From a virus: a stretch of DNA of 64,000 nt. Below, piece by piece: positions 1-64,000 of this stretch. The stretch spans positions 32,001 through 96,000 of the IMG/VR virus record IMGVR_UViG_3300045049_000286; one strand, written 5' to 3'. The notes below the pieces were generated by a model, which did no database searches, was not told the origin of the DNA, and saw only the letters and a program-made list of their open reading frames with translations. The position numbers and the translations under genes were made by a program. Each line of letters opens with the position of its first letter. Position 1 is the first letter of the stretch.

Positions 1-2
1 AG

Positions 3-1319
3 TCCATCCTCCTCGACTCCGGCTGCCACACCCTCAACCGCGAAGGCGTCGAAGTCGACCACGACGAACTACGCGCCATCGCCGACCACTACTACAGCCT
101 GATCGAGGCCAACATCGACCGCCTCGACGCGTACACAGAGTTCGACGCCCTCGCCCTCGGACACGACTGGATCAAGAACAACCGCGAACACCTCCATCCC
201 GACAAGGCCATCGTCGTCTGGCACGAGGAGTACGGCCTCGACGAACTGCGCCGCATGGCCGACCAGCACCCCTACGTCGCCGTCGGACAAGCCACCTGCG
301 GCGACCGCGACATCATCCCCGTTCTGCGCTCCCTCGCCCGCCAAGGACGTCTCCACGGCATGGGCTTCTCCTCCCCGCCGCTCATGCTCGCCGCCGACTG
401 GTACTCGATCGCCTCCACCACCTGGCTGTCCGCAGCCCAGCACGGCGAGACCTTCGTGTGGACCGGAACCGAGTTGAAGCGGTACCCCACCCGCTACAAG
501 GCCCAGGCCCGCAAACGCCACCGCTCCCTGTTCACCGACGCCGGCCTCGACGCCGACAAGATCGAAGCCGACGACCCCACCGAGGTCCTGCGCCTGTCCC
601 TGTGGTCGTGGACGAAGCAGATCGAGCACATTTCGCGGCGCCACGGCGACCCAGCAACTGTGACGCCGATCCGGCCACACCTCGAAATCGCGGAAACCAC
701 CGCCGGTGCACCTACGGGGACGCACCCCGAGGATAGCCTCGAACCCGCAACTATCCGCCGCGAGAAGCGCCTCCTGCCCGGAATCGAACAAGAGCGCTTC
801 ACCTACCGCTACACCGACCCCGAAACCGGCGAGAAGACCAGCCGGCAGGAAACCCGCCTGCACGCCGTGGACCCAGACGTCCGCGTCTGCGACGGATGCT
901 TCCTCGCCAACAAGTGCCGCGACTACCAGCCCGGCCACTCCTGCGTCTACGAGATCCCCATCCGCGTCCGCACCAAAGAGCAGTACATCGCCCTCTTGGA
1001 CGGGGTCATCGCCATGCAGGGCGCCCGCGTCATGTTCATGCGCGTCGCAGAAGAGGTCGAAGGCGGATACGCCGACCCCAACCTCTCCCAGGAGATGGAC
1101 CGCCTCGCGAAGTACATCAAGCTCAAGGCCGACATCGAAGAAGCCGGCTTCACCTTCTCCATGAAGATCCAGCAAAAGGACGGCGCACAGGTCGGCCTCC
1201 TGTCCCGGCTCTTTGGAGACAAGGCGGGGGGCCCCCCGGCCCTCACCGCCTCCGGCACAGTGTCAGCCCAGCAGGCAATCGAACAAATGGGCATCGTGGA
1301 CGCCGAAGTCGTCGAATGA
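3..1319 (+). CDS. TGT/DpdA-like (tRNA-guanine transglycosylase fold) protein with C-terminal Cys4 Zn motif and helical tail; 5'-truncated by window edge
   Basis: Frame is open from base 3 (SILLDSGCHT...IVVWH...YVAVG...RLHGMG...WYSIASTTW), matching the LDSG, WH, HxxG and xSxxW motif order of phage TGT-like proteins; then CDGC-x4-C-x8-C. Confidence 0.6.
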   Translation, partial: SILLDSGCHTLNREGVEVDHDELRAIADHYYSLIEANIDRLDAYTEFDALALGHDWIKNNREHLHPDKAIVVWHEEYGLDELRRMADQHPYVAVGQATCGDRDIIPVLRSLARQGRLHGMGFSSPPLMLAADWYSIASTTWLSAAQHGETFVWTGTELKRYPTRYKAQARKRHRSLFTDAGLDADKIEADDPTEVLRLSLWSWTKQIEHISRRHGDPATVTPIRPHLEIAETTAGAPTGTHPEDSLEPATIRREKRLLPGIEQERFTYRYTDPETGEKTSRQETRLHAVDPDVRVCDGCFLANKCRDYQPGHSCVYEIPIRVRTKEQYIALLDGVIAMQGARVMFMRVAEEVEGGYADPNLSQEMDRLAKYIKLKADIEEAGFTFSMKIQQKDGAQVGLLSRLFGDKAGGPPALTASGTVSAQQAIEQMGIVDAEVVE

Positions 1320-1333
1320 GCCAGTAACTCGAA

Positions 1334-1362
1334 GAACCCCGCTCCACCAGGGAACGGGGTTC
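1334..1362. terminator. hairpin between convergent genes
   Basis: GAACCCCG...CGGGGTTC inverted repeat. Confidence 0.5.
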
Positions 1363-1386
1363 GTCCAACCACAGGCTCGAACCGGC

Positions 1387-1872
1387 TCAGGCCAGCTGAT
1401 CCTCGCGCTCTCCGGCCTCCTCCAGCGCCATGTCCTCCAGCACGTCCGCGATGGCAACCTCCAGCGCCGTCTGGTTCGGCCCCACGACCGGCACGAGCGC
1501 CGCCCGGAACAGATCCGGCGCCCTCCTCAACGCCAGCGCCAACGTCGCGGTGATCTGCGGCCCCCACGTGTCCGCCATGTCCAACCGAAGAGCCACGCAG
1601 CGCGACTCCTCCGCAATCAGCCGCAGCCTAACCTCACCGGCTGGTTCCGCTACCGCTAGCCACCGCATGCACTCCGCGTGGACGTCCTTCATCGTCTGCA
1701 CCGCGATCGAGTAGCGCAGGTGCATGCCGCTCAGCTCGTCCAGCGTGATCTCCAGATCCGGGTGCGCCGCCTGGTACTCCCGGAACTCCATCAACCAGCT
1801 CTGCCCCACACGCCACGCCGCCCGGTACCGGCGCGCGTAGCCGCCGTCTTCCAGCATCTCCGGGGAACTCAT
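1387..1872 (-). CDS. hypothetical protein
   Basis: ORF with GAGGAGG RBS before ATG at 1872. Confidence 0.7.
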   Translation of the reverse strand: MSSPEMLEDGGYARRYRAAWRVGQSWLMEFREYQAAHPDLEITLDELSGMHLRYSIAVQTMKDVHAECMRWLAVAEPAGEVRLRLIAEESRCVALRLDMADTWGPQITATLALALRRAPDLFRAALVPVVGPNQTALEVAIADVLEDMALEEAGEREDQLA

Positions 1873-1902
1873 AACACCCTCCTCGCTCCTAACACGTACG
1901 CA

Positions 1903-1931
1903 GCATATGCAAATCACCACGACGCATATGC
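1903..1931. promoter_or_regulatory. paired GCATATGC palindromes (putative operator)
   Basis: GCATATGC at 1903 and 1924, 21 bp apart, upstream of the 1872 gene. Confidence 0.6.
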
Positions 1932-1993
1932 GAAAACGACAAAACGGCCCCACCAGGACCTAGATCCCAATGGGGCCGCTCTCGCGCCCTACG

Positions 1994-2335
1994 TCACGTC
2001 TCCTGCAACGGCTCACCCGCGCGCACCTTGCGCACCACCTCGCGGTGACCCTCCAGCGCGTCCTCCGCAGTGTGGTACTCGGCCACCTCGATCGGACGAG
2101 GCACACCATCGTGCGGCCAGAAGACCGCCGTCCCGAAGAACGCCCCCGGCTCATGACACGAGCACCCGCCCGACAGGTCGTACGGACTGTCGAGATGCCG
2201 CATCGTCCGCACCAGCACCAGCACCCCGCCAGGTGCCGGCACCTCGTCCTCGCCCATGACCCGGTTCTCGAAGCTGTTCGCCGGGTCCAGATACTTCGCG
2301 ACCCGCTGCTCCACCTCGTCGTCCCTGGACCCCAT
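1994..2335 (-). CDS. hypothetical phage protein
   Basis: Tightly packed ORF, phage-like codon use. Confidence 0.65.
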   Translation of the reverse strand: MGSRDDEVEQRVAKYLDPANSFENRVMGEDEVPAPGGVLVLVRTMRHLDSPYDLSGGCSCHEPGAFFGTAVFWPHDGVPRPIEVAEYHTAEDALEGHREVVRKVRAGEPLQET

Positions 2336-2339
2336 TCTC

Positions 2340-2684
2340 TCAGTCCTCGAACGGCTCCAGCAGCGCGTACGCCTCTTCGTGCCGGCCGTCCAGCCAGAGC
2401 TTCGAGTACGCGCCGATGTGCCGGCGCGGCAGCAACCCGCGCTGCTCGGCGATGAGACCGGAGTCATCCCACGCGCCGACCTCGCTGTCGAGGAAGCTCG
2501 TGCCCTTCGTGTCGGCGCGGTCCAGCCGTTCAGCCTCGATGCCGAACGCGAGAAACTCGGCGCGCGTACCGACCATGGCCGGCTGCTCACACATCGTCGA
2601 CCAGCCTACGTACAGGTCTTCGTCGGGCGCCGACTTCATGATCAGACGGGGCTGCCAGAGGCCCCGCGTGGCAGGCATCGTCAT
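2340..2684 (-). CDS. hypothetical phage protein
   Basis: AAGGAG RBS; ATGA overlap with upstream gene. Confidence 0.7.
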   Translation of the reverse strand: MTMPATRGLWQPRLIMKSAPDEDLYVGWSTMCEQPAMVGTRAEFLAFGIEAERLDRADTKGTSFLDSEVGAWDDSGLIAEQRGLLPRRHIGAYSKLWLDGRHEEAYALLEPFED

Positions 2685-3061
2685 GCTGCTCCTTCTGGTT
2701 GGAATCGGTGACTCTCGTAGCTGCTGAGCTTCCAGCCGCCCTGCTCGTGGTCGTCCTGGAGGACGTTGAGCCCGGGGGCCTTGATCGTCTCCGTACACAC
2801 GTCGCAGTCGCACTGGTGCGACATGCACGGGCACTGGGCGTCGTCGCAGAGCGGATTCGCTCCGTACCCCTCGGCGACGTCCTTCGACCACGTCGGGTGG
2901 ACGCGGTGCTCTCGGTCGAATCGGTGGCCGTGGGGCAGCGGGACCTTCGGGCAGGAGAACTTCGATCCCTTCGCCGCCTCCTCGGTGGCCCACGCCGCCC
3001 GGCAGCCGTTGCACTGCCACCGGCCGGCACGGACCTGACCGACATGGGGGACGCGCTTCAC
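2681..3061 (-). CDS. Cys/His-rich hypothetical protein
   Basis: CNGC, CxC and CDCDVC motifs; GTGA overlap. Confidence 0.6.
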   Translation of the reverse strand: MKRVPHVGQVRAGRWQCNGCRAAWATEEAAKGSKFSCPKVPLPHGHRFDREHRVHPTWSKDVAEGYGANPLCDDAQCPCMSHQCDCDVCTETIKAPGLNVLQDDHEQGGWKLSSYESHRFQPEGAA

Positions 3062-3258
3062 GGGGTGGCTTCCCGCGCCTCGGCGGCCTCGGCCCCCTCC
3101 TTGGCCCACTGCAGCTCGGCGATGACCTTGTCCACATCCTCGGGCGTCAGGTAGGTGAACCCGTCGATCCCGCCCGACGCCTGGATGCCGACGAGGCCGG
3201 CCATCCACGTGAAGCTGAGCTGCTGCCGGTTCTGCCCGACGCGAATTTCATGGCTCAC
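3058..3258 (-). CDS. hypothetical protein
   Basis: GAGGAG RBS, GTGA overlap. Confidence 0.6.
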   Translation of the reverse strand: MSHEIRVGQNRQQLSFTWMAGLVGIQASGGIDGFTYLTPEDVDKVIAELQWAKEGAEAAEAREATP

Positions 3259-3437
3259 TGGTTGTTCTCCTCGATCGAGATCTCGGGCACCTCGTCGAAT
3301 CCGACCTTCACGCCGGCGCGCTCCAGCTCGCCGATCATGCCGCCGTGCAGCACCGCCTCCTCGATCGCTTCCTTCATCTTCCACAGCACGTAGCCGCGCG
3401 GCAGCTCGGCGTTGAAGCTGATCGTGATCTTGGCCAT
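3255..3437 (-). CDS. hypothetical protein
   Basis: AAGGAGGAG RBS. Confidence 0.6.
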   Translation of the reverse strand: MAKITISFNAELPRGYVLWKMKEAIEEAVLHGGMIGELERAGVKVGFDEVPEISIEENNQ

Positions 3438-3439
3438 GA

Positions 3440-3655
3440 CTACTTCTCCTCCTTGTCGACGGCCCGAGCCGCCGCGTCCTGCCGGGCCTTCGGCCACGAG
3501 TAGAAGATCGCGTCAGCCGCTGCATCGCCCTGATCGGCCGCCCGGCAGATCTCGGCGTCGCTCGCGTCCGCGTAGGCCGACACGTTCTCCAGCTCCTCGT
3601 CCGTGAGGTCATCCGGGTTGTGCGGGTCATGGAAATCGTCGCGGCGTCGGATCAT
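3440..3655 (-). CDS. small acidic hypothetical protein
   Basis: ORF in packed operon. Confidence 0.55.
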   Translation of the reverse strand: MIRRRDDFHDPHNPDDLTDEELENVSAYADASDAEICRAADQGDAAADAIFYSWPKARQDAAARAVDKEEK

Positions 3656-3993
3656 CAGTCCACCTTCTCGATCGCGAGAAGGTGGGGGACAAGGTCCTCG
3701 GGCAGCATGGTCTCTCCTCGGGTGAAGGTGCCTGGTGGCACCGTATCGGCCCCTCGGCCCGGAGCGGGAAAAACGAGGGGAGCGGGTGGGAGCGGACACG
3801 GATGCCCGGCCGCCGGAAAATGCAAAATGCGTCACCCGTTCGGCCGGGCATACCGGACATTTTTCGCGGGGACGTCAACCTCGTGCTGACGGACTCCGAC
3901 GACGCGACTCCCGACAAGGCCGACTGCTGGGCCGCCTTCTGGGAGGTCATAGGCCCTGAGCTGTACCGGCTCTGGCTCGAAGACCAGACCAAC

Positions 3994-5715
3994 TCAACTA
4001 GCGACTGACGCGCGCTGTTCCAACACCTTCTCCCATGCCACGCGTCGCTTGACCTTCCCGTCGGGAGCCTCCCACGCGGGCACGATCTCGATCACGCTCC
4101 AGGACGTACCGGCACCCTTGCGCACCGCAATATGGTCGACAACCATGCGCAGCGCCGCTCGGCGCTTGTCCACCGACAGCCGTGGCCACTGCTCCGCCAT
4201 CTTCTCGAATGCTTCCGCAGGCGGCGGCGCACTGCTGCGTACCCGGGGCGCGAGCGTCTTCATCTCGGTCTCGATGTCCGCCAGCCTCTGCTCGTACTCG
4301 CGGGTGAGCTTCTCCGCCGACCGCTCCGGCACGGACTTCTTCGCCACTGCGAGGGCCAACGCATCCTGCTCGGCTTCGATCTGCTCCTTGAGCTTCTCCA
4401 GCTGTACCAGCTTCTTGCGGTCCCGCTCATCAGAAAGTTGACGCTGGACCGCTGCTACCGCGTTCTCCTCGCCCTCAGCGTTCGCCTTGAGCCAGTTGAG
4501 GACCGCAGCTTCCAACCGTGCCAGCGAGACCTGCACGCCCTCGCAGTCGCCCGTGTGCAACTTGCGTCGGCAGCCGAAGTTGACGATGTACCCCGACGTC
4601 GCCCGAGAGTCCCGCCTCGGCCGTGCGGACATGGAAGACCTGCAGACGCTCCCGTTCTCCCGCGTCGCATAGCAACGAACCAGCGTCGAAACCGAGTACT
4701 TGGGGTTCGTCGACCGCGTCTCCCCCTGTGCCTGCAGCAGCCGGCGCTCCACGTACCGGCGCCACACCTCTGGACCGATGATCGGAGCGTGCTTACCCCG
4801 CCGCCAACCGGCTGGCGGAGCGTAGTACGACGGACCGCCTTCCTCGTCTTGAACAAGCTCCCACTCGAAATCGTCGGCCGCCCACTTCCGCAGCTCCTCG
4901 GTCTCCGTACCGACGTCGGTCCGGAGGTAGCCGGCCTGGAACCCGGTGTCGAGCGAGTTGCGCCAATCGCCCCACGACATCTTCTTGCCGTCGGGGTATT
5001 TCTTTGACGGGGCCGAACGGAATCCGGACTTCTGGAACTGCGCAGCGAGCGCCTGCCCGCTTTCGCCGTTCCCGTACCGGCGGCACATCTCCTCGATGTC
5101 GTCGGCCGTGCTCTCGTTGATCTGCAGCACGCCGTCGCACGTCTTGCAGTGGACGTATGCGCGCTCGTTCATCGGGTTGCGATGGCAATCAGGGCACCGG
5201 GTGTATCCGAGCCGCAGCCGGCCGCTGTGCGGCATGCCGCGCCGGTGTCGGTTGTCGTGGGCGCGGACCCACGCCTCGGAGATAAGCACCGAGCCGTTCT
5301 CGTCGACCACGGTGTTGAATTGAAAGGCGAGCTTTCCGGCCGCCGTGGATGTGTCGATGATCTGGCCGCCAGCGATAAGGCATGAGCCAGATTCACGCAG
5401 CAGTCGCTCATGCCGCTGAGCCTCTGCGCTGTTGCGCCCCCACCGGTTGGTGTGAATGAGGATGACGCCGTCGATCTCAGCGCGGCGCGACATGTCAATG
5501 ATTTCCATGATTCGGCGCGTCTCGAAGACGGTGCCGGTGAGGTCCTTCTCGATGATGACATCGACGACCGAAACACCGAGCATCTCGGCTACGCGCTTGC
5601 CGTGGTCGATCTGGATCTCTTCGCTGTACTGCATCGTGCGGTCCATGCTGATGCGCACATAGATGACTGCCCGGCGCAGTGCGCGAAGGGCTGTACGGCG
5701 CAGCTTCTTTGCCAT
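3994..5715 (-). CDS. int: large serine recombinase (integrase)
   Basis: YVRIS catalytic motif, NRWGRN, LGY recombinase domain, H(A)PII motif, Zn ribbon and coiled coil; 573 aa. Confidence 0.93.
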   Translation of the reverse strand: MAKKLRRTALRALRRAVIYVRISMDRTMQYSEEIQIDHGKRVAEMLGVSVVDVIIEKDLTGTVFETRRIMEIIDMSRRAEIDGVILIHTNRWGRNSAEAQRHERLLRESGSCLIAGGQIIDTSTAAGKLAFQFNTVVDENGSVLISEAWVRAHDNRHRRGMPHSGRLRLGYTRCPDCHRNPMNERAYVHCKTCDGVLQINESTADDIEEMCRRYGNGESGQALAAQFQKSGFRSAPSKKYPDGKKMSWGDWRNSLDTGFQAGYLRTDVGTETEELRKWAADDFEWELVQDEEGGPSYYAPPAGWRRGKHAPIIGPEVWRRYVERRLLQAQGETRSTNPKYSVSTLVRCYATRENGSVCRSSMSARPRRDSRATSGYIVNFGCRRKLHTGDCEGVQVSLARLEAAVLNWLKANAEGEENAVAAVQRQLSDERDRKKLVQLEKLKEQIEAEQDALALAVAKKSVPERSAEKLTREYEQRLADIETEMKTLAPRVRSSAPPPAEAFEKMAEQWPRLSVDKRRAALRMVVDHIAVRKGAGTSWSVIEIVPAWEAPDGKVKRRVAWEKVLEQRASVAS

Positions 5716-5799
5716 GCCTCTCCTCGGTAGTCGTGTTGCACGATACCGACGAAGGGGGTGCTTCTCCTCGTCCGACAGGCGCTGGGGCGGCCCGTTGTG

Positions 5800-5853
5800 A
5801 GTAGAACCCTCTTGTCAGTCTCGTGAAGACGAACGCTACCAGAGGGTGCTACT
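5800..5853. other. candidate attP of the serine integrase
   Basis: 54-bp dyad: AGTAGAACCCTCT/AGAGGGTGCTACT outer arms (12/13) and inner TCGT-G-AA-G-ACGA around a central AA at 5826-5827. Confidence 0.6.
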
Positions 5854-6163
5854 TCCCTGCGTGGCTTCCGTACCAGAACTCATAGGTCGTCGGATCGTCG
5901 TTCTGACCAGCTGACTTGTCGCGAATCGGCAGCTCAATCACAGGGGCCAGGGCGGGTTCGTCCGCCTCCAGAAGGTCCAGGATGCCGGACGCCTCGGCGT
6001 CGGGCTGAGCTTCGAGCAGGCTTCGCAGGTACGCACGCTGCCTCGGGCTGATGATCAACTCCATGCCTCCCTCTGTGAGCGTCGCTGTCTCCACAGCGCA
6101 CGCTTCGAAGGTAGCGAGCAACAGCTCGCCGATATCCCTGCGGTTCCGTCGGGTCTTAGCCAC
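5849..6163 (-). CDS. hypothetical protein upstream of integrase (possible directionality factor)
   Basis: GGGGAG RBS; function inferred from position only. Confidence 0.5.
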   Translation of the reverse strand: MAKTRRNRRDIGELLLATFEACAVETATLTEGGMELIISPRQRAYLRSLLEAQPDAEASGILDLLEADEPALAPVIELPIRDKSAGQNDDPTTYEFWYGSHAGK

Positions 6164-6264
6164 AACAAGCTCCCCAGCTTCGTGGACTGATTCAGCCGTG
6201 ATCGTAGTGGGGAAAATGCGGCACCCACCACACGATCGGCCGGACCCGCGAATATTGTGATGGC

Positions 6265-6801
6265 ATGCGAGACGAGAATGCGCTGCGCGCGCTGTGGGAC
6301 GCCCTGCCCGCCATCCAGTGCAAGGGCCTGTGTGATGACTCGTGCACCGCGATCGACATGAGCCCGCTGGAGCACGATCTGGTGCGCGAGGCCGGCGTCG
6401 ACATCCCCAAGCATGCGGTAACGAAGGACCAGCGATGCGTGGCGCTGGGGACGTTCAACCGGTGCCGCGTCTACGAGAGCCGGCCGACTGTGTGCCGGGT
6501 TTTCGGGCTGACCCGGTCCCTGTACTGCGGGCATGGCTGCGTGCCGGAGGGCGGCTTTTTGGAGGAGTACGACGCGATCCTGCGTCTGCAGCTCTCGATG
6601 CTCTACGGCGGGGCTTTCCCGGACGACCTCACCGAGGAGCGGTTGAGGGAAGTGGCTGCGCGGCCGGAGGTCCGTGCGAAGGTGCTGGCCGCTTCTCTGA
6701 GCATCGGATGGCCCCGGTTACCGCGCGCGTTGTGGAGTGAGAATGCGAGAGGCCCACCCCCGGCTCGGGTGGGCCTCTTCGTCATGCTGCCACGGCGCTG
6801 A
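6265..6801 (+). CDS. YkgJ-like Cys-cluster (Zn/Fe-S) protein; 3' end uncertain
   Basis: CKGLCDDSC...CVAL...RCRVYESRPTVCRVF motif. Confidence 0.75.
   Translation: MRDENALRALWDALPAIQCKGLCDDSCTAIDMSPLEHDLVREAGVDIPKHAVTKDQRCVALGTFNRCRVYESRPTVCRVFGLTRSLYCGHGCVPEGGFLEEYDAILRLQLSMLYGGAFPDDLTEERLREVAARPEVRAKVLAASLSIGWPRLPRALWSENARGPPPARVGLFVMLPRR
6748..6778. terminator. hairpin between convergent genes
   Basis: AGAGGCCCACCC/GGGTGGGCCTCT 12-bp stem. Confidence 0.6.
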
Positions 6802-7768
6802 GTGTGCGCTCGGGCGGTTCGGTGTGCTCGGCCTGTTCTTGCTTGTCGGCGAGCTTCTTGGCCTTCTGTTCTTCCTTGATGCAGTGGATGCGGATGCTCT
6901 CTTCGCTGGGGAAGGGGAAGCCGGCGCCGTTGTCGTAGGTGGCGCAGCGTTCGTGCTTGGTGCAGCGGGCGCCCCAGGTAAGTCCGGCATCGTTGCCCCA
7001 CTGGATCTCGGTGATGTGTAGTCCGTGGTGGTCTGCGTGGCCTGCGCGGTTCTTGAGGTTGACCCAGTAGGGGGTGGGTGCGCCGGCGCGGTGGTCGAGG
7101 GGGCAGGTGACTTGGCGGAGTGCCGGGTTGCGGTGGCCGTTGTTGGGGCCGGCGCGCTTCTTCTGGACGGCTGGTGTTGGCTGGCTCTTGGCTGCCTGGG
7201 AGGCGGTGCCGCGTTGGGAGAGCTTGTTGATGTGCCCGTCGAGGCCCTTCTTGGTGGTGTAGCCGGCGAGGCAGCCGTCTACGCCGCAGGCGCCGTTGCA
7301 CAGGGCCTCGAAGGTGAAGCCGACGGGGCGGTAGGGCACGTGTTCCAAGGTGCTGTCGTGCTTGCGCTTGGCGTGCTCGCCTCGGTGGCTGTAGCGGACT
7401 GGGTCGCCGCACAGAATGCAGTCGACCATGAGGGCGGTGGTTGGGGTGTCGCCGTCGCGTTGCTCGGGCAGTGGGAGGGTCTCTTGGGTGCCGCGTGCGG
7501 GAGCCTCCTCGACTGCCGCCGGCGTGGTGAGGACCTTGGTGCGCGGTGTGCGCTTCTCGACCGGCGTGCGTGCGCTTCCGAGGAGTTCGGGGAGGGCTTC
7601 GATCCAGGCCCGGCGAGGGTAGGCGAAGTCCCACAGGATGGCGCAGTGGTCGCAGAGGTCGAGGACCTTGCCCTCATCGGTGGTGCGCTGGGCGTCGGCG
7701 GAGATGTTGTGCTGGCCGCGCTTGCTGTGCCAGTCGCAGGTGAGGGTGATCCTGACTTGCTCGGCCAT
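6782..7768 (-). CDS. multi zinc-finger protein with Lsr2-like N-terminus
   Basis: MAEQVRITLTCD...LDLCDHC resembles the Lsr2 dimerisation domain; three to four C2H2-like motifs follow. Confidence 0.6.
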   Translation of the reverse strand: MAEQVRITLTCDWHSKRGQHNISADAQRTTDEGKVLDLCDHCAILWDFAYPRRAWIEALPELLGSARTPVEKRTPRTKVLTTPAAVEEAPARGTQETLPLPEQRDGDTPTTALMVDCILCGDPVRYSHRGEHAKRKHDSTLEHVPYRPVGFTFEALCNGACGVDGCLAGYTTKKGLDGHINKLSQRGTASQAAKSQPTPAVQKKRAGPNNGHRNPALRQVTCPLDHRAGAPTPYWVNLKNRAGHADHHGLHITEIQWGNDAGLTWGARCTKHERCATYDNGAGFPFPSEESIRIHCIKEEQKAKKLADKQEQAEHTEPPERTLSAVAA

Positions 7769-8205
7769 CAGGCGGCTGCCTTACGCGTGCGCTTCTTAGT
7801 GATGGGGGTGACCTCTGCGTCGAAGGCCGACAGCGCCTTGCGCAGGAGGATCGCGCCGTCTGTACTGGCGCGGACGCTGACGCCGGTGTGGGAGATGCCG
7901 TGGGGGGCGACGAGAGCGGCGTTGCGGTTGGCGTACTCGCGGTCGCCGACCTTGCGGCCTCGAAGGTCGACTGGGGTGGTGCGCTCCAGGTCGCACACGG
8001 GGCAGGCTTCGGTGACCTCGATGTAAGCCGCCTTGGCGACCTCCGCGTGGGGCAGGGGGCGGCCCCCTCGGCTGAACGGGGTGACGCGGACCGGCTTGGC
8101 ACGAATCCAGTCGTGGCGGCCGGCGGCGCACTCGGCCAGCTCGGCGGGGATGCCTTCGATGAAGCGCTCGGCCTCAGCGGTCGTGCACAGGTCGTCAACG
8201 CGCAT
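7768..8205 (-). CDS. Zn-binding hypothetical phage protein
   Basis: CAAGRHDW...CPVC; AGGAGAGG RBS. Confidence 0.7.
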   Translation of the reverse strand: MRVDDLCTTAEAERFIEGIPAELAECAAGRHDWIRAKPVRVTPFSRGGRPLPHAEVAKAAYIEVTEACPVCDLERTTPVDLRGRKVGDREYANRNAALVAPHGISHTGVSVRASTDGAILLRKALSAFDAEVTPITKKRTRKAAA

Positions 8206-8367
8206 GGCGGGGCCTCTCCTGTCGTTGCAGGTGTGGAACAGGCAACAAAAATAGCCACCCGGGAATGCAGATGGCCAGGAGGTAACGCATTTTGACTTGT
8301 GTTGGCGTGTTGGCTAGGCCGCGTGGGGGTGTCGTTGAGGGCTGCGACACCCCCCGGTTGCGGCAGG

Positions 8368-9225
8368 TCAGGAGCGCTTGGAGTGGATCTCGTACAGGGC
8401 GATGGCTGCCCCGTTGATGCGGGCATTGCCCTCCTTGTCGCGAGCGGCGAAGCCCTTGCGGAGCAGATGGTCGGTGTTCTTGGTGCCTTCGGGGGCGAGG
8501 AGGCCGCCGTTGGCGATGGCGCGGGCGATGTTGGTCAGGGAGGACTTGGAAGCGACGTCGGCGTTGTCCTGCGCGTGCGCGATGTCCTTCTTGCTGGGGG
8601 TGGGCAGCTTGACTGGTGTGACGCCGGCGCTGGCGAGGCGTTCGCGGATGCGGCGGTCGAGTCCGGCGAACTCGGGGGTGCCCTGGGCGTAGAAGGCGCT
8701 GCTGATGTCGGCTGGGATGCGTCCCCTGGCGGGGGCTGCGCCTACGCCGTAGGTCTTGGCTGCCCAGGCGCGGATGGCGGAGGAGTTCGGGTCGCGGGCG
8801 GCGTTGGGGTCGCGTCCTGGCAGCGCCGGCTCTGTGCTGGGGAGTGGGGCCGTGGTGGTCGGCTCTGGTGTGGCGGCTGTGGCGGGCGTTGACGCGAACT
8901 CAGCGGGGGGGCGGAAGAGGTCGAGTGGGTTGTAGCTGGGGGTGGCGGCGCGTCGGGTGAGGTTCTCGACGCGGGCGGCGTGGTGGGCGAAGGGGGCGAC
9001 GTGGTCGCTGTTGGGGGCCGCGTGCTTTGCGGCCGGTCGGCGGCGGGGCACAATGCGGGCGTGCTTCACGAATGGGTCGAGGGCCTTCTGGAGCCGCTCC
9101 TTGTTTTGGGGGCTGAGGTCGATCTCGTAGGTGACGTCGCCTACCGCGAACGTGACGCATTCAGCGGCGGTCTGCCCATCAATGTCGTCTACGACTTGTT
9201 CAACTTTCACGATTTTGCGCGCCAT
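8368..9225 (-). CDS. lsr2: Lsr2-family nucleoid protein with long linker and C-terminal extension
   Basis: MARKIVKVEQVVDDIDG...YEIDLS...LDPFV dimerisation domain and IRAWA...RGRIP AT-hook domain. Confidence 0.85.
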   Translation of the reverse strand: MARKIVKVEQVVDDIDGQTAAECVTFAVGDVTYEIDLSPQNKERLQKALDPFVKHARIVPRRRPAAKHAAPNSDHVAPFAHHAARVENLTRRAATPSYNPLDLFRPPAEFASTPATAATPEPTTTAPLPSTEPALPGRDPNAARDPNSSAIRAWAAKTYGVGAAPARGRIPADISSAFYAQGTPEFAGLDRRIRERLASAGVTPVKLPTPSKKDIAHAQDNADVASKSSLTNIARAIANGGLLAPEGTKNTDHLLRKGFAARDKEGNARINGAAIALYEIHSKRS

Positions 9226-9757
9226 AAGCCCGGTCCTGTTCGGTCGCGTGGTGCGTCTGGATAGGTGCGTCCTGCAGGTGCCTTGTGTCGTGCGCGGGAC
9301 GCTGCGTCTACACGCGAAGGTACCGCATTTTTGTGAGTGCGGAGTGCGGCGCGCTGGGGTCTGTGGAGGGCTCGCGGGGGGCGCGCGGAGGTGTCGTGGG
9401 CCGCTCAATACCATGCATATGCAGGGCGTTTGCCCTTGGGTGTGACGTGCGCTACGCAACAGTGCAGCTCAGGTGCAGTGTGCTGGCTGCCGGCCAGTGA
9501 ATGGGGGAATGCGAATGTGGGCGCGGTGCATGGGGGGCGCTAAGGATGCGTTAAGGCCCCCTTTGCAGAACTTCCACAAGCTGAGTACACGCTGCCGCTT
9601 ACCGTACGTCCGCACCCCTTGGACAACGAGTAACGAAGGCCGAGGTCACACTTTTTGATCGTGACATCCGACATAGGCCGGGGCTAGACGCCACGCCACA
9701 TTCAGGTGATCTGACGACGGCAATCATGCAGATCATCTGCAGATTCCGCATATGACA

Positions 9758-9797
9758 AACGGCCGGCTGGGGGTGCATTTCCCCCCGACCGGCCGTT
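9758..9797 (-). terminator. terminator at end of the long minus-strand gene run
   Basis: AACGGCCGG-x-GGGGG/CCCCC-x-CCGGCCGTT stem with T-run on minus strand. Confidence 0.6.
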
Positions 9798-9808
9798 GCG
9801 ATGGAGCG

Positions 9809-10159
9809 TCAGACCAGCTCGCGCAGGCGCGCAGCGCGCTCGTCCAGGTGCGCGAGGATGTGCCGGCCACGCTCAACCAGCTCCGGGTACGCCAGGCCGT
9901 CCTCCTCGCCGTCGAGCAGCTCGGACACGTCGCTGATGGTGATGCGCTCGTAGGTCAGCAGCGTGGCGCCCTCGATCGCGGCGGCGACGAAGGCGTCGGT
10001 GGTGACCCCCATGATCTCCCCCGTCTCCAGCACCGTGACCGCGAAGGCGTCGCCGTCACTCTGGACGTAGACGCACGCCTCGGCGTCCCCAGTGCTGTCG
10101 ATGACCTCGAACCCATTAGGGAGGCTGCCGTAGGCCCATACCGGCGTCGTGGCGGTCAT
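9809..10159 (-). CDS. hypothetical protein
   Basis: GGAG RBS, ATGA overlap. Confidence 0.65.
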   Translation of the reverse strand: MTATTPVWAYGSLPNGFEVIDSTGDAEACVYVQSDGDAFAVTVLETGEIMGVTTDAFVAAAIEGATLLTYERITISDVSELLDGEEDGLAYPELVERGRHILAHLDERAARLRELV

Positions 10160-10512
10160 TGCGGTGCTCCGTTCGTGGGAATGTCGGTCGGGATGGGTGG
10201 GTCCGTGTGGGGGTTCTGGGGGGCGCTCAGCATGCCGTCGGCGCAGCCGGCGAGCCAGCCGTCGTTGCGGTTGTAGTCCAGCGGCAGACCTTCGGTGTAC
10301 GCCTTCTGCTGGTCGTGCTCTATGCACAGGCGTACCGCGTCGTCCGTGTTCTTGGCGGTGGTGCCGCCGGCGACGATGTTCCAGCCGAACTGGTACCCGG
10401 GCGGGTAGTTGACGGTGCTGGCCACGCTGCCGGCGTTCGCGCCGGCGCAGGCGGTGAGGAACGCGAACGCCGCTGCGGCGGTGGCGGCGGCGAGTGCGGT
10501 GCGCGGTCTCAT
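10156..10512 (-). CDS. putative lipoprotein
   Basis: MRPR + hydrophobic stretch + FLTAC lipobox. Confidence 0.65.
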   Translation of the reverse strand: MRPRTALAAATAAAAFAFLTACAGANAGSVASTVNYPPGYQFGWNIVAGGTTAKNTDDAVRLCIEHDQQKAYTEGLPLDYNRNDGWLAGCADGMLSAPQNPHTDPPIPTDIPTNGAPQ

Positions 10513-10823
10513 TGTGGGTCTCCGAATCGCTCGGTCCAGCGCGCCAGCAGCTCCTCGGCCAGCGGCGTGACGGCCGTGATACGCCACGGGTAACTCACGT
10601 TGTAGAGGCGCTCGCCCGCATTTTCGGCCGTAATCCAGGTGACCGTGACCAGACCGTTGCCTTCCAGAACGCGGACCTGCTTGTTGTTCAACATGAGGTC
10701 GGCGCGCTCGATGGGCAGCTCGACGCTGCGGAGCTTGGCGATAAGAGCGGCCTGCTCCGGACTGAAAAACCGCGTCCCCTTCGGAGTGGGGTACGCGATG
10801 GTCTTGGTCTTGGGCTCGCTCAC
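10509..10823 (-). CDS. hypothetical protein
   Basis: ORF with overlap. Confidence 0.6.
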   Translation of the reverse strand: MSEPKTKTIAYPTPKGTRFFSPEQAALIAKLRSVELPIERADLMLNNKQVRVLEGNGLVTVTWITAENAGERLYNVSYPWRITAVTPLAEELLARWTERFGDPQ

Positions 10824-10894
10824 AGGACTTCCTCTGATCGGGGATGTACGGCGTGCGCACCACCGTAGTAGTGCGCCACCGGTACGTCTCCGAC

Positions 10895-11380
10895 TCAGTC
10901 GGTGTCGGGCAACGGGTGCGTGGCGTGGAGCAGGCGCTCCTCGCAGTCGGTGCAGACCTTCTTTTCGGTGGTGCCGCCGCCCGGCTCGTAGACGGTGATG
11001 GTCTGGGTGCCCGGGTCCTGTTCGCAGTCCTCGCAGATCGGCCCGTTGTCGACGTCATGCTTCTCGATGATGGGCGTGAGGTCGACGCTCTCGACGGCCT
11101 CCTTGATGTCGTCGACTTCCTCATCCGCAGGCGGCTGGTAGGCCGGGTCGCTTCGGTCCGGCCCGTGGAACTCGTTGCCGACGAGCGAGATCCCCCGGGG
11201 AAGGGCGGCGTCGATCGCGGCGCGGTAGTCCCGCTCGATCCTGTCCAGCGCGCCGGCTGTCTCCATGCGCTCCAGCCACTCAGTGCTGCCGCCGTTGACG
11301 GCCTGGGTGACGGCGTCGCTTGGAGTGAGACCGTATCCGGTGCGGTTGTACCAGGTGCCGTAGGAGGTTGTGACGGTCAC
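10895..11380 (-). CDS. hypothetical protein with C-terminal CxxC pair
   Basis: AAAGGAAG RBS; CEDC...CTDC. Confidence 0.7.
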   Translation of the reverse strand: MTVTTSYGTWYNRTGYGLTPSDAVTQAVNGGSTEWLERMETAGALDRIERDYRAAIDAALPRGISLVGNEFHGPDRSDPAYQPPADEEVDDIKEAVESVDLTPIIEKHDVDNGPICEDCEQDPGTQTITVYEPGGGTTEKKVCTDCEERLLHATHPLPDTD

Positions 11381-11392
11381 CAGGGCTTCCTT

Positions 11393-11680
11393 TCAGGTGG
11401 TGGGTGGTGGGGTCGGCACGTACAGGCGTCGCCCGCCGACGTCGATGTCGTTGGAGAAGCAGCGCTCCAGCAGGGCCACGCGCTGGTCGTAGTCCATGTT
11501 CGCGAGGTGGAATTCGAGGATCTCCATGGAGGTCTTGCCGGCCTCCTTCGCGGTGGCCCAGACCAGGCCGCCGGCGTCGCGGACGCGCTGCTCCAGCTCC
11601 CAGCTCAAGATGATCGCGCTGACGACCACCCCGGGCTGGCCTTCGTGCTCAACGAGCGTGTAGGTGGGCGTGTAGGGCAT
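11393..11680 (-). CDS. hypothetical protein (paralogue of 12317-12622)
   Basis: YTLVEHEGQPGVVV...VGGRRLYVP. Confidence 0.65.
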   Translation of the reverse strand: MPYTPTYTLVEHEGQPGVVVSAIILSWELEQRVRDAGGLVWATAKEAGKTSMEILEFHLANMDYDQRVALLERCFSNDIDVGGRRLYVPTPPPTT

Positions 11681-11697
11681 GTACGCCCCTCTCGCGG

Positions 11698-12030
11698 TCA
11701 GTCCAGGTACTTCCTGCCGTCGATCTCTCCGATGCCGATGCGGCCGTCGCGGTAGTCCTCGTGGAGCGGCAGCATGAGGACCTTGTTGTCGGCCGTCCGG
11801 CAGCCGACCAGCACCCGCTCCGGGCTTCCCTCGCGAGCGCGGTCCAGGGCCTTCATGTGCTGGGCGACGTGCAGGTCTCCCACGTTCCAGACCACGAAGA
11901 CGTCGCCGTGCCACGCGCCGAGTTCGTCGATCGCCTTCTCGTAGTCGGCGCGCACCCGTGTGGTGTTGAAACTGGAGTCGGCGGTGATCGTGTTGTCCTC
12001 GCCGATGACGGCCTTCATGACCACGTACAT
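11698..12030 (-). CDS. hypothetical protein
   Basis: ORF, TGATG overlap. Confidence 0.65.
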   Translation of the reverse strand: MYVVMKAVIGEDNTITADSSFNTTRVRADYEKAIDELGAWHGDVFVVWNVGDLHVAQHMKALDRAREGSPERVLVGCRTADNKVLMLPLHEDYRDGRIGIGEIDGRKYLD

Positions 12031-12320
12031 CAGGGGTTCATTCCCTTCTCCAGGCGACGGTAGAAGTCGCGCAGCTCTTCCTCGGCCGCGTTCTGCGCCC
12101 GCTGCGTGGCCGTGTGGCCGGCTCCGTCGGGGCTGCAGCGCACACCGTCCGGGGTGGTGCGGCTGCTGGGGAACAGGACGAACAGCCGGACGTCGGTGGG
12201 TTCGTCGAACGGCTCCCTCGGCTTGCCGATGCGGAACAGTTCAAGGTCACCGACGGTTCCGATCGTGACGCCGCTCTTGTTCACGGCCCAGGTGATCTTG
12301 GGTGCCGGGCGGGGGCTCAA
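12030..12320 (-). CDS. hypothetical protein
   Basis: AAGGAG RBS, TTG start. Confidence 0.55.
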   Translation of the reverse strand: MSPRPAPKITWAVNKSGVTIGTVGDLELFRIGKPREPFDEPTDVRLFVLFPSSRTTPDGVRCSPDGAGHTATQRAQNAAEEELRDFYRRLEKGMNP

Positions 12321-12622
12321 TCTACGCTCTCCTTCTTCTCTCGAAGCGGGATGTACATGCGGCGTCCATCGACGATGACCTTGCGGGTGAAGCCGGTCAT
12401 GTGGGCGCCGTTTTCGACGTCGGGGACGATACCGCCGGCCGAGGCGAAGCGGTCGTTGATCGCCTCGGCCGCCTCATCGGCCTCACTCCAGTCCTCGTAG
12501 ACGACGCCGCAGTGCTGGGTGATCTTGGCGCGCAGCACGGCCCCGGTGAAGGCGACCGCGACGACGCAGCCGGGGACGTTCTCGTGCTCGGCGAGGGTGT
12601 AGTACGAGGGCCTCTCGGCCAT
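12317..12622 (-). CDS. hypothetical protein (paralogue of 11393-11680)
   Basis: YTLAEHENVPGCVV...VDGRRMYIP; GGAGG RBS. Confidence 0.65.
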   Translation of the reverse strand: MAERPSYYTLAEHENVPGCVVAVAFTGAVLRAKITQHCGVVYEDWSEADEAAEAINDRFASAGGIVPDVENGAHMTGFTRKVIVDGRRMYIPLREKKESVD

Positions 12623-12659
12623 CGGCTGGCCTCCGTTTCTGTTGCGTCCTTGCGGTCCG

Positions 12660-13394
12660 CTAGAAGCGGATGTGCCGCTCGAACGCGGCCGGCACCAGGT
12701 AGGGCAGGCTCGCGTGGGCGGCGGCGCGGTGCTCGTCGCACAGGCCGCCCTCGGCGATGTCACCGCAGCGCTGGACGCCGTCGGCGTCGCCGGTGACCCA
12801 GGTGCAGTTCCCGTCCTCGGCCAGCGTCCAGATCTCCTCGAACCGAGCCTGGGTCAACGGCTTCTCGGTCCACCACTTCGGAGTGTGCTTCGTGCTGGCG
12901 AACTTCGGGTCGAACTCCTCCCCGTCCTCGGCCGTCAGTCCGTGCCAGCCGTACTCCATCGAGCCATCCGGGTAGACCAGGACGCGCCGCCGCTCCTCCT
13001 GGTCGTCCTTGCGCTCGTTCTCGATGTACACCTCGACGGGGTAGCCGAGCTGCGGGGTGTCGCGGACGAAGTGGCGCCAGACGCCGGGGAAGCCGCCTGC
13101 CTTCTCGATGCGCTTGCACTCCATGTACTCGTCGAACTGCGCGGCGGTGATGTCGCCCCAGTTCATCGTCTGGCCGATGGTGCGCCGGCACTCCTCCTCG
13201 GTGGCGACGCTGATGAGTTGGCCCTCAGCGTCCTTGTACATCAGCCCGTAGAGGTCCTCGATTGCTGCGACGCGGCGCTGCAGCTCGGGCCAGTTGTCCT
13301 CGGTGACGTGGCGCATCTGGACGTGCGCGGCGACGGCCGGGAAGACGATGGGGTACTCGCCGATGTTCGGCATGAGGTTGAAGGTCTCGGTCAT
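12660..13394 (-). CDS. hypothetical protein
   Basis: 244-aa ORF, GAGGAG RBS. Confidence 0.75.
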   Translation of the reverse strand: MTETFNLMPNIGEYPIVFPAVAAHVQMRHVTEDNWPELQRRVAAIEDLYGLMYKDAEGQLISVATEEECRRTIGQTMNWGDITAAQFDEYMECKRIEKAGGFPGVWRHFVRDTPQLGYPVEVYIENERKDDQEERRRVLVYPDGSMEYGWHGLTAEDGEEFDPKFASTKHTPKWWTEKPLTQARFEEIWTLAEDGNCTWVTGDADGVQRCGDIAEGGLCDEHRAAAHASLPYLVPAAFERHIRF

Positions 13395-13396
13395 GA

Positions 13397-13714
13397 TCAG
13401 TTCTCCTCGGGCAGTAGGCCGTGCTCGGTGAGGTACTGGCGGTCGGCGGTGTTCTGGTTGAGCTTGGTCTGGTAGGTGCTGGTCGCGCCGGTGGCGGCGT
13501 GCCGTTGGATGGCGGCTTGGACGAGATTGCCGAGGGCGTCCCAGGCGTCGTGCTCCATCTCGAAGGGGCGGCAGTCCATGGTGGAGATCCGGCGGAAGAG
13601 GTCGGCTGCGGTGACGAGGTCCTTCACTTCCGGCGAGGGGTCGGGCAGGAAGTGGTGGGCTACGCCCCAGGGCTTGTCGTGCAGCTCGCTGGACATCACG
13701 GTCTTGATCTTCAT
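13397..13714 (-). CDS. hypothetical protein
   Basis: ORF in packed operon. Confidence 0.65.
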   Translation of the reverse strand: MKIKTVMSSELHDKPWGVAHHFLPDPSPEVKDLVTAADLFRRISTMDCRPFEMEHDAWDALGNLVQAAIQRHAATGATSTYQTKLNQNTADRQYLTEHGLLPEEN

Positions 13715-13997
13715 CCCCAGATCACCCCGGCTTCGTGGCGGTTGAAGGAGTCCATGTAGAAGTGGTGGTGCTCGGAGGAGCCGGCGTCCTTGGCCTTCTT
13801 GGGTGGGCGTTCTGCCAGTCGTAGACGCCCTCGGCGATGCCGTTGCGCTTGTCGGCGAGCTGCCACGGGGAACGTGCGCCGCAGGTGCGGTAGATGCTCG
13901 ACATGTACGTGCCGGTCTTCTCGGGGAAGGCGATGGAGCCGCCCGTACCGGGCGGGGTCTCCAGGTTGGTTCCGTGCTCGTTGGGCATGCGCCTCAT
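13711..13997 (-). pseudogene. small gene with an apparent single-base frameshift near 13801
   Basis: After ...WQNAH the alternative frame (KKAKDAGSSEHHHFYMDSFNRHEAGVIWG) has typical codons and its TGA overlaps the next ATG. Confidence 0.45.
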
Positions 13998-14080
13998 CCT
14001 TGCATCACTGGCCGACAATGGCGGCTGACTTGCGCTTATCCGTTTTTTGTGCGGAATTCTCAGGGCCTATCCGGCCTCGG

Positions 14081-14425
14081 TCAGTAGTCCTGGACGTACA
14101 CCACGAAGGGGTGCCGGGCGTTGGGCCCCTCGGCGGGGCGCAGGCGGTAGATCTGGTCGGGCTTCTCGCTGGGCTGGGGCGCGCCATCGGCCGCGCCGCG
14201 TTTCCACACGAGCATGAGGGCGGCGCCGGTGGCGTCGGGCCAGGTCTCGCGGCGGCGGTGCTCATCGCGGGTGAGCTTGGGGACGCCCTGCTCGAACAGG
14301 ACGCCCTCCTTCTCTACCGCGCGCCGACGCAGGACGCGGTGGGCGACCTCGACGCTGGGGAACTCCTCGATCGGCCGCACGACCGGAACGTTGCCGGGGC
14401 GTGGGTGGAACTGGGCGTAGATCAC
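14081..14425 (-). CDS. hypothetical protein
   Basis: AGGAGG RBS, GTG start. Confidence 0.65.
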   Translation of the reverse strand: MIYAQFHPRPGNVPVVRPIEEFPSVEVAHRVLRRRAVEKEGVLFEQGVPKLTRDEHRRRETWPDATGAALMLVWKRGAADGAPQPSEKPDQIYRLRPAEGPNARHPFVVYVQDY

Positions 14426-14462
14426 GGCGCTGCCTCCTGTCGGGGTCCTGCGGTGGAAATGA

Positions 14463-14492
14463 CGAAAGCCCCCACCTGGGCGGGGGCTTTCG
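14463..14492. terminator. intrinsic terminator-like hairpin
   Basis: CGAAAGCCCCC/GGGGGCTTTCG. Confidence 0.65.
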
Positions 14493-14504
14493 CGGGCGCG
14501 GTGG

Positions 14505-14828
14505 CTATTGCTTGACCGGGGTGACCGGGACGTAGGTGCCGACGCTGCACGACGCGACACCGCTGGCGGAGATCACTGGGGAGGTGACGGTGTCGACGTA
14601 GTTGATGTTGACGTACGGCCCGCTGTTGTAGCTGCTGGACACGCACACGCCGAGCGCGGCCGGGGTGCTGTCCTTGGGCGCCGGCGCGGCGTCGCCCTGC
14701 GGACCTCGGGGGCCGGCGACTCCCCTTGCGCCCTGCACGCCACGGGGGCCGGCGTGGGTGAGAGAGACGGTGAGCGATGCGGCAGACAAGGCCACCGCGA
14801 CGGCGGCGAGGCTTATGAGGGCCTTCAT
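14505..14828 (-). CDS. exported protein with short collagen-like G-X-Y repeat
   Basis: Signal peptide then GPRGVQGARGVAGPRGPQG. Confidence 0.7.
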   Translation of the reverse strand: MKALISLAAVAVALSAASLTVSLTHAGPRGVQGARGVAGPRGPQGDAAPAPKDSTPAALGVCVSSSYNSGPYVNINYVDTVTSPVISASGVASCSVGTYVPVTPVKQ

Positions 14829-14915
14829 GAATGCTCCGTGGAGAGGCGGTGAGGTGAATGTGCGTGGATGTTATCGGGTGAGCGGGGAAATGCGCCGCCG
14901 TTCCTTGGCGATGGG

Positions 14916-15566
14916 TCAGGACTGCTGCGTGGCCGTGGTGAGGTCGATGTGCTCCATCCAGCGGCGGTGCCAGGTGGTGGACTCGCGGCTCATGATGTTC
15001 GCGGCCCACATGCGGACGACGTCGGCGGTGAAGGCGGCGCCGCCGGTGTCGGCGTCCTCGGAGTACTTCGCGGCGATGCTGGTGATGGACCAGGCGCGGG
15101 TGGTGGGCTCGTACTTGGCGACGCCCAGGGTCCTGCCGTTGACCTCGACGTTGAAAAGGCGCTCGTTGGTCCAGGGGTCCGGGTTGGGGCTGGGGACCAG
15201 GTCGATGCCGGCCAGGTGCTGGGAGGGGGTGGGCAAGATGGTGTCGCCGTACCAGTCGTGGCCCCGGATGTCGATGACGCACACCGCCTGGTCGGCGTGC
15301 TTGGGGTCGAACACGCCCGGGATGCCGCCCTTGGCGGCGAGGTGGCTCGGGTCGAGCGGGTCGGACATGTCGGGGCTGATGAAGCGGGACGCGACCTCGG
15401 CGACGGCGGCGGTCCAGGCGCGCAGCCAGGCGGTCTGGAAGTCCTCGCCGTCGGCGGTGACAGCGAACTCCAGCCGGTTGTTGTTGTGGGGGCGGGCGAA
15501 CACGAAGATCCACGAGGGGTGCGCGTCGACCTTGAAGTCGAGCTGCTCGGGCTGGGCGTTGCTCAT
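14916..15566 (-). CDS. hypothetical protein
   Basis: AAAGGAG RBS, 216 aa. Confidence 0.75.
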   Translation of the reverse strand: MSNAQPEQLDFKVDAHPSWIFVFARPHNNNRLEFAVTADGEDFQTAWLRAWTAAVAEVASRFISPDMSDPLDPSHLAAKGGIPGVFDPKHADQAVCVIDIRGHDWYGDTILPTPSQHLAGIDLVPSPNPDPWTNERLFNVEVNGRTLGVAKYEPTTRAWSITSIAAKYSEDADTGGAAFTADVVRMWAANIMSRESTTWHRRWMEHIDLTTATQQS

Positions 15567-15652
15567 GGTGCTCTCCTTTGAAAGGGGACTGGACGTACAC
15601 GGCCCCCCACCCCCGGGATGCTTGCGGGGATGGAGGGCCGTGAGCGTGCAGG

Positions 15653-15877
15653 TCAGCTCGGCGTCGGCTTGGCGGTGACGGGGGTGATGATGGGGCGGGT
15701 GAAGTCGAACTCCATGTCGTCCGTCTCCTGCGGGTGGATGAGGTTGTGGTAGACCTCGTGCGCCAAGCCGCGCGCGCCGCGCGGGATGTCGAAGGAGACC
15801 TCGACCTCGATGACCTGGGTGTCGTCGCCGCGCACGGGGAAGCCGACGTTGTAGGTGCCGGGCTCAAGCATCTGCAT
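15653..15877 (-). CDS. hypothetical protein
   Basis: GGGAG RBS. Confidence 0.6.
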   Translation of the reverse strand: MQMLEPGTYNVGFPVRGDDTQVIEVEVSFDIPRGARGLAHEVYHNLIHPQETDDMEFDFTRPIITPVTAKPTPS

Positions 15878-15957
15878 GGTGGTGCTCCCATTGGTGTGGT
15901 CTGGACGTACACGGGGCCCCACCCCGAGAAGGGATGGAGCCCCGGTGCGCGAGCAGA

Positions 15958-16356
15958 TCAGAGGTGGACCGTCTCACCGTTGATCATGGTGAGCCCCGCG
16001 CCGCCCTCGTACTGGAGGACCGCGATGTTGGCCGCGTTGCAGTAGTCGGTGTCCTCGGCGGGGAGGTCGTGGCCGAGGTGGAGGAAGCGGCCCTCCCAGG
16101 CCCGGACCTGCTGGGTGGCCTGCTCCCAGGTCTCAGCGGTGACGGTGAACGTCGCCACCATCTTGGCCTGGAATGTGTAGGTCTGCTGTGCCACGGTCTT
16201 CTTCTTCTCCTCGGGTGGTTGGTGCTTGATGGGCACCCAGTCACGGGGGTGCCAGGAGATGCAGTGGATGCCGCTCCAGTCGTCCTCGACGGTGAGGCCG
16301 TTGGTGAACAGCCGCGCGCCGCAGCGGGTGCAGTCTCCGAGCGGCTTCCAGGTCAT
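15958..16356 (-). CDS. hypothetical protein
   Basis: ATGA overlap; CTRC motif. Confidence 0.55.
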   Translation of the reverse strand: MTWKPLGDCTRCGARLFTNGLTVEDDWSGIHCISWHPRDWVPIKHQPPEEKKKTVAQQTYTFQAKMVATFTVTAETWEQATQQVRAWEGRFLHLGHDLPAEDTDYCNAANIAVLQYEGGAGLTMINGETVHL

Positions 16357-16718
16357 GATTCGGGCCGGATGCAGTAGGCCCAGTCCTTCGGGCTGCACTT
16401 GTCGCCGCGATCCAAAGCCCACGGCCGCAGTTCGCGACCGCAGCGCGGGCAGGTCTTCACGACGGTGGTGGTGCCGGTCAGGGCGTCGCTGGTGCGCTGG
16501 ACCATCGGCATGAGCGCGTCGATGTCGGCCATGGTCAGGTCGACCTCGTGACTGGCTTCAAGGCCGTCGCCGTCAGGCACGAAGTGCTGGACGACCAGGA
16601 GGTCGGCGGCGTCGAGCTGCATCAGGCTGAGCCGTCCCGTCGGGGTGCCGGTGAGGACGGCGTGGACGAGGACCTCGATGCGGCCGTTCTCGTCGCAGTG
16701 GTCGATGGTGCAGGCCAT
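16353..16718 (-). CDS. hypothetical protein
   Basis: AAGGAG RBS. Confidence 0.65.
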   Translation of the reverse strand: MACTIDHCDENGRIEVLVHAVLTGTPTGRLSLMQLDAADLLVVQHFVPDGDGLEASHEVDLTMADIDALMPMVQRTSDALTGTTTVVKTCPRCGRELRPWALDRGDKCSPKDWAYCIRPES

Positions 16719-16720
16719 GG

Positions 16721-17320
16721 TCAGCTCTCCTTGTCGATGCGGACGTACGGGTGGTGGGCGTTGGCGGTGTAGCGCAGGTGCACCCAGCGGTCGTCGAGGT
16801 CGGCCGGCGTCTCGGTGGTGAAGAACGACGTCTCCCAGTGCTGCCCGTCCTCGGCATGCCGGCTCTCGCGGATCGAGCCGGTGACCTTGTAGGCGTCGTT
16901 GTCGGTCGCGGCCTGGATCGCGAAGTGCCGGGAGACGCCGTCGGCGCGGGTCAAGGTGGCGTAGTAGGTCCGCAGCGGCATGGTGCCTTCGGCGTTGAGG
17001 ATGATCCGCTGGTCGACCCAGCCGCCGGTGTGGTGCCGCTGGTGCTGGAGTGGTGCGGTCACGCAGTCGCCGGTGAACACGAACTCGATCCGGAAGATCG
17101 GGTCGCCGCCGTCGTCGCCGAACACGCCGTCCGGGTGGAGGTTCTCGATGTCGAACTCGTCCCAGTCGCCGTCGTCGCGAAGTCCCTGCTTGGCGACCGG
17201 CAACAGGGACTTGGCGACCAGGCGGCACGCGTCCTCGTAGGTGGGGGCGGTGACGACGTAGACGTAAGAGCCGTCCCAGTAGGAGCTGTCCGGCTGGATG
17301 CACAGGGTGAAGGTGTTCAC
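16721..17320 (-). CDS. hypothetical protein
   Basis: AAGGAG RBS, GTG start. Confidence 0.7.
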   Translation of the reverse strand: MNTFTLCIQPDSSYWDGSYVYVVTAPTYEDACRLVAKSLLPVAKQGLRDDGDWDEFDIENLHPDGVFGDDGGDPIFRIEFVFTGDCVTAPLQHQRHHTGGWVDQRIILNAEGTMPLRTYYATLTRADGVSRHFAIQAATDNDAYKVTGSIRESRHAEDGQHWETSFFTTETPADLDDRWVHLRYTANAHHPYVRIDKES

Positions 17321-17322
17321 GG

Positions 17323-17712
17323 TCAGCTCTCCTTGGTGGTGTCTGTGGGCACCCAGCGCCCGTCCTTGTAGGTCGCTCCGGCCGCGAGCCGTCGGGCGAA
17401 CTCGACGCTTGCGGCGGGGTAGTCCTCGGGGTCGATCGGCGTGTAGTAGATGCCGTTGATCTCGTGCTCGGGGATCGAGGAGCACCCGCGCCCGGTGATC
17501 TCGCCGAACGCGTCGGATGCCCAGAAGTCGTAGCCGCCGGGGTTGTGGCCGTTGATCTTGCCTCGGGGCTCGCCGATCAGGCCCCACGAGGTCCAGCCCT
17601 TCGGCATGTAGTGCATCTTGACCCACATGCCGGTGGTGAGCTGCTCATGGGGAATGCGGTCGTCGGGCATGTCGTAGTTCGGCATGATGGGCGGAATCCT
17701 GCGCTGCGGCAT
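17323..17712 (-). CDS. hypothetical protein
   Basis: GAGGAG RBS. Confidence 0.7.
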   Translation of the reverse strand: MPQRRIPPIMPNYDMPDDRIPHEQLTTGMWVKMHYMPKGWTSWGLIGEPRGKINGHNPGGYDFWASDAFGEITGRGCSSIPEHEINGIYYTPIDPEDYPAASVEFARRLAAGATYKDGRWVPTDTTKES

Positions 17713-17725
17713 GGTGGGTTCTCCT

Positions 17726-18028
17726 CTACTCGACGCGGGTGCCGTCGCCGTACACGACCGGCATGGGCTCGCAGGTGGCGTTGTTCTTCGCGGCGAACTG
17801 GTTCAGAAGCCGCACGATCATCTGGTGCTGCTCGTCAGCTGGGTCGATCTCGGTGCTGCACTCCTTGCACGTCACCGAGAACTTCTCGTTGAACAGGCCG
17901 TCGAAGACCAGCTCGGGCGGGGGCGGCGTGTCCGTCTCGGACAGCGGCTCGTAGGTCTCGACGGTGAACATCGCGCCGACGTTGACGTCGAAGGCGGTGT
18001 TGGTGCACTCGGGGTTGGTGCAGCGCAT
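17726..18028 (-). CDS. Zn-ribbon hypothetical protein
   Basis: CTNPEC...CKEC; AAGGAG RBS. Confidence 0.7.
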   Translation of the reverse strand: MRCTNPECTNTAFDVNVGAMFTVETYEPLSETDTPPPPELVFDGLFNEKFSVTCKECSTEIDPADEQHQMIVRLLNQFAAKNNATCEPMPVVYGDGTRVE

Positions 18029-18030
18029 GG

Positions 18031-18570
18031 TCAGTTCTCCTTGTTCTCGATGGCGCCCAGGCAGTCGTCGTCGTGGTAGGTGTAGTCGTGGACGGACTCC
18101 ACCTGCGCTTGGTAGGCGTCGGCCACGGCGGGCGGCATGTCGGCGTCCCAGCCGGGGGCGAGCTGCTCAAGGAACCAGTCGCAGCCGCTGCCGGAGCGGC
18201 CGGGGTCGATGTCGTGCTGGTTGAAGCTGTCGACCTGCACGCCGTTGACGAAGAGCGTGCAGGTGGTGTCGCCGTCCGGGTCGCGGTTGACGATCAGGTC
18301 GTAGCGAGGGGGGTTCTTGGCGTCGAACACGTCGGTGTCGTTGATGCTGACGCGGAGGTTGACCAACTCGTGGTCGGGGTTCCCGAAGTGCAGTTCCTCG
18401 GGCCACGCCTCTTCCAGCTCGATGGTGACCTGGTAGCGCGGCTCGGGGTCATCGGTGACGTAGGCGAACACGCGGTCGCCGTTCGGCATCATCAGGCGGG
18501 GCAGGGGCGTTGCCGCGCTGCCCTTGAGCGCTCGGATCGTGCGGTTGAACTGACGGGCGTCGAAGCTCAC
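18031..18570 (-). CDS. hypothetical protein
   Basis: GGAGG RBS. Confidence 0.7.
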   Translation of the reverse strand: MSFDARQFNRTIRALKGSAATPLPRLMMPNGDRVFAYVTDDPEPRYQVTIELEEAWPEELHFGNPDHELVNLRVSINDTDVFDAKNPPRYDLIVNRDPDGDTTCTLFVNGVQVDSFNQHDIDPGRSGSGCDWFLEQLAPGWDADMPPAVADAYQAQVESVHDYTYHDDDCLGAIENKEN

Positions 18571-18676
18571 GGGAATGCCTCCAGTAAATGCGGATGGGCA
18601 GCCCCGACATTCTGGGACTGCCCTGCGTCGAAAATGCGTGACCGTGCGGCCGGCGGAACGGCCGGCGTGTCGGCGG

Positions 18677-19207
18677 TCAGGTGGTCGGCTGGTTGGCCCA
18701 GTGCTCCAGGTAGCCGCGTGCGAGGTCGCTGGAGGGGAAGCCGCCGTAGCCGATGATGTCGAGGCCGTCGGTGGACAGGACCGCCGCGAGGACGTCGAGA
18801 CCGCCCTGCACGCGGGCCTCCGCCGCCTGGTAGAACCTTGTGCGCAGCGGGTGCTCGGTGGTCTTCTTGGCCCGCTCCCACGCCTCGTCGTGGTCCTTCA
18901 TGAGCTGGGCCACGCGGCGCAGCGCGGCTTGGGCGGTCGGGGAGGGCTGGTAGCTGATTGTGGTTGCGTCCTTGCGCAGGCCGGGGATGGCCGTGGTGCG
19001 CAGGCGCTCGCCGTTCTGCGAGACGACTCTGCCGTCCTCGTACCGGACGTCGTACCAGCCCTCGAAGTACGGGCCGCCGGGGTCGGTGGAGCGGCCCCGG
19101 GTGAACTGCTCGGGGTCGATGATGCCCCATCGGGCTTCGTTGGTCATGACCCACATGCCGGGCCTGATCACGACTCCGTCGGACGTGCGGTGCTCGGTGG
19201 GCTTCAC
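18677..19207 (-). CDS. hypothetical protein (N-terminus paralogous to 19204-19473)
   Basis: HRTSDGVVIRPG...PGGPYFEG. Confidence 0.7.
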   Translation of the reverse strand: MKPTEHRTSDGVVIRPGMWVMTNEARWGIIDPEQFTRGRSTDPGGPYFEGWYDVRYEDGRVVSQNGERLRTTAIPGLRKDATTISYQPSPTAQAALRRVAQLMKDHDEAWERAKKTTEHPLRTRFYQAAEARVQGGLDVLAAVLSTDGLDIIGYGGFPSSDLARGYLEHWANQPTT

Positions 19208-19473
19208 TGGTTCACCTGCTCGTGTGTGGTTTCGGTGGTGGTCATGTCGACGCCCAGGCACATGCGGTGGCGGCGGAAGAGGCCGATGCGGTGGTCGAGT
19301 CGGACCTCGAACCGGCCGTTGAAGTAGGGGCCGCCGGGCTCGGCCAGCGGCATGACCCGGGAGAATTGGCCCGGGGTCACGGTCCCCCACCCGTGCTCGG
19401 TGTGGACGCGCAGACCGGGGGTGATCTTGACGCCGTCGCGGGTGGTGTGAAGTGGGTTGACCGGCGCTCGCAT
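19204..19473 (-). CDS. hypothetical protein
   Basis: HTTRDGVKITPG...PGGPYFNG; AAGGAGG RBS. Confidence 0.65.
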   Translation of the reverse strand: MRAPVNPLHTTRDGVKITPGLRVHTEHGWGTVTPGQFSRVMPLAEPGGPYFNGRFEVRLDHRIGLFRRHRMCLGVDMTTTETTHEQVNQ

Positions 19474-19500
19474 CACGCCTCCTTCCGTCTTGCGGGCATG

Positions 19501-19531
19501 AAAAAGCCCCGCACCGGTCTCGATGCGGGGT
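19501..19531 (-). terminator. intrinsic terminator
   Basis: CCCCGCA/TGCGGGG stem followed by TTTTT on the minus strand. Confidence 0.7.
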
Positions 19532-19549
19532 CGGGCGTGCGGGGCCGAG

Positions 19550-19900
19550 TCAGGCGAGCTTGGCTGCCTTCTGGCTGTCGGGGTGGTGGATCGCGTCGCG
19601 ACCTTCGAGGGCGATGGACTGCCAGATGAGCTTCTCAACGCCGTCGCGGTGCTTGGCGGCGCCGAGCGGCTTGGGCTCGTACGGTTCCTCCTGGTCCCAG
19701 CGGCGGAACCACAGGCGGCCCACGATGTAGCCGCTGTCGCCGAACCGCACGTCGAACTTGGCATCGTTGTTCATGACCCGCTGGCCGACAACCCAGTGGA
19801 AGTCGTCCTCGGGGTCCTGCTCCCACACCAGCTCCATGTCGGTGCGCTCCTGCACGACAGCGGCCAGCGCCCGCGTCGCGTCCTGGTTGACGTCGCTCAC
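19550..19900 (-). CDS. hypothetical protein
   Basis: AAGGAG RBS, GTGA overlap. Confidence 0.65.
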   Translation of the reverse strand: MSDVNQDATRALAAVVQERTDMELVWEQDPEDDFHWVVGQRVMNNDAKFDVRFGDSGYIVGRLWFRRWDQEEPYEPKPLGAAKHRDGVEKLIWQSIALEGRDAIHHPDSQKAAKLA

Positions 19901-20346
19901 GCGCTCTCCTTCATGTCGAACCAGTAGACGGAGATGTGGTCGCCGAAGCCGTTGTCGGAGTCGGCGGAGTCCACGTACAGCGAGTCGCCGACGGCCATCT
20001 TCTTGACCTCCGACAGGCCCTGGTCGTTGAGCCACTCCATCGGGATCTCGTTCCGGCCGCCGCAGTGGTCGTCCAGCCACTCCTGGATCACGTCGCCCCA
20101 GCCGTCGTCGATTCGGCTGGTGTTGTACATGCCGACGACCTCGGCGAACTGGAGGGTGTCGATCTCGTTGATGTTGTGGTGCTTGAACGCGGCCAGGACG
20201 CACGCGTGGACCGCGTTGTCGTCGCGGTCCACGTGGGTGTACGCCTCGACCAGGGCCTCCTGGATCGGCGGGATGTCGATGTCGTCCCAGCCGTTCGCGT
20301 CGCAGTCCTCCAGCGCCTGCATCCACTCGTCGAGTGTGTACGTCAT
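19897..20346 (-). CDS. acidic hypothetical protein
   Basis: ATGA overlap. Confidence 0.7.
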   Translation of the reverse strand: MTYTLDEWMQALEDCDANGWDDIDIPPIQEALVEAYTHVDRDDNAVHACVLAAFKHHNINEIDTLQFAEVVGMYNTSRIDDGWGDVIQEWLDDHCGGRNEIPMEWLNDQGLSEVKKMAVGDSLYVDSADSDNGFGDHISVYWFDMKESA

Positions 20347-20591
20347 CCCTCGGTCTCCTTGTAGTCGTCGCTGTCGTAGACGACGTTCTCGGTCATCACG
20401 TGCACGGCGACCACCCGGGCGCCCTGCTCCTCGGCCCACCGCTCGGTGCGCGGCTGCCAGTTGTCGGTGAGCGCGAACTCGTCGAACGGGCCATCGGCCG
20501 TGCGGCGCCGGAGGATGACGAACTGCTTGTCCGTGTAGTCGATGGCCTCGTTGACCGTGGGGGTGACTTCGAGGTCGCTGAGCTTCTTCAC
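20343..20591 (-). CDS. hypothetical protein
   Basis: AGGAG RBS. Confidence 0.65.
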   Translation of the reverse strand: MKKLSDLEVTPTVNEAIDYTDKQFVILRRRTADGPFDEFALTDNWQPRTERWAEEQGARVVAVHVMTENVVYDSDDYKETEG

Positions 20592-20603
20592 TGTGGCTGG
20601 CTC

Positions 20604-20891
20604 CTACATGTTGGCGCGGGTGTCGGCGCCCTCGCGCCGGGCCCACGCGCGCAGCTCGTCCTTGACGTACTGCTCGGGGTCGTCCTCGTCGACCTCGTCG
20701 CCGGTGGTGTTGATGACCGAGACGGAGGGGAAGTCGCCGGTGTTCTCCCCGGCCGCGTCCAGGCGCGCGCCCTCCTCAGCGGCGAAGACGTCGATGTACT
20801 CGCCGCCGTGCCAGGTGGCCCACCATCCTGCGGCCTCCACGACGATCGGCTCGTCGAGCTTGAGCCAGGTGTCTCCGCCGAGCTTGATCAT
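20604..20891 (-). CDS. acidic hypothetical protein
   Basis: AAGGAG RBS. Confidence 0.7.
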   Translation of the reverse strand: MIKLGGDTWLKLDEPIVVEAAGWWATWHGGEYIDVFAAEEGARLDAAGENTGDFPSVSVINTTGDEVDEDDPEQYVKDELRAWARREGADTRANM

Positions 20892-20930
20892 GCTTTCTCC
20901 TTATGCACGGGTTGTGGTTGGGTCCTTGAG

Positions 20931-20977
20931 TGCGCCGTGCCCGGAATCGAACCGGGCAGCTTCCCTCGTGACGGCGC
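20931..20977 (-). ncRNA. tRNA-like mini-element (acceptor stem + T-arm only)
   Basis: GCGCCGT...CCCGG-TTCGATT-CCGGG-C-ACGGCGC-A, intergenic. Confidence 0.55.
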
Positions 20978-21004
20978 CCGCTATTCAGTTGTTGGTCCTG
21001 CGTC

Positions 21005-21517
21005 TCACGCGTCCCACTCCGTCTTCCACAGGAACTCGTCGAAGTGCTCGCCGAGGAACTGGCGCACCCTGATGGTCTGGGCGGTGTGGATGGTGAACAG
21101 GTCGTATGCCCGCGCCAGCTCGGCTGCGGTGATCTGGCCTAGGTCGCCGAACCAGTTGCTGACCCAGTCGTTGTAGTTGCCCTGGGCGTTGATGATGTCG
21201 ACCGTCTGGTGGCAGACGGTCTGGACCAGCTCGTAGACGTCGGGCTGCTCGTTGTCCTGGTAGGCCGCCGACGATCCCTGGTTCTGCACGATCATCGTGC
21301 GGCCGGTGTAGTTGGACAGGCCGATGATCTCGCCCTCGTCGCGGTCCTCGATCGGGCTCGGCAGGTAGAGGTCGGGCGCGTCGGTGTCGGCGGGGAAGCA
21401 CAGCACGCTGATCCACTCGTGGTGCTTGCGGCCGTCGGCCTCGCGTGTGGTGCCACCGTAGTAGTTCACGACGTAGATGCCGTGCTCGTCCACGCGCTCG
21501 CGAAGCGACTGGGTCAT
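21005..21517 (-). CDS. hypothetical protein
   Basis: GGAGG RBS, 170 aa. Confidence 0.7.
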   Translation of the reverse strand: MTQSLRERVDEHGIYVVNYYGGTTREADGRKHHEWISVLCFPADTDAPDLYLPSPIEDRDEGEIIGLSNYTGRTMIVQNQGSSAAYQDNEQPDVYELVQTVCHQTVDIINAQGNYNDWVSNWFGDLGQITAAELARAYDLFTIHTAQTIRVRQFLGEHFDEFLWKTEWDA

Positions 21518-21825
21518 GGGGTGGTGTCCTCCGAGTTCTGCTGGGCCTTCTGCTTGCGCAGCGCGTTGATCAGTTGCCGCATGGTGCTGATCTCGTCCTC
21601 ACGGGCCGCGATCATGTCGAACAGGGTCGAGATCTGGATGGAGTCGCCCGGCTGACGCTCGGGAACCGTCTCCGGCTCGTGGGCCTCAAGGTGCGCCACA
21701 TAGGCGCGCTCGTCGGCGTCGCGCATCTGCTCGGTCCACCCGCTGATCGTGCGGGGGTCGGTCATCCGGTGCCGGCCGGCCTCGTCGTGCCAGTGCTTCG
21801 GTTCTCGGCCAGTAAGCCGAGTCAC
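21514..21825 (-). CDS. hypothetical protein
   Basis: Overlaps at both ends. Confidence 0.6.
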   Translation of the reverse strand: MTRLTGREPKHWHDEAGRHRMTDPRTISGWTEQMRDADERAYVAHLEAHEPETVPERQPGDSIQISTLFDMIAAREDEISTMRQLINALRKQKAQQNSEDTTP

Positions 21826-22187
21826 TGGCCCTGCTCCTCCGCCTCGGCGAGGGCCTCGGCGGTCAGCTCGGCCTCGACCACGCGGCGGTACGGGCTGTGC
21901 TCATCGGCGTCGATCTGGCCGAGGTTCGCGAGATCGTTCCCGTCGCGGTCGTACAGAGTCGCGATGTAACCCTGCTCCGAGCCGTCGTGCACGTCGTCGT
22001 CGAACGGCTCCGGGTCCTCAGACCAGACCACGTACCAGTCGGCCGACAGACGGTGCAGCTCGGCCGCCGCAAGCGCACGCGCACCTCGGACGCGCCCCTC
22101 CTCCGGGGTCTCGGTCGCCGGGTCGTACGACGTCCCGGCGTGGTCGTAAAAGAACTGCTCGCGCTGGTCCAGCGCTGCTCCGCTCAC
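21822..22187 (-). CDS. hypothetical protein
   Basis: AAGGAG RBS, GTGA overlap. Confidence 0.65.
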   Translation of the reverse strand: MSGAALDQREQFFYDHAGTSYDPATETPEEGRVRGARALAAAELHRLSADWYVVWSEDPEPFDDDVHDGSEQGYIATLYDRDGNDLANLGQIDADEHSPYRRVVEAELTAEALAEAEEQGQ

Positions 22188-22690
22188 TGCTGCTTCTCCT
22201 TGTTGATCTCGTCGGCGATCCGCTGCGCCGCCCCGGGCATCAGGGCGCCATCCTCGTCGTAGTCCTCTTCGCGGACCAAAGCCTCGACCTGCTCGCCGGT
22301 AACGACGATCTTGGCGTCGGGATGCCGGGCGTGCCAGGAACCATTGATGCCGTAGACCTCGGCTACACCGTCGTGCGCCATCAGGGCGAGGGGCCCGGCC
22401 AGCGCAACCAGCTCGGTCACCTGCTCGGGCGTGACGGGCACCACGGGGTGCCGGTCGTCCAGCCACTGCTTGCAGCGGGCCACGAACGTGTCGTAGAGCT
22501 CGGGCCGGTTAGTGATGCCGGACTCCTGGTGGTGCAGGTTGATGCACTGGTCCCAGACGCGGCCGTTGACCTCCTGCCGCCCGATCTCGATCACCGAGGC
22601 CCCGACGGTTTGCTTGAACATCAGGTTGCTGGCCTTGTCGTACCACTCCATCGGCGCCAGCTCGCGGGGGTCGACGTAGTCGCCGCTCAT
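22184..22690 (-). CDS. hypothetical protein
   Basis: GAGGAG RBS. Confidence 0.7.
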   Translation of the reverse strand: MSGDYVDPRELAPMEWYDKASNLMFKQTVGASVIEIGRQEVNGRVWDQCINLHHQESGITNRPELYDTFVARCKQWLDDRHPVVPVTPEQVTELVALAGPLALMAHDGVAEVYGINGSWHARHPDAKIVVTGEQVEALVREEDYDEDGALMPGAAQRIADEINKEKQQ

Positions 22691-22887
22691 GTCTCCTCGA
22701 TCGGTCGGATGGTGGCCTGGAGCGCCGGGCGGCGGGTGTAGCTCTCGCCGCACGGCTGGCACACCCGCTCGCTGACCGGCTCCCGCTCCCCCGTGTCGGG
22801 GTTGCGCTCGCTGTAGTCGAGCGTGTGCGTTGCGATACCGGTACACGTACCGCCATCGCCCCTGATTGTGGCGCATCGCACTGTCAT
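22687..22887 (-). CDS. small Zn-binding hypothetical protein
   Basis: Overlaps; CQPC motif. Confidence 0.55.
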   Translation of the reverse strand: MTVRCATIRGDGGTCTGIATHTLDYSERNPDTGEREPVSERVCQPCGESYTRRPALQATIRPIEET

Positions 22888-23399
22888 CGGGCGGGCTCCT
22901 CGATCAGAACGCCGCGCTCGCGCAGCGCCTCGACGAGCGACTCGGCGTCGTTGTAAGCCTCCTTGAGCTTGTCGATCTCCTTGTCGTTGCTGTCGCCCAT
23001 CGCCAGCTCCTCCAGCTCCTCGCTGTAGCCGCTCACCGTACGGGCGTACTCAGTGATGGACTGCCGGTCGGAGTAGCGAAGGTGCACCGAGTCGCGGGGC
23101 AGGAACTCGTTGCCATATGACTCGGCGACTTTGCGCCAGTAGAAGGCGCGCGCGGTGTCCTCGTCGTCGAAGTAGTCACCCTGGTCGGCGTCCAGTTTGC
23201 CGACCGCCCAGGCGCCGTGCTGGAGGTGGTCCCCGTGGGCCAGCAGGAGCACATCCCCGGCCGGGGTGAGGAACGAGTCCACCACCGATCGGACGCCGTA
23301 GTCCTTGGCAACGGTGTAGCGCTCTCGCCACACGTCCCAGTACTCGTGCGGCTCGGCCTCGTAGGTCGGCTCGGGCATCTCGAAGTGCGGGCGCTGCAT
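22884..23399 (-). CDS. hypothetical protein
   Basis: GAGGAGG RBS. Confidence 0.7.
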   Translation of the reverse strand: MQRPHFEMPEPTYEAEPHEYWDVWRERYTVAKDYGVRSVVDSFLTPAGDVLLLAHGDHLQHGAWAVGKLDADQGDYFDDEDTARAFYWRKVAESYGNEFLPRDSVHLRYSDRQSITEYARTVSGYSEELEELAMGDSNDKEIDKLKEAYNDAESLVEALRERGVLIEEPAR

Positions 23400-23860
23400 C
23401 AGTAGACCTCCTCGGGTCGGAAGATCGAGAGCGGGTACAGGCCCCGGTCGGTGTACTCGTCGGGGCCGTGGCGCAGCTCGGCGGTGACGTTGCCGGTCTT
23501 GTAGCCCTCGTGGTCGACCTCGGCCGCCAGGACCACCCACCGGCTGTCCTCGGCGCGCAGGAACTCGCGGCCCACGGGGTCGATGACGTCGACCCACTCG
23601 TCGATCGCGTACTGGGTCATCGGGTACGGGACCGCTCCGGGGTGGTCGTAGGTGCCGGCCGCGCCGAGCGGGCCGATGTAGCAGCCGTCAGCGTCAGTCA
23701 CGTCGATCGGGCGCGTGTCGCCGTGCGGCAGGATGGCGATCACGTACGCGGCGTGCGTGCGGTGGTCGAGGATTGCGGTTGCGTCCTTGCGGTCCAGGTC
23801 GGCGGCGGGCACCTCGGAGTCGTCGAGCTGGCGCAGCACGATCTTCGGGAACTGGATCAC
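23399..23860 (-). CDS. hypothetical protein
   Basis: GAGGGGAG RBS, GTG start. Confidence 0.7.
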   Translation of the reverse strand: MIQFPKIVLRQLDDSEVPAADLDRKDATAILDHRTHAAYVIAILPHGDTRPIDVTDADGCYIGPLGAAGTYDHPGAVPYPMTQYAIDEWVDVIDPVGREFLRAEDSRWVVLAAEVDHEGYKTGNVTAELRHGPDEYTDRGLYPLSIFRPEEVY

Positions 23861-23896
23861 GGGTCTCCCCTCTCGGTTGCGGGTGGACATGGAAAA

Positions 23897-23950
23897 GCGC
23901 CCGGTGCGGGAGTCGAACCCGCTTGCGCATCGCTGCACACCCTCCGGGCG
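23897..23950 (-). ncRNA. tRNA-like mini-element (acceptor stem, one hairpin, T-arm)
   Basis: CGCCCGG...GCGGG-TTCGACT-CCCGC-A-CCGGGCG-C, intergenic. Confidence 0.55.
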
Positions 23951-23955
23951 ACCCG

Positions 23956-24168
23956 TTACCGCCGGGCTGCGGTCTTGCGCTCGTGCTTCGCGACAGCCGC
24001 ACGCCACGCGGCCTCGTCCTCGGCCCCATAGCCGTAGGCCGGGCCCCTGAAATAGAACGCATCGCGGAAGATGCCAGCGATGTTGTAGTTGGCCGGGTCG
24101 CGGTCCTCCATCGTCAGCGTGTCCTTGATCACCTGGCGGACCTCAGCCACGCTCCCGTACCCGCTCAC
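23956..24168 (-). CDS. hypothetical protein
   Basis: AAGGAGG RBS. Confidence 0.6.
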   Translation of the reverse strand: MSGYGSVAEVRQVIKDTLTMEDRDPANYNIAGIFRDAFYFRGPAYGYGAEDEAAWRAAVAKHERKTAARR

Positions 24169-24626
24169 GCGCCGACCTCCTTCGGCTCGTGGGCCATGCG
24201 GCAGCCGGGGCACGTCACCGACGCGGTCAAGCCGTAGTAGCTGTGCCGGTCGCGGTCGGAGTCGGGGACCATCTCCCCGCACATCGAAGCCGTGTGCGTG
24301 CCGCCGTCGCCGGAGAGCGCACCGAAGCGGGTCGCCGACAGCACGTGGACCGGGTTCTCTACCTGCTCCCAGATGGCAACCTCGACGCGGTCCCGTCCCT
24401 CACTCGCCATGCGGCATGCGCAGATCTGCGAGGTGAACTCGTTGGGCCGCTGCCACACGCGCACCGACACCACGCGCCCACACGAGCACGGTGACATCGT
24501 GGGTGCCTCACCGACCACGAACATGGGCTTCCACCTGCGGGCCAGGGGCACGCGCACCACCAGGCGCGCGCCGACGGGCAGCGCCTCGATCTCGTCCCAC
24601 GTGGCCAGGGTGATGGTCTCGTTCAT
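24165..24626 (-). CDS. hypothetical protein
   Basis: AGGAGG RBS. Confidence 0.65.
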   Translation of the reverse strand: MNETITLATWDEIEALPVGARLVVRVPLARRWKPMFVVGEAPTMSPCSCGRVVSVRVWQRPNEFTSQICACRMASEGRDRVEVAIWEQVENPVHVLSATRFGALSGDGGTHTASMCGEMVPDSDRDRHSYYGLTASVTCPGCRMAHEPKEVGA

Positions 24627-24634
24627 AGCGCCTC

Positions 24635-25006
24635 CTAGTAGCTGTGTCCGGCGGCCTGGAGCCAGTCCGCGAACCGGTCCAGGGTGTGGAGCGCGCGGCG
24701 CAGGTCGTCGTCGGTGCTGCCTTTGGTCACGCACTCGCGCACCATCTCGACCTCGAAGCTGTCGGGGTCGGGCTCACGCTGGCCCGAGCCAGGCGTGAAG
24801 ATGTCGCGCGGCACCGGGGTACCGAAGTCGAACGTCAGCACCTCGGCCACCGCTCCGAGCCACATCAGACACCACCCCCACTGGTCGTACGGGTCGTGGT
24901 TGAACCGGGCCTCGTACATCACGGCCTGGTAGCCGTTGTGGCCCTCCGGGCCGAAGGGGTAGACGCGTCGCGGATCACCACCGCGCGGGTGCAGCTTTGT
25001 CTTCAC
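24635..25006 (-). CDS. hypothetical protein
   Basis: GTGA overlap. Confidence 0.65.
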   Translation of the reverse strand: MKTKLHPRGGDPRRVYPFGPEGHNGYQAVMYEARFNHDPYDQWGWCLMWLGAVAEVLTFDFGTPVPRDIFTPGSGQREPDPDSFEVEMVRECVTKGSTDDDLRRALHTLDRFADWLQAAGHSY

Positions 25007-25386
25007 CGGAAAGGCTCTCCGTTCCAGTCGATGTCGCGGTTGGGGTCGAACGCGCGAATCCATGCGCGCGCGGTTTTTGTTGCGTCCTCGATGTCCCCGT
25101 TGAACGGCAGGGTGTCCAGCGACGCGTACGTGTAGTCGCACCACTCCTCGGTGCTGCCGGGGTCCTCGATGTCGCGGCAGATCATGAACTCGGTCATAGC
25201 GTCGACGCCGAGCGAGTCGAGGTCGTGTTCCACGTCATCATTGAGTGGCGCGGACGCGTAGGCGTACACGTTGACCACGCGACCGGGCAGATCCGGATTG
25301 ACGAACCGAACCGAGCACGCCTCGCCGAGCTGCTCGTCACCGTGTTGCCCGTCGTCGTCCATGATCGGTCCGTGCATGACCCACAT
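25003..25386 (-). CDS. acidic hypothetical protein
   Basis: TGATG overlap. Confidence 0.65.
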   Translation of the reverse strand: MWVMHGPIMDDDGQHGDEQLGEACSVRFVNPDLPGRVVNVYAYASAPLNDDVEHDLDSLGVDAMTEFMICRDIEDPGSTEEWCDYTYASLDTLPFNGDIEDATKTARAWIRAFDPNRDIDWNGEPFR

Positions 25387-25688
25387 CAGTCGGTCTCCCT
25401 CGGCGTGCCGTCCGCGTTCAGGCCGCGCCGGTAGCGCCGCTGGCCCTCCTTGAACGCCACCTTGAAGAGGCGCCACATGGCGAAACGCTTGGTCTGCTCG
25501 CGAGGGCTGATCCGGCCCGCTCGGAACAGGTCCACGGTGACGTCTGGGTCCATTTGGGCCGGATAGTGAATCTTCGAGACGCCTTCACTGCCGTACGCCT
25601 CGACGTAGTTGGCGTGGTCCCATCCGTATTCCCAGCCCATCTCGTTCGCGCGCTGGGTCTCTTCCTCGGTGAGCTGCCAGTAGTCCAC
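25386..25688 (-). CDS. hypothetical protein
   Basis: GGAGG RBS. Confidence 0.65.
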   Translation of the reverse strand: MDYWQLTEEETQRANEMGWEYGWDHANYVEAYGSEGVSKIHYPAQMDPDVTVDLFRAGRISPREQTKRFAMWRLFKVAFKEGQRRYRRGLNADGTPRETD

Positions 25689-25691
25689 CGG

Positions 25692-25949
25692 TCAGTCCTC
25701 CGTCGTCGTGTCGGCCGAGACGACCGACGTGCCGTCTCCCCGGTATGCCGTGTACAGCCCGGCCTCACCGCAGGTGATCGGGAAACTGAACGGCCTGCCG
25801 TCCACGTAGAGTTGCGCCATGCGCGCGTCGCGGCCGGTGAGCCGCTCGACCCACGCTTCCTTACCTGCGACCTGCATGTGCATGCACACCTCGGAGTAGG
25901 GCAGCCGCACGTGGACCACATCGCCAGGCGCAACGAGAATCCGGCTCAC
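25692..25949 (-). CDS. hypothetical protein
   Basis: AAGGAGG RBS. Confidence 0.6.
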   Translation of the reverse strand: MSRILVAPGDVVHVRLPYSEVCMHMQVAGKEAWVERLTGRDARMAQLYVDGRPFSFPITCGEAGLYTAYRGDGTSVVSADTTTED

Positions 25950-26029
25950 TTCCGAACCTCCTTGATTGAGTTGTGGATTGGGCGGAGAAAGGGCGAGGCC
26001 GCGCGGCCACACTCCGCGCGGCCCCGTAG

Positions 26030-26524
26030 TCAGCCGACGATCGGCCCGGCCACGGTGCTCTCGGGCTTCTTGCCGATGCCCCAGTCGCGCATGCGGCGCG
26101 GTAGCTGCACGCAGAGCGTGTCGTAGCTGATCAGTCGGTCTTCGTCGCCGCCGACGTAGACGATGGTGTAGGCGCCGTTCGGGTTGATCACCACGTCCTT
26201 GACGACCTTGAACGCGAACGCGTAGGCGTACGCGGGCTGCTGCGGACTCATGTACGACGGTTCCGGCTCCAGCCAGTACGCGCGAGACACCGCGAGCCCG
26301 ATCAGCGCGCTGCGGTCGTACCAGGCGTCGGCCGGGCTGATGTAGAGGTAATGCCAGAACTTGGCACCCTCGGCCTCCACGCGTCGGTGGTTCTTCCAGA
26401 CGTTCGCGTAGTGGAACACGTCGTCACGAAGCCGAACGAGATCACGCGACCGTACGAACTGCTCCTTGTACCAGGCGAGTTCATCCTCGGCCGATGCGAA
26501 CTCCGGGATCTCGGTGCCGGTCAT
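26030..26524 (-). CDS. hypothetical protein
   Basis: GGGGAGG RBS. Confidence 0.7.
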   Translation of the reverse strand: MTGTEIPEFASAEDELAWYKEQFVRSRDLVRLRDDVFHYANVWKNHRRVEAEGAKFWHYLYISPADAWYDRSALIGLAVSRAYWLEPEPSYMSPQQPAYAYAFAFKVVKDVVINPNGAYTIVYVGGDEDRLISYDTLCVQLPRRMRDWGIGKKPESTVAGPIVG

Positions 26525-26685
26525 AGGCCCTCCCCAGGAAAATGCGCGCGCGAGTTTTGGTTGCGTCCGCGCGCCCTCACGCCGCCGGACATTACCGGCG
26601 CGGTGTGACATTTCGGCAATGCAACACGCGACGCACAGCCGCGCCCGGCCACGTCCCCCGACCCGTGGCCCAGCGTGGCCCCACG

Positions 26686-27042
26686 TCAGGACGAAATGTG
26701 CTGCGCGAGCGCGGCCATCTGCGACAGCACGTCGGCGCGCCCGGACGCGAGGAACGCGCGCCGGTCGTTCGTGCTCATCGCGGACGGGTTGTACACGCGG
26801 TGCCGAATCTGCGTGGCCAACTCGTCCAGCGTGGCCGCGAGGGCGAGTCCGTCGCCCATCTCGTCGATCAGGTCGAGCAGTCCGCGCAACCGGTGCGTGT
26901 CCGAGCTGTCGATGTCGCCGCGCTCGGTGTAGTTGGCGGTCATCTCGTCGATTTGCTGGTTGATCTGGCCGAGGACGCTGCCGATCTCGTCCTCGGTGCG
27001 TTGGACGGCTGGCAGGTTGATCAGGTTTCGGGGACTGGTCAT
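26686..27042 (-). CDS. hypothetical helical protein
   Basis: AAGGAGG RBS, ATGA overlap. Confidence 0.65.
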   Translation of the reverse strand: MTSPRNLINLPAVQRTEDEIGSVLGQINQQIDEMTANYTERGDIDSSDTHRLRGLLDLIDEMGDGLALAATLDELATQIRHRVYNPSAMSTNDRRAFLASGRADVLSQMAALAQHISS

Positions 27043-27360
27043 GCGTTGACCTCCTTGATGGTGTGGGTCACGGGCAGGATGGTGGGGCGCACCACGTTGA
27101 GGGGCGGCGTGCCGAACCACAGCGGGTTCAGCAGGTTGGGGCGCAGGATGATCAGGCCCGGCAGGTCCGCTCGCGCGAACAGCTCGGCGGCGGTGCAATG
27201 GATCGCGGGCTTGATCACGTCGTGGCCTTTCGACGGGGGATCTTGCGGGTGGTGGCGCTGACGATGGCGCGGAATGCGTGGCGGTCGCGCGGCTGCCACA
27301 GGAGGTTCGGCCGTTGCTGGTCGCCGACCTTGACCGAGAGCGTGACGCGCGGGCAGCCGG

Positions 27361-27801
27361 TCACACCGCACGCCCCATCGGGGACAGGTGCAGCGGCATG
27401 ACCCGTGCGGGCGCGGCCGGCGGGGCGCCGATCACGCTCTCGACGGGGTAGCGGTCGACGTGTGTCTCGATCTCCTCGCGCCGGTACAGACCCAGTCGCA
27501 GCAGTTCGGCGATGATTTCGCGCGCCCGGTCGTGCGTGACGTGCCTGCCGCCGAATGCGGGCTTCCACACCGTGTCCTTTCGGACCGGCTGACGCACCAG
27601 CACGGTGTAGGTCTGGCGGGTACCGATGCCGAACACCACCGCGCCGGTATCGGCATCGGCCACCCGAATGCCGTGCGGGTACGCCTTCGGGAAGGACGCG
27701 TAGAGGTCCCGCGCCATGGCGATAGCGCTGACCTTGTTCAGCGCGCCGCCGTGGTGGCCCCATCGGTTCGGGTCGGTCGGGGCAATTTCGACGTGAAACA
27801 T
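27361..27801 (-). CDS. hypothetical protein
   Basis: AGGGAG RBS. Confidence 0.55.
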   Translation of the reverse strand: MFHVEIAPTDPNRWGHHGGALNKVSAIAMARDLYASFPKAYPHGIRVADADTGAVVFGIGTRQTYTVLVRQPVRKDTVWKPAFGGRHVTHDRAREIIAELLRLGLYRREEIETHVDRYPVESVIGAPPAAPARVMPLHLSPMGRAV

Positions 27802-27809
27802 AACGCTCC

Positions 27810-28031
27810 CTACTGGACGTAGCTCGGTTCCCACAGGTAGCGGCTCGAATGGCGGTTGTTGGGGTCGAATCCCTGGCGCTTGCGGATCACACGCGTCATG
27901 CGGTCGGGCGTCTGCCGCGTGCGCTTGTGTGGCGCGTGCAGGTGCTGAAAGATGCGGGCCCGCTCGCGGTACGTGGCGCGCTTCCACGCCTCGAATGCGG
28001 CGTGGACTTCCTTGGGGCTCGGTCGACTCAT
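27810..28031 (-). CDS. small basic hypothetical protein
   Basis: AAGGAGG RBS, ATGA overlap. Confidence 0.6.
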   Translation of the reverse strand: MSRPSPKEVHAAFEAWKRATYRERARIFQHLHAPHKRTRQTPDRMTRVIRKRQGFDPNNRHSSRYLWEPSYVQ

Positions 28032-28324
28032 TGGGTGTAATCCTCCTTCGGCACCATGCCGACGATGCGGAACGTGCAGCCGCGCAACTCGCCGCGCGCG
28101 GCCGTGGTCATGCGCGCGAAAGCGGCTTCGGCTTCCTCACGCGAATTGGCGCGCGTGGATTTGGTGAACGGGTAAGCGTCGTGCGGGGACGTCATGTCCG
28201 CGCACCAGACGTCTTTGATCCCCGCCAGGGTGAGACGCGCGCGCCGTTGCTCACGCGTCTCAGGTGCGCGGTGCGCGCGCATGAACATATGGCGGGTGAG
28301 TCTGTACGCCTGGGCGTTCTTCAC
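28028..28324 (-). CDS. small basic hypothetical protein
   Basis: GGAGGG RBS, GTGA overlap. Confidence 0.6.
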   Translation of the reverse strand: MKNAQAYRLTRHMFMRAHRAPETREQRRARLTLAGIKDVWCADMTSPHDAYPFTKSTRANSREEAEAAFARMTTAARGELRGCTFRIVGMVPKEDYTQ

Positions 28325-29178
28325 ACCTTCCCTCCCTGCATCTTGATCAACTGCTCGGCGCGGCGGATCTTGTCGTTCGCGCGTGCGACCTTTCGCGCGT
28401 CGCCCTTAGCGGCGTGACGCTCCGCGATAGCCGTTGCCAGCAGCGCGCGACCGGTTGCGATGAGTGCGTCACGCGCGCCTTGCTCGGCGCGCATCCGCTC
28501 GAACTCCACTGCCGCGCTCTGCTGCGCCGCGAGGTCCCTTTCCGCGCGCGTGCGGTCGCGTCGCGCGTTCATTCCGCGACCGCGCACGAAAACCACGGGC
28601 TCAGAACTCTTCGGACGCTGCCCGCCCGGATTGCGCAAGTCGCGCACGCCGTAGGTTCGCGTCGTGCTCTGCTGCTTTCCCTCACCAGCGGGACGCTGGG
28701 CGCGGAACCACTCCTCACGCGCTTTCGGGTCGGCCGGAATTTCGGGCGCGGCCGTACTCTCGAAAACGTTGTGGCGCTCCGCGATGTCCGGGGCGGGCGT
28801 GGCCATGTCCGGCACGAAACCGGCGCGCGGACGCACACCAGCGGGCAGGCCACGGTTACCGCGCCCAGGACGGTTCGGCCGGTCACGGTCGCCCGGATAG
28901 GGATTGACGGAGGGAACGCGCACGGGCGAGTTTGCGCCGGGCGACGGGGCACCCTGGTAACGCATCAAACGGCCGTTGCGCGTGCGCTTGATCACGGGGG
29001 CAGGGTTCGGCACGTGGTCCGCACGCTCCGAAGCGGGAACGTTCGCAAGGGTGCCTTTCGGCAGCTTGCCTGCCAGCGCGTCACGAATCGGCGCAGCCAT
29101 GACGAAATGGCTTGTCACTCCTGCGGTCGGCTCACTGGCAAGGCCCATGCGTGCCAGTTCGAAAGCGGAAAGCGGCAT
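28321..29178 (-). CDS. Arg/Pro-rich hypothetical protein, first gene of the leftward run
   Basis: GAGGGG RBS; C-terminal helical region. Confidence 0.6.
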   Translation of the reverse strand: MPLSAFELARMGLASEPTAGVTSHFVMAAPIRDALAGKLPKGTLANVPASERADHVPNPAPVIKRTRNGRLMRYQGAPSPGANSPVRVPSVNPYPGDRDRPNRPGRGNRGLPAGVRPRAGFVPDMATPAPDIAERHNVFESTAAPEIPADPKAREEWFRAQRPAGEGKQQSTTRTYGVRDLRNPGGQRPKSSEPVVFVRGRGMNARRDRTRAERDLAAQQSAAVEFERMRAEQGARDALIATGRALLATAIAERHAAKGDARKVARANDKIRRAEQLIKMQGGKV

Positions 29179-29229
29179 AGCGGTCCCCTCTCTGGTTTTC
29201 GTGGGATACGGGAATTGGTGCCTAGGTGG

Positions 29230-31000
29230 GTTCCGATGGTTCCCACCTACGGGCGCGGTGCGTCTAAGCCATGTCTCAGGCTCAAACCGGCGCACCGCGC
29301 CCCTAGGCGAAGGTTGTGCGTGCCTCTCGCTACGCGTTCGGCACGTCAGAGAAAGCGCGCCTGCCAAGCGCACATATCTCCCGCCCGTTTCCTCTCCTCG
29401 TTACGGGCAGAACTCACGTCACCACATGTCACCGCACGCCGTGCCAGCACGGGAGCGTGTCATTCGGCTACTTGCTTTCGCGTGGCAATGCACGGTCAGT
29501 GCGCATGTAAAAGGCGCACCGCTCCCAATGCATCGCAGACGCTATTCGCGTTCGCGTCACCTAGCCATGCGCACGGCGCATGACTGACATGGTGGGGATG
29601 TAGCGCGGCGGACCGCGCGGGACATAGCTGTCCCGTTGTCAAGGAACTCGCGAGAGGGCAGACCCCTCCCCTTGCAGCGCTACCGGCGCGGCCGACGCGG
29701 AAGATCACGCGCCCAAACCCGCGCTCACCGGACCGGCCACTCAACCCCCCGCGTAGCGGGTGGGGAGCCTGCCTGCCGTCCGTGGTGGCGACGGGAACAA
29801 CCATCCTCGCTTTTGGTCTCAGAACGAGCACACCCATATAACAGCGAGATAACTATAGGGAAGACGCAGGTCAGAGCCTATGTGATCAAGGAAAATAATT
29901 CCGTCCGCACGCGCAGCGATGTCCCGCTATGCCGCGTATGCCCGTTTCTCCAAGATCACCGTTACATAAAAGTGATGTCGGCTTTGGGCATGAAATTCGC
30001 ATATGTCTAGTCCAAAACGAACTAGGACAGACAGGGGCAAGCTGTGACACGCGCCGGGCCGCGAACTCGCGCAAGGCCCCGCCAGCGCGTCTTTTGCCCC
30101 AAAATGTCCGTCTCAAAATATGGACGCGCGGGGGACAAATAGGACACGCCCGAAACGGGCCTACAGGGTATCTCTCGCACGCGTAACCCCTACTCAGGTA
30201 CCGCGCGCCAACCGCTACCCGCGCGCGTCTGAGACGTGCCCTAGGTGCGTTTTTCGGGCCTGCTAGGTCTCCAGCCGTACCCGCCCCTAGTCCACTTCCC
30301 CGCCTCCCCGGCGCAAGCGGACGCGCCCGCTCCATGTGACGCGGCGTCAAGCGGAGGTTCGCGCTCCGGCGGGAGTTGGTGCCAGCGCGCCATGCGGACG
30401 GCCACGCTCCGTGTGATGCCGCATCACATGGACGCAGAGCCTCCGCTATCGCTCTCCGTGACAACCGGCATTTGTCGCATGTCGGATACGTACGATGTAC
30501 GCGGGTATGAGGGAGCATGTCGGACATCGCGCGAATGTCGCGGATGCCAGGTGTGCCCGACATGTGATGACATGACGGACATAAGCAGTACCTCCCGCGA
30601 TGTCCGTTTTTTCTCTTACCAATATTCTTACTTAAATCCTCGTGATCAAGATATGCGCGGAGAGTATTTTGATCATGGCCTAAAGTGATGCTGACGCACG
30701 GTAATGGTTATTACTGTGCGTGAGAACAGGCATTTCGGACAGCTACGCGCGTAAACGTATGATGTCCAACCATATGCACTCATGGGGGTTTGAAGTGGTG
30801 CAGAAATGGGGATTCCAGGCGTATGCGGTGATGTCCCGCTAAATACGGACATAGATGGACGACCCCCCACCATTAAGTCATTTCCTCCCAAAACGGGCGG
30901 CCTGGTCCCGAGCGCACATCGCCGCGATACGCGCATAGGCAGTGTCCGCCGGCCGGGCAGTATCACTGTACGTGAAAATCGGCCCTCCGCACGGGCATGG
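29230..31000. repeat. non-coding divergence region with dispersed ATGTCC(C)G/CGGACAT motifs
   Basis: No credible ORF, lower GC; motif copies near 29618, 29919, 30104, 30479, 30517, 30574, 30600, 30762, 30831, 30846. Confidence 0.55.
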
Positions 31001-31047
31001 GCAAAATACGCAAACCGGGCATGCGGCGGTGGAATATGCTCGCCGGC

Positions 31048-31419
31048 ATGACTGACGCAGACGCTGAGCGCACCGCCCTCACCCCCGAGCTGCTCGCCCA
31101 GGCGCTCGACGAGGTCGACGAGGAGATCGAGCGATGGAAGGACGAAGGGTCGATCGAGGAAGGCAGCGGAGCGGCCGGCTGTCTCGACCTTCTCCGCGAG
31201 GCGCTCGCCCGTCGCGGCATCGAGCTGCCAGACGCACCGGCGGAAAAGGTCGGCGAGGCCCCGCTGGTGACGATCCCGATCCGGACGCGGAAGCCGGCGA
31301 AGTGGCGCTTCGTGGACACCGAGACGGGCGAGGTCTGGCGCTGGGACGTGGCGGCCGGCACGTTCGTGCGCGACGAGGGCACGGTCTACATGGACGCCGG
31401 CGGCGGTCCAACTGCTTGA
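31048..31419 (+). CDS. hypothetical protein
   Basis: Codon use; first rightward ORF. Confidence 0.6.
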   Translation: MTDADAERTALTPELLAQALDEVDEEIERWKDEGSIEEGSGAAGCLDLLREALARRGIELPDAPAEKVGEAPLVTIPIRTRKPAKWRFVDTETGEVWRWDVAAGTFVRDEGTVYMDAGGGPTA

Positions 31420-31559
31420 ATAGTCAGGCCCCTAGGTCGGGGAGCATGGCGCAGGCTGGACACGCGGCCCGCCCGTTTGGGCATCGACTCGCTTCCACGT
31501 CCTGCGCCATGCTGGCGGCCACGCGCCTTTGGAGGCCGGCGCGGGCGCATAATGCGCTC

Positions 31560-31907
31560 GTGACCGATCAACTCGACTTCGACGGCTGCAGCCGCTCGTG
31601 CCGGCCTCGCAAGAAGCCCCGGAAACACACCTTCGTCTGGGGGCAGTGCGCGCACGCCGAGCGGCCCGAGCAGCGCATCAACATCGGCCCGCGCGTGTTC
31701 AAAGCCGAGGACGGCGAGATGTCCATCGGCTACGAGACGTTCACCTTGACCCAGATGGCCGACAAGGTCGAGGCCGCGCTGCGGTCGGTGGAAGCGCGCC
31801 TCGGCCCGTACGGCTTCTCTGCGCGGGGTGCCGCCGGCGGCCTTACCGGCGCGGAGTACCAGGCGATGGCGCTGGCGGTGGCGCGGATGCTGGCCGGCGA
31901 TGAGTGA
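31560..31907 (+). CDS. hypothetical protein
   Basis: ORF overlapping the next gene. Confidence 0.55.
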   Translation: MTDQLDFDGCSRSCRPRKKPRKHTFVWGQCAHAERPEQRINIGPRVFKAEDGEMSIGYETFTLTQMADKVEAALRSVEARLGPYGFSARGAAGGLTGAEYQAMALAVARMLAGDE

Positions 31908-32103
31908 GCCGGCGGACTTCGTGGTGGAGACCTTCGAGGACGGCAGCCAGCGCACGCGGCTGGACCGGCTCACCGACGGTCGCGTGATGTGCTGCATCTG
32001 CTTCGAGTACGTCACCCGTGAGCGTCTCAACCTGCTGCCAGACGGGCGGGTTGAGGACGTGTGCGTGGACTGCGCCAGGGCGGAGGGGCGAGCGCTCCCG
32101 TAA
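31900..32103 (+). CDS. small Zn-finger protein
   Basis: CCIC...CVDC. Confidence 0.55.
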   Translation: MSEPADFVVETFEDGSQRTRLDRLTDGRVMCCICFEYVTRERLNLLPDGRVEDVCVDCARAEGRALP

Positions 32104-32203
32104 ATGTCGCGGCGTCACATTTTCGCAAAGGTCCGGTGCATATGCGCTGCGGTCTGGGAGGGTTGCGTCTCTACATCCCTCTCACACGTTGGGGAAGACC
32201 GTC

Positions 32204-32713
32204 ATGGCTATGCCTGGTTACACGCCGCCGGCCGCTGCTGAGCAGCCGAAGAAGAAGGGGGGCTGCGCGAAGGTCGGGTGCCTGGGCGCGGCCGGCGTCC
32301 TGGTGCTCGTCGCGGTGGTGGCCGTCGCGGCGAACTACGGGTCGTCGTCGAGTAGTTCGTCGGCTGGTGGTGCGACGTCGAAGGCTGCCGCGCCGGCGTC
32401 GGGTGCTGCGGCGCCGGTGACGTCGAAGGCTGCCGCGCCGGCGGTGGTGCTCAAGCTCGCGGGCAACGGCATCAAGAACTCGCCCCAGTTCACCACCGGC
32501 GACAACTGGACCGTCAACTACAGCTACGACTGCTCGGGCGTACTCGGGGGCCAGGGGAACTTCCAGGTCTACGTGGACTACCCGGGCGGGGACGTCGCGG
32601 TGAACGAGCTGGGGGCGAAGGGTGCTTCGAGCAGCTCGGAGTCGGGTGCGGGGGCGCATTCGCTCAAGGTCGTGTCGGAGTGCCCGTGGACGGTGACGGT
32701 GACGAACGGCTGA
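32204..32713 (+). CDS. membrane-anchored extracytoplasmic protein
   Basis: KKKGGC + TM helix, Ser/Ala linker with duplicated TSKAAAPA, beta-rich domain. Confidence 0.8.
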   Translation: MAMPGYTPPAAAEQPKKKGGCAKVGCLGAAGVLVLVAVVAVAANYGSSSSSSSAGGATSKAAAPASGAAAPVTSKAAAPAVVLKLAGNGIKNSPQFTTGDNWTVNYSYDCSGVLGGQGNFQVYVDYPGGDVAVNELGAKGASSSSESGAGAHSLKVVSECPWTVTVTNG

Positions 32714-33575
32714 CTTGCCCCTGGCGTGTCGCGGTGAACCCGCAGCTCGGAGGGGTGGCGCGCGGAAATGCGCATGGTTAGGTTGCGAATGCGCACCGTG
32801 AATGCAACAGTGGTGGCCGTCCGGAAGCGGGGCCCGAATCCCTGCCAGGGACGGCTGTCACCTGCATGTATGGCTGCGTCTGGCTTTGCGTAGGTTGCAG
32901 TCCCTTTTGGGCGCCGGCGCGTCCAGCACACTCCTCAACGCGCTGGCGCCCACTTGATCGACCGCCGCGTGCATGGGTACTCCACAAGTCCCGGAGGTGG
33001 CGGTTTGGAGGCCGGCCTTTTTCGGGAGGTCGGACGAGGCCGGCCTCCGCCCATGCTCCCGGCGAGCCGTTCGTCACCCCTTGCCTCGCCGGGCGGCGGG
33101 CGTCCTGCCGGATCGTCAGGCGGCGAAGGACGGGGCGCCCGCCATACTGATCGGCCGGCGTGCGGGGAGCCGTCGGCCGTGGGCGCCGGTTGCCCATTCC
33201 CCCCTTGGCCGGCGTCCCATGTGGCCGGTTTCCGACGCCCGGCCGCCGGCTCGCAGCGTGTGTTCGTCGTCACCGCGCTGCGAGCCGTGCATTTTTTCTC
33301 CGGCGTGGCGCGTGCGTCTGTTGCGTGTGCGTAGCGCTAGCGTTCTGGGCCGTGACCTGGGGGTTGGCGTGGGAATGGTCAACTCTCCTTACTGCCTATG
33401 AGTTTGCTCTGAGCGTGTCTCGCGGTGCGGAGGGGGCCGGTGTGAAATTTGAGAAAGGTCTTGATGTGTGCGCTGTGCGCATTAAGCTCCGATCATCGAG
33501 CGGCTGAAAATGCTTGCACCGACTTGCGGTTCGGTGTGGCTGCCGCATGTCTTGACGCGGGATGAGGGGGCACAG

Positions 33576-33881
33576 GTGAGCACGACACCGTTGTTGCCGC
33601 ATGTCCACGAGCTGATGGCCCGTACGGAGCGGCCTGGGACGTACGAGCCGTCCTCGGCGGGCATGGCGCACGTGGCGGAGACTCAGGAGGCGTACCACGA
33701 GACGCCGGAGGAGGTGCGGCTGTTGCTGCAGGGTGGCGCGATTGAGGCCCTGCGGCACGGGTTCTACGGCGCCGCGCACGTGTTGGTGACCGAGTTGGCG
33801 CTCGGGGAGCCGCAGTGGCGTGACTGGCTGGCGGTGGCGGCGGCGCGGGATTTCGTGACCGCGCTGCGGGATGTCGCGTAA
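33576..33881 (+). CDS. hypothetical protein
   Basis: GAGGGGG RBS. Confidence 0.6.
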   Translation: MSTTPLLPHVHELMARTERPGTYEPSSAGMAHVAETQEAYHETPEEVRLLLQGGAIEALRHGFYGAAHVLVTELALGEPQWRDWLAVAAARDFVTALRDVA

Positions 33882-33929
33882 GGGAGCGGTCCTGATGGCG
33901 TGGGACGACATCATCCGGATGGAGAGGCC

Positions 33930-34274
33930 ATGAGTGAGGAGTGGCGTCCGCAGCAGATGGTGCGGGTGCGCAGGATGTTCGAGCGGCTGCGGCAGGTGTT
34001 CGCGCCGGATGGTCAGTTCATGGAGCGTGTGAGGCGCGACACGCTGCTGTACGACAAGGACGAGGCGCAGGTTAGGGCCGTGTTGCGGGCCGGCGCGAGC
34101 ATGGCACTCGAACGGGGGTTCGATGAGCAGGCGTACACTGCCACGCGGGAGCTGGTGATCCGCTCTCCGCGCCAGCGGAGCTGGAGGGTCGTGGTTGCCG
34201 TCATCCAGTGGCTGGAGAATTGGCTTGAACGCGATCAAGGGGGTTCTCCAGCGGATGTGGTGCCGGCGGTGTGA
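33930..34274 (+). CDS. hypothetical protein
   Basis: GGAGAGG RBS. Confidence 0.65.
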   Translation: MSEEWRPQQMVRVRRMFERLRQVFAPDGQFMERVRRDTLLYDKDEAQVRAVLRAGASMALERGFDEQAYTATRELVIRSPRQRSWRVVVAVIQWLENWLERDQGGSPADVVPAV

Positions 34275-34417
34275 CGGTGGGGCCGGCATCGCCATAGAGA
34301 AGGCAGTGTGTCCGGCGCGTCACCCTGTGGCGGCGTTGCGGCCGTGGGTTCCGAGGGTCTGTCCGGACTGTAAGGGGACGAATTGGATCACGCTGCGTTA
34401 GTTGGCGTCCTGGATGT

Positions 34418-34454
34418 ACGAAAGCTCCCGCGAGAGGTGCGCGGGGGCTTTCGT
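34418..34454. terminator. bidirectional terminator-like hairpin
   Basis: ACGAAAGCTCCCGCG/CGCGGGGGCTTTCGT. Confidence 0.65.
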
Positions 34455-34525
34455 CGTTCTGGCCGTCTGATGATTTTTTCGGACGGTAGTGCTGGTCAAG
34501 CGGTTTGACGCTCCGTCAGTGCGCT

Positions 34526-34554
34526 GCATATGCATCACTATCTCGCGCATATGT
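34526..34554. promoter_or_regulatory. paired GCATATG(C/T) sites (putative operator)
   Basis: GCATATGC at 34526 and GCATATGT at 34547, 21 bp apart. Confidence 0.6.
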
Positions 34555-34627
34555 CTTCCGATCTTGCTACTGGGAGTGCTACCAAAGACACAGAGCGCAA
34601 CACGGCGCTCGTGACCGAGGAGGCCCC

Positions 34628-34876
34628 ATGGCCCAGGACATCGACAAGATCGCGATCTACGCCGCCAGCGTGATCGGCGAGCCGGAGACGCTGTGCGGCG
34701 GCGGCCAGGACAACGACGGTTCCATGGAGTCCTGCGTCCGGTACATCCCCGTCGAGGGCGGCGTGGCGCTGCAGGACACCAAGCTCGGCGACGGCAGCCC
34801 GGAGCTGCGGTTCGACGTGGACGAGCTGCGTGCCCTGGGCCGCAAGATCCGCGACGAGCACGGCCTGGACGTGTAG
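34628..34876 (+). CDS. DUF397-like small protein
   Basis: SCV...GGVALQDTKLGDGSPELRF..EL matches the DUF397 core (CV...RDSK..GP.L.F); GAGGAGG RBS. Confidence 0.7.
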   Translation: MAQDIDKIAIYAASVIGEPETLCGGGQDNDGSMESCVRYIPVEGGVALQDTKLGDGSPELRFDVDELRALGRKIRDEHGLDV

Positions 34877-34960
34877 TCCTGCAGTCCTTCCCGCATGAAG
34901 CAGGGCGCCCTTGCGCTAATCAAGGGCGCCCTGCGCCGTTCCCAGCGTAGGAGATCTTGC

Positions 34961-35854
34961 ATGAAGCTCGAAAGCCTCTTCCCCGGCGAGGACCTGCACA
35001 CCGCGTGGCCCGCCAAGCCGCTGCTGCACCACCACGGCCCCGGCGCGTTCGACCACCTGCTCACCCTCCAGCAGGTCGACGACCTGATCGACCACGACTG
35101 CCTGCCGATGGGCAACGTCGCGATCCTGCAGGACAACAGGCCCGTGGACGACCGCCTCTACGTGGGCGAGCAGGGCCTGCCCCGGCGCGGCGCCGTGCGC
35201 GCGTACCTGGACGCCGGTGCAACGCTGTCGGTGCGCGGCATGGAGCGCCTGTTCCCGCGCCTGGCGGAGCTGCGCGATGAGTACCAGGAGCAGACGGGGT
35301 ATCTGACGCACATTAACGCGTACTACACGCCTCCTGGGCAGCAGGGCCTCAAGTACCACTACGACCCGTACGCGACGCTGGTCCTGCAGATCTCCGGGGC
35401 CAAGGTGTGGCCGTTCCACGAGCCGTTCGTGGAGAACCCGGTGCAGGAGTTCGAGAGCTTCCACACGCGTGGGTTCACCGAGGAGGAGAAGGAGATCCTG
35501 CGGACGACGAAGGCCCCGTTCACGCAGATCCTGACCCCCGGGGATGCCTTCTTTCTGCCTCGCGGGTATCCGCACTCGCCGTTCAATGGCACGCCGGACG
35601 AGCCGTCGCTGCACATCACGATCGCGCTCAAGGAGCGGCCCCGGGTGTGGTTCGTGAGGCAGCTCCTGGCCGAGGTCGAGGCGCAGGCGATCCAGCGGCC
35701 GGACATGCGGGTGGCGGTGCGGCCGTCGCGGGTCACGGACGACCCGATGCCGGCGGTCGAGGACGCGGTGGAGTGGCTGCTGGGTGCGCTGCAGGTTCTG
35801 CCGAAGGAGGACTTCGCCCGCCGCATCGTCCACGCGGCGCGGACGGAGCGCTAG
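34961..35854 (+). CDS. JmjC/cupin 2-oxoglutarate-Fe(II) oxygenase (YcfD/RoxA-like)
   Basis: NAYYTP..QGL..HYD...LVLQISGAKVW, LTPGDAFFLPRGYPH, SLHITI: HxD...H triad intact. Confidence 0.88.
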   Translation: MKLESLFPGEDLHTAWPAKPLLHHHGPGAFDHLLTLQQVDDLIDHDCLPMGNVAILQDNRPVDDRLYVGEQGLPRRGAVRAYLDAGATLSVRGMERLFPRLAELRDEYQEQTGYLTHINAYYTPPGQQGLKYHYDPYATLVLQISGAKVWPFHEPFVENPVQEFESFHTRGFTEEEKEILRTTKAPFTQILTPGDAFFLPRGYPHSPFNGTPDEPSLHITIALKERPRVWFVRQLLAEVEAQAIQRPDMRVAVRPSRVTDDPMPAVEDAVEWLLGALQVLPKEDFARRIVHAARTER

Positions 35855-35870
35855 CGTGGGGCCTGTGAAC

Positions 35871-36353
35871 ATGCAGGAGTACCGCGCGCCGGCCATCGAC
35901 TGGCGCTCGCGGCTGGAGGGCCCCGTCGTGCCCGGGTTGCACTACCACGGGTACACGTGGGCGGGGGACGCTGGGGATCTCGCCAGCTACAAGCTCACGA
36001 ACCTGGAGCGGCGGGTGGAGGGCCCCCAGTTTCTGTCCTCGGACCTGCCGCCGGAGCTGGTCGCTCACTACCTGCTGCGACCCGCCGGGGCGCATCGGCG
36101 GGACCAGGTGTGGCACTCGCCGGCCGAGGCGGCGGACTGGATACTGGAGCGCTACCTGGAGAACCCCGAGACCCAGCCGTACGCGGACCCCGAGAACACG
36201 CGGCTGTTCCACGAGGTGACCCTGGAGCACGGACGCGACACGGTTTGGCGGTGGCGCGTGGTGCCCTGTCACCCGCGCAAGTTCTCCACGACCGTGGTGT
36301 GCTGTCCGAACCAATGGGACACCAGCCTCGCGTGTCCCCTGCGCATTCCGTAG
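35871..36353 (+). CDS. hypothetical protein
   Basis: ORF 16 bp after the JmjC gene; ends CCPN...CP. Confidence 0.7.
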   Translation: MQEYRAPAIDWRSRLEGPVVPGLHYHGYTWAGDAGDLASYKLTNLERRVEGPQFLSSDLPPELVAHYLLRPAGAHRRDQVWHSPAEAADWILERYLENPETQPYADPENTRLFHEVTLEHGRDTVWRWRVVPCHPRKFSTTVVCCPNQWDTSLACPLRIP

Positions 36354-36488
36354 CGACGCTGCTACATTTTCGAGGCGGCCTCCAGTGCCGCCATCCGGCG
36401 CCCGCCTGTGTGCGCCCGGGTGAACCCCCCGCTGCGTGGGACCGTCTGCGGGGGGTTCCCGCATTTCCAAGCGATACGGTCGCGGACG

Positions 36489-36947
36489 ATGACGATTACA
36501 TCTGCGCAGCTCAGGATGGCTTGTTCCGGCTGTGGTGCGGTGCGGCACGCCACGTTCAAGGGCATGTCGATGAGCGCGATCCGGCGGGAATGCATGAACA
36601 GGTACGGGTGGGATCTGGGCGACGACGAGGTCGTGTGCGCCTTCTGCCGCTCCCCGCAGGGGGCGGAGCTTCGGGAGTTCTCCCAGTACCGCGCGGAGAT
36701 GCAGCGGCTTCGCGACGCGGTCGGGTACTCCTCGATGGGCACCCGCGCCTACAACACGCTGATGCGGCGCGGCGTCGCGACGCTGGCGGACCTGCACAGG
36801 GTTTCTTCGGAGGAGGTGAAGACGTGGATGTACGTGGGTGGTGCGACGTTCGAGTTCATCGAGCGGGTGCGGCGGGAGAATCCGCCGGCGTCGCCGGGCG
36901 GTGAGGGCGACGACCAGGTGGCGGCGGCCCAGGACGGTGGTCGCTGA
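36489..36947 (+). CDS. Zn-ribbon + RNA polymerase alpha-CTD-like protein
   Basis: CSGC...CAFC, then TRAYNTLMRRGVATLADL...SEEV....VG. Confidence 0.65.
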   Translation: MTITSAQLRMACSGCGAVRHATFKGMSMSAIRRECMNRYGWDLGDDEVVCAFCRSPQGAELREFSQYRAEMQRLRDAVGYSSMGTRAYNTLMRRGVATLADLHRVSSEEVKTWMYVGGATFEFIERVRRENPPASPGGEGDDQVAAAQDGGR

Positions 36948-37203
36948 GCCGGAGGCGGGGATGCCTGGCTCGATCCAGGCCGCCGCGCGGCTCGGGGAGA
37001 TGCTCCGGGTGGTGCGCAAGGCGATGTGGAACCTGGCCGGCGCGACCCCGCAGGACCGGAAGCTGATCGTGATGTTCGCCGTGGCGGAACGCGAGCTGAT
37101 GGACCTGCAGGAGCTGAACCTGTCACACCCGGGCTGGACTCCGGTGTGGCCGGGCGGCCTGCTGGTGGCGGTGTACGAGTTGGCGAAGGGGTGGGCGTGG
37201 TGA
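36937..37203 (+). CDS. hypothetical protein
   Basis: ORF in packed operon. Confidence 0.5.
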   Translation: MVAEPEAGMPGSIQAAARLGEMLRVVRKAMWNLAGATPQDRKLIVMFAVAERELMDLQELNLSHPGWTPVWPGGLLVAVYELAKGWAW

Positions 37204-37430
37204 AAGGCAGACTGGCGCTGCAGGCGACGGTGTGGACGGCGTTCTACATGGTCGTGGGGATGGGGCTGTGGCACCTGATCGGTGTGGTGGGGGCGCAGCT
37301 TGCGGTGATGCTGGCGGTGGTGGTCGGTGCGTCGCTGTCGCTGGTGGCGGGCTGGGTGTACGAGGACTACCTGGTGCACCGGCTTCGCGAGCAGCGGCAT
37401 GGCGGGGAAATGCGGCACCGTGTCCGGTAG
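37200..37430 (+). CDS. small two-TM membrane protein
   Basis: Two hydrophobic segments; GTGA overlap. Confidence 0.6.
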   Translation: MKGRLALQATVWTAFYMVVGMGLWHLIGVVGAQLAVMLAVVVGASLSLVAGWVYEDYLVHRLREQRHGGEMRHRVR

Positions 37431-37586
37431 TGGCATTTCTGCATTCGTGCGGTAGCGTCTGTGGTGCGCCGAGGTGCGGGTGATCCGCAGTCGCTCCTTC
37501 GGTGCTTTCCACGGGGGTAAGCCCCCTCTCTGTCCGGCTTGGGGGCCGGCGCCGGGGAGGGGGCTTCGTCGCATCTTGGAGGCAGT

Positions 37587-37958
37587 GTGGAAGACGTTTC
37601 GCTCGGCCAGGTCGCGTATACGGCGTACGGCCGCACCACCGGTTTCAAGAACTACCAGGGCCTGCCGATGCCCTCGTGGGAGGACCTGGGGGACACGATC
37701 CGGCGGGCGTGGGAGAACGCCGCCTCGGCCGCGCAGAGCGCCACGCGGATTCTGCTGGCGGCGGCCCAGTCGAGGGCGAACTACGCCGATGTGTGGGCCG
37801 AGCTGGAGGGCTGGGTGCAGGGCGCCTACCAGGAGAACGCGCGGATCGACCCGGCCGAGCTGCTCGGATACATGGACGAGCTGCGGCACCGGGCTCACGG
37901 CCCGCTGCGGGCCTGGATGAACAACCCCACCGGAGCCGGCGAGGAGGGTGCGCGGTGA
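37587..37958 (+). CDS. hypothetical phage protein
   Basis: GGAGG RBS; LGQVAY.AY...MPSWEDL...AW. Confidence 0.7.
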   Translation: MEDVSLGQVAYTAYGRTTGFKNYQGLPMPSWEDLGDTIRRAWENAASAAQSATRILLAAAQSRANYADVWAELEGWVQGAYQENARIDPAELLGYMDELRHRAHGPLRAWMNNPTGAGEEGAR

Positions 37959-38473
37959 CCGTGGACAACGGCCTGCCGGCGCCTGCGGGGCCGGACGAGA
38001 TCGACGGGGCCCTGGGGCGGGCGGCCCGTGTCCCGCGCAGCGACGACTGGCCGGCGACGCTGGACGCGTTCGTCGTCACCGCTCCGAGGTGGCATCCGTT
38101 GTGGAGCCAGTACCTGCTGGCGCTGATCACGCTGTCCGACATGCCCGGGGTGGGACCGGCCTACAGGGAGTTCGAGGGGGCGACCCACCAGGTCATCGTC
38201 ATGGCGATGGACCCCGACCACGGCCCTTACACCCCGGGCAGCTTCGCGGAGAACACGGTGCGGTACCTGCTCCCGGGCAACATCGGGCACCAGTTCAAGG
38301 CCACCGACGAGCAGGCCCTGGACGTCGTGGCGCTGTGCGCGCGGGCGGTGTGCGACGGAGTGCTGAACCCGGAGACGGCCGACGCCCCGGAGCGTACCCG
38401 TGCCGTGTGGGCCAGTGCGATCCAGCAGACCCTGGACCATGACTGCGATCCGCACCACGGGCGCATGAACTGA
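37955..38473 (+). CDS. hypothetical phage protein
   Basis: GAGGAGG RBS, GTGA overlap. Confidence 0.7.
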   Translation: MTVDNGLPAPAGPDEIDGALGRAARVPRSDDWPATLDAFVVTAPRWHPLWSQYLLALITLSDMPGVGPAYREFEGATHQVIVMAMDPDHGPYTPGSFAENTVRYLLPGNIGHQFKATDEQALDVVALCARAVCDGVLNPETADAPERTRAVWASAIQQTLDHDCDPHHGRMN

Positions 38474-38579
38474 GCGTCACCACGCGGTCCGCGCCGGCCA
38501 CTGTCGAATCGGGACAAACAGGGGCTACCTGCGAGTAGAAGTGGTCGGCGCCACCGGCGGGCATATACGCGGAGCGTGA

Positions 38580-38771
38580 CTACTTGTCGGGCTTCGCGGC
38601 CTGCTCGTAGCCGCATTCCGTGCATTGGATGTGCGGGACGCCCTCGGCTGCGAGCTTGAGCTGCTCCCCTGCCAGGGAATGCGTGCCCAAGTTCTTCGCC
38701 ACCAGCCGGAAGACGATGCGCAGGGTGGTCTTCTTGCAGGTGGGGCACGGGATCTGGTCGAGCGAAGGCAC
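38580..38771 (-). CDS. small Zn-ribbon protein
   Basis: CPTC...CTEC; AGGAGAGG RBS. Confidence 0.65.
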   Translation of the reverse strand: MPSLDQIPCPTCKKTTLRIVFRLVAKNLGTHSLAGEQLKLAAEGVPHIQCTECGYEQAAKPDK

Positions 38772-38890
38772 GGCGGCCTCTCCTGTCGGTCGTGTCGGGC
38801 CATACGGCCCACGGCGTGTTCCGCACGACATTCTGCGACGACATTCACGCGAGGGGTAGGTTGCGCATTATGGGTGAAACGGGCGTAGCG

Positions 38891-39220
38891 ATGACGGACG
38901 AGCAGCGCGCGGTCCTGGCGGCGGCCTGGAAGCTGAACGAGGCGTTCACGGTGGTGGGGCTCGCGACTCAGTCGAGGATCGCGGTGTCGCAGATCAACAA
39001 GGCCCTGGGGGTGTTGTCGCTCAAGGCGCTGGTGCGGGCGGTGCCCGCGCCTCCGGAGGGCGGCGCGCGCACATACGTGGTGACGGATCTGGGCAGAGCG
39101 GAGATGGAGCGTTGGGAGAAGTACGGCCGCTGCGAGCGGGAGCTGCAGTTCCGGGCGAGCTTGATCCGCAGGACGCGGATGGCCGTCCCGTTCCCTGGAA
39201 GCCGGGGAGCACGTCGGTGA
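38891..39220 (+). CDS. winged-helix DNA-binding protein
   Basis: HTH then wing pattern (L..KALV....RTYVVTDLG). Confidence 0.6.
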   Translation: MTDEQRAVLAAAWKLNEAFTVVGLATQSRIAVSQINKALGVLSLKALVRAVPAPPEGGARTYVVTDLGRAEMERWEKYGRCERELQFRASLIRRTRMAVPFPGSRGARR

Positions 39221-39690
39221 CGCGGTGGCTGTGGCGGCTGCAGGCGTGGCTGAACCGCCGCCAGTACCTGTCCACCGCGTGCTCGGCCGGCGACCACGAG
39301 AGCTGCCGGCTGATGAACACCTACACCGCGCAGTCGTGCGTGTGCGCGCGCTGCCACCACCAGCCGCGCCTGTTGTCGGTCGAGGCGGACTGCGGGCCGT
39401 GGCTGCACACGAAGAACCAGCCGCTGCCCGACGGTTTCGAGGTGGACGACTTCGAGTACCACGACGACTTCTTCGGGGTCCGCAAGGAGCTGATAGACGA
39501 GGCAGTGGCCGAGTTGCGCGAGCTGGGCATCCTGGGCAGGTACGCGGTGCCGCCGGCGGTGATGCGGAACGTGGTGTGGCACGTGCTGGAGCGGGTGCTG
39601 TCCACGATGGTGCCGCGCGCCGGCTACACCCCGCCGCAGGCGCAGAAGCTGCCGAGACTGCCCGAGCAGAAGGACCGCCGGGGGCAGTAG
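39217..39690 (+). CDS. hypothetical protein
   Basis: GGGGAG RBS, GTGA overlap. Confidence 0.65.
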   Translation: MTRWLWRLQAWLNRRQYLSTACSAGDHESCRLMNTYTAQSCVCARCHHQPRLLSVEADCGPWLHTKNQPLPDGFEVDDFEYHDDFFGVRKELIDEAVAELRELGILGRYAVPPAVMRNVVWHVLERVLSTMVPRAGYTPPQAQKLPRLPEQKDRRGQ

Positions 39691-39965
39691 CCTCACGGAC
39701 GCGCATTTTCTCTCCGCTACGGGCGCGTCACGTTCGGACATTTTCGGTCGGGTGTGGAGCATTGTCGGTACAACGTCTTCCACGGAGGTGTGGAGTGCAT
39801 GGTGCCTACGACGACTACCGCGACCGACTCGGACAGTGGCAGGGACAGCCTGGCGGCCATGCTGCGCCGGATAGCGGTCGGCGAGCCCCGGTTGCAGGTG
39901 GCGTGGGAGGTGGCGCCGGACGGGACCGCCAGGTGTGTGTTCCAGATCCTGGCAAAGGTCCCGAA

Positions 39966-40361
39966 GTGACCGAGCAGACCCCAGAACCGGCTGCGTCGGC
40001 CGGCATGAACCGGGACCTGGGCGACGTCCTCGGGTCGGCGGCCCGGCTCCTGCGCGCCACCAACCCGGTCTACCGCGAGGTCGCCCGGCTCCTGGACGTC
40101 CTCACGAGGCTCTTCCCCGCCTACATCTCCCACACCGACCCCGAGCTGCCCGACGGGCCGCTTCTGATCCTGGACACCCCGGAGGGCCAACTGTCCTGGC
40201 CCATCTCACCGCTGGACCTGCCGATCTTGGACCACGTGCCGGTGATCGAGGGCATCGAGCCGGACGGCGCCACCGGCGAGGAGAAGTACGAGCGGCTGCG
40301 GACGCTGTGCACGAAGCTGCCGAAGATGACCTACGCACACCCCGTGTACGGGCAGCCGTGA
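39966..40361 (+). CDS. conserved phage protein (TPxGQLSW...DG...EKYERL type)
   Basis: Motif recognition. Confidence 0.65.
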   Translation: MTEQTPEPAASAGMNRDLGDVLGSAARLLRATNPVYREVARLLDVLTRLFPAYISHTDPELPDGPLLILDTPEGQLSWPISPLDLPILDHVPVIEGIEPDGATGEEKYERLRTLCTKLPKMTYAHPVYGQP

Positions 40362-40521
40362 CCCGCTACCGTTGACCACGGCTCCTCCCCCGGCATCCAT
40401 CTGCTGGGAGAGGATCTGGGCCCCCACCGCGTCGACACAACCTGGTGGGGGCCTTTCGCATTACCGGACCGAAAACCGACCTCTTGACGCTGGAGCCGTG
40501 CTCGTGTCAAGGGGGTCTGAA

Positions 40522-40824
40522 ATGCCGCTGGTCCAGCGCCCGCACTACGGGTGGCAGGCGTTCCAGGAGATCCTTCCCGGCACTGCCACCGGTGGTCCTC
40601 GTTCCACGCTCGCGGCCGGCTGGCCGACCGAGCTGCCGGGGCCGCAGCAGATGTCCGCCGCGCGCGCCGCGTCGCTGCCCCGCCTGCCCAACCAACCCGG
40701 CACCTCCCCTGTGCGCGGCCGGCCGAAGCCGGCGCAGCTCGGCCTTGGGCCAGGGACGGCGCCGACGGGCGAGCCGAGCATGGGCAACGGCCGCGTCAGC
40801 ATCTTCATGTCCTCCGCGTACTGA
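40522..40824 (+). CDS. Pro/Gly-rich hypothetical protein
   Basis: AAGGGGG RBS. Confidence 0.55.
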   Translation: MPLVQRPHYGWQAFQEILPGTATGGPRSTLAAGWPTELPGPQQMSAARAASLPRLPNQPGTSPVRGRPKPAQLGLGPGTAPTGEPSMGNGRVSIFMSSAY

Positions 40825-40847
40825 CGGGGGCCGGGACAGTGTCAGCG

Positions 40848-41021
40848 ATGCCTGCCGGCGGCGTGCCGGGTGACCGCACGAGCGAGGGCTTCTGGAAGCC
40901 CCCCAACTCCCCCGGGCCTGTGGCGGATAGGCAGTGCCACTGCTGTGCGTGCTGTATCGCCGGCGGATGTCTCCCCGGCTGTCTGTGCCCGTGCCCCTGC
41001 TGCGAAGAGAGGTCACCATGA
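40848..41021 (+). CDS. tiny Cys-rich (metallothionein-like) peptide
   Basis: CHCCACCIAGGCLPGCLCPCPCC; stop overlaps next ATG. Confidence 0.4.
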   Translation: MPAGGVPGDRTSEGFWKPPNSPGPVADRQCHCCACCIAGGCLPGCLCPCPCCEERSP

Positions 41022-41509
41022 GCACCGGCACCGACGGCGTCGTGCACGCGCACACCCAGATGATGACGCTGCACCTGGCCCAGCACGTCGAGGATCACGC
41101 CCCTCGCGAGGGCGACCCCCACTACCGGCTGTTCGAGCAGGCCAAGGCCCGGCTCAAGCGCCAGGGGCTGTGGCGGTGCGTCATCGACGACGAGCTGTGC
41201 GATGGCCAGGTCGAGCTGCACCACTCCGTCGCGGAGTTCTCCGAGATCAACGCCATGGACCGCGACAAGGTCGCCAAGGCCCTCGGCTTGCACTTCGAGG
41301 ACGACGAAGACTTCGCCAACTGGGCTCAGAGCCCCGGCAACCTCGAATGCCTGTGCACTGCCCACCACCGCACCCGGTACGGCATCCACGTCCTGCCCGA
41401 GCCGCTGTGGCTGGCCGTCCGGTACAAGAAGGCCGGCGTCCAGGCGCCGGCCGAGTTCATCCCAGCGCGGGAGATCGCCGCTGAGGGTACGCATCGGGCG
41501 GGTGAGTGA
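41018..41509 (+). CDS. HNH-like endonuclease-fold protein
   Basis: C-x6-C...ELHH...NLECLCTAHH...H. Confidence 0.65.
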   Translation: MSTGTDGVVHAHTQMMTLHLAQHVEDHAPREGDPHYRLFEQAKARLKRQGLWRCVIDDELCDGQVELHHSVAEFSEINAMDRDKVAKALGLHFEDDEDFANWAQSPGNLECLCTAHHRTRYGIHVLPEPLWLAVRYKKAGVQAPAEFIPAREIAAEGTHRAGE

Positions 41510-41778
41510 TGACGTCGCCGTTGCCAGACCCCGGTGTGTTCATCTCCACCGCCCAGATGTACGCGCAGCTCCAGGGTGTGAACGAGACGGTCCAGCGCAT
41601 GGACGCGAAACTCGACGCTTTGGCGACCCAGTCCGCGCAACTCGCGGACCACGAAGGCCGGCTGCGGCATCTGGAGGAGCGCCGGCTGCCCCAGTCCACG
41701 CTGTCGTGGCTCTCCCTCGCCATCGCGGCCGTGGTAGGCGTACTGTCGCTCGTCGTCCCGCTGATCGGGCACAAGTAG
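41506..41778 (+). CDS. coiled-coil protein with C-terminal TM (lysis-cassette type)
   Basis: DHEGRLRHLE + hydrophobic tail. Confidence 0.7.
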   Translation: MMTSPLPDPGVFISTAQMYAQLQGVNETVQRMDAKLDALATQSAQLADHEGRLRHLEERRLPQSTLSWLSLAIAAVVGVLSLVVPLIGHK

Positions 41779-41784
41779 CGAGAA

Positions 41785-41816
41785 GCCCCCTCCCGCTGTC
41801 AGCGCCGGGAGGGGGC
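41785..41816. terminator. hairpin
   Basis: GCCCCCTCCCG/CGGGAGGGGGC. Confidence 0.55.
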
Positions 41817-41972
41817 CTGTGGGTCGAGCCCGCCTCGTGGGCCCTCGCGTAGCCACCGGCGGCACGGCACGCGGTCGCCGGCGGCTACGACACGGCCAGG
41901 GCTGCATGGTGTGAGGAACCGTCCCGGCCGCGCATCACGAAGCTAGCATATGCAGCTACGCTGCGTGCATAT

Positions 41973-42185
41973 TCAGCCGAGGAGGAAGTCGAACTCGCCG
42001 GCCTTCACGCCGGCGACGAACGCCTTGATCTCGTCGAGGTCGTAGATGACGGCGTCGGCGTCGATGCGGGTCGAAGCAACTGCGATGTTGCCGGCCGGCG
42101 TGCGGCGCATCTTGACGCACTGCTCGTTCGGGTCACTCGCGCTCGCCTTGAACCAGCCGTCGCCGAGATGGGTAGCGTTGCTCAT
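41973..42185 (-). CDS. DUF397 domain protein
   Basis: WFKASAS....CV......AFVAGVKAGEFD. Confidence 0.88.
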   Translation of the reverse strand: MSNATHLGDGWFKASASDPNEQCVKMRRTPAGNIAVASTRIDADAVIYDLDEIKAFVAGVKAGEFDFLLG

Positions 42186-43045
42186 GAGGGCATCACTTTC
42201 TTGATCAAGTCACGAGTGTCTTCTGGAGACAGAGCGTACTGCGCCAACCGGTCGAAGAGACGCCTCAAATCACGGATTTCTCCGGGCCTGTCGGTGAAGA
42301 CGACGGTCTTGGCCAGGCTGCGCGAGGCGACAGGCTTCACGTCGGGGTTGCCGAAGTCGAACAGGCTGAACGGGAAGGCATAGAGCGCGGGTGCGCCCTC
42401 GGAGTTGGGGATGACCCGAAGGTGCACGTTGTGGCGCTCGGAGACCTCCAGCAGGTGGCGCAGTTGGGCGCGATGTGCGACGGTGCCGCCGACGGCCGCA
42501 TGCAGCGTCACCTCCAGCATCATGGCGTGGATGATCGGTGCGCCTCTGCGGGTGACGACCTCGGTGCGCAGCTCCCGCGCTTCGAGGAAGGCTTCGCGCT
42601 GCTTGGGGGTGTCCTTCTCGCGGGCGAACTCGGCGAGGCCCTTCACATACTCCTCGGCCTGCAGCAAGCCGGGGACGAAGTTTCCGCCGAAGGTTCTGAT
42701 CTCGGTCGCGGCATCCTCGAAGCCGAAGATGTCCATGCCCTCGGTGAAGACACCGTTGAAGCGTGGGTGGTCATACCACCGGTCGCTCAGGTTGGCCGCC
42801 TGCTCCCACATGCCTTCGAGCCGGCCGCGTGCGCGGTTGTCGACGTCGAAGAGGTCGAGCAGCGCCGTCAGCTCGTCCCGAGTGGGGAGGGCGCGCCCGT
42901 TCTCTACGCGGGAGATCCAGTGCTGGCCGCGTTGGACGCGCGCGCCGACCTGGGCCTGCTGCAAGGTCGTCTTCTCGGTCCGGAGCTTGCGCAGGGCCAT
43001 GCCGAACTCGCGCATCGCGATCTGCGACTTCGGGCTGGCTGTCAT
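42182..43045 (-). CDS. Xre-family HTH regulator with DUF5753 domain (WhiJ/Scr1-like)
   Basis: FG.ALRKLR...ISRVENG HTH; VPGLLQ..EY, QLRHLL, LRVIP, ALSPEDT motifs; GGAGG RBS. Confidence 0.9.
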   Translation of the reverse strand: MTASPKSQIAMREFGMALRKLRTEKTTLQQAQVGARVQRGQHWISRVENGRALPTRDELTALLDLFDVDNRARGRLEGMWEQAANLSDRWYDHPRFNGVFTEGMDIFGFEDAATEIRTFGGNFVPGLLQAEEYVKGLAEFAREKDTPKQREAFLEARELRTEVVTRRGAPIIHAMMLEVTLHAAVGGTVAHRAQLRHLLEVSERHNVHLRVIPNSEGAPALYAFPFSLFDFGNPDVKPVASRSLAKTVVFTDRPGEIRDLRRLFDRLAQYALSPEDTRDLIKKVMPS

Positions 43046-43123
43046 GGGCCTCCGTCCTATCGGGGGGTCGTCTGAGCTGGTCAAAAGATCACCCTCTTGG
43101 GGGCTTTTCGTCGAGAGGATGCG

Positions 43124-43152
43124 GCATATTTTTCGTTTCGTCTTGCATATGC
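43124..43152. promoter_or_regulatory. paired GCATAT sites in the xre/HATPase divergent promoter
   Basis: GCATATTT at 43124 and GCATATGC at 43145, 21 bp apart. Confidence 0.6.
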
Positions 43153-43271
43153 AGCGGCATCATAGGAGAGTCGAACACGGACGGCTCCAACTCCGCTACG
43201 GATGGCGAGATCTGATCATCTGTCGGGCTTCACGGAGTCGATGGTGTGTTCGGATCTTGATCGGAGTCGCC

Positions 43272-43706
43272 GTGAGCCTCGTGCTGCCCCAACCCACCGC
43301 GCAAGCCTATCTGTACCCCTACGCGCCGGAGTCCGTAAGCCAGGTCCGCGCCCGCGTACGCGCCACCTACCACCGGCTCGACTCAGACCACCTGGCCCGG
43401 GTGGAGCTGGCGGCGAGCGAGCTGGCCACGAACGCGGTACGGCACGCGGCGCAGCCCGGGGAGTGCTTCGCGCTCCACTGCCACGCGCCGGACCCGAGGG
43501 ACGGGGTCGTCAAGGTGGGCGTCGTCGACCACAGCCAGGACGGGCCGCTGTTCTACGCCCTGGAGCTGGTCGACACCGAGGAGGAGGGGCATCGCGGGCT
43601 CGGCATGGTGCAGCAGATGGGCTCGATAGTCCGGTGGCGGCTGGTGGACGTCGGGAAGGTCGTCGAGGTCCTGGTGCCGGCCGCCGCCAAGGAAATCGCG
43701 TGGTGA
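43272..43706 (+). CDS. HATPase_c / anti-sigma-factor-like ATP-binding protein
   Basis: SELATNAVRHA, VVD, GHRGLGMV, GKVV motifs. Confidence 0.88.
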   Translation: MSLVLPQPTAQAYLYPYAPESVSQVRARVRATYHRLDSDHLARVELAASELATNAVRHAAQPGECFALHCHAPDPRDGVVKVGVVDHSQDGPLFYALELVDTEEEGHRGLGMVQQMGSIVRWRLVDVGKVVEVLVPAAAKEIAW

Positions 43707-43905
43707 GGACGCATTTTCTGGAGGAACTGTGGGTGAGAACGCAGGCAGCGGTGAACTGGCGGAGACGTTCTGGGAGCCTTGGATGGCCGGGCACCGTGGC
43801 GCCCAGCCGTCCCCGGGGGAGGCCAGCCGGCCGAAATGGAGGCCGAAGGCGCCGCAGCCGGCCGAACCGCCGGCCGAGCCGGAGCAGGAAGAGCGGCAGT
43901 AGACC

Positions 43906-43939
43906 GAAGAGGGACGCCTCCTGGGGAGCGTCCCTCTTC
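43906..43939. terminator. hairpin between convergent genes
   Basis: GAAGAGGGACGC/GCGTCCCTCTTC. Confidence 0.65.
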
Positions 43940-43949
43940 TCGCGCCCGG

Positions 43950-44483
43950 CTACTCGTTGATGCGGCGCGGCTTCTTCGGTGTCCCCTGGGCCAGGAAGTC
44001 CCCGAACAGCTCGACGATGCGGCGCGGCCGGAAACGCTCGTCGGACTTGATCAGGTCGCCGAGGGTCCACCACCGGTGCCCGAGCATGGTCTTCTTCTCT
44101 GTCTTGGACAGCTCGACCGGCTTCTGCTTCGCGCCGCGCTTGAGGTGAGCGATGTAGACGTAGTCCTCGCGATCGTGTCCGTTTCGACGGGACTTGCAGA
44201 TCCATATCGGGCCCTTGACGCGGCCGGCGAGGTCGGTGGGCGCGTAGCCGGACTCCTCGCGCAGCTCGCGTTCGGCGGCCTCCAGCATCGACTCGATCGG
44301 GCGCCCGTCGTCGTCCTTCTTGATCTTGCCTCCGGGGAGCTGCCACTCCACGGACTGCATGTCGTACCAGTCGCGGGCCTGGACCATGAACACGCGGTCG
44401 AGGTCGTCGACCAGGAGCAAGCGCACACGCTTTTTCGGCGGCCCCTTGTCGGGCTTGGTGTGCTGGAACTTCTTCTCGCCCAC
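43950..44483 (-). CDS. NUDIX hydrolase
   Basis: WQLPGG...ES..EAAERELREESG Nudix box with a short insertion. Confidence 0.88.
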   Translation of the reverse strand: MGEKKFQHTKPDKGPPKKRVRLLLVDDLDRVFMVQARDWYDMQSVEWQLPGGKIKKDDDGRPIESMLEAAERELREESGYAPTDLAGRVKGPIWICKSRRNGHDREDYVYIAHLKRGAKQKPVELSKTEKKTMLGHRWWTLGDLIKSDERFRPRRIVELFGDFLAQGTPKKPRRINE

Positions 44484-44485
44484 GG

Positions 44486-44719
44486 TTACACCTCCGGCGG
44501 CCGGTGCGGCTCGGTGCAGGTGCAGCCGTCGACCGGGTTCCAGGAGGGGCAGACGCTGACGACGCCGGCGGTGCCGCAGCCGCAGGGCTGGTTCCACCAG
44601 GTCTCGTCGCAGCCGCAGGCGTCGTTGTCGTGCCAGGCGGTGACGGGACGGCGGCAGCTCGTGCAGACCAGGTAGGGGCTCGCGAACTCGATGGCGGTGT
44701 GCGTACGGGTGTGGATCAT
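44486..44719 (-). CDS. small Cys-rich hypothetical protein
   Basis: GAGGAG RBS; many Cys/Trp. Confidence 0.6.
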   Translation of the reverse strand: MIHTRTHTAIEFASPYLVCTSCRRPVTAWHDNDACGCDETWWNQPCGCGTAGVVSVCPSWNPVDGCTCTEPHRPPEV

Positions 44720-44998
44720 CTACAGCTCCTCGCGCGCCAGGCGGCGCTTCCACTCGCGGACCAGGGCGAGCTGGCCGATCGCGCCGGTCTCCAGTTCGTC
44801 CAGGACCGCGTCGGTGTCCGGGGCGGTGCGCCAGGTCTCGGTCAGGCGCATGGAGTGTCCGAGGATGGCGAGCATCCACTCATCGGCCTGGCCGGCGGAC
44901 AGCTTCGCGGCCCGCTGTTTGGCCTTGTCCCAGAAGCGGTGGCTGGTGGCGGGGTCGTCCATGGCGGCGCGCCGGCGCGGGCGGAATTCGCTGAACAT
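44720..44998 (-). CDS. hypothetical protein
   Basis: AGGAGG RBS, TGATG overlap. Confidence 0.65.
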   Translation of the reverse strand: MFSEFRPRRRAAMDDPATSHRFWDKAKQRAAKLSAGQADEWMLAILGHSMRLTETWRTAPDTDAVLDELETGAIGQLALVREWKRRLAREEL

Positions 44999-45294
44999 CA
45001 GGCGTCGGCCTCCTGCTCGGCGGCGGCCTTGAAGAACCGGTCTGTGAACTGCTGGGCCTCGCGGTCCCACTCGACCGGCCGGTAGCGGCCAACGTCCCAG
45101 GAGCCCAGCGCGAGGCGCAGTGCCTCGTCGGGGTCGGCGATGCGGCGGGTGACGCGGCCGAAGACGATGCCGAGGCGGAAGAGGCGGATCACGTGGGCTC
45201 GGTCGGCGCGGCGGTAGGGGGCCTTGGTCTCCTGGTGGTAGGTGACGTAGTGCAGCGGCCACTTCTTCCCGCAGCGGGTCGTCGTGATGATCAT
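44998..45294 (-). CDS. hypothetical protein
   Basis: AAGGA RBS. Confidence 0.6.
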   Translation of the reverse strand: MIITTTRCGKKWPLHYVTYHQETKAPYRRADRAHVIRLFRLGIVFGRVTRRIADPDEALRLALGSWDVGRYRPVEWDREAQQFTDRFFKAAAEQEADA

Positions 45295-45302
45295 CTGGGT
45301 CC

Positions 45303-45983
45303 TTACCAGGTCGCGGGGGTGTAGGGCTTGGCGTTGAGGACGGAGTCGATATAGCGGCCTGGTGAGGCGGTCGACTGGAACGCGGCCCATTCCTGCGGGG
45401 AGACGTTGTAGTACTCGTAGCCGACGCCGTCGGCGAAGCTGCTGGGGCCGACCTTGGGGCCCCGGAAGCGCACGAACAGGGTCTGGCTTTGGTAGTCGTA
45501 GCCGGCGGCCAGGGTGCGCGGCCCGTACCAGGGCTTGCCGAAGTTCTTCGCCTGGGGGGCTGGCCAGGTGGTGTTGGTCGGACGCAGTGTCAGGAGCTGG
45601 GAGTCGTCCTCGAACCACTCCGCGCGGCGCAGCGCGGCGACCGTGGCCGGCGAGAGCTTGCTGGAGGCTGCGTCGATGTAGGCGCGCACCTGGACCGGGG
45701 TGTAGCCGGGGCGCGAGTTGATGCTGGTGGGGGTGCGCTGGGACTCGAAGGTGCGGCGCTCGGCGCGGGACTTGCGCGGGGTCACGCCCGTGTTGCGCAG
45801 GCGTTCGGCGCGCTGCTCGGGGGTCTCGCGGGCGCGGGGGTTGAGCGCGTTGCGGATGGTCCCGAAGATGCTGTTGCGCGGGTTGGGCTTGCCCTTGTTG
45901 CGGTTCGCGGCCGGGTTCTTGCCCTTCATAGGGTCTCGGCCGGCGTTGTTGCCGCCTGCTCCCTTGCGCCGGGCGCGTGCCAT
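45303..45983 (-). CDS. KTSC-domain protein with basic N-terminal extension
   Basis: AGYD....LFVRF...YEYYNV....W..F....SPGRYI. Confidence 0.8.
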   Translation of the reverse strand: MARARRKGAGGNNAGRDPMKGKNPAANRNKGKPNPRNSIFGTIRNALNPRARETPEQRAERLRNTGVTPRKSRAERRTFESQRTPTSINSRPGYTPVQVRAYIDAASSKLSPATVAALRRAEWFEDDSQLLTLRPTNTTWPAPQAKNFGKPWYGPRTLAAGYDYQSQTLFVRFRGPKVGPSSFADGVGYEYYNVSPQEWAAFQSTASPGRYIDSVLNAKPYTPATW

Positions 45984-46051
45984 GACGAAGCCCTCCCGTT
46001 CCCTGTCCGATCGGTTCACGGTAGGGAGTGAGGGCTTTTCGCGGATATTCG

Positions 46052-47134
46052 TCAGGGGGCCTGGGTGCGCCAGTCGGGTCCGAAGATGTTGGGGTGGACG
46101 CCGGTGGTGAGCAGGTTGGCGGTGTTGTAGTACTTCATGGTCATGCGTGGGTCTTCGTGGCCGACGTAGCGGGAGAGGCGGTGGATGGTCAGGACGTCTC
46201 CGGGCTGGGTCAGGCCCAGGGTGATGAAGGTGTCGCGGGCCATGTAAGGGTTGACGAGTTCGCCGGCGGCGGGCTGGATGCCGGCGGCTTCGCCGAGGCG
46301 GTAGAAGAGCCGGCGGATGCCGGAGGTGTCGAGGGCGTTCTGTTCGAGTTCCCCGGTGTCCTTGTTACGGATCTTGCGGCCGAGGAGGAACGGCCCGCTC
46401 GTGCGGCCGGCGAGGCAGCGGTCCAGGATCGGGTAGAGCTTGTAGCCGAGGTCGATGGTCTGCCAGTAGCCGCCGCCTTTCTTGACGCGCATGAGCTTGA
46501 GGGTGCGAATCTTCCCGCCGGCGCGGGTGCCGAGGTTCTCCACGCGGGCGAGGTGCATTTCCTCGGGGCGCATTCCAGTTCCGAGGAGCATGGCGACGCA
46601 CAGTTCGCTGCGCGGGTGGTCGTCGCGGGCGGCCTCGTACAGGCTCCAGTACTCGTGGGGCTGGAAGATGTCCTTCGCGCCGATCTCGGCCGCGCTGCCG
46701 CGTGGCTTACGTCCGCGCTGCTTGGGGACGGGGTTGAACTGGACGAACTCGCGGTGGCGTTCGGTGAGGTAGTCGTAGAACTGGGAGATCGCGGTGCGGG
46801 CGTGGTCCTTGTTCTCCTTGCCGTACGGGAGGCGTTCGCATTCCTCGACACAGGGTCCGGGGTGGTGGGTCCAGTGGTTGGAGGAGAGGTACTCCAGGTG
46901 CTGGTCGATGTCGTCCGGGCTGGCGTCGTAGGGGTGGAGCATGGGCCAGCGGTCGAGCCAGGCGACGTAGATTCGCAGGTGGCGGCGGTACACGCGGGCG
47001 GTCTCGGGGCTGTAGTCCTTGGTGAAGGCCGCGATCAGCTCGTGGGCTTCGGTGCGCTGGCCGGGAATGCGGATGCGTCGGGTGGCCCACGTCGGCCTGT
47101 ACTCAGGACTCTGAGTGGTCGTCATGTGCTCCAT
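46052..47134 (-). CDS. tyrosine recombinase (XerC/D-like)
   Basis: YSPETARVY SAM-like N-domain, TGMRPEE, KGG, PYMARDTF, VGH.....T.KY. Confidence 0.9.
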   Translation of the reverse strand: MEHMTTTQSPEYRPTWATRRIRIPGQRTEAHELIAAFTKDYSPETARVYRRHLRIYVAWLDRWPMLHPYDASPDDIDQHLEYLSSNHWTHHPGPCVEECERLPYGKENKDHARTAISQFYDYLTERHREFVQFNPVPKQRGRKPRGSAAEIGAKDIFQPHEYWSLYEAARDDHPRSELCVAMLLGTGMRPEEMHLARVENLGTRAGGKIRTLKLMRVKKGGGYWQTIDLGYKLYPILDRCLAGRTSGPFLLGRKIRNKDTGELEQNALDTSGIRRLFYRLGEAAGIQPAAGELVNPYMARDTFITLGLTQPGDVLTIHRLSRYVGHEDPRMTMKYYNTANLLTTGVHPNIFGPDWRTQAP

Positions 47135-47221
47135 CGTAGCCTATGACGCACGACTTTTGCTGGTGTCCCAGCAGGTTGGTGAATATCCGCCAGAAAATGC
47201 CCACTTCTACCGTCCGGCCGC

Positions 47222-48709
47222 ATGGGGAGCACCGAACAGGCCGAGCGCAAGGCCCTCATCACCGACATCGTCGAGAAGGTCCTCATGGTGGTCGACGAGC
47301 TGTCAGGTCACCCATTGCGCCCGTATCAGAGGCCGTTCGCCGCACGGGTGATCGAGTCGCTGATCGTCGAGGACAGCGCCAAGATCACCGCCCTGTGGAG
47401 CCGGCAGTCCGGCAAGTCGGAGACAGTGGCCAACACCATCGCCGGATGCATGATCATGCTGCCCCGCCTCGCGAAGCTCTTCCCCGACATGCTGGACAAG
47501 TTCCGCGAGGGCCTGTGGGTGGGCGTCTTCGCCCCCACCGACGAGATGAGCGAGACCCTCTTCTCCCGCGTCGCCTCGCGCCTCACCTCCGACCGGGCCA
47601 TGGAGATCTACGCCGACCCCGAGATCGACGAGAAGCTCGAAGGACGCGGCAAGGTCATCAAGATGAAGCGCTGCGGGTCGCTGGTGCGTAAGCAAACCGC
47701 GCACCCGAAGGCGGCCATCGAAGGCCAGACCTACCACATCGTGTTCATCGACGAGTGTCAGCAGGCGGACGAGAAAGTCGTCAACAAGTCCATCGCGCCG
47801 ATGCTCACCGCGACCGCCGGCACGATGTGCATGACCGGCACGCCGACGTATCACAAGAGCGTCTTCTACGAGCAGATCAAGCTGAACAAGCGCAAGGCCA
47901 TCAACACCCCGAACTCGGACCATTTCGAGGTCGCGTGGAAGGAAGTGGCCAAGCACTACCCGCGTTACGGCAAGTTCGTCCGCAGTGAGATGGACCGATT
48001 GGGCGAAGACAGTGACGAGTTCAAGTTGAGCTACCGCCTGGTGTGGATGCTCGACAAGGGAATGCTCGTCACCTCCGACCGGTTCGAGGCCCTCGGCGAC
48101 ACGTCCATGAAGACAGTGCCCGAGTTCCACAAGTCCCCCGTCATCGTCGGCATCGACCCCGCCCGCAAGACGGACTCCACCGTGGTCACCGTCGTGTGGG
48201 TCAACTGGGACTACGCCGACGAATTCGGCCACTTCGAGCACCGCGTCCTCAACTGGCTCGACCTCACCGGCATGCACTGGGAAGAGCAGTACTTCCGGAT
48301 CGTTGAGTTCCTCTCCCACTACAACGTCCACGCCATCGGCATCGACGCCGGCGGCCTCGGCGACGTCGTCTCCCAGCGCCTGCGCGTCCTCATGCCGTAC
48401 GCCGACATACGCGACCTCAAGTCCGATCGCGGAGCCCAGACAAAGCGTTGGGGCCACATGATGGACCTCATGTCCAAGGGTCTTCTCGTGTGGCCGGCAC
48501 ACGCCAAGACCCGGCAGACCCGCAACTGGAAGAAGTTCCGCGCGCAGATGGAGGACGCGGAACTCAACTACGTGGGCCCGCACATCATCGTCGCCGCCCC
48601 GCAGGTCGACTCCGCGCACGACGACTACGTCGACTCCCTTTCCAACGCACTGTGGCTGACGGCCGAACTGCAGATGCCGACCGCCGAGATCATCAACACT
48701 CCATGGTGA
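47222..48709 (+). CDS. terL: terminase large subunit
   Basis: PYQ, SRQSGKSE Walker A, VFIDE Walker B, TGTP, GIDPA nuclease, HDDYVDS. Confidence 0.93.
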   Translation: MGSTEQAERKALITDIVEKVLMVVDELSGHPLRPYQRPFAARVIESLIVEDSAKITALWSRQSGKSETVANTIAGCMIMLPRLAKLFPDMLDKFREGLWVGVFAPTDEMSETLFSRVASRLTSDRAMEIYADPEIDEKLEGRGKVIKMKRCGSLVRKQTAHPKAAIEGQTYHIVFIDECQQADEKVVNKSIAPMLTATAGTMCMTGTPTYHKSVFYEQIKLNKRKAINTPNSDHFEVAWKEVAKHYPRYGKFVRSEMDRLGEDSDEFKLSYRLVWMLDKGMLVTSDRFEALGDTSMKTVPEFHKSPVIVGIDPARKTDSTVVTVVWVNWDYADEFGHFEHRVLNWLDLTGMHWEEQYFRIVEFLSHYNVHAIGIDAGGLGDVVSQRLRVLMPYADIRDLKSDRGAQTKRWGHMMDLMSKGLLVWPAHAKTRQTRNWKKFRAQMEDAELNYVGPHIIVAAPQVDSAHDDYVDSLSNALWLTAELQMPTAEIINTPW

Positions 48710-48777
48710 TTATCCGGCCCGAAATGCCGCTTCCTACGGTCCCGGTTCAAGACGTCTTGAACAGGAGGCCAACCCAC

Positions 48778-49173
48778 ATGGCCACATCCCCCCTCGCTCC
48801 GGACCCGGAGTTCCGCGAGAGCGCGGACCGCTTCTACGAGACGAAGACCGGCAACAACACCGCCCGCCGAGGCCCCCTGCGCTTCCAGGAAGGCTTGGGA
48901 AGCGACACCGATGTGCCGTCGGAGTTCGCGCGGGGCGCCATGCAGGGCTACGTCACCCCGCCCGGCCGCGCCAACCACAACATGAACGTCTTCGAGAAGC
49001 CCCCGGCGGAGACCATGCGCGAGCGCGCCCACGTCGGCTCCGCCTCGTGGCCCGAGGCTCCCACCTACCTGTCCGAGTACGCCGCCGGCGCCTCCGAGGC
49101 CGAGCAGAAGTACCTGCAGGTCGACCGGGGCGAGGGCCACCACAACCGCCACAACTACGCCCGGGTGGACTGA
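48778..49173 (+). CDS. conserved phage protein between terminase and portal
   Basis: AGGAGG RBS; RRGPLRF.EG..DTDVP. Confidence 0.75.
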   Translation: MATSPLAPDPEFRESADRFYETKTGNNTARRGPLRFQEGLGSDTDVPSEFARGAMQGYVTPPGRANHNMNVFEKPPAETMRERAHVGSASWPEAPTYLSEYAAGASEAEQKYLQVDRGEGHHNRHNYARVD

Positions 49174-49175
49174 GC

Positions 49176-49919
49176 ATGCCGGGTACGCCCACCCCGTTCG
49201 CAGGTCTCCCCCAGCCAGCCGAGGGAGACCTGCCGGACGTGCCGCACGACATCGGGGCCCTGGCTACCCGCGTAGACACCGTCCTCGCGCTGCTGTGCCA
49301 GAACACCTCCGGTTCGCCGGCAACGATGCCGACCACGGCGCAGAACCTGCTCGGTGTCGGCCCCTCGATCTCCTCCCTGCAGTCCACCCAGTCCACCCAG
49401 GCAGGGCAGATCACCACCCTGCAGGGCCAGGTCTCCACGCTGCAGACCAACACCGCGATCCTCGCGAACACCCCCCAGGTCAAGCAGCACCAGCCAAGCA
49501 GCAGCGTCACCGTAGCCAGTACCGGCATCATCAACGTGGACAACGTCACCCTGCCCACGGCCTCCTACAAGCGGCTGATGATCTGCAACATCACCGTCCA
49601 GGCCGGCTGGACCGACTACGCCACCAAGACCCCGCTGTCGCTCCAGGTCTACGGCAACATCAACAGCCAGCCGATCTCCTTGCCAGCCATCGGCGGCCCC
49701 AGCGTGCCCGTCCAGGCCATCCAGACCAGCTTCATGTGCACCGTGCCCGCCGGGAACTCGACCTCGGACTACGTCCAATACAACGTCCAGGTCGACCCCT
49801 ACACCACGCCCCCGTCCGGGAAGTCGTTCCAGAGCTTCACCGGCCCCGGCGGAAGCCTCCTGCAGATGATCTTCATCCCCTGGAGCAACGGCCCCGACCT
49901 GATCATGCCGCACTACTGA
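49176..49919 (+). CDS. putative virion protein with short coiled coil
   Basis: Heptads ITTLQGQVSTLQ; beta-rich C-terminus; position. Confidence 0.65.
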   Translation: MPGTPTPFAGLPQPAEGDLPDVPHDIGALATRVDTVLALLCQNTSGSPATMPTTAQNLLGVGPSISSLQSTQSTQAGQITTLQGQVSTLQTNTAILANTPQVKQHQPSSSVTVASTGIINVDNVTLPTASYKRLMICNITVQAGWTDYATKTPLSLQVYGNINSQPISLPAIGGPSVPVQAIQTSFMCTVPAGNSTSDYVQYNVQVDPYTTPPSGKSFQSFTGPGGSLLQMIFIPWSNGPDLIMPHY

Positions 49920-49955
49920 GCCGTCGCATTCGGAACCAGGAAGGGAGGTGATGCC

Positions 49956-51680
49956 ATGTCGATCGCCTTTGTCTCGCCGAGCATGAGGGCCGCCGCAAGC
50001 GACCTCACCGTCTCCGTCAGCCCCCTCGGGCTGGTGGAACTCGCAGACGAGGAGTTCGAGTTAGGTAGGTACACGGACCACGCCTGACCCGCTACGCTAA
50101 CCACTGGGCGTTCTACCTCGGCTACCACTGGGCCTACAAGCGTGAGGCCGGCGAGCCGAACATCACCGTGAACTACACCGGCGCCCTGTCCCGGTACATA
50201 ACGAACTTCACCTTCGGACGCGGCGTCAACTTCATGTCCGACAAGAAGTTCGAGCACATCATCCCTGCCCTCCTCGACCGCGCCTGGACCGTCGACAACG
50301 ACAAGAAGTCCACGCTGTGGCAGATGGGCGAGAACGGCTCCGTCGCGGGCGACTGCTTCGTCAAGATTGCCTACGAAGCCCCCTGGCAAGACCCGGCAGG
50401 AGGTGATCACCCCGGACGAGTGAGGATTCTGCCGCTGAACGCGGCGCAGTGCTTCCCTGAGTACCACCCCCACGACCGGGACCGATTACCGCCTCCTCCG
50501 GTTCAAGCTCAAGTACAAGTTCTGGGGGACGAGCCTCGAAGGCACCCGCCAGGTGTACACCTACACCGAGATCATCACCGACGAGTACATCGAGGAGTAC
50601 GTCAACGACGAACTGCTCGACGCCCGTGACAACCCCCTCGGCGCCATCCCGATCGTACACATCCGCAACATCTCCATCTCCGGCTCGCCGTGGGGACTCG
50701 CGGACATCGTCGACCTCATCCCGCTGAACCGAGAGTTCAACGAAAAGGCGACCGAGATATCGGACATCGTCAACTACCATGCCGCCCCGCTGACCATCGT
50801 CACCGGCGCCAAAGTTTCACAGCTTGAGCGCGGCGCCAAGAAGGTCATCGGGGGCCTCCCGAAAGACGCCAACGTCTTCAACCTGGAGAACGGCGTCGAC
50901 CTCAACGGGCCTCTCGCCTACCTCGACCTCATCAAGAGGGCGATGCACGAGCTGACCGGCGTCCCCGAGACCGCACTCGGCATGGCACAGCCGATCTCCA
51001 ACACCTCCGGGGTGGCTCTCCAAATCCAGTTCCTGCCGCTCATGAACCGGTACGAACTCAAGAAGGTCAACTACACCCTCGGCCTCAAGCGCATCAACGA
51101 ACTGATCCTGCGCACGCTCTTCCTCTACGAGCCGAACACCCTGCGCTACGACCCCGACTCCCAGGGCATGAAGACGCAGGACGACCAGCCCGACGTCCTC
51201 GACCCAGCCGACCCGGCCGTCTACAACGTCGACATCGACTGGCCGCCACCGCTGCCCATCGACCAGCTCGTCAAGCTCAACGAGATCCAGGCCAAGCTCG
51301 CCCTCGGCCTGGAATCCAAGCGCGGCGCGCTCCGCGAACTCGGCGTCGAGTTCGTCGACGAGAAGATGTCCGAGATCTTCGACGAGCAACTGCGCGAGGC
51401 GAAGGAGGAAGGCGCGCTCGAACTTATTCGGGCGGAAATAACCTCTGCCATCCTCCAGGCCACCGGGGTTACTCCTGACGGAGAAACTCCGACACCTGCT
51501 GCGAGCGCCACCGGCGCCTCTTCTGGAGGCAGTGCCGGCACGGAAGGCGCAGGACCCCTTCCCGGTCTCCCCGGAGTCGGGGGGACAACGGACACACAGT
51601 CGATGCTGAACGAACTCACGACCCTGTCCAAGGGCACCAAACTCGCCCAGTACAGGAATCCGGACAAAAACTCGGACTGA
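49956..51680 (+). CDS. portal protein encoded in three frames (49956-50060, 50069-50485, 50493-51680; about 569 aa if joined)
   Basis: GGGAGG RBS; portal motifs (G.V.GDCFV, NPLG.IPIVH..N, WG.ADI, NTSGVAL); two coding gaps each starting at an in-frame TTA. Confidence 0.85.
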
Positions 51681-51702
51681 AACCCACGTCTAAGGAAAGC
51701 AA

Positions 51703-52533
51703 GTGGAACCCCAGAGCACTGAGACCCAGCCGCCGGCCACGTTCACCGCGACCAGCATCCCCACCACCGCATGGAACGGCGGACCGACCCTCGGCACCGC
51801 CACCAGCACCGCACCCCAGACCTTCACGGCACAGGACATGGAACGGGCCCGCCAGGAGGAGAAGGAGAAGCTCTACGGCCGCCTCACCAAGGCCGAAGAG
51901 CGCGCCGCAGCGGTGGAGCAGGAGATGGCCCGCTGGAAGGCCGAGGCCGACCAGCGCGAAGCCGAGCGACAGGCCAAGCTCAACGAGAAGGCCCAGCGCA
52001 AGCAGGCCAAGCTCGCCGAGAAGGCCGAGCGCGACCGCGCCGCCGCCGAGGCCGACATGAGCGCCCGCCAGCTCCTCGCGGAGCGAACCCGGGAGTTCGA
52101 GGAGCGCTTCCAGTCCATGGAGGCGCGCCAGGCCGCCGAGAAGGCCGCGCTGGCGAAGGAGGCCGAGTTCAACCGACTCAGCGCCTACATCCAGCAGCGG
52201 ATCAACCAGGAGGCGGGCAGCATCGCCCCCCAGCTCATCGACCTGATCTCCGGCGACACGCAGGAGGAAGTCGACCGCTCCATCGAGCTGATGAAGGCCA
52301 AGACCGCCGAGATCGTGCAGTCCGTCGCCAACGGACAGGCGCAGAACCGCGCACAGCTTCGGGGAACCGCGCCCACGGGCTTCACCGCGAACGGGCCAGT
52401 GGACTCCGAGAACAACTCCCAGCAGCTCACCGCCGAGCAGATCGCAGCGATGCCCATGCGGGAATTCGCTCGATACCGGGGTCAGCTCCTGGGGGCTGCG
52501 TCGAGGTCCGGCAATCGCGGGCTCTTCGACTAA
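51703..52533 (+). CDS. capsid scaffolding protein
   Basis: Charged coiled coil between portal and capsid genes; AAGGA RBS. Confidence 0.8.
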   Translation: MEPQSTETQPPATFTATSIPTTAWNGGPTLGTATSTAPQTFTAQDMERARQEEKEKLYGRLTKAEERAAAVEQEMARWKAEADQREAERQAKLNEKAQRKQAKLAEKAERDRAAAEADMSARQLLAERTREFEERFQSMEARQAAEKAALAKEAEFNRLSAYIQQRINQEAGSIAPQLIDLISGDTQEEVDRSIELMKAKTAEIVQSVANGQAQNRAQLRGTAPTGFTANGPVDSENNSQQLTAEQIAAMPMREFARYRGQLLGAASRSGNRGLFD

Positions 52534-52563
52534 GACCCATCACCCAGAGAAAGGCTGCCGCAC

Positions 52564-53993
52564 ATGGCATCCGGAATCACGGGGACTCCGCTTCTGTCCC
52601 CGACCCCGACGGCGTACACCGCGTCGTCCTCGTCGATGCTCACGCCGGCGATCCAGACCATCTGGTCCAAGGAGATCCTCAAGGGTTAAGGGGACCTCGT
52701 GCGGTGACGTACGAGTAAACACCACGCTGTATCGGTGAACCCCTCCAAGAGCACGTCAGGGGAATACCGAGGGAACCCTCACCGGGGACTCCGTAGAGAC
52801 TACACGCGAGGCATCTCCAACGAGGCCGGCCGAACGGTGACGTAGGTCGGGGACTCACACGGACTGGGAGATGAAGATATAGTCCGGTCTGCACTCGATG
52901 GCAAAGGTGCAGAGCCAGGCAGAAATGACCTGGCCCCAACTGATCGGCTTGGGTAACAAACCGCTTCCAGGCAATGCCGATCCTGCGGTTCGAGCAGTTC
53001 ATGGTCAAGAAGACCGAACTCGGAACCGCGCCCGGCCTGTCCGTGAACTTCATGAGGTATCGGGCGCTCGATGGGGCTCAGCAGCTCGTCGAGGGCGTCC
53101 GCATGGAGACCCACGCGCTGACGGCCGAGCAGATCACCATCACGGTCGCCGAGCAGGGCTTCGCGGTCGCCGTGACGGAGCTTCTCCTCAACTCCAGCTT
53201 CGACGACGTGATGGCGAGCGCAGCCCGCCTCCTGGGCCGCAACATGGCCACCTACCTCGACGGGCAGTGCCGCGACACCCTCCTGGGTGCCCCGTCGGTG
53301 CTCTACGGCTACGACAAGCTCGCGTCGTGGGCGGCCGGCGAGACCCGCACTCCTCTGTCCCCGTACGACCGTGGCATGTTCGCCGACTCCGAGGCGACCA
53401 TGACCACGAACGGCGGCTTCTACTTCACGGCGGCGCTCGTCAAGGACGCCGTAGAAACTTTGGCCACGAAGAATGTCCCGCGACTCGGCGAGACGTACGT
53501 GGCCTTCGTGCACCCACACCAGAGCCGCCGCCTTCGTGACGACCCGGAGTTCATCGAGGTCACCAAGTACGCGGCGCCCGGCAATTTCATGCTGGGTGAG
53601 ATCGGCCGGCTCAACGACGTCGTCTTCATCGAGACGACCCAGGTGTTCCAGGGCACGTTCAACCCGCCGCCGCCCACCACCCAGCTCGGCACGACCATTC
53701 CGGTCGGCAACAGCCAGGTGTGGCAGGGGCAGCCTGCGCGGACGGCTTCCGGTTCGATTCCGGCGATTCCTGCGGTGACGCAGGTTCCGTCGAACCCGAA
53801 CGCCCCGACCAACTCCATCTACCGCGCTCTCGTCATCGGCGACAACGCGGCCGGCCACGCGATTTCGCTGCCGGTGGAGCTGCGCGATGGCGGCGTGCTC
53901 GACTTCGGCCGTGAGCACGCGCTGGCGTGGTACTCGATCTGGGGCCTCGGCCTCATCACGGACTACGCCGTCGTGCAGTGCGCGACGAACTGA
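52564..53993 (+). CDS. major capsid protein (N4-gp56-like), exons 52564-52679 and 52964-53993, 381 aa spliced
   Basis: Joined frame reads ...IWSKEILFQAMPILRFEQF; later HPHQ, GEIG, DFGRE motifs. Confidence 0.88.
52680..52963 (+). ncRNA. group I intron, 284 nt, no homing endonuclease
   Basis: Exon ends in U, intron ends in G; R element GTAGAGACTA (52793), S element AAGATATAGTCC (52874); P4 TCGGT/ACCGA; IGS AAG-GGGACCTC pairs with both exons. Confidence 0.9.
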
Positions 53994-54008
53994 TTCGGGT
54001 ACAAATTC

Positions 54009-54038
54009 GTGGGGCGCAGACTCCGCTCTGCGCCCCGC
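54009..54038 (+). terminator. hairpin after capsid gene
   Basis: GGGGCGCAGA/TCTGCGCCCC. Confidence 0.55.
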
Positions 54039-54061
54039 CCCCAATTCGCTAGGAGAAACAG

Positions 54062-54460
54062 ATGGTCGCGTCTCCGCGTTCCAAGCCCAACCCGAAGGAC
54101 TTCACCGGCAACCGCAAGCGCATCCTCGCCGAGCAGCACCGTGAGGAGCTGCTGGAGAAGCAGGCTCAGCTCTCCATGCGGACGCAGGTGATGCAGGAGA
54201 ACCTGGACACGCCGATCGACGTGCTGACAGGTCTTCCCGTGGAGGGCGCCGCGTCGGCGCCGGTCGACGGTGACGACGACGTGGCCACGCCGGTGTACGT
54301 GGCTCCCGAGTTCGCGACCATCCGCGTCGCGTGCGACCTGGAGAAAGTGACGATCGGCCAGGGGAAGGTCTACGAGTTCCGGGAGGGCCAGGTCTACCGG
54401 GTGCCGTACAACGTGGCGGTTCACCTGTGGAACCTGGGATACGTCTGGCAGTGGCTCTAA
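54062..54460 (+). CDS. hypothetical head-module protein
   Basis: AGGAG RBS; position. Confidence 0.75.
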   Translation: MVASPRSKPNPKDFTGNRKRILAEQHREELLEKQAQLSMRTQVMQENLDTPIDVLTGLPVEGAASAPVDGDDDVATPVYVAPEFATIRVACDLEKVTIGQGKVYEFREGQVYRVPYNVAVHLWNLGYVWQWL

Positions 54461-54473
54461 GGGAGGCAGTGCC

Positions 54474-54827
54474 GTGGCGCGTGCGCCGAAGTCCCTCAAG
54501 GACGTGGACAAGCAGCCCGTGGTCGGCGGCTGGTACCGGCTGCTGGAGCCGATCGGCTCTGGGCCCGGTCACCTGTCGGTGACGCATTTCGCCGGCGAGG
54601 AGGAGCGGGAGCGGCACGTTCAGGTCGTCGCCATCCCCGAGCCAGGGACGGCCGGCACCGGGCGCGTGTCGGAGGCGTCGCCGCTGGTGCGCTGGTTCCA
54701 GCACACCCCCGAGGGCGTCTGTGAGCACATCTCGCAGGTGCCGATGGAGATGTTCCGTGCGCGGGTAGCGCCTGGCCAGGAGCCGCCTGAGCACGAGGTC
54801 GTCGAGGCCCGTAAGAGAGGTGCCTGA
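54474..54827 (+). CDS. hypothetical protein
   Basis: GGGAGG RBS. Confidence 0.7.
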   Translation: MARAPKSLKDVDKQPVVGGWYRLLEPIGSGPGHLSVTHFAGEEERERHVQVVAIPEPGTAGTGRVSEASPLVRWFQHTPEGVCEHISQVPMEMFRARVAPGQEPPEHEVVEARKRGA

Positions 54828-55300
54828 TGTCGGGGTTCATCGCGATGCAGGGCTGCCTGTCGGACCTGTCCTATCTGGTGGGGCAGTCCACGCCGCTGGC
54901 TGCGGAGTGGGCGGCCAAGACGGCGGCCGGCGATCCCAACCCCATGACGACCTACCTGATGCTGCTGTCGGCCGCGCCGACGGACTCAGGCAGTGACATG
55001 GGCACCTTGGCGGGGATCGAGGTCACCGGCACCGGGTACGCGCGGCAGCCGGTGTCGTGGGCGTCGCCGGTGTCGACGACCCGGTCGATCGCGAACGGGC
55101 TGCTGACGCAGTTCGGGCCGTTCACGGACGCGAGCGGGTTGAACCTGCCCGTGATGGGGGCGGCGCTGGTAACCCGGGCGACCGGAACCTCCGGCATCTC
55201 GCTGATGCTGTGGAGTTTGGCCAGTGGTTTGACCACTGCACAAAACCAGGTCCTGCAGGTCGCGGCCGGCAACCTGGTGATGACTCTCGCGACGAGCTGA
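54827..55300 (+). CDS. virion structural protein (EVTGTGYARQ type)
   Basis: YL.L....PTD...EV.G.GYARQ motif common in actinophage virion proteins. Confidence 0.7.
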   Translation: MSGFIAMQGCLSDLSYLVGQSTPLAAEWAAKTAAGDPNPMTTYLMLLSAAPTDSGSDMGTLAGIEVTGTGYARQPVSWASPVSTTRSIANGLLTQFGPFTDASGLNLPVMGAALVTRATGTSGISLMLWSLASGLTTAQNQVLQVAAGNLVMTLATS

Positions 55301-55302
55301 GC

Positions 55303-56145
55303 ATGGCTGACTATGCGAACCTGATCACCCGTATCCGCAGCGAGGTCGGCGACTTCGGGTCGCCGTTCGTCGACACCTTCCTCGGCGCGGACGAGCTGTC
55401 CTCCTACGACCTGTCGCAGGTCAACGTGTCGCAGTGCACGGCCACGGTGTCGGCCGGCGACCCGCCGGCGGCCGTGGTGCTGCGGCCTGGGCAGGACTAC
55501 TTCCTGGACGCGCACGAGGGCCGGATCGTGTTGTCGAACCCGGCGTACTCGCCGCTCCACCAGGGCCAGACGCTGCGGGTCACCGGCATGGCCGAGGGCA
55601 TGTTCTCGGACAGCGACCTGCACCAGTACATCGACGACGCTTTCGCCCAACACACCTACGGGCGCACCATCCAGACGCGGTACAAGGACCAGTACGGTTT
55701 CATCCGCTACACCGACGCGCCGATGACGCTGGCGACGCTGCCGGCGGTGGAGACGCCGCTGGTGGCGTACCTGGCGACGATCAACGTGCTGTGGACGCTG
55801 GCGACGGACGCGGCCACCGACATCGACATCTCGACGGCAGAGGGCACCTTCGTCGCCCGGTCGCAGCGGTACCGGCAGCTCATGGAGCACATCGGCACGC
55901 CGACGACCGGGCTGCAGGGCCGGTACAACCAGCTCGCCGAGCAGCTCAACGTGGGCCTGTCGCGGATCGAGGTGTTCACGATGCGCAGGGTGTCGCGGAC
56001 GACGAACCGGCTGGTGCCCGTGTTCAAGGACCGGGAGTACGACGACGCGTCCATGCCGGTGCGGCTGCTGCCGCCGATCGACGGCGCCGAGATCGAGGAC
56101 CACTCGGGGATTCCGTCCCCGCTCATGCCTGGCGTCTGGGGGTAG
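55303..56145 (+). CDS. head-to-tail adaptor-like protein
   Basis: RIRSEVGD...FSDSDL...RSQRY pattern; position. Confidence 0.65.
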   Translation: MADYANLITRIRSEVGDFGSPFVDTFLGADELSSYDLSQVNVSQCTATVSAGDPPAAVVLRPGQDYFLDAHEGRIVLSNPAYSPLHQGQTLRVTGMAEGMFSDSDLHQYIDDAFAQHTYGRTIQTRYKDQYGFIRYTDAPMTLATLPAVETPLVAYLATINVLWTLATDAATDIDISTAEGTFVARSQRYRQLMEHIGTPTTGLQGRYNQLAEQLNVGLSRIEVFTMRRVSRTTNRLVPVFKDREYDDASMPVRLLPPIDGAEIEDHSGIPSPLMPGVWG

Positions 56146-56147
56146 CC

Positions 56148-56780
56148 ATGTGGTCTCGACTGGACTGGAAGCGCGGCCGGTTCAACGTGAACTCCGAGAC
56201 GACGTTCATCCATCGCGGGCTTCGCGGGTGGCAGCGCGGCTGGGGCGACTCGATCACGTACTGGCGCTACGAGGATGACCTGTCGGCGGAGAACATGCAC
56301 CCTGTCTACGACGAGGCGACCGGCGCTGGGAAGGTCTTCTACGGGGCGTGGCAGATCCCGGTCTTGCACGTGAACCACAACGAGGCGACTGACACGGAGC
56401 CGCGCGACGCTGGTCTGTACGTGACGGATTCGCTGGAGGTGGTGTGCGAGTTCGACCAGCTCATGCGGATCGGGCTGTCGGAGGTCGATCTCAAGCACGG
56501 CGTGTTCCAGCGTGACCGCATCACCTACGACAACCTCGTCTTCGGGGTGCGGCATGTGGACATCCAGGGTCAGATGCGGCGCCGTGATGTGATCGTGACG
56601 ATTTCCGCGACGCAGCTCATGAACGATGAGATCGTCAACGACCCACAGTTCAAGGACTACCTGGACGACGTGAACTTCGACAACAGCTTCACGAAGTCGA
56701 CGTTCACGAAGCCTGCGTCTTCGATGCCCAAGGGGCCGACGCACGGGGCGAGCTACCACGACCAGGGGACCTGGCACTGA
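56148..56780 (+). CDS. head closure/neck protein
   Basis: Position; HPVYDE...DRITYD..VF. Confidence 0.55.
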   Translation: MWSRLDWKRGRFNVNSETTFIHRGLRGWQRGWGDSITYWRYEDDLSAENMHPVYDEATGAGKVFYGAWQIPVLHVNHNEATDTEPRDAGLYVTDSLEVVCEFDQLMRIGLSEVDLKHGVFQRDRITYDNLVFGVRHVDIQGQMRRRDVIVTISATQLMNDEIVNDPQFKDYLDDVNFDNSFTKSTFTKPASSMPKGPTHGASYHDQGTWH

Positions 56781-56849
56781 CATTACCGGCGGGAAAACCA
56801 AAGCACAGAGCCTGGGCGCAGAATTCAACGAGCTGCGCGGAGGCGGGCT

Positions 56850-59495
56850 GTGACTGGTTTTCCCGCTGGTGTTTCTGTCACCACGCTGACAGGCACCTAT
56901 CTGGACCCAGAGGGTAACCCGCTCGCGGGAACGATCACTTTCTCGCCGCCATCGGCGCTCACCCTCAAGGGCGCGTCGATGTTCTCGATGCTGCCGGCGA
57001 CGGCGACTCTGGATGTGAATGGGCGGTTCTCGGTCCAGCTCATCGCGACCGACAACGCGAACATGTCCCCGAGCGGGTGGACCTACCAGGTCACCGAGAC
57101 GATCTCGGCCGCTGGTGCGCAGACGGCGGTGACGGGGCCGACCGTGACGGCGCCGATGCGGCAGTACTACATCTTCCTGCCGTACTCGGCGACGCCGGTG
57201 GATCTGTCGTCGCTGGCTCCGGTGCAGCCGTACTCGGGCGTGTACCTGCCTGCGCCCACCGGTGTGGCGAGCGGGGATCTGTCGGGGAACTTCCCGGGGC
57301 CGACGGTCGCGAAGATCCAGGGCGTTTCGGTGTCGGGGACGCCGGCTGCTGGGCAGGTGCTGACGGCGACGTCGCCGACGGCTGCGACGTGGCAGGCCGG
57401 CGGGGGTGGCAGCGGTACGCCGACGGGGCCGGCGAGCGGGGACCTGTCGGGCGTGTACCCGGGCCCGAGCGTGGCGAAGGTCAACGGTGTTGCTGTGGCT
57501 GGCTCGCCGGCAGCGGGTCAGGTGCTGACGGCCAGTTCGGGGACGGCCGCGACGTGGGTGACGCCGCCGGGCGCGTTGCCGCCGACTGGCACCGCCGGCG
57601 GTGACCTCGGCGGGTCCTACCCGAACCCGAGCGTGGGCAAGGTCAACGGCGTGTCCATCACGGGGACTCCGTCCGCCGGGCAGGTTCCGGTGGCGACCTC
57701 GGCCATCGCGGCAGCGTGGGGGCCGGCGCCTGGCGGTGCGCCGACCGGCGCGGCAAGCGGTGACCTGTCGGGGACCTACCCCGGGCCGACGGTCGCGAAG
57801 ATCAACGGGGTGTCGGTCAGCGGGACGCCGGCGGCAGGCAACGCGATCATGGCGTCGTCCGCGACGGCGTCGGCGTGGGCTGGGGCGGCCGGCATCGGCG
57901 AGTGGATCTTCAATGTCCGCTCGTACGGGGCGGTCGGCGACGGCGTGATGGTCTCCGACGGCGCGATCACCGCCGGCACCACCGCGCTGGCGTGCACGAC
58001 GTCGCTGCCGTTCGTGTCCACCGACGTCGGCAAGGCCATCATGATCAAGGGTGCGGGCGGGACCGGCATCACCACCCACGTCGCCACCATCACCGGCTTC
58101 ACCGACAGCGGCCATGTCTCCATCTCCGCCCCGGCCGTGACCACCATCACTGGCGCGCTGGTGTTCTTCGGCACGGACGACACGCCGCACTTCATCAACG
58201 CGGTCAACACCGCAACCGCCTTCGGCCAGGCGCACGGCGCGGCGAAGGTGTTCATCCCGGCGCCCAGCAAGCAGTTCTACTGCATCGCCGGTGCCCTGCA
58301 GACAGGCGGCACCACCAAGGGCAACGCCCAGATCCCGCTGCCCATCATCGCGGACACGGCGAGCAAGGTCACGCTCACGTTCGAGGGCGTCGCCAACGGC
58401 TCGGGTGTGCAGTTCTGGCAGCAGACCGGGCCGACGTTCTCCGGCTCGACGCTGGTCTCTTTCGGAGTGTGGACGGCCGCGTCGGCGCAGACCAACTCGA
58501 TCAACACCAACGGCAACCCGTGCGTGATCGGAGGCCCGACCCAGCCGAACGGGTACGGCACCTCGGCGACGGTGTACTCGAACATGATCGTCACGCTCAA
58601 GGACATGTCGATCCTGAACGCCTACTCCAGCCAGGGGCTCTCCTACGGTGCGGCTGACTTCTCCGGCGTGGCGAACGCGAACCTGATCGACTTCGCCTAC
58701 GGCACCTGCGGTTCGGTCGCGGCGAACGACTACGTGGCCACGAGCGGGTTCGCCGCGAACGAGGTCATCGGTGTCCTGATGCCGGCGAACGGCAACAACG
58801 ACAACTGCGCAATCCGCAACGTCACCTGCCACGGGGGCTACACCTGGGGTATCTACGCGACCGAGCACACCGTCATCGACTCGATGCGCATCCTGTACTG
58901 CTGGTCCGGGTTCTGCCCCGTCGGGCAGTACTACCAGTCCGCCGGGTCGACCCATGGCATCTATGCGGCGAACCTCTCCGTCGAGGCGTGCAACAACGTC
59001 ATCTACGTCGTCGGCATCGGCTCGTCCGGCATCGGCCCGTTCCTGGAGATCGTGCAGCTCGACACCGAGGGCGGCGCGCCGACCTTCACGGACAACAGCA
59101 GCGGCTCCGGGCTCGCGGCGCTTCGCGGGCACGTGCAGATGACGGGCTTGTTCACGGCGTCCAGCGTCGTGGTGTCGCACCCGACCGGACTCAAGATCAC
59201 CAACGGGCAGGTTCCGCGCGCGATCTCCACGGTCACGGCCAACTACACCGTGACCGTGCTCGACGAGACGATCCTGGTCAACGCCGCGTCAGGCGCGGTC
59301 GCCGTGACGCTGATCTCGGCGGCGAACACCCCGAACCGCTACCTCGTGAAGAAGATCGACAGCTCCGCGAACAACGTCACCGTCACCGCCGCCGGCACCG
59401 ACACGATCGACGGCGCGGCCACGAAGGTCCTGTCCACGCAGTGGCAGTCGGTGGACCTCGTCTCGGACGGGGCGTCCCACTGGTACTCGGTCTGA
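56850..59495 (+). CDS. tail fibre/spike with repeat stalk and beta-helix-like domain
   Basis: Four GDL.G.YP.P.V.K.NG repeats, [13 protein letters not shown]-terminal [12 protein letters not shown]...TIDGA module. Confidence 0.75.
57250..57890 (+). repeat. four ~54-aa tandem repeats in the fibre gene
   Basis: [30 protein letters not shown] at about 160-165 nt period. Confidence 0.8.
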
Positions 59496-59571
59496 TCCAT
59501 TACTCGGGCGATTTTCGCGGCCCCCACATTGGGGGCTGCGAACAACAACTGCCTATACCGGAGTATCGCCC

Positions 59572-60510
59572 ATGCCTTTCCTCGCGAATGAGGACCAGGC
59601 CCTCAAGCAGAAGCTGAGCGGCCTGTTTGTGCATGATGCCACCTCCGGTACACAGCAGGGCCGCCCGGTTGTGGTGCGGTTCAAGAATCCCGAGTACGAG
59701 CTGTCCCAGTCGCAGTATCCGCTGATCATGCTCTCGCACACGAGCATCTCGAAGGCGGACGAACGCGAGTCGCGCGGATATGTGCGCATCGGATACGCGC
59801 CCGAGGGCTATGCGGGCTGGGCGGACATGACCGACCCGGGCCAGTCTCCCTATTTCTCGCAGACGCCGATCCCGGTGAACGTCGACTACCGGATCGACGT
59901 CTTCGCGCGCAAGCAGACGCACCTGATCGACCTGACCGCGCAGTTGATGAGCTTCGCGTTCCTCCCGGATCGGCTCGGTTTCCTGGTCATCCCGCAGGAC
60001 GGCACCACGCGGCGCCTGGACGTCCTCGGCGGGCCGGAATACATCGAGTCCAAGGACGAACTGGGCAAGCGCCTTTTCACCGCCGTGTGGTCGATCCGCA
60101 TCAGCTCCGAAATCTTCCTGGCCACCATCGACCAGCTCACGCCGGCGCAGAAGACGATCATCAACCTGGTCGACCTGGAGCAGTTCCAGGACGGATACCT
60201 CACCCCGCTCGATCCCCCGCTGACCGTCACCCGGCCCAAGCTCGTGCCGGCCACGACGACGCTGCCGGCCGGTCACGTCGGGGTGCCCTACCAGCAGTCG
60301 CTCAGCGCCACCGGCGGCATCGCGCCGTACCAGTGGGTGCTTCAAAACGGCGCGCTACCAGCGGGGCTGTACCTCGCCCCGGAGGGCGTGATCTTCGGAA
60401 CCCCCACCGTGCCCACAACCGCGCAGACGTTCACGGTCGCCTGCACCGACTCGGCCGTCTACGGGCCGCAGACGGCTCCGCAGCTACTCACGCTCACGAT
60501 CGGGAGCTGA
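59572..60510 (+). CDS. tail completion/terminator-like protein with C-terminal Ig-like (He_PIG-type) domain
   Basis: Precedes sheath; LPAG.VG.PY...L.ATGG..PY.W...GALPAGL.L...G.I.GTPT. Confidence 0.7.
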   Translation: MPFLANEDQALKQKLSGLFVHDATSGTQQGRPVVVRFKNPEYELSQSQYPLIMLSHTSISKADERESRGYVRIGYAPEGYAGWADMTDPGQSPYFSQTPIPVNVDYRIDVFARKQTHLIDLTAQLMSFAFLPDRLGFLVIPQDGTTRRLDVLGGPEYIESKDELGKRLFTAVWSIRISSEIFLATIDQLTPAQKTIINLVDLEQFQDGYLTPLDPPLTVTRPKLVPATTTLPAGHVGVPYQQSLSATGGIAPYQWVLQNGALPAGLYLAPEGVIFGTPTVPTTAQTFTVACTDSAVYGPQTAPQLLTLTIGS

Positions 60511-60513
60511 CCT

Positions 60514-62517
60514 ATGACCACACCCGTCTACCCGTACAAGCGGCCCGGCGTCTACGTGTCGGAGACGCTGCTGCCGCTTCCCACGCCGGCCGTCGCCCCC
60601 GGGACAGCGGTCGCGGCATTCGTGGGCACCCACAACGCCGGCCCCACCACGCCGACGCTGATCTCGTCCTGGGCTCAGTTCCTGTCGCTGTATGGCGGGT
60701 TCGGCTCCGGCATCGACGTGCTCCCGTTCAGCGTCTACGAGTACTTCGCGAACGGCGGCAACCGGGCCTACATACTGCGGGCGGTCGCCTCGGACGCGGC
60801 GGCGGCTTCCGTCACGCTGAACAACGTCCCGATCCCGCCGGCGAGCACCCAGACGCCGACGCCTCCCGGAACGGCGCCTACGGGCTCGGGTACCGCGCCG
60901 TCGAACCCGGTCGCCGGCGTGACGCTGACGTCCGTCACCTCGCCGGTGATCAACCCCGAGCAGACCGCGCTCGGGGTGACGTTCCAGTCGCTGACCGGCA
61001 CGGGCAACGCGATCGACGCCTACCTGGTGACCTGCACGCCCCCGGCGGGTTCGGGTCTGACGACGCAGCAGGTGTGGTTCCCGCAGCCGGGCACCCAGGG
61101 CGCCTGCAACATCGTCTTCGGCGGCCTGCAGCCCGGGACGACGTACACCATCCAGGTCGTGCCCTACAAGGGCACCAGCGCCGGGCCGGGCATCGCGAGC
61201 CCGCCGACGTTCTCCACCCTGGCTCCCTACACGGCGGTGCCCGCGCTCAAGATCACTGCGCTGGGGCTCGGGGCTTACGGCAACAACATCTACATCGACA
61301 CCGCCGCGTCGTGGACGAGCGGCCGGTTCCACCTGTTCGTGAAGGTCGGCAGCGACGCTGCGGCGAGCCTGGTGGAGACCTGGCAGGACGTCTCGCTGAA
61401 CCCCACCGACCCGCGCTACGTGGTGTCGATGCTGAACGCCCCGCAGGGCGGGTCTGCGTACATCCAGGTGCAGAACATGCTGCCGCCGGCGTCCCCGCAG
61501 CCCGGCACCGGGCAGACCCCGGACGGCTCCTGGTTCCCCGTGCTCGGCAACGGGTTCCGGCTCGCGAGCGGCTCCGACGGCGTGCAGGCGGTGAACCTGT
61601 CGACGTCGCTGACCAACCAGTTCGCCTCCATCGCGGACGTGCTGCTGCTGAACCTGTGCGGTCAGTTCACCGCGAACTCCGGCATCCCCGCGCAGACGGT
61701 CATCAACGCGGCCCTGTCGTGGGTGATCAACCGGGGCCGGGCGTTCATGGTGCTGGACGCGCCGCAGGTGCCGGCGCCGGCGGACTCCACCGCCGCGACG
61801 TCCGCGTACCTGTCCCTGCTGCCGTCCGCGACGCCACCCGGCTCCTACCAGCCCACGACCTCGTACGCGGCGATGTACGGGCCGTGGCTGCAGTGCTCGG
61901 ACCCCGCCGGCGCCTCGGTGCAGGCCACCCGGATGCTGCCGCCGGCTGGCGCGGTGATGGGCCAGTTCGCGCAGGCCGACGCGAAGGTGGGCCCCAACCA
62001 GGCCCCAGCCGGTGTCGGTTACCCCCTGATCGGCGTCGTCGGGGTGGAGCACCAGTTCACCAACGACCAGCTCGACAGCCTCAACATCGCCGGCATGGAC
62101 GTCATCCGGCCGGTCCCGGCGTCGGGGTTCTGCATTATGGGCGTGCGCACCCTCAAGGCCGGAATGCCGGACCGGTACATCCCGATCCGCCGCATGCTGA
62201 CCTACCTGGAGGACCTGCTCACCAAGGCCACCCAGTTCGCGCTTTTCGCGCCGAACGGGCCGCAGCTTTGGCAGACCATCACGGCGGTGTGCCAGCAGCA
62301 GCTCAACGTGGCGATGATGTCCGGACAGCTCGCCGGCAGCACGCCCGACCAGGCGTTCTTCGTGATCTGCGACGACACGAACAACACGCCGGCCTCCGTC
62401 GCCAACGGGGAGATCCACATCAGCGTCGGCGCCGCGCTGGAGACGCCCGGCGAATTCATCGTCCTGCAGATCTCGCAGTACCAGGGCGGCATCTCCACCA
62501 CGACCACGAGCCTGTAA
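60514..62517 (+). CDS. tail sheath protein with FN3-like insertion
   Basis: YKRPGVYVSE, YF.NGG..AY, YGPW, APAG, RYIPIRR, AFFV.CD..NN, PGEFI. Confidence 0.93.
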   Translation: MTTPVYPYKRPGVYVSETLLPLPTPAVAPGTAVAAFVGTHNAGPTTPTLISSWAQFLSLYGGFGSGIDVLPFSVYEYFANGGNRAYILRAVASDAAAASVTLNNVPIPPASTQTPTPPGTAPTGSGTAPSNPVAGVTLTSVTSPVINPEQTALGVTFQSLTGTGNAIDAYLVTCTPPAGSGLTTQQVWFPQPGTQGACNIVFGGLQPGTTYTIQVVPYKGTSAGPGIASPPTFSTLAPYTAVPALKITALGLGAYGNNIYIDTAASWTSGRFHLFVKVGSDAAASLVETWQDVSLNPTDPRYVVSMLNAPQGGSAYIQVQNMLPPASPQPGTGQTPDGSWFPVLGNGFRLASGSDGVQAVNLSTSLTNQFASIADVLLLNLCGQFTANSGIPAQTVINAALSWVINRGRAFMVLDAPQVPAPADSTAATSAYLSLLPSATPPGSYQPTTSYAAMYGPWLQCSDPAGASVQATRMLPPAGAVMGQFAQADAKVGPNQAPAGVGYPLIGVVGVEHQFTNDQLDSLNIAGMDVIRPVPASGFCIMGVRTLKAGMPDRYIPIRRMLTYLEDLLTKATQFALFAPNGPQLWQTITAVCQQQLNVAMMSGQLAGSTPDQAFFVICDDTNNTPASVANGEIHISVGAALETPGEFIVLQISQYQGGISTTTTSL

Positions 62518-62533
62518 GGGCAGGTGAATTCAG

Positions 62534-63121
62534 ATGGCCACGGCGACAACCACCCAGCAGTCCAGCTCTTTCGCGCACATCCAGACCGACCCGCTTCGGA
62601 CGTTCAAGTTCCAGGTGCTCATCCACCACGGCAACCTGGACTCCTCCAAGCGCGTCCCGCAGATGGGCTTCATGTCCGTGTCCGGCCTGTCGATGACCAC
62701 GGACGTCGTGGTCTACCGCCAGGGCGGGATGAACACGACTACCCAGAAGATGCCCGGTCAGAGCGACTACGCCCCACTCACGCTCTCGCGCGGACTGATA
62801 TGCGGCGACGCGGACCTGTTCGCGTGGACGCAGCAGATGTTCGCGGTCGTGCAGGGCACCGGGTCGCAGTCCGGCGCGAGCGAGTTCCGCTCCACGATCG
62901 ACATCTTCCTGCTCGACCACCCGGTCAACACCCGCACCGTCACCTACAAGGCGGGCTGGCGCGTCTACAACGCCTGGCCCACGTCCGTGGCCTTCGGCGA
63001 CCTCGACGCGGGAAGCAACGGCGTCGAACTGCAGCAGATCACCTTCGCCCACGAGGGCTGGGACTTCAAGATCGCGAACACCTACGGGCCCAACGGCAAG
63101 ATCAGCCCCTTCGCCGCGTAA
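62534..63121 (+). CDS. tail tube protein (T4 gp19-like)
   Basis: DPLR.FKF.V, GF.SVSGL, YR.GG, LTLSRG, NAWP, HEG. Confidence 0.92.
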   Translation: MATATTTQQSSSFAHIQTDPLRTFKFQVLIHHGNLDSSKRVPQMGFMSVSGLSMTTDVVVYRQGGMNTTTQKMPGQSDYAPLTLSRGLICGDADLFAWTQQMFAVVQGTGSQSGASEFRSTIDIFLLDHPVNTRTVTYKAGWRVYNAWPTSVAFGDLDAGSNGVELQQITFAHEGWDFKIANTYGPNGKISPFAA

Positions 63122-63142
63122 CCACACGGAAGAGACTCGGAA

Positions 63143-64000
63143 ATGGAACAGGTACCGGACTTCACCACATTCGGAGATCAGACCTTCTCGGCCGCCTCCT
63201 CACCGCAGGAGGCGGTCGCCGCCAGCCAGGCATTCCTCAAGGAGGACCGCGCCTCCGGAATGCCCACCATGCAGGCCGCCCCAGACGTCTTCGTCACCCT
63301 CCACCACGGCATCAAGAACCCCACCTCACTGGAGTTCCTGCGCGACGCCGAGGTCCGCGAACTGAACGGACAGGACGAGGAAGCCATCGCGCGCTGCAAC
63401 GGCAACCTCGCCCGCGTCATGGACACCATCGTCGTGCGCGGCACCCGCCGCATCGGCTCCCAGTTCATGACCCGCGAACTGGCCGACCAGCTCCTGATCG
63501 GGGATCGCGAACAGCTCCTGCTCGCGATCCGCGAGGCCACCTTCGGCCCCACCGTGGAATTCGAGAAGCTCCCCTGCCCGCACTGCGGCGACAAGGTCGA
63601 CCTGTCCTACGCCCTGTCCGACGTGCCCGTGGTGAAGCTCAAGGACCCCGACCAGGTCGAGTACAGGGTCGACCTGCGCCAGGGCGCCGTAGCCGTGGTG
63701 CGCCTGCCCAACGGCGCGGACCAGATGAAGATCCTTTCCCACGCCGACGAACCCGACGCCGTGCAAAACACCCGGATGCTCTCCCAGTGCCTGCTGCGCG
63801 TGGAATACCCCGACGGCGACACCGTCCCCGGCTCCCCCAAGCTCGCGCTGGAGCTGTCCATGGCCGACCGGCGTACCCTGCTCGACTTCCTGATGGCCAC
63901 CCAGCCCGGCCCCCGCTTCAACCAGGCTGCTTTCGTGCACGACGGGTGCGGACAGGAGGTCCGCCTGCCACTCAACCTGGCGATCCTGTTTCGCGGACTG
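63143..64000 (+). CDS. baseplate hub/tail assembly chaperone-like protein; runs to window edge
   Basis: VRELNG.DEE, L.IGDR..LL..IR..TFG, CPHCG, RLPNG.DQ, QPGP. Confidence 0.75.
   Translation, partial: MEQVPDFTTFGDQTFSAASSPQEAVAASQAFLKEDRASGMPTMQAAPDVFVTLHHGIKNPTSLEFLRDAEVRELNGQDEEAIARCNGNLARVMDTIVVRGTRRIGSQFMTRELADQLLIGDREQLLLAIREATFGPTVEFEKLPCPHCGDKVDLSYALSDVPVVKLKDPDQVEYRVDLRQGAVAVVRLPNGADQMKILSHADEPDAVQNTRMLSQCLLRVEYPDGDTVPGSPKLALELSMADRRTLLDFLMATQPGPRFNQAAFVHDGCGQEVRLPLNLAILFRGL

Follow-up and report, generated by a model that had tools for sequence, protein, structure and literature searches.

Two short UUA-led coding gaps in a phage portal gene point to programmed translational bypass

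The portal gene of a Streptomyces-type phage is interrupted by two coding gaps of 8 and 7 nt, each of which opens on a rare in-frame TTA codon. Comparison with intact and similarly gapped homologues makes it likely that the 569-aa portal would be made as one chain through two programmed short-range translational bypass events. Translational bypassing is among the rarest departures from standard decoding; to our knowledge, it has been published for T4 gene 60 and its kin, for the byps of yeast mitochondria and, as a "candidate", for three Streptomyces phage terminase genes.

The portal gene and its two coding gaps

The stretch of DNA analyzed here (the window, 64,000 nt) corresponds to bases 32001-96000 of a complete 107,980-bp genome with direct terminal repeats and a G+C content of 67%. 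The gene order is tyrosine integrase, large terminase, ORFs, portal, a gene in the scaffold position, and the major capsid gene, with terminase, portal, scaffold, and capsid arranged as in phage LuckySocke. The closest cultured relatives are the Streptomyces phages LuckySocke, Alone3, GiJojo, pSt2308, and BRock, with a portal identity of 55-61%. The integrase shows a temperate lifestyle, and neither Pfam nor PHROG gave a match for the ORFs between terminase and portal. The major capsid gene of the same phage is split by a group I intron. A tblastn search with 30 LuckySocke proteins found the portal gene and the intron-split capsid gene as the only broken genes. The features discussed below are the following.

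46052-47131, minus strand: tyrosine integrase (profile match, Pfam/PHROG)
47222-48706: large terminase
49956-50060, plus strand: portal segment 1, 35 codons in frame 0, ending with the putative take-off codon GAG (50058-50060); 97% aa identity and dN/dS of 0.04 versus the gapped relative L007
50049-50054, plus strand: Shine-Dalgarno (SD)-like GAGGAG, 3 nt 5' of the site 1 take-off codon; anti-SD duplex of -8.2 kcal/mol versus a background median of -3.1
50061-50068, plus strand: coding gap 1, TTAGGTAG; A-site UUA at 50061-50063, putative landing codon UAG at 50066-50068 (2/3 match to GAG), resume codon GTA at 50069
50069-50485, plus strand: portal segment 2, 139 codons in frame 2, ending with the putative take-off codon CGA (50483-50485); Pfam SPP1_portal positions 12-131
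50085-50087, plus strand: frame-0 stop TGA, reached after normal UUA decoding at site 1 (43-aa peptide)
50486-50492, plus strand: coding gap 2, TTACCGC; A-site UUA at 50486-50488, putative landing codon CGC at 50490-50492 (synonymous with CGA), resume codon CTC at 50493
50493-51680, plus strand: portal segment 3, 395 codons in frame 0 plus stop TGA (51678-51680); Pfam SPP1_portal positions 148-415, PHROG 64
50627-50629, plus strand: frame-2 stop, reached after normal UUA decoding at site 2
51703-52530: gene in the scaffold position, no Pfam or PHROG match

The portal gene (49956-51680, plus strand) passes from frame 0 to frame 2 and back to frame 0. Frame 0 opens with the ATG at 49956 and runs to the TGA at 50085-50087, encoding a 43-aa peptide. 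Frame 2, which is closed upstream by the TAG at 50066-50068, is open from 50069 until the stop at 50627-50629, and frame 0 reopens at 50436 and ends with the TGA at 51678-51680. The joined product has 35 + 139 + 395 = 569 aa. Its identity as an SPP1 gp6-like portal (PF05133/PHROG 64) comes from segments 2 and 3, which span profile positions 12-415, and from the PHROG 64 match. When the intact portals of LuckySocke and BRock (55-61% identity) were aligned by tblastn, both junctions came out ungapped (...DEEFE-(M/V)HGPRL... at junction 1 and ...HPHDRDR-LL(E/R)FKLKY... at junction 2). Thus, the window carries 8 and 7 surplus nt, TTAGGTAG at 50061-50068 and TTACCGC at 50486-50492. At the DNA level, the placement of insert 1 is ambiguous, with up to 2 nt leftward possible (GTTAGGTA or AGTTAGGT). 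The earlier note had described both frame breaks, the 43-aa peptide, and the two old-frame stops; upon re-reading of the frames, these and all its coordinates hold, and the ungapped alignment it expected of the joined 569-aa protein was found at both junctions.

Because three open frames are present, the segments might be thought to form three separate polypeptides that assemble into a portal. However, the first ATG, GTG, or TTG lies at 50168 in segment 2 (33 codons in) and at 50553 in segment 3 (20 codons in), both within conserved sequence, so neither junction carries a start codon. Together with conservation that reaches both edges of each gap, this makes a split gene highly improbable.

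As had been claimed, both gaps begin on an in-frame TTA, a codon that accounts for 0.06% of all codons in the portal family. The 108-kb genome contains just 164 TTA trinucleotides, both strands together. Outside the portal gene there is a single plausible in-frame coding TTA, at window position 6718, and the remainder lie upstream of starts or in intergenic regions. The TTA at 6718 (CGG TTA CCG CGC) was considered as a further gap; it has a similar look, but no frame change follows it, and no further TTA-led gaps were found elsewhere in the genome. Chance is no explanation for a TTA at both gap starts in such a TTA-poor genome.

Both window sites are also gapped in L007, a relative with ~75% aa identity. 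Writing each design as take-off codon, gap, and landing codon, its sites read GAA-TTACC-GAA followed by GTC and CGA-TTAC-CGC followed by TTG; the site 2 gap is identical to that of the window and occupies the same position. With each segment compared to L007 in its own frame, dN/dS was 0.04, 0.15, and 0.21 for segments 1, 2, and 3, respectively, at dS of 0.8-1.75, and segment 2 is 57% identical to LuckySocke residues 38-176. All three portal segments are under purifying selection. Furthermore, residues 20-90 and 165-185 are free of indels in 62 distinct unbroken homologues, with near invariance of the positions on either side of the junctions.

An essential gene that is broken twice, and is known here from its sequence alone, might be a dead gene of a decaying or defective phage or of one that obtains its portal from a helper in trans. 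This is very improbable, given the dN/dS of 0.04-0.21 in all segments against a relative that has both gaps. Beyond the two gaps, the gene is free of stops and indels, and the genome is complete, including its terminal repeats. The design is also found in 25 or more loci, and the tree shows a minimum of 16 state changes. A sequencing or assembly artefact might likewise be suspected in a single metagenome-derived record. However, gaps at the same or neighboring sites are present in assemblies made independently from other samples and from isolate genomes, and inserts of 7-8 nt are atypical as an error type, which makes an artefact extremely improbable.

In the bypass that we favor, the ribosome would reach site 1 with peptidyl-tRNA-Glu on GAG (50058-50060) and the rare UUA in the A site. 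During a long pause, the tRNA would unpair, the mRNA would slide by 8 nt, and the tRNA would re-pair with UAG at two of its three positions, so that decoding would restart at GUA to give ...DEEFE-VHGPRL.... At site 2, peptidyl-tRNA-Arg on CGA (50483-50485), again with UUA in the A site, would slide by 7 nt to the synonymous CGC, and decoding would resume at CUC to give ...HPHDRDR-LLRFKLKY.... Both CGA and CGC are read by the bacterial tRNA-Arg(ICG). Normal decoding of either UUA would lead to early termination, at 50085 or at 50627. The probable trigger is scarce Leu-tRNA(UAA), that is, the bldA tRNA in Streptomyces, and the SD-like GAGGAG may act as a stimulator at site 1.

Of the two designs, that of site 1 is weaker: the landing codon matches at just two of three positions, and an equivalent UAG located 4 nt earlier leads into a dead frame; thus, site 1 may be inefficient or use another path. 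An SD-like element is clear only at site 1 of the two window sites and weak at site 2. Across the family, the enrichment of SD-like elements is weak; they are strong only at residues 30 and 35/36, and the pooled p = 0.014 comes from non-independent sites. Folds of 40-70 nt at both sites were no better than shuffles (z of -0.6 to +1.0), and a 7-bp hairpin enclosing site 2, which is formed by conserved coding sequence containing CCGG, lacks significance.

Gaps across the portal family

To place the two sites in the family, 145 related loci were collected from viral, metagenome, and genome collections, 104 of them distinct, and surveyed by tblastn and subsequently by frameshift-aware alignment. 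The latter revealed that L084 and several other loci carry compensating or in-frame gaps. Short gaps (2 to 13 nt) in the first third of the portal gene were found in ~25-28 of the 104 distinct related loci, at the recurrent positions 30, 33, 35/36, 41, 51/52, 56, 77-79, and 175 (LuckySocke numbering). The catalogue was curated by eye from the alignments, and the designs of L130, L118 at residue 30, and L096 are doubtful. The gap-bearing relative L084 is integrated as a prophage in the Streptomyces sp. HMX87 chromosome.

The designs in the relatives include CTT-TTAC-CTC, GAG-TTACC-GAG, GAA-TTAT-GAA, GAA-TAAGT-GCA, TAT-T-TAC, TTT-ATAGG-TTC, CAC-TTAG-CAC, CAA-TTACG-CAG, and GCT-TA-GCC, as well as TGG-AGACCCTA-AGG, of which another contig has a 13-nt version. 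Some gaps keep the frame. They either contain a stop (TGG-TAG-TGG, TTC-TAGCGG-TTC, and TGG-CTATAA-AGG) or consist of a 6-nt TTA insert (CGA-TTA-CGC). The common rule is a take-off codon, a slow (rare or stop) codon in the A site, a short spacer, and a landing triplet that abuts the resume codon. The pairs described in the earlier note, CGA to CGC at site 2 and the 2/3 match of GAG to UAG at site 1, thereby turn out to belong to a design shared with the gaps of relatives.

Among 20 non-redundant designs, 12 have a landing codon that equals the take-off codon or is synonymous with it, and most others match at two of three positions. Chance rates estimated from the same genes are 4.4% for a cognate landing codon and 13.8% for a 2-of-3 match. 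The excess of cognate pairs has a p of ~5e-12, or of 8e-7 with three placements permitted at each site. The A site is occupied either by one of the portal family's rarest sense codons (TTA 0.06%, AGA 0.05%, ATA 0.22%, and CTA 0.31%) or by a stop (TAA, TAG, or TGA). Within the window's clade, 11 portal genes contain 16 in-frame TTA codons, of which 15 open a gap. This codon-level relation between take-off and landing is a signature of translation and is what re-pairing of the peptidyl-tRNA predicts.

The same phage does splice RNA, as seen from the group I intron in its capsid gene, and the inserts might be removed before translation by RNA editing or micro-splicing, or be missing from an insert-free subpopulation of genomes. 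However, there is no Rfam match and no significant structure at the sites, and Rfam found no family at gathering score in the whole window. We know of no ribozyme or editing system that excises 7-8 nt. Because the take-off/landing and rare-codon rules belong to translation rather than to splicing, we consider removal of the inserts before translation very improbable.

Single-step frameshifting with incorporation of extra residues also has to be weighed. At site 2, a +1 shift at UUA with UAC read would give ...DRDR-YR-LLRF..., and slipping by -1 on U-AGG at site 1 would yield ...EFE-LGR-VHGPRL.... Shifts of +1 and -1 are a known consequence of hungry codons (refs 13 and 47 of PMC10732093), and most TTA-led gaps begin with TTAC, which places UAC in the +1 frame. 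However, neither site has an X XXY YYZ heptamer, and P-site re-pairing is impossible (CGA to GAU, GAG to AGU). At site 1, the UUA would have to be decoded before a slip onto a stop triplet; the TAG at 50066-50068 blocks an earlier -1 shift, so the claim that this UAG bars a simple -1 slip at the TTA stands. The extra residues would fall within blocks that are indel-free across the 62 homologues. Moreover, frameshifting leaves the take-off/landing match in 12 of 20 designs unexplained and cannot serve gaps of +5, +8, +11, and +13 or in-frame gaps that contain a stop. We thus regard frameshifting as improbable, and bypass at both sites as the preferred reading.

Turnover of the gaps and comparison with known systems

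Phylogenetic analysis of the C-terminal domain placed the window in a well-supported nine-member clade (SH-aLRT of 96), which includes the HMX87 prophage (Streptomyces sp.) and a contig from the Saccharothrix sp. ST-888 assembly. Gap sets differ on near-identical portal C-termini. Over 80 scored rows, the presence or absence of gaps required at least 16 state changes, with residues 51/52 alone needing at least 11. Conversely, identical gaps occur in different backgrounds, as shown by GAG-TTACC-GAG in L006 and L084 and by CAC-TTAG-CAC in L084 and the distant L127. Together, these patterns imply that the gaps are quickly gained, lost, or exchanged.

Searches with Pfam and PHROG found no homing-endonuclease gene beside the portal in the window's clade. 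Two ORFs upstream of the portal are shared by clade members with different gap sets and by the gap-free L009. The portal of L126-L128 contains an intein. The head genes of the portal family thus host other selfish elements, the intein in the portal of L126-L128 and the group I intron in the capsid gene of this phage.

A broader reading, which is possible but doubtful, treats the gaps as a class of fast-turnover genetic elements that would be gained, lost, and exchanged among near-identical portals beside inteins and introns. On this view, any slow A-site codon (UUA, AGA, AUA, CUA, or stop) with a cognate landing codon 2-13 nt ahead would let actinobacterial ribosomes hop efficiently, and in this phage the gaps would form a two-step gate tying head assembly inversely to the host bldA tRNA.

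The closest precedent is the large terminase of phage phiHau3 (g6/g7/g8), for which Smith et al. 2013 proposed a UUA-led bypass (PMC10732093). Antonov et al. 2023 found gaps in only 3 of 100 terminase genes, those of phiHau3 and of the StrepC.1 and S. catenulae prophages (PMC10732093). The full-length product was detected in Streptomyces, and a junction peptide was detected for a UAA variant in E. coli; in g6/7, a stop placed inside the gap in the shifted frame left the full-length product unlowered (PMC10732093). The case is labeled a "candidate" by its own authors (PMC10732093). We read the two phiHau3 sites directly as GGC-TTACTCC-GGT followed by AAG and TCT-TTAACGG-TCC followed by ACG. The precedent invoked by the earlier note is thus real, and its two sites share the design of the window.

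In both phages, frame-breaking UUA-led inserts separate flanks that are adjacent in intact homologues, with synonymous take-off and landing codons in phiHau3 (GGC...GGT, TCT...TCC). Both phages are temperate and of Streptomyces type, and in each of them a single essential packaging gene contains the two sites, followed by an old-frame stop. However, the gene here is the portal rather than the terminase, and it belongs to a 108-kb BRock/LuckySocke-like phage with terminal repeats as compared to the unrelated 50-kb R4-like phiHau3. The gaps are 8 and 7 nt long, as against 10 nt in phiHau3 and 7 nt in S. catenulae. Unlike in phiHau3, where stem-loops were proposed, no significant stem-loop flanks the window sites, and the site 1 landing is imperfect. 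Gaps are also far more frequent, occurring in about a quarter of the portal family versus 3 of 100 terminase genes.

The proposed events resemble the bypass of T4 gene 60 in that a peptidyl-tRNA would leave its take-off codon and re-pair at a matching landing codon, in an essential phage gene and in a mobile or patchy element. T4 gene 60 has a 50-nt gap, a stop after the take-off codon, a take-off stem-loop, and a nascent-peptide signal, in contrast to the 7-8 nt and the rare sense codon found here. A bypass of the gene 60 type was rejected on the basis of the gap size, the sense A-site codon, and the lack of a significant hairpin. Hopping at hungry and stop codons in E. coli (Weiss et al. 1987; Gallant and Lindsley; Kane et al. 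1992; PMC10732093 refs 47-52) also consists of short hops between matched codons at a slow A site, and it fits the relatives with a stop, AGA, ATA, or CTA in the A site. The E. coli hops, however, are rare errors seen in artificial or overexpression settings, while those in the portal would be obligatory and are conserved under selection.

Site 1 shares with the +1 frameshift of prfB (RF2) its layout of an SD-like element, a 3-nt spacer, a P-site codon, and a slow A-site codon. It differs from prfB in the size of the shift (+8, not +1), in the lack of CUU-U slippery re-pairing, and in having a sense codon in the A site. The byps of Magnusiomyces capitatus mitochondria resemble the portal gaps in that there are many inserts per gene, patchily distributed in relatives and bypassed between matching codons. 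However, byps are structured elements of 27-55 nt, whereas the portal gaps have 2-13 nt and share nothing beyond TTA(C). In the overlap of the Bxb1 primase genes gp50/gp51, a rare UUA lies near the frame change, and a bypass was suggested by the authors as a remark (PMC12646305). Bxb1 and the portal thus have in common a UUA near an actinophage frame change. A full-text search of the literature found no report of a portal bypass, but only the terminase cases and the Bxb1 remark.

UUA decoding and the meaning of the gaps

In Streptomyces, the sole reader of UUA is the developmentally regulated bldA tRNA (PMC10732093, PMC2000904). We found no tRNA genes in the 108-kb phage genome and hence no phage-borne tRNA-Leu(UAA), so the decoding of UUA depends on the host. 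The gaps may serve to lower portal output and possibly to couple it inversely to the supply of bldA tRNA. The earlier note went further and proposed that full-length portal is made only while UUA decoding is slow, with the two sites in series acting as an AND-gate that senses bldA or as a limiter of portal copy number. For the window itself, a bldA-sensing AND-gate is a plausible reading of the sequence. With an integrase present, a link to lysis/lysogeny may also be envisaged, which would fit the lysis/lysogeny idea put forward for phiHau3.

As a family-wide explanation, however, the AND-gate, the inverse dependence on bldA, and the copy-number limiter are weakened. Because the A-site codon of relatives can be TAA, TAG, TGA, AGA, ATA, or CTA, any slow event there seems to be enough, and bldA would not be required. 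Thus, the A-site codons of the relatives point to slow decoding in general rather than to bldA specifically. The portal is needed at 12 copies per head. The gaps may equally provide a simple attenuation of portal output, or they may have a selfish or near-neutral origin. The proposal of two UUA-triggered bypass sites was strengthened by the gaps of relatives, by purifying selection, and by the indel-free flanks in 62 homologues; the bldA layer on top of it lost ground across the family owing to the other A-site codons.

If the bypass operates as proposed, the portal would extend UUA-led bypass to a second essential gene and to phages of an unrelated lineage. The portal family supplies many independent designs, which are missing from the terminase case and from which the rules can be read: the A-site codon is slow, the landing codon is cognate, the spacer measures 2-13 nt, and a strong hairpin is dispensable. 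Since gene callers fragment such genes, essential phage genes end up mis-annotated as broken. The occurrence of a gap-bearing prophage in a cultured Streptomyces isolate means that the bldA-sensing hypothesis may be directly testable. Should the reading of the gaps as a class of genetic elements be true, the portal family would constitute a natural rulebook of at least 25 bypassing designs.

In-frame gaps in related portal genes

Some related loci carry portal inserts that leave the reading frame intact. In three of them, an in-frame 6-nt TTA insert (CGA TTA CGC CTG) sits within the invariant HGPRL block:

L004, 1131-1136: 6-nt insert
L005, 2586-2591: 6-nt insert
L010, 2586-2591: 6-nt insert

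Hopping over this insert would give the canonical protein, and normal decoding would add Leu-Arg; these loci represent a natural case in which either product is full length. Seven further loci (L030, L061, L070, L071, L075, L078, and L088) carry stop-containing in-frame gaps of 6-9 nt between matching codons at portal residues 51-56 (LuckySocke numbering). Such gaps are easily overlooked because tblastn passes straight through them. Their designs, written as take-off codon, gap, and landing codon, are as follows:

TGG-TAG-TGG
TTC-TAGCGG-TTC
TGG-CTATAA-AGG
TGG-ATATAA-AGG

TTA sites in phiHau3 and elsewhere in the genome

The published gaps of the phiHau3 terminase region (L150), read directly, are:

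2611-2626: GGC-TTACTCC-GGT, resuming at AAG
2921-2936: TCT-TTAACGG-TCC, resuming at ACG

Take-off and landing codons are synonymous at both. TTAC, with which most TTA-led gaps of the portal genes open, is also the start of one of these two. Apart from the portal TTAs, the sole plausible in-frame coding TTA of the genome is at window 6718, in an ORF at 6208-6801 (+). The site (6718-6729, CGG TTA CCG CGC) resembles the X-TTAC-X' gap design. We found no frame change after this TTA, and a terminator-like hairpin (6749-6780) lies shortly downstream. The codon may be an ordinary bldA-dependent one.

Other interruptions of structural genes

The major capsid gene (window 52564-53993) is composed of two exons separated by ~284 nt:

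52564 (ATG) to ~52680: exon 1
~52965-53993: exon 2

This interruption, which holds the core motif AGAUAUAGUC and no ORF, matches the group I intron model RF00028 with 41.6 bits (E = 2e-9), whereas the gathering score is 50. In the distant relatives L126 (2029-3000), L127, and L128, the portal gene carries an in-frame insertion of ~300 codons at residue ~199. It is free of stops, starts with Cys, and ends in ...TGN|C, features that are the hallmark of an intein.

Lifestyle and a relative in Streptomyces sp. HMX87

A tyrosine integrase gene (46052-47131, -) adjoins the terminase gene upstream and is divergent from it, and the phage is probably temperate. A relative (L084) with two portal gaps is embedded in a 7.6-Mb contig (NZ_JBKKQY010000001.1) of the genome of an isolate, Streptomyces sp. 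HMX87:

2557-2564: GAG-TTACC-GAG
2634-2640: CAC-TTAG-CAC

This relative is presumably an integrated prophage, and it is a possible experimental system.
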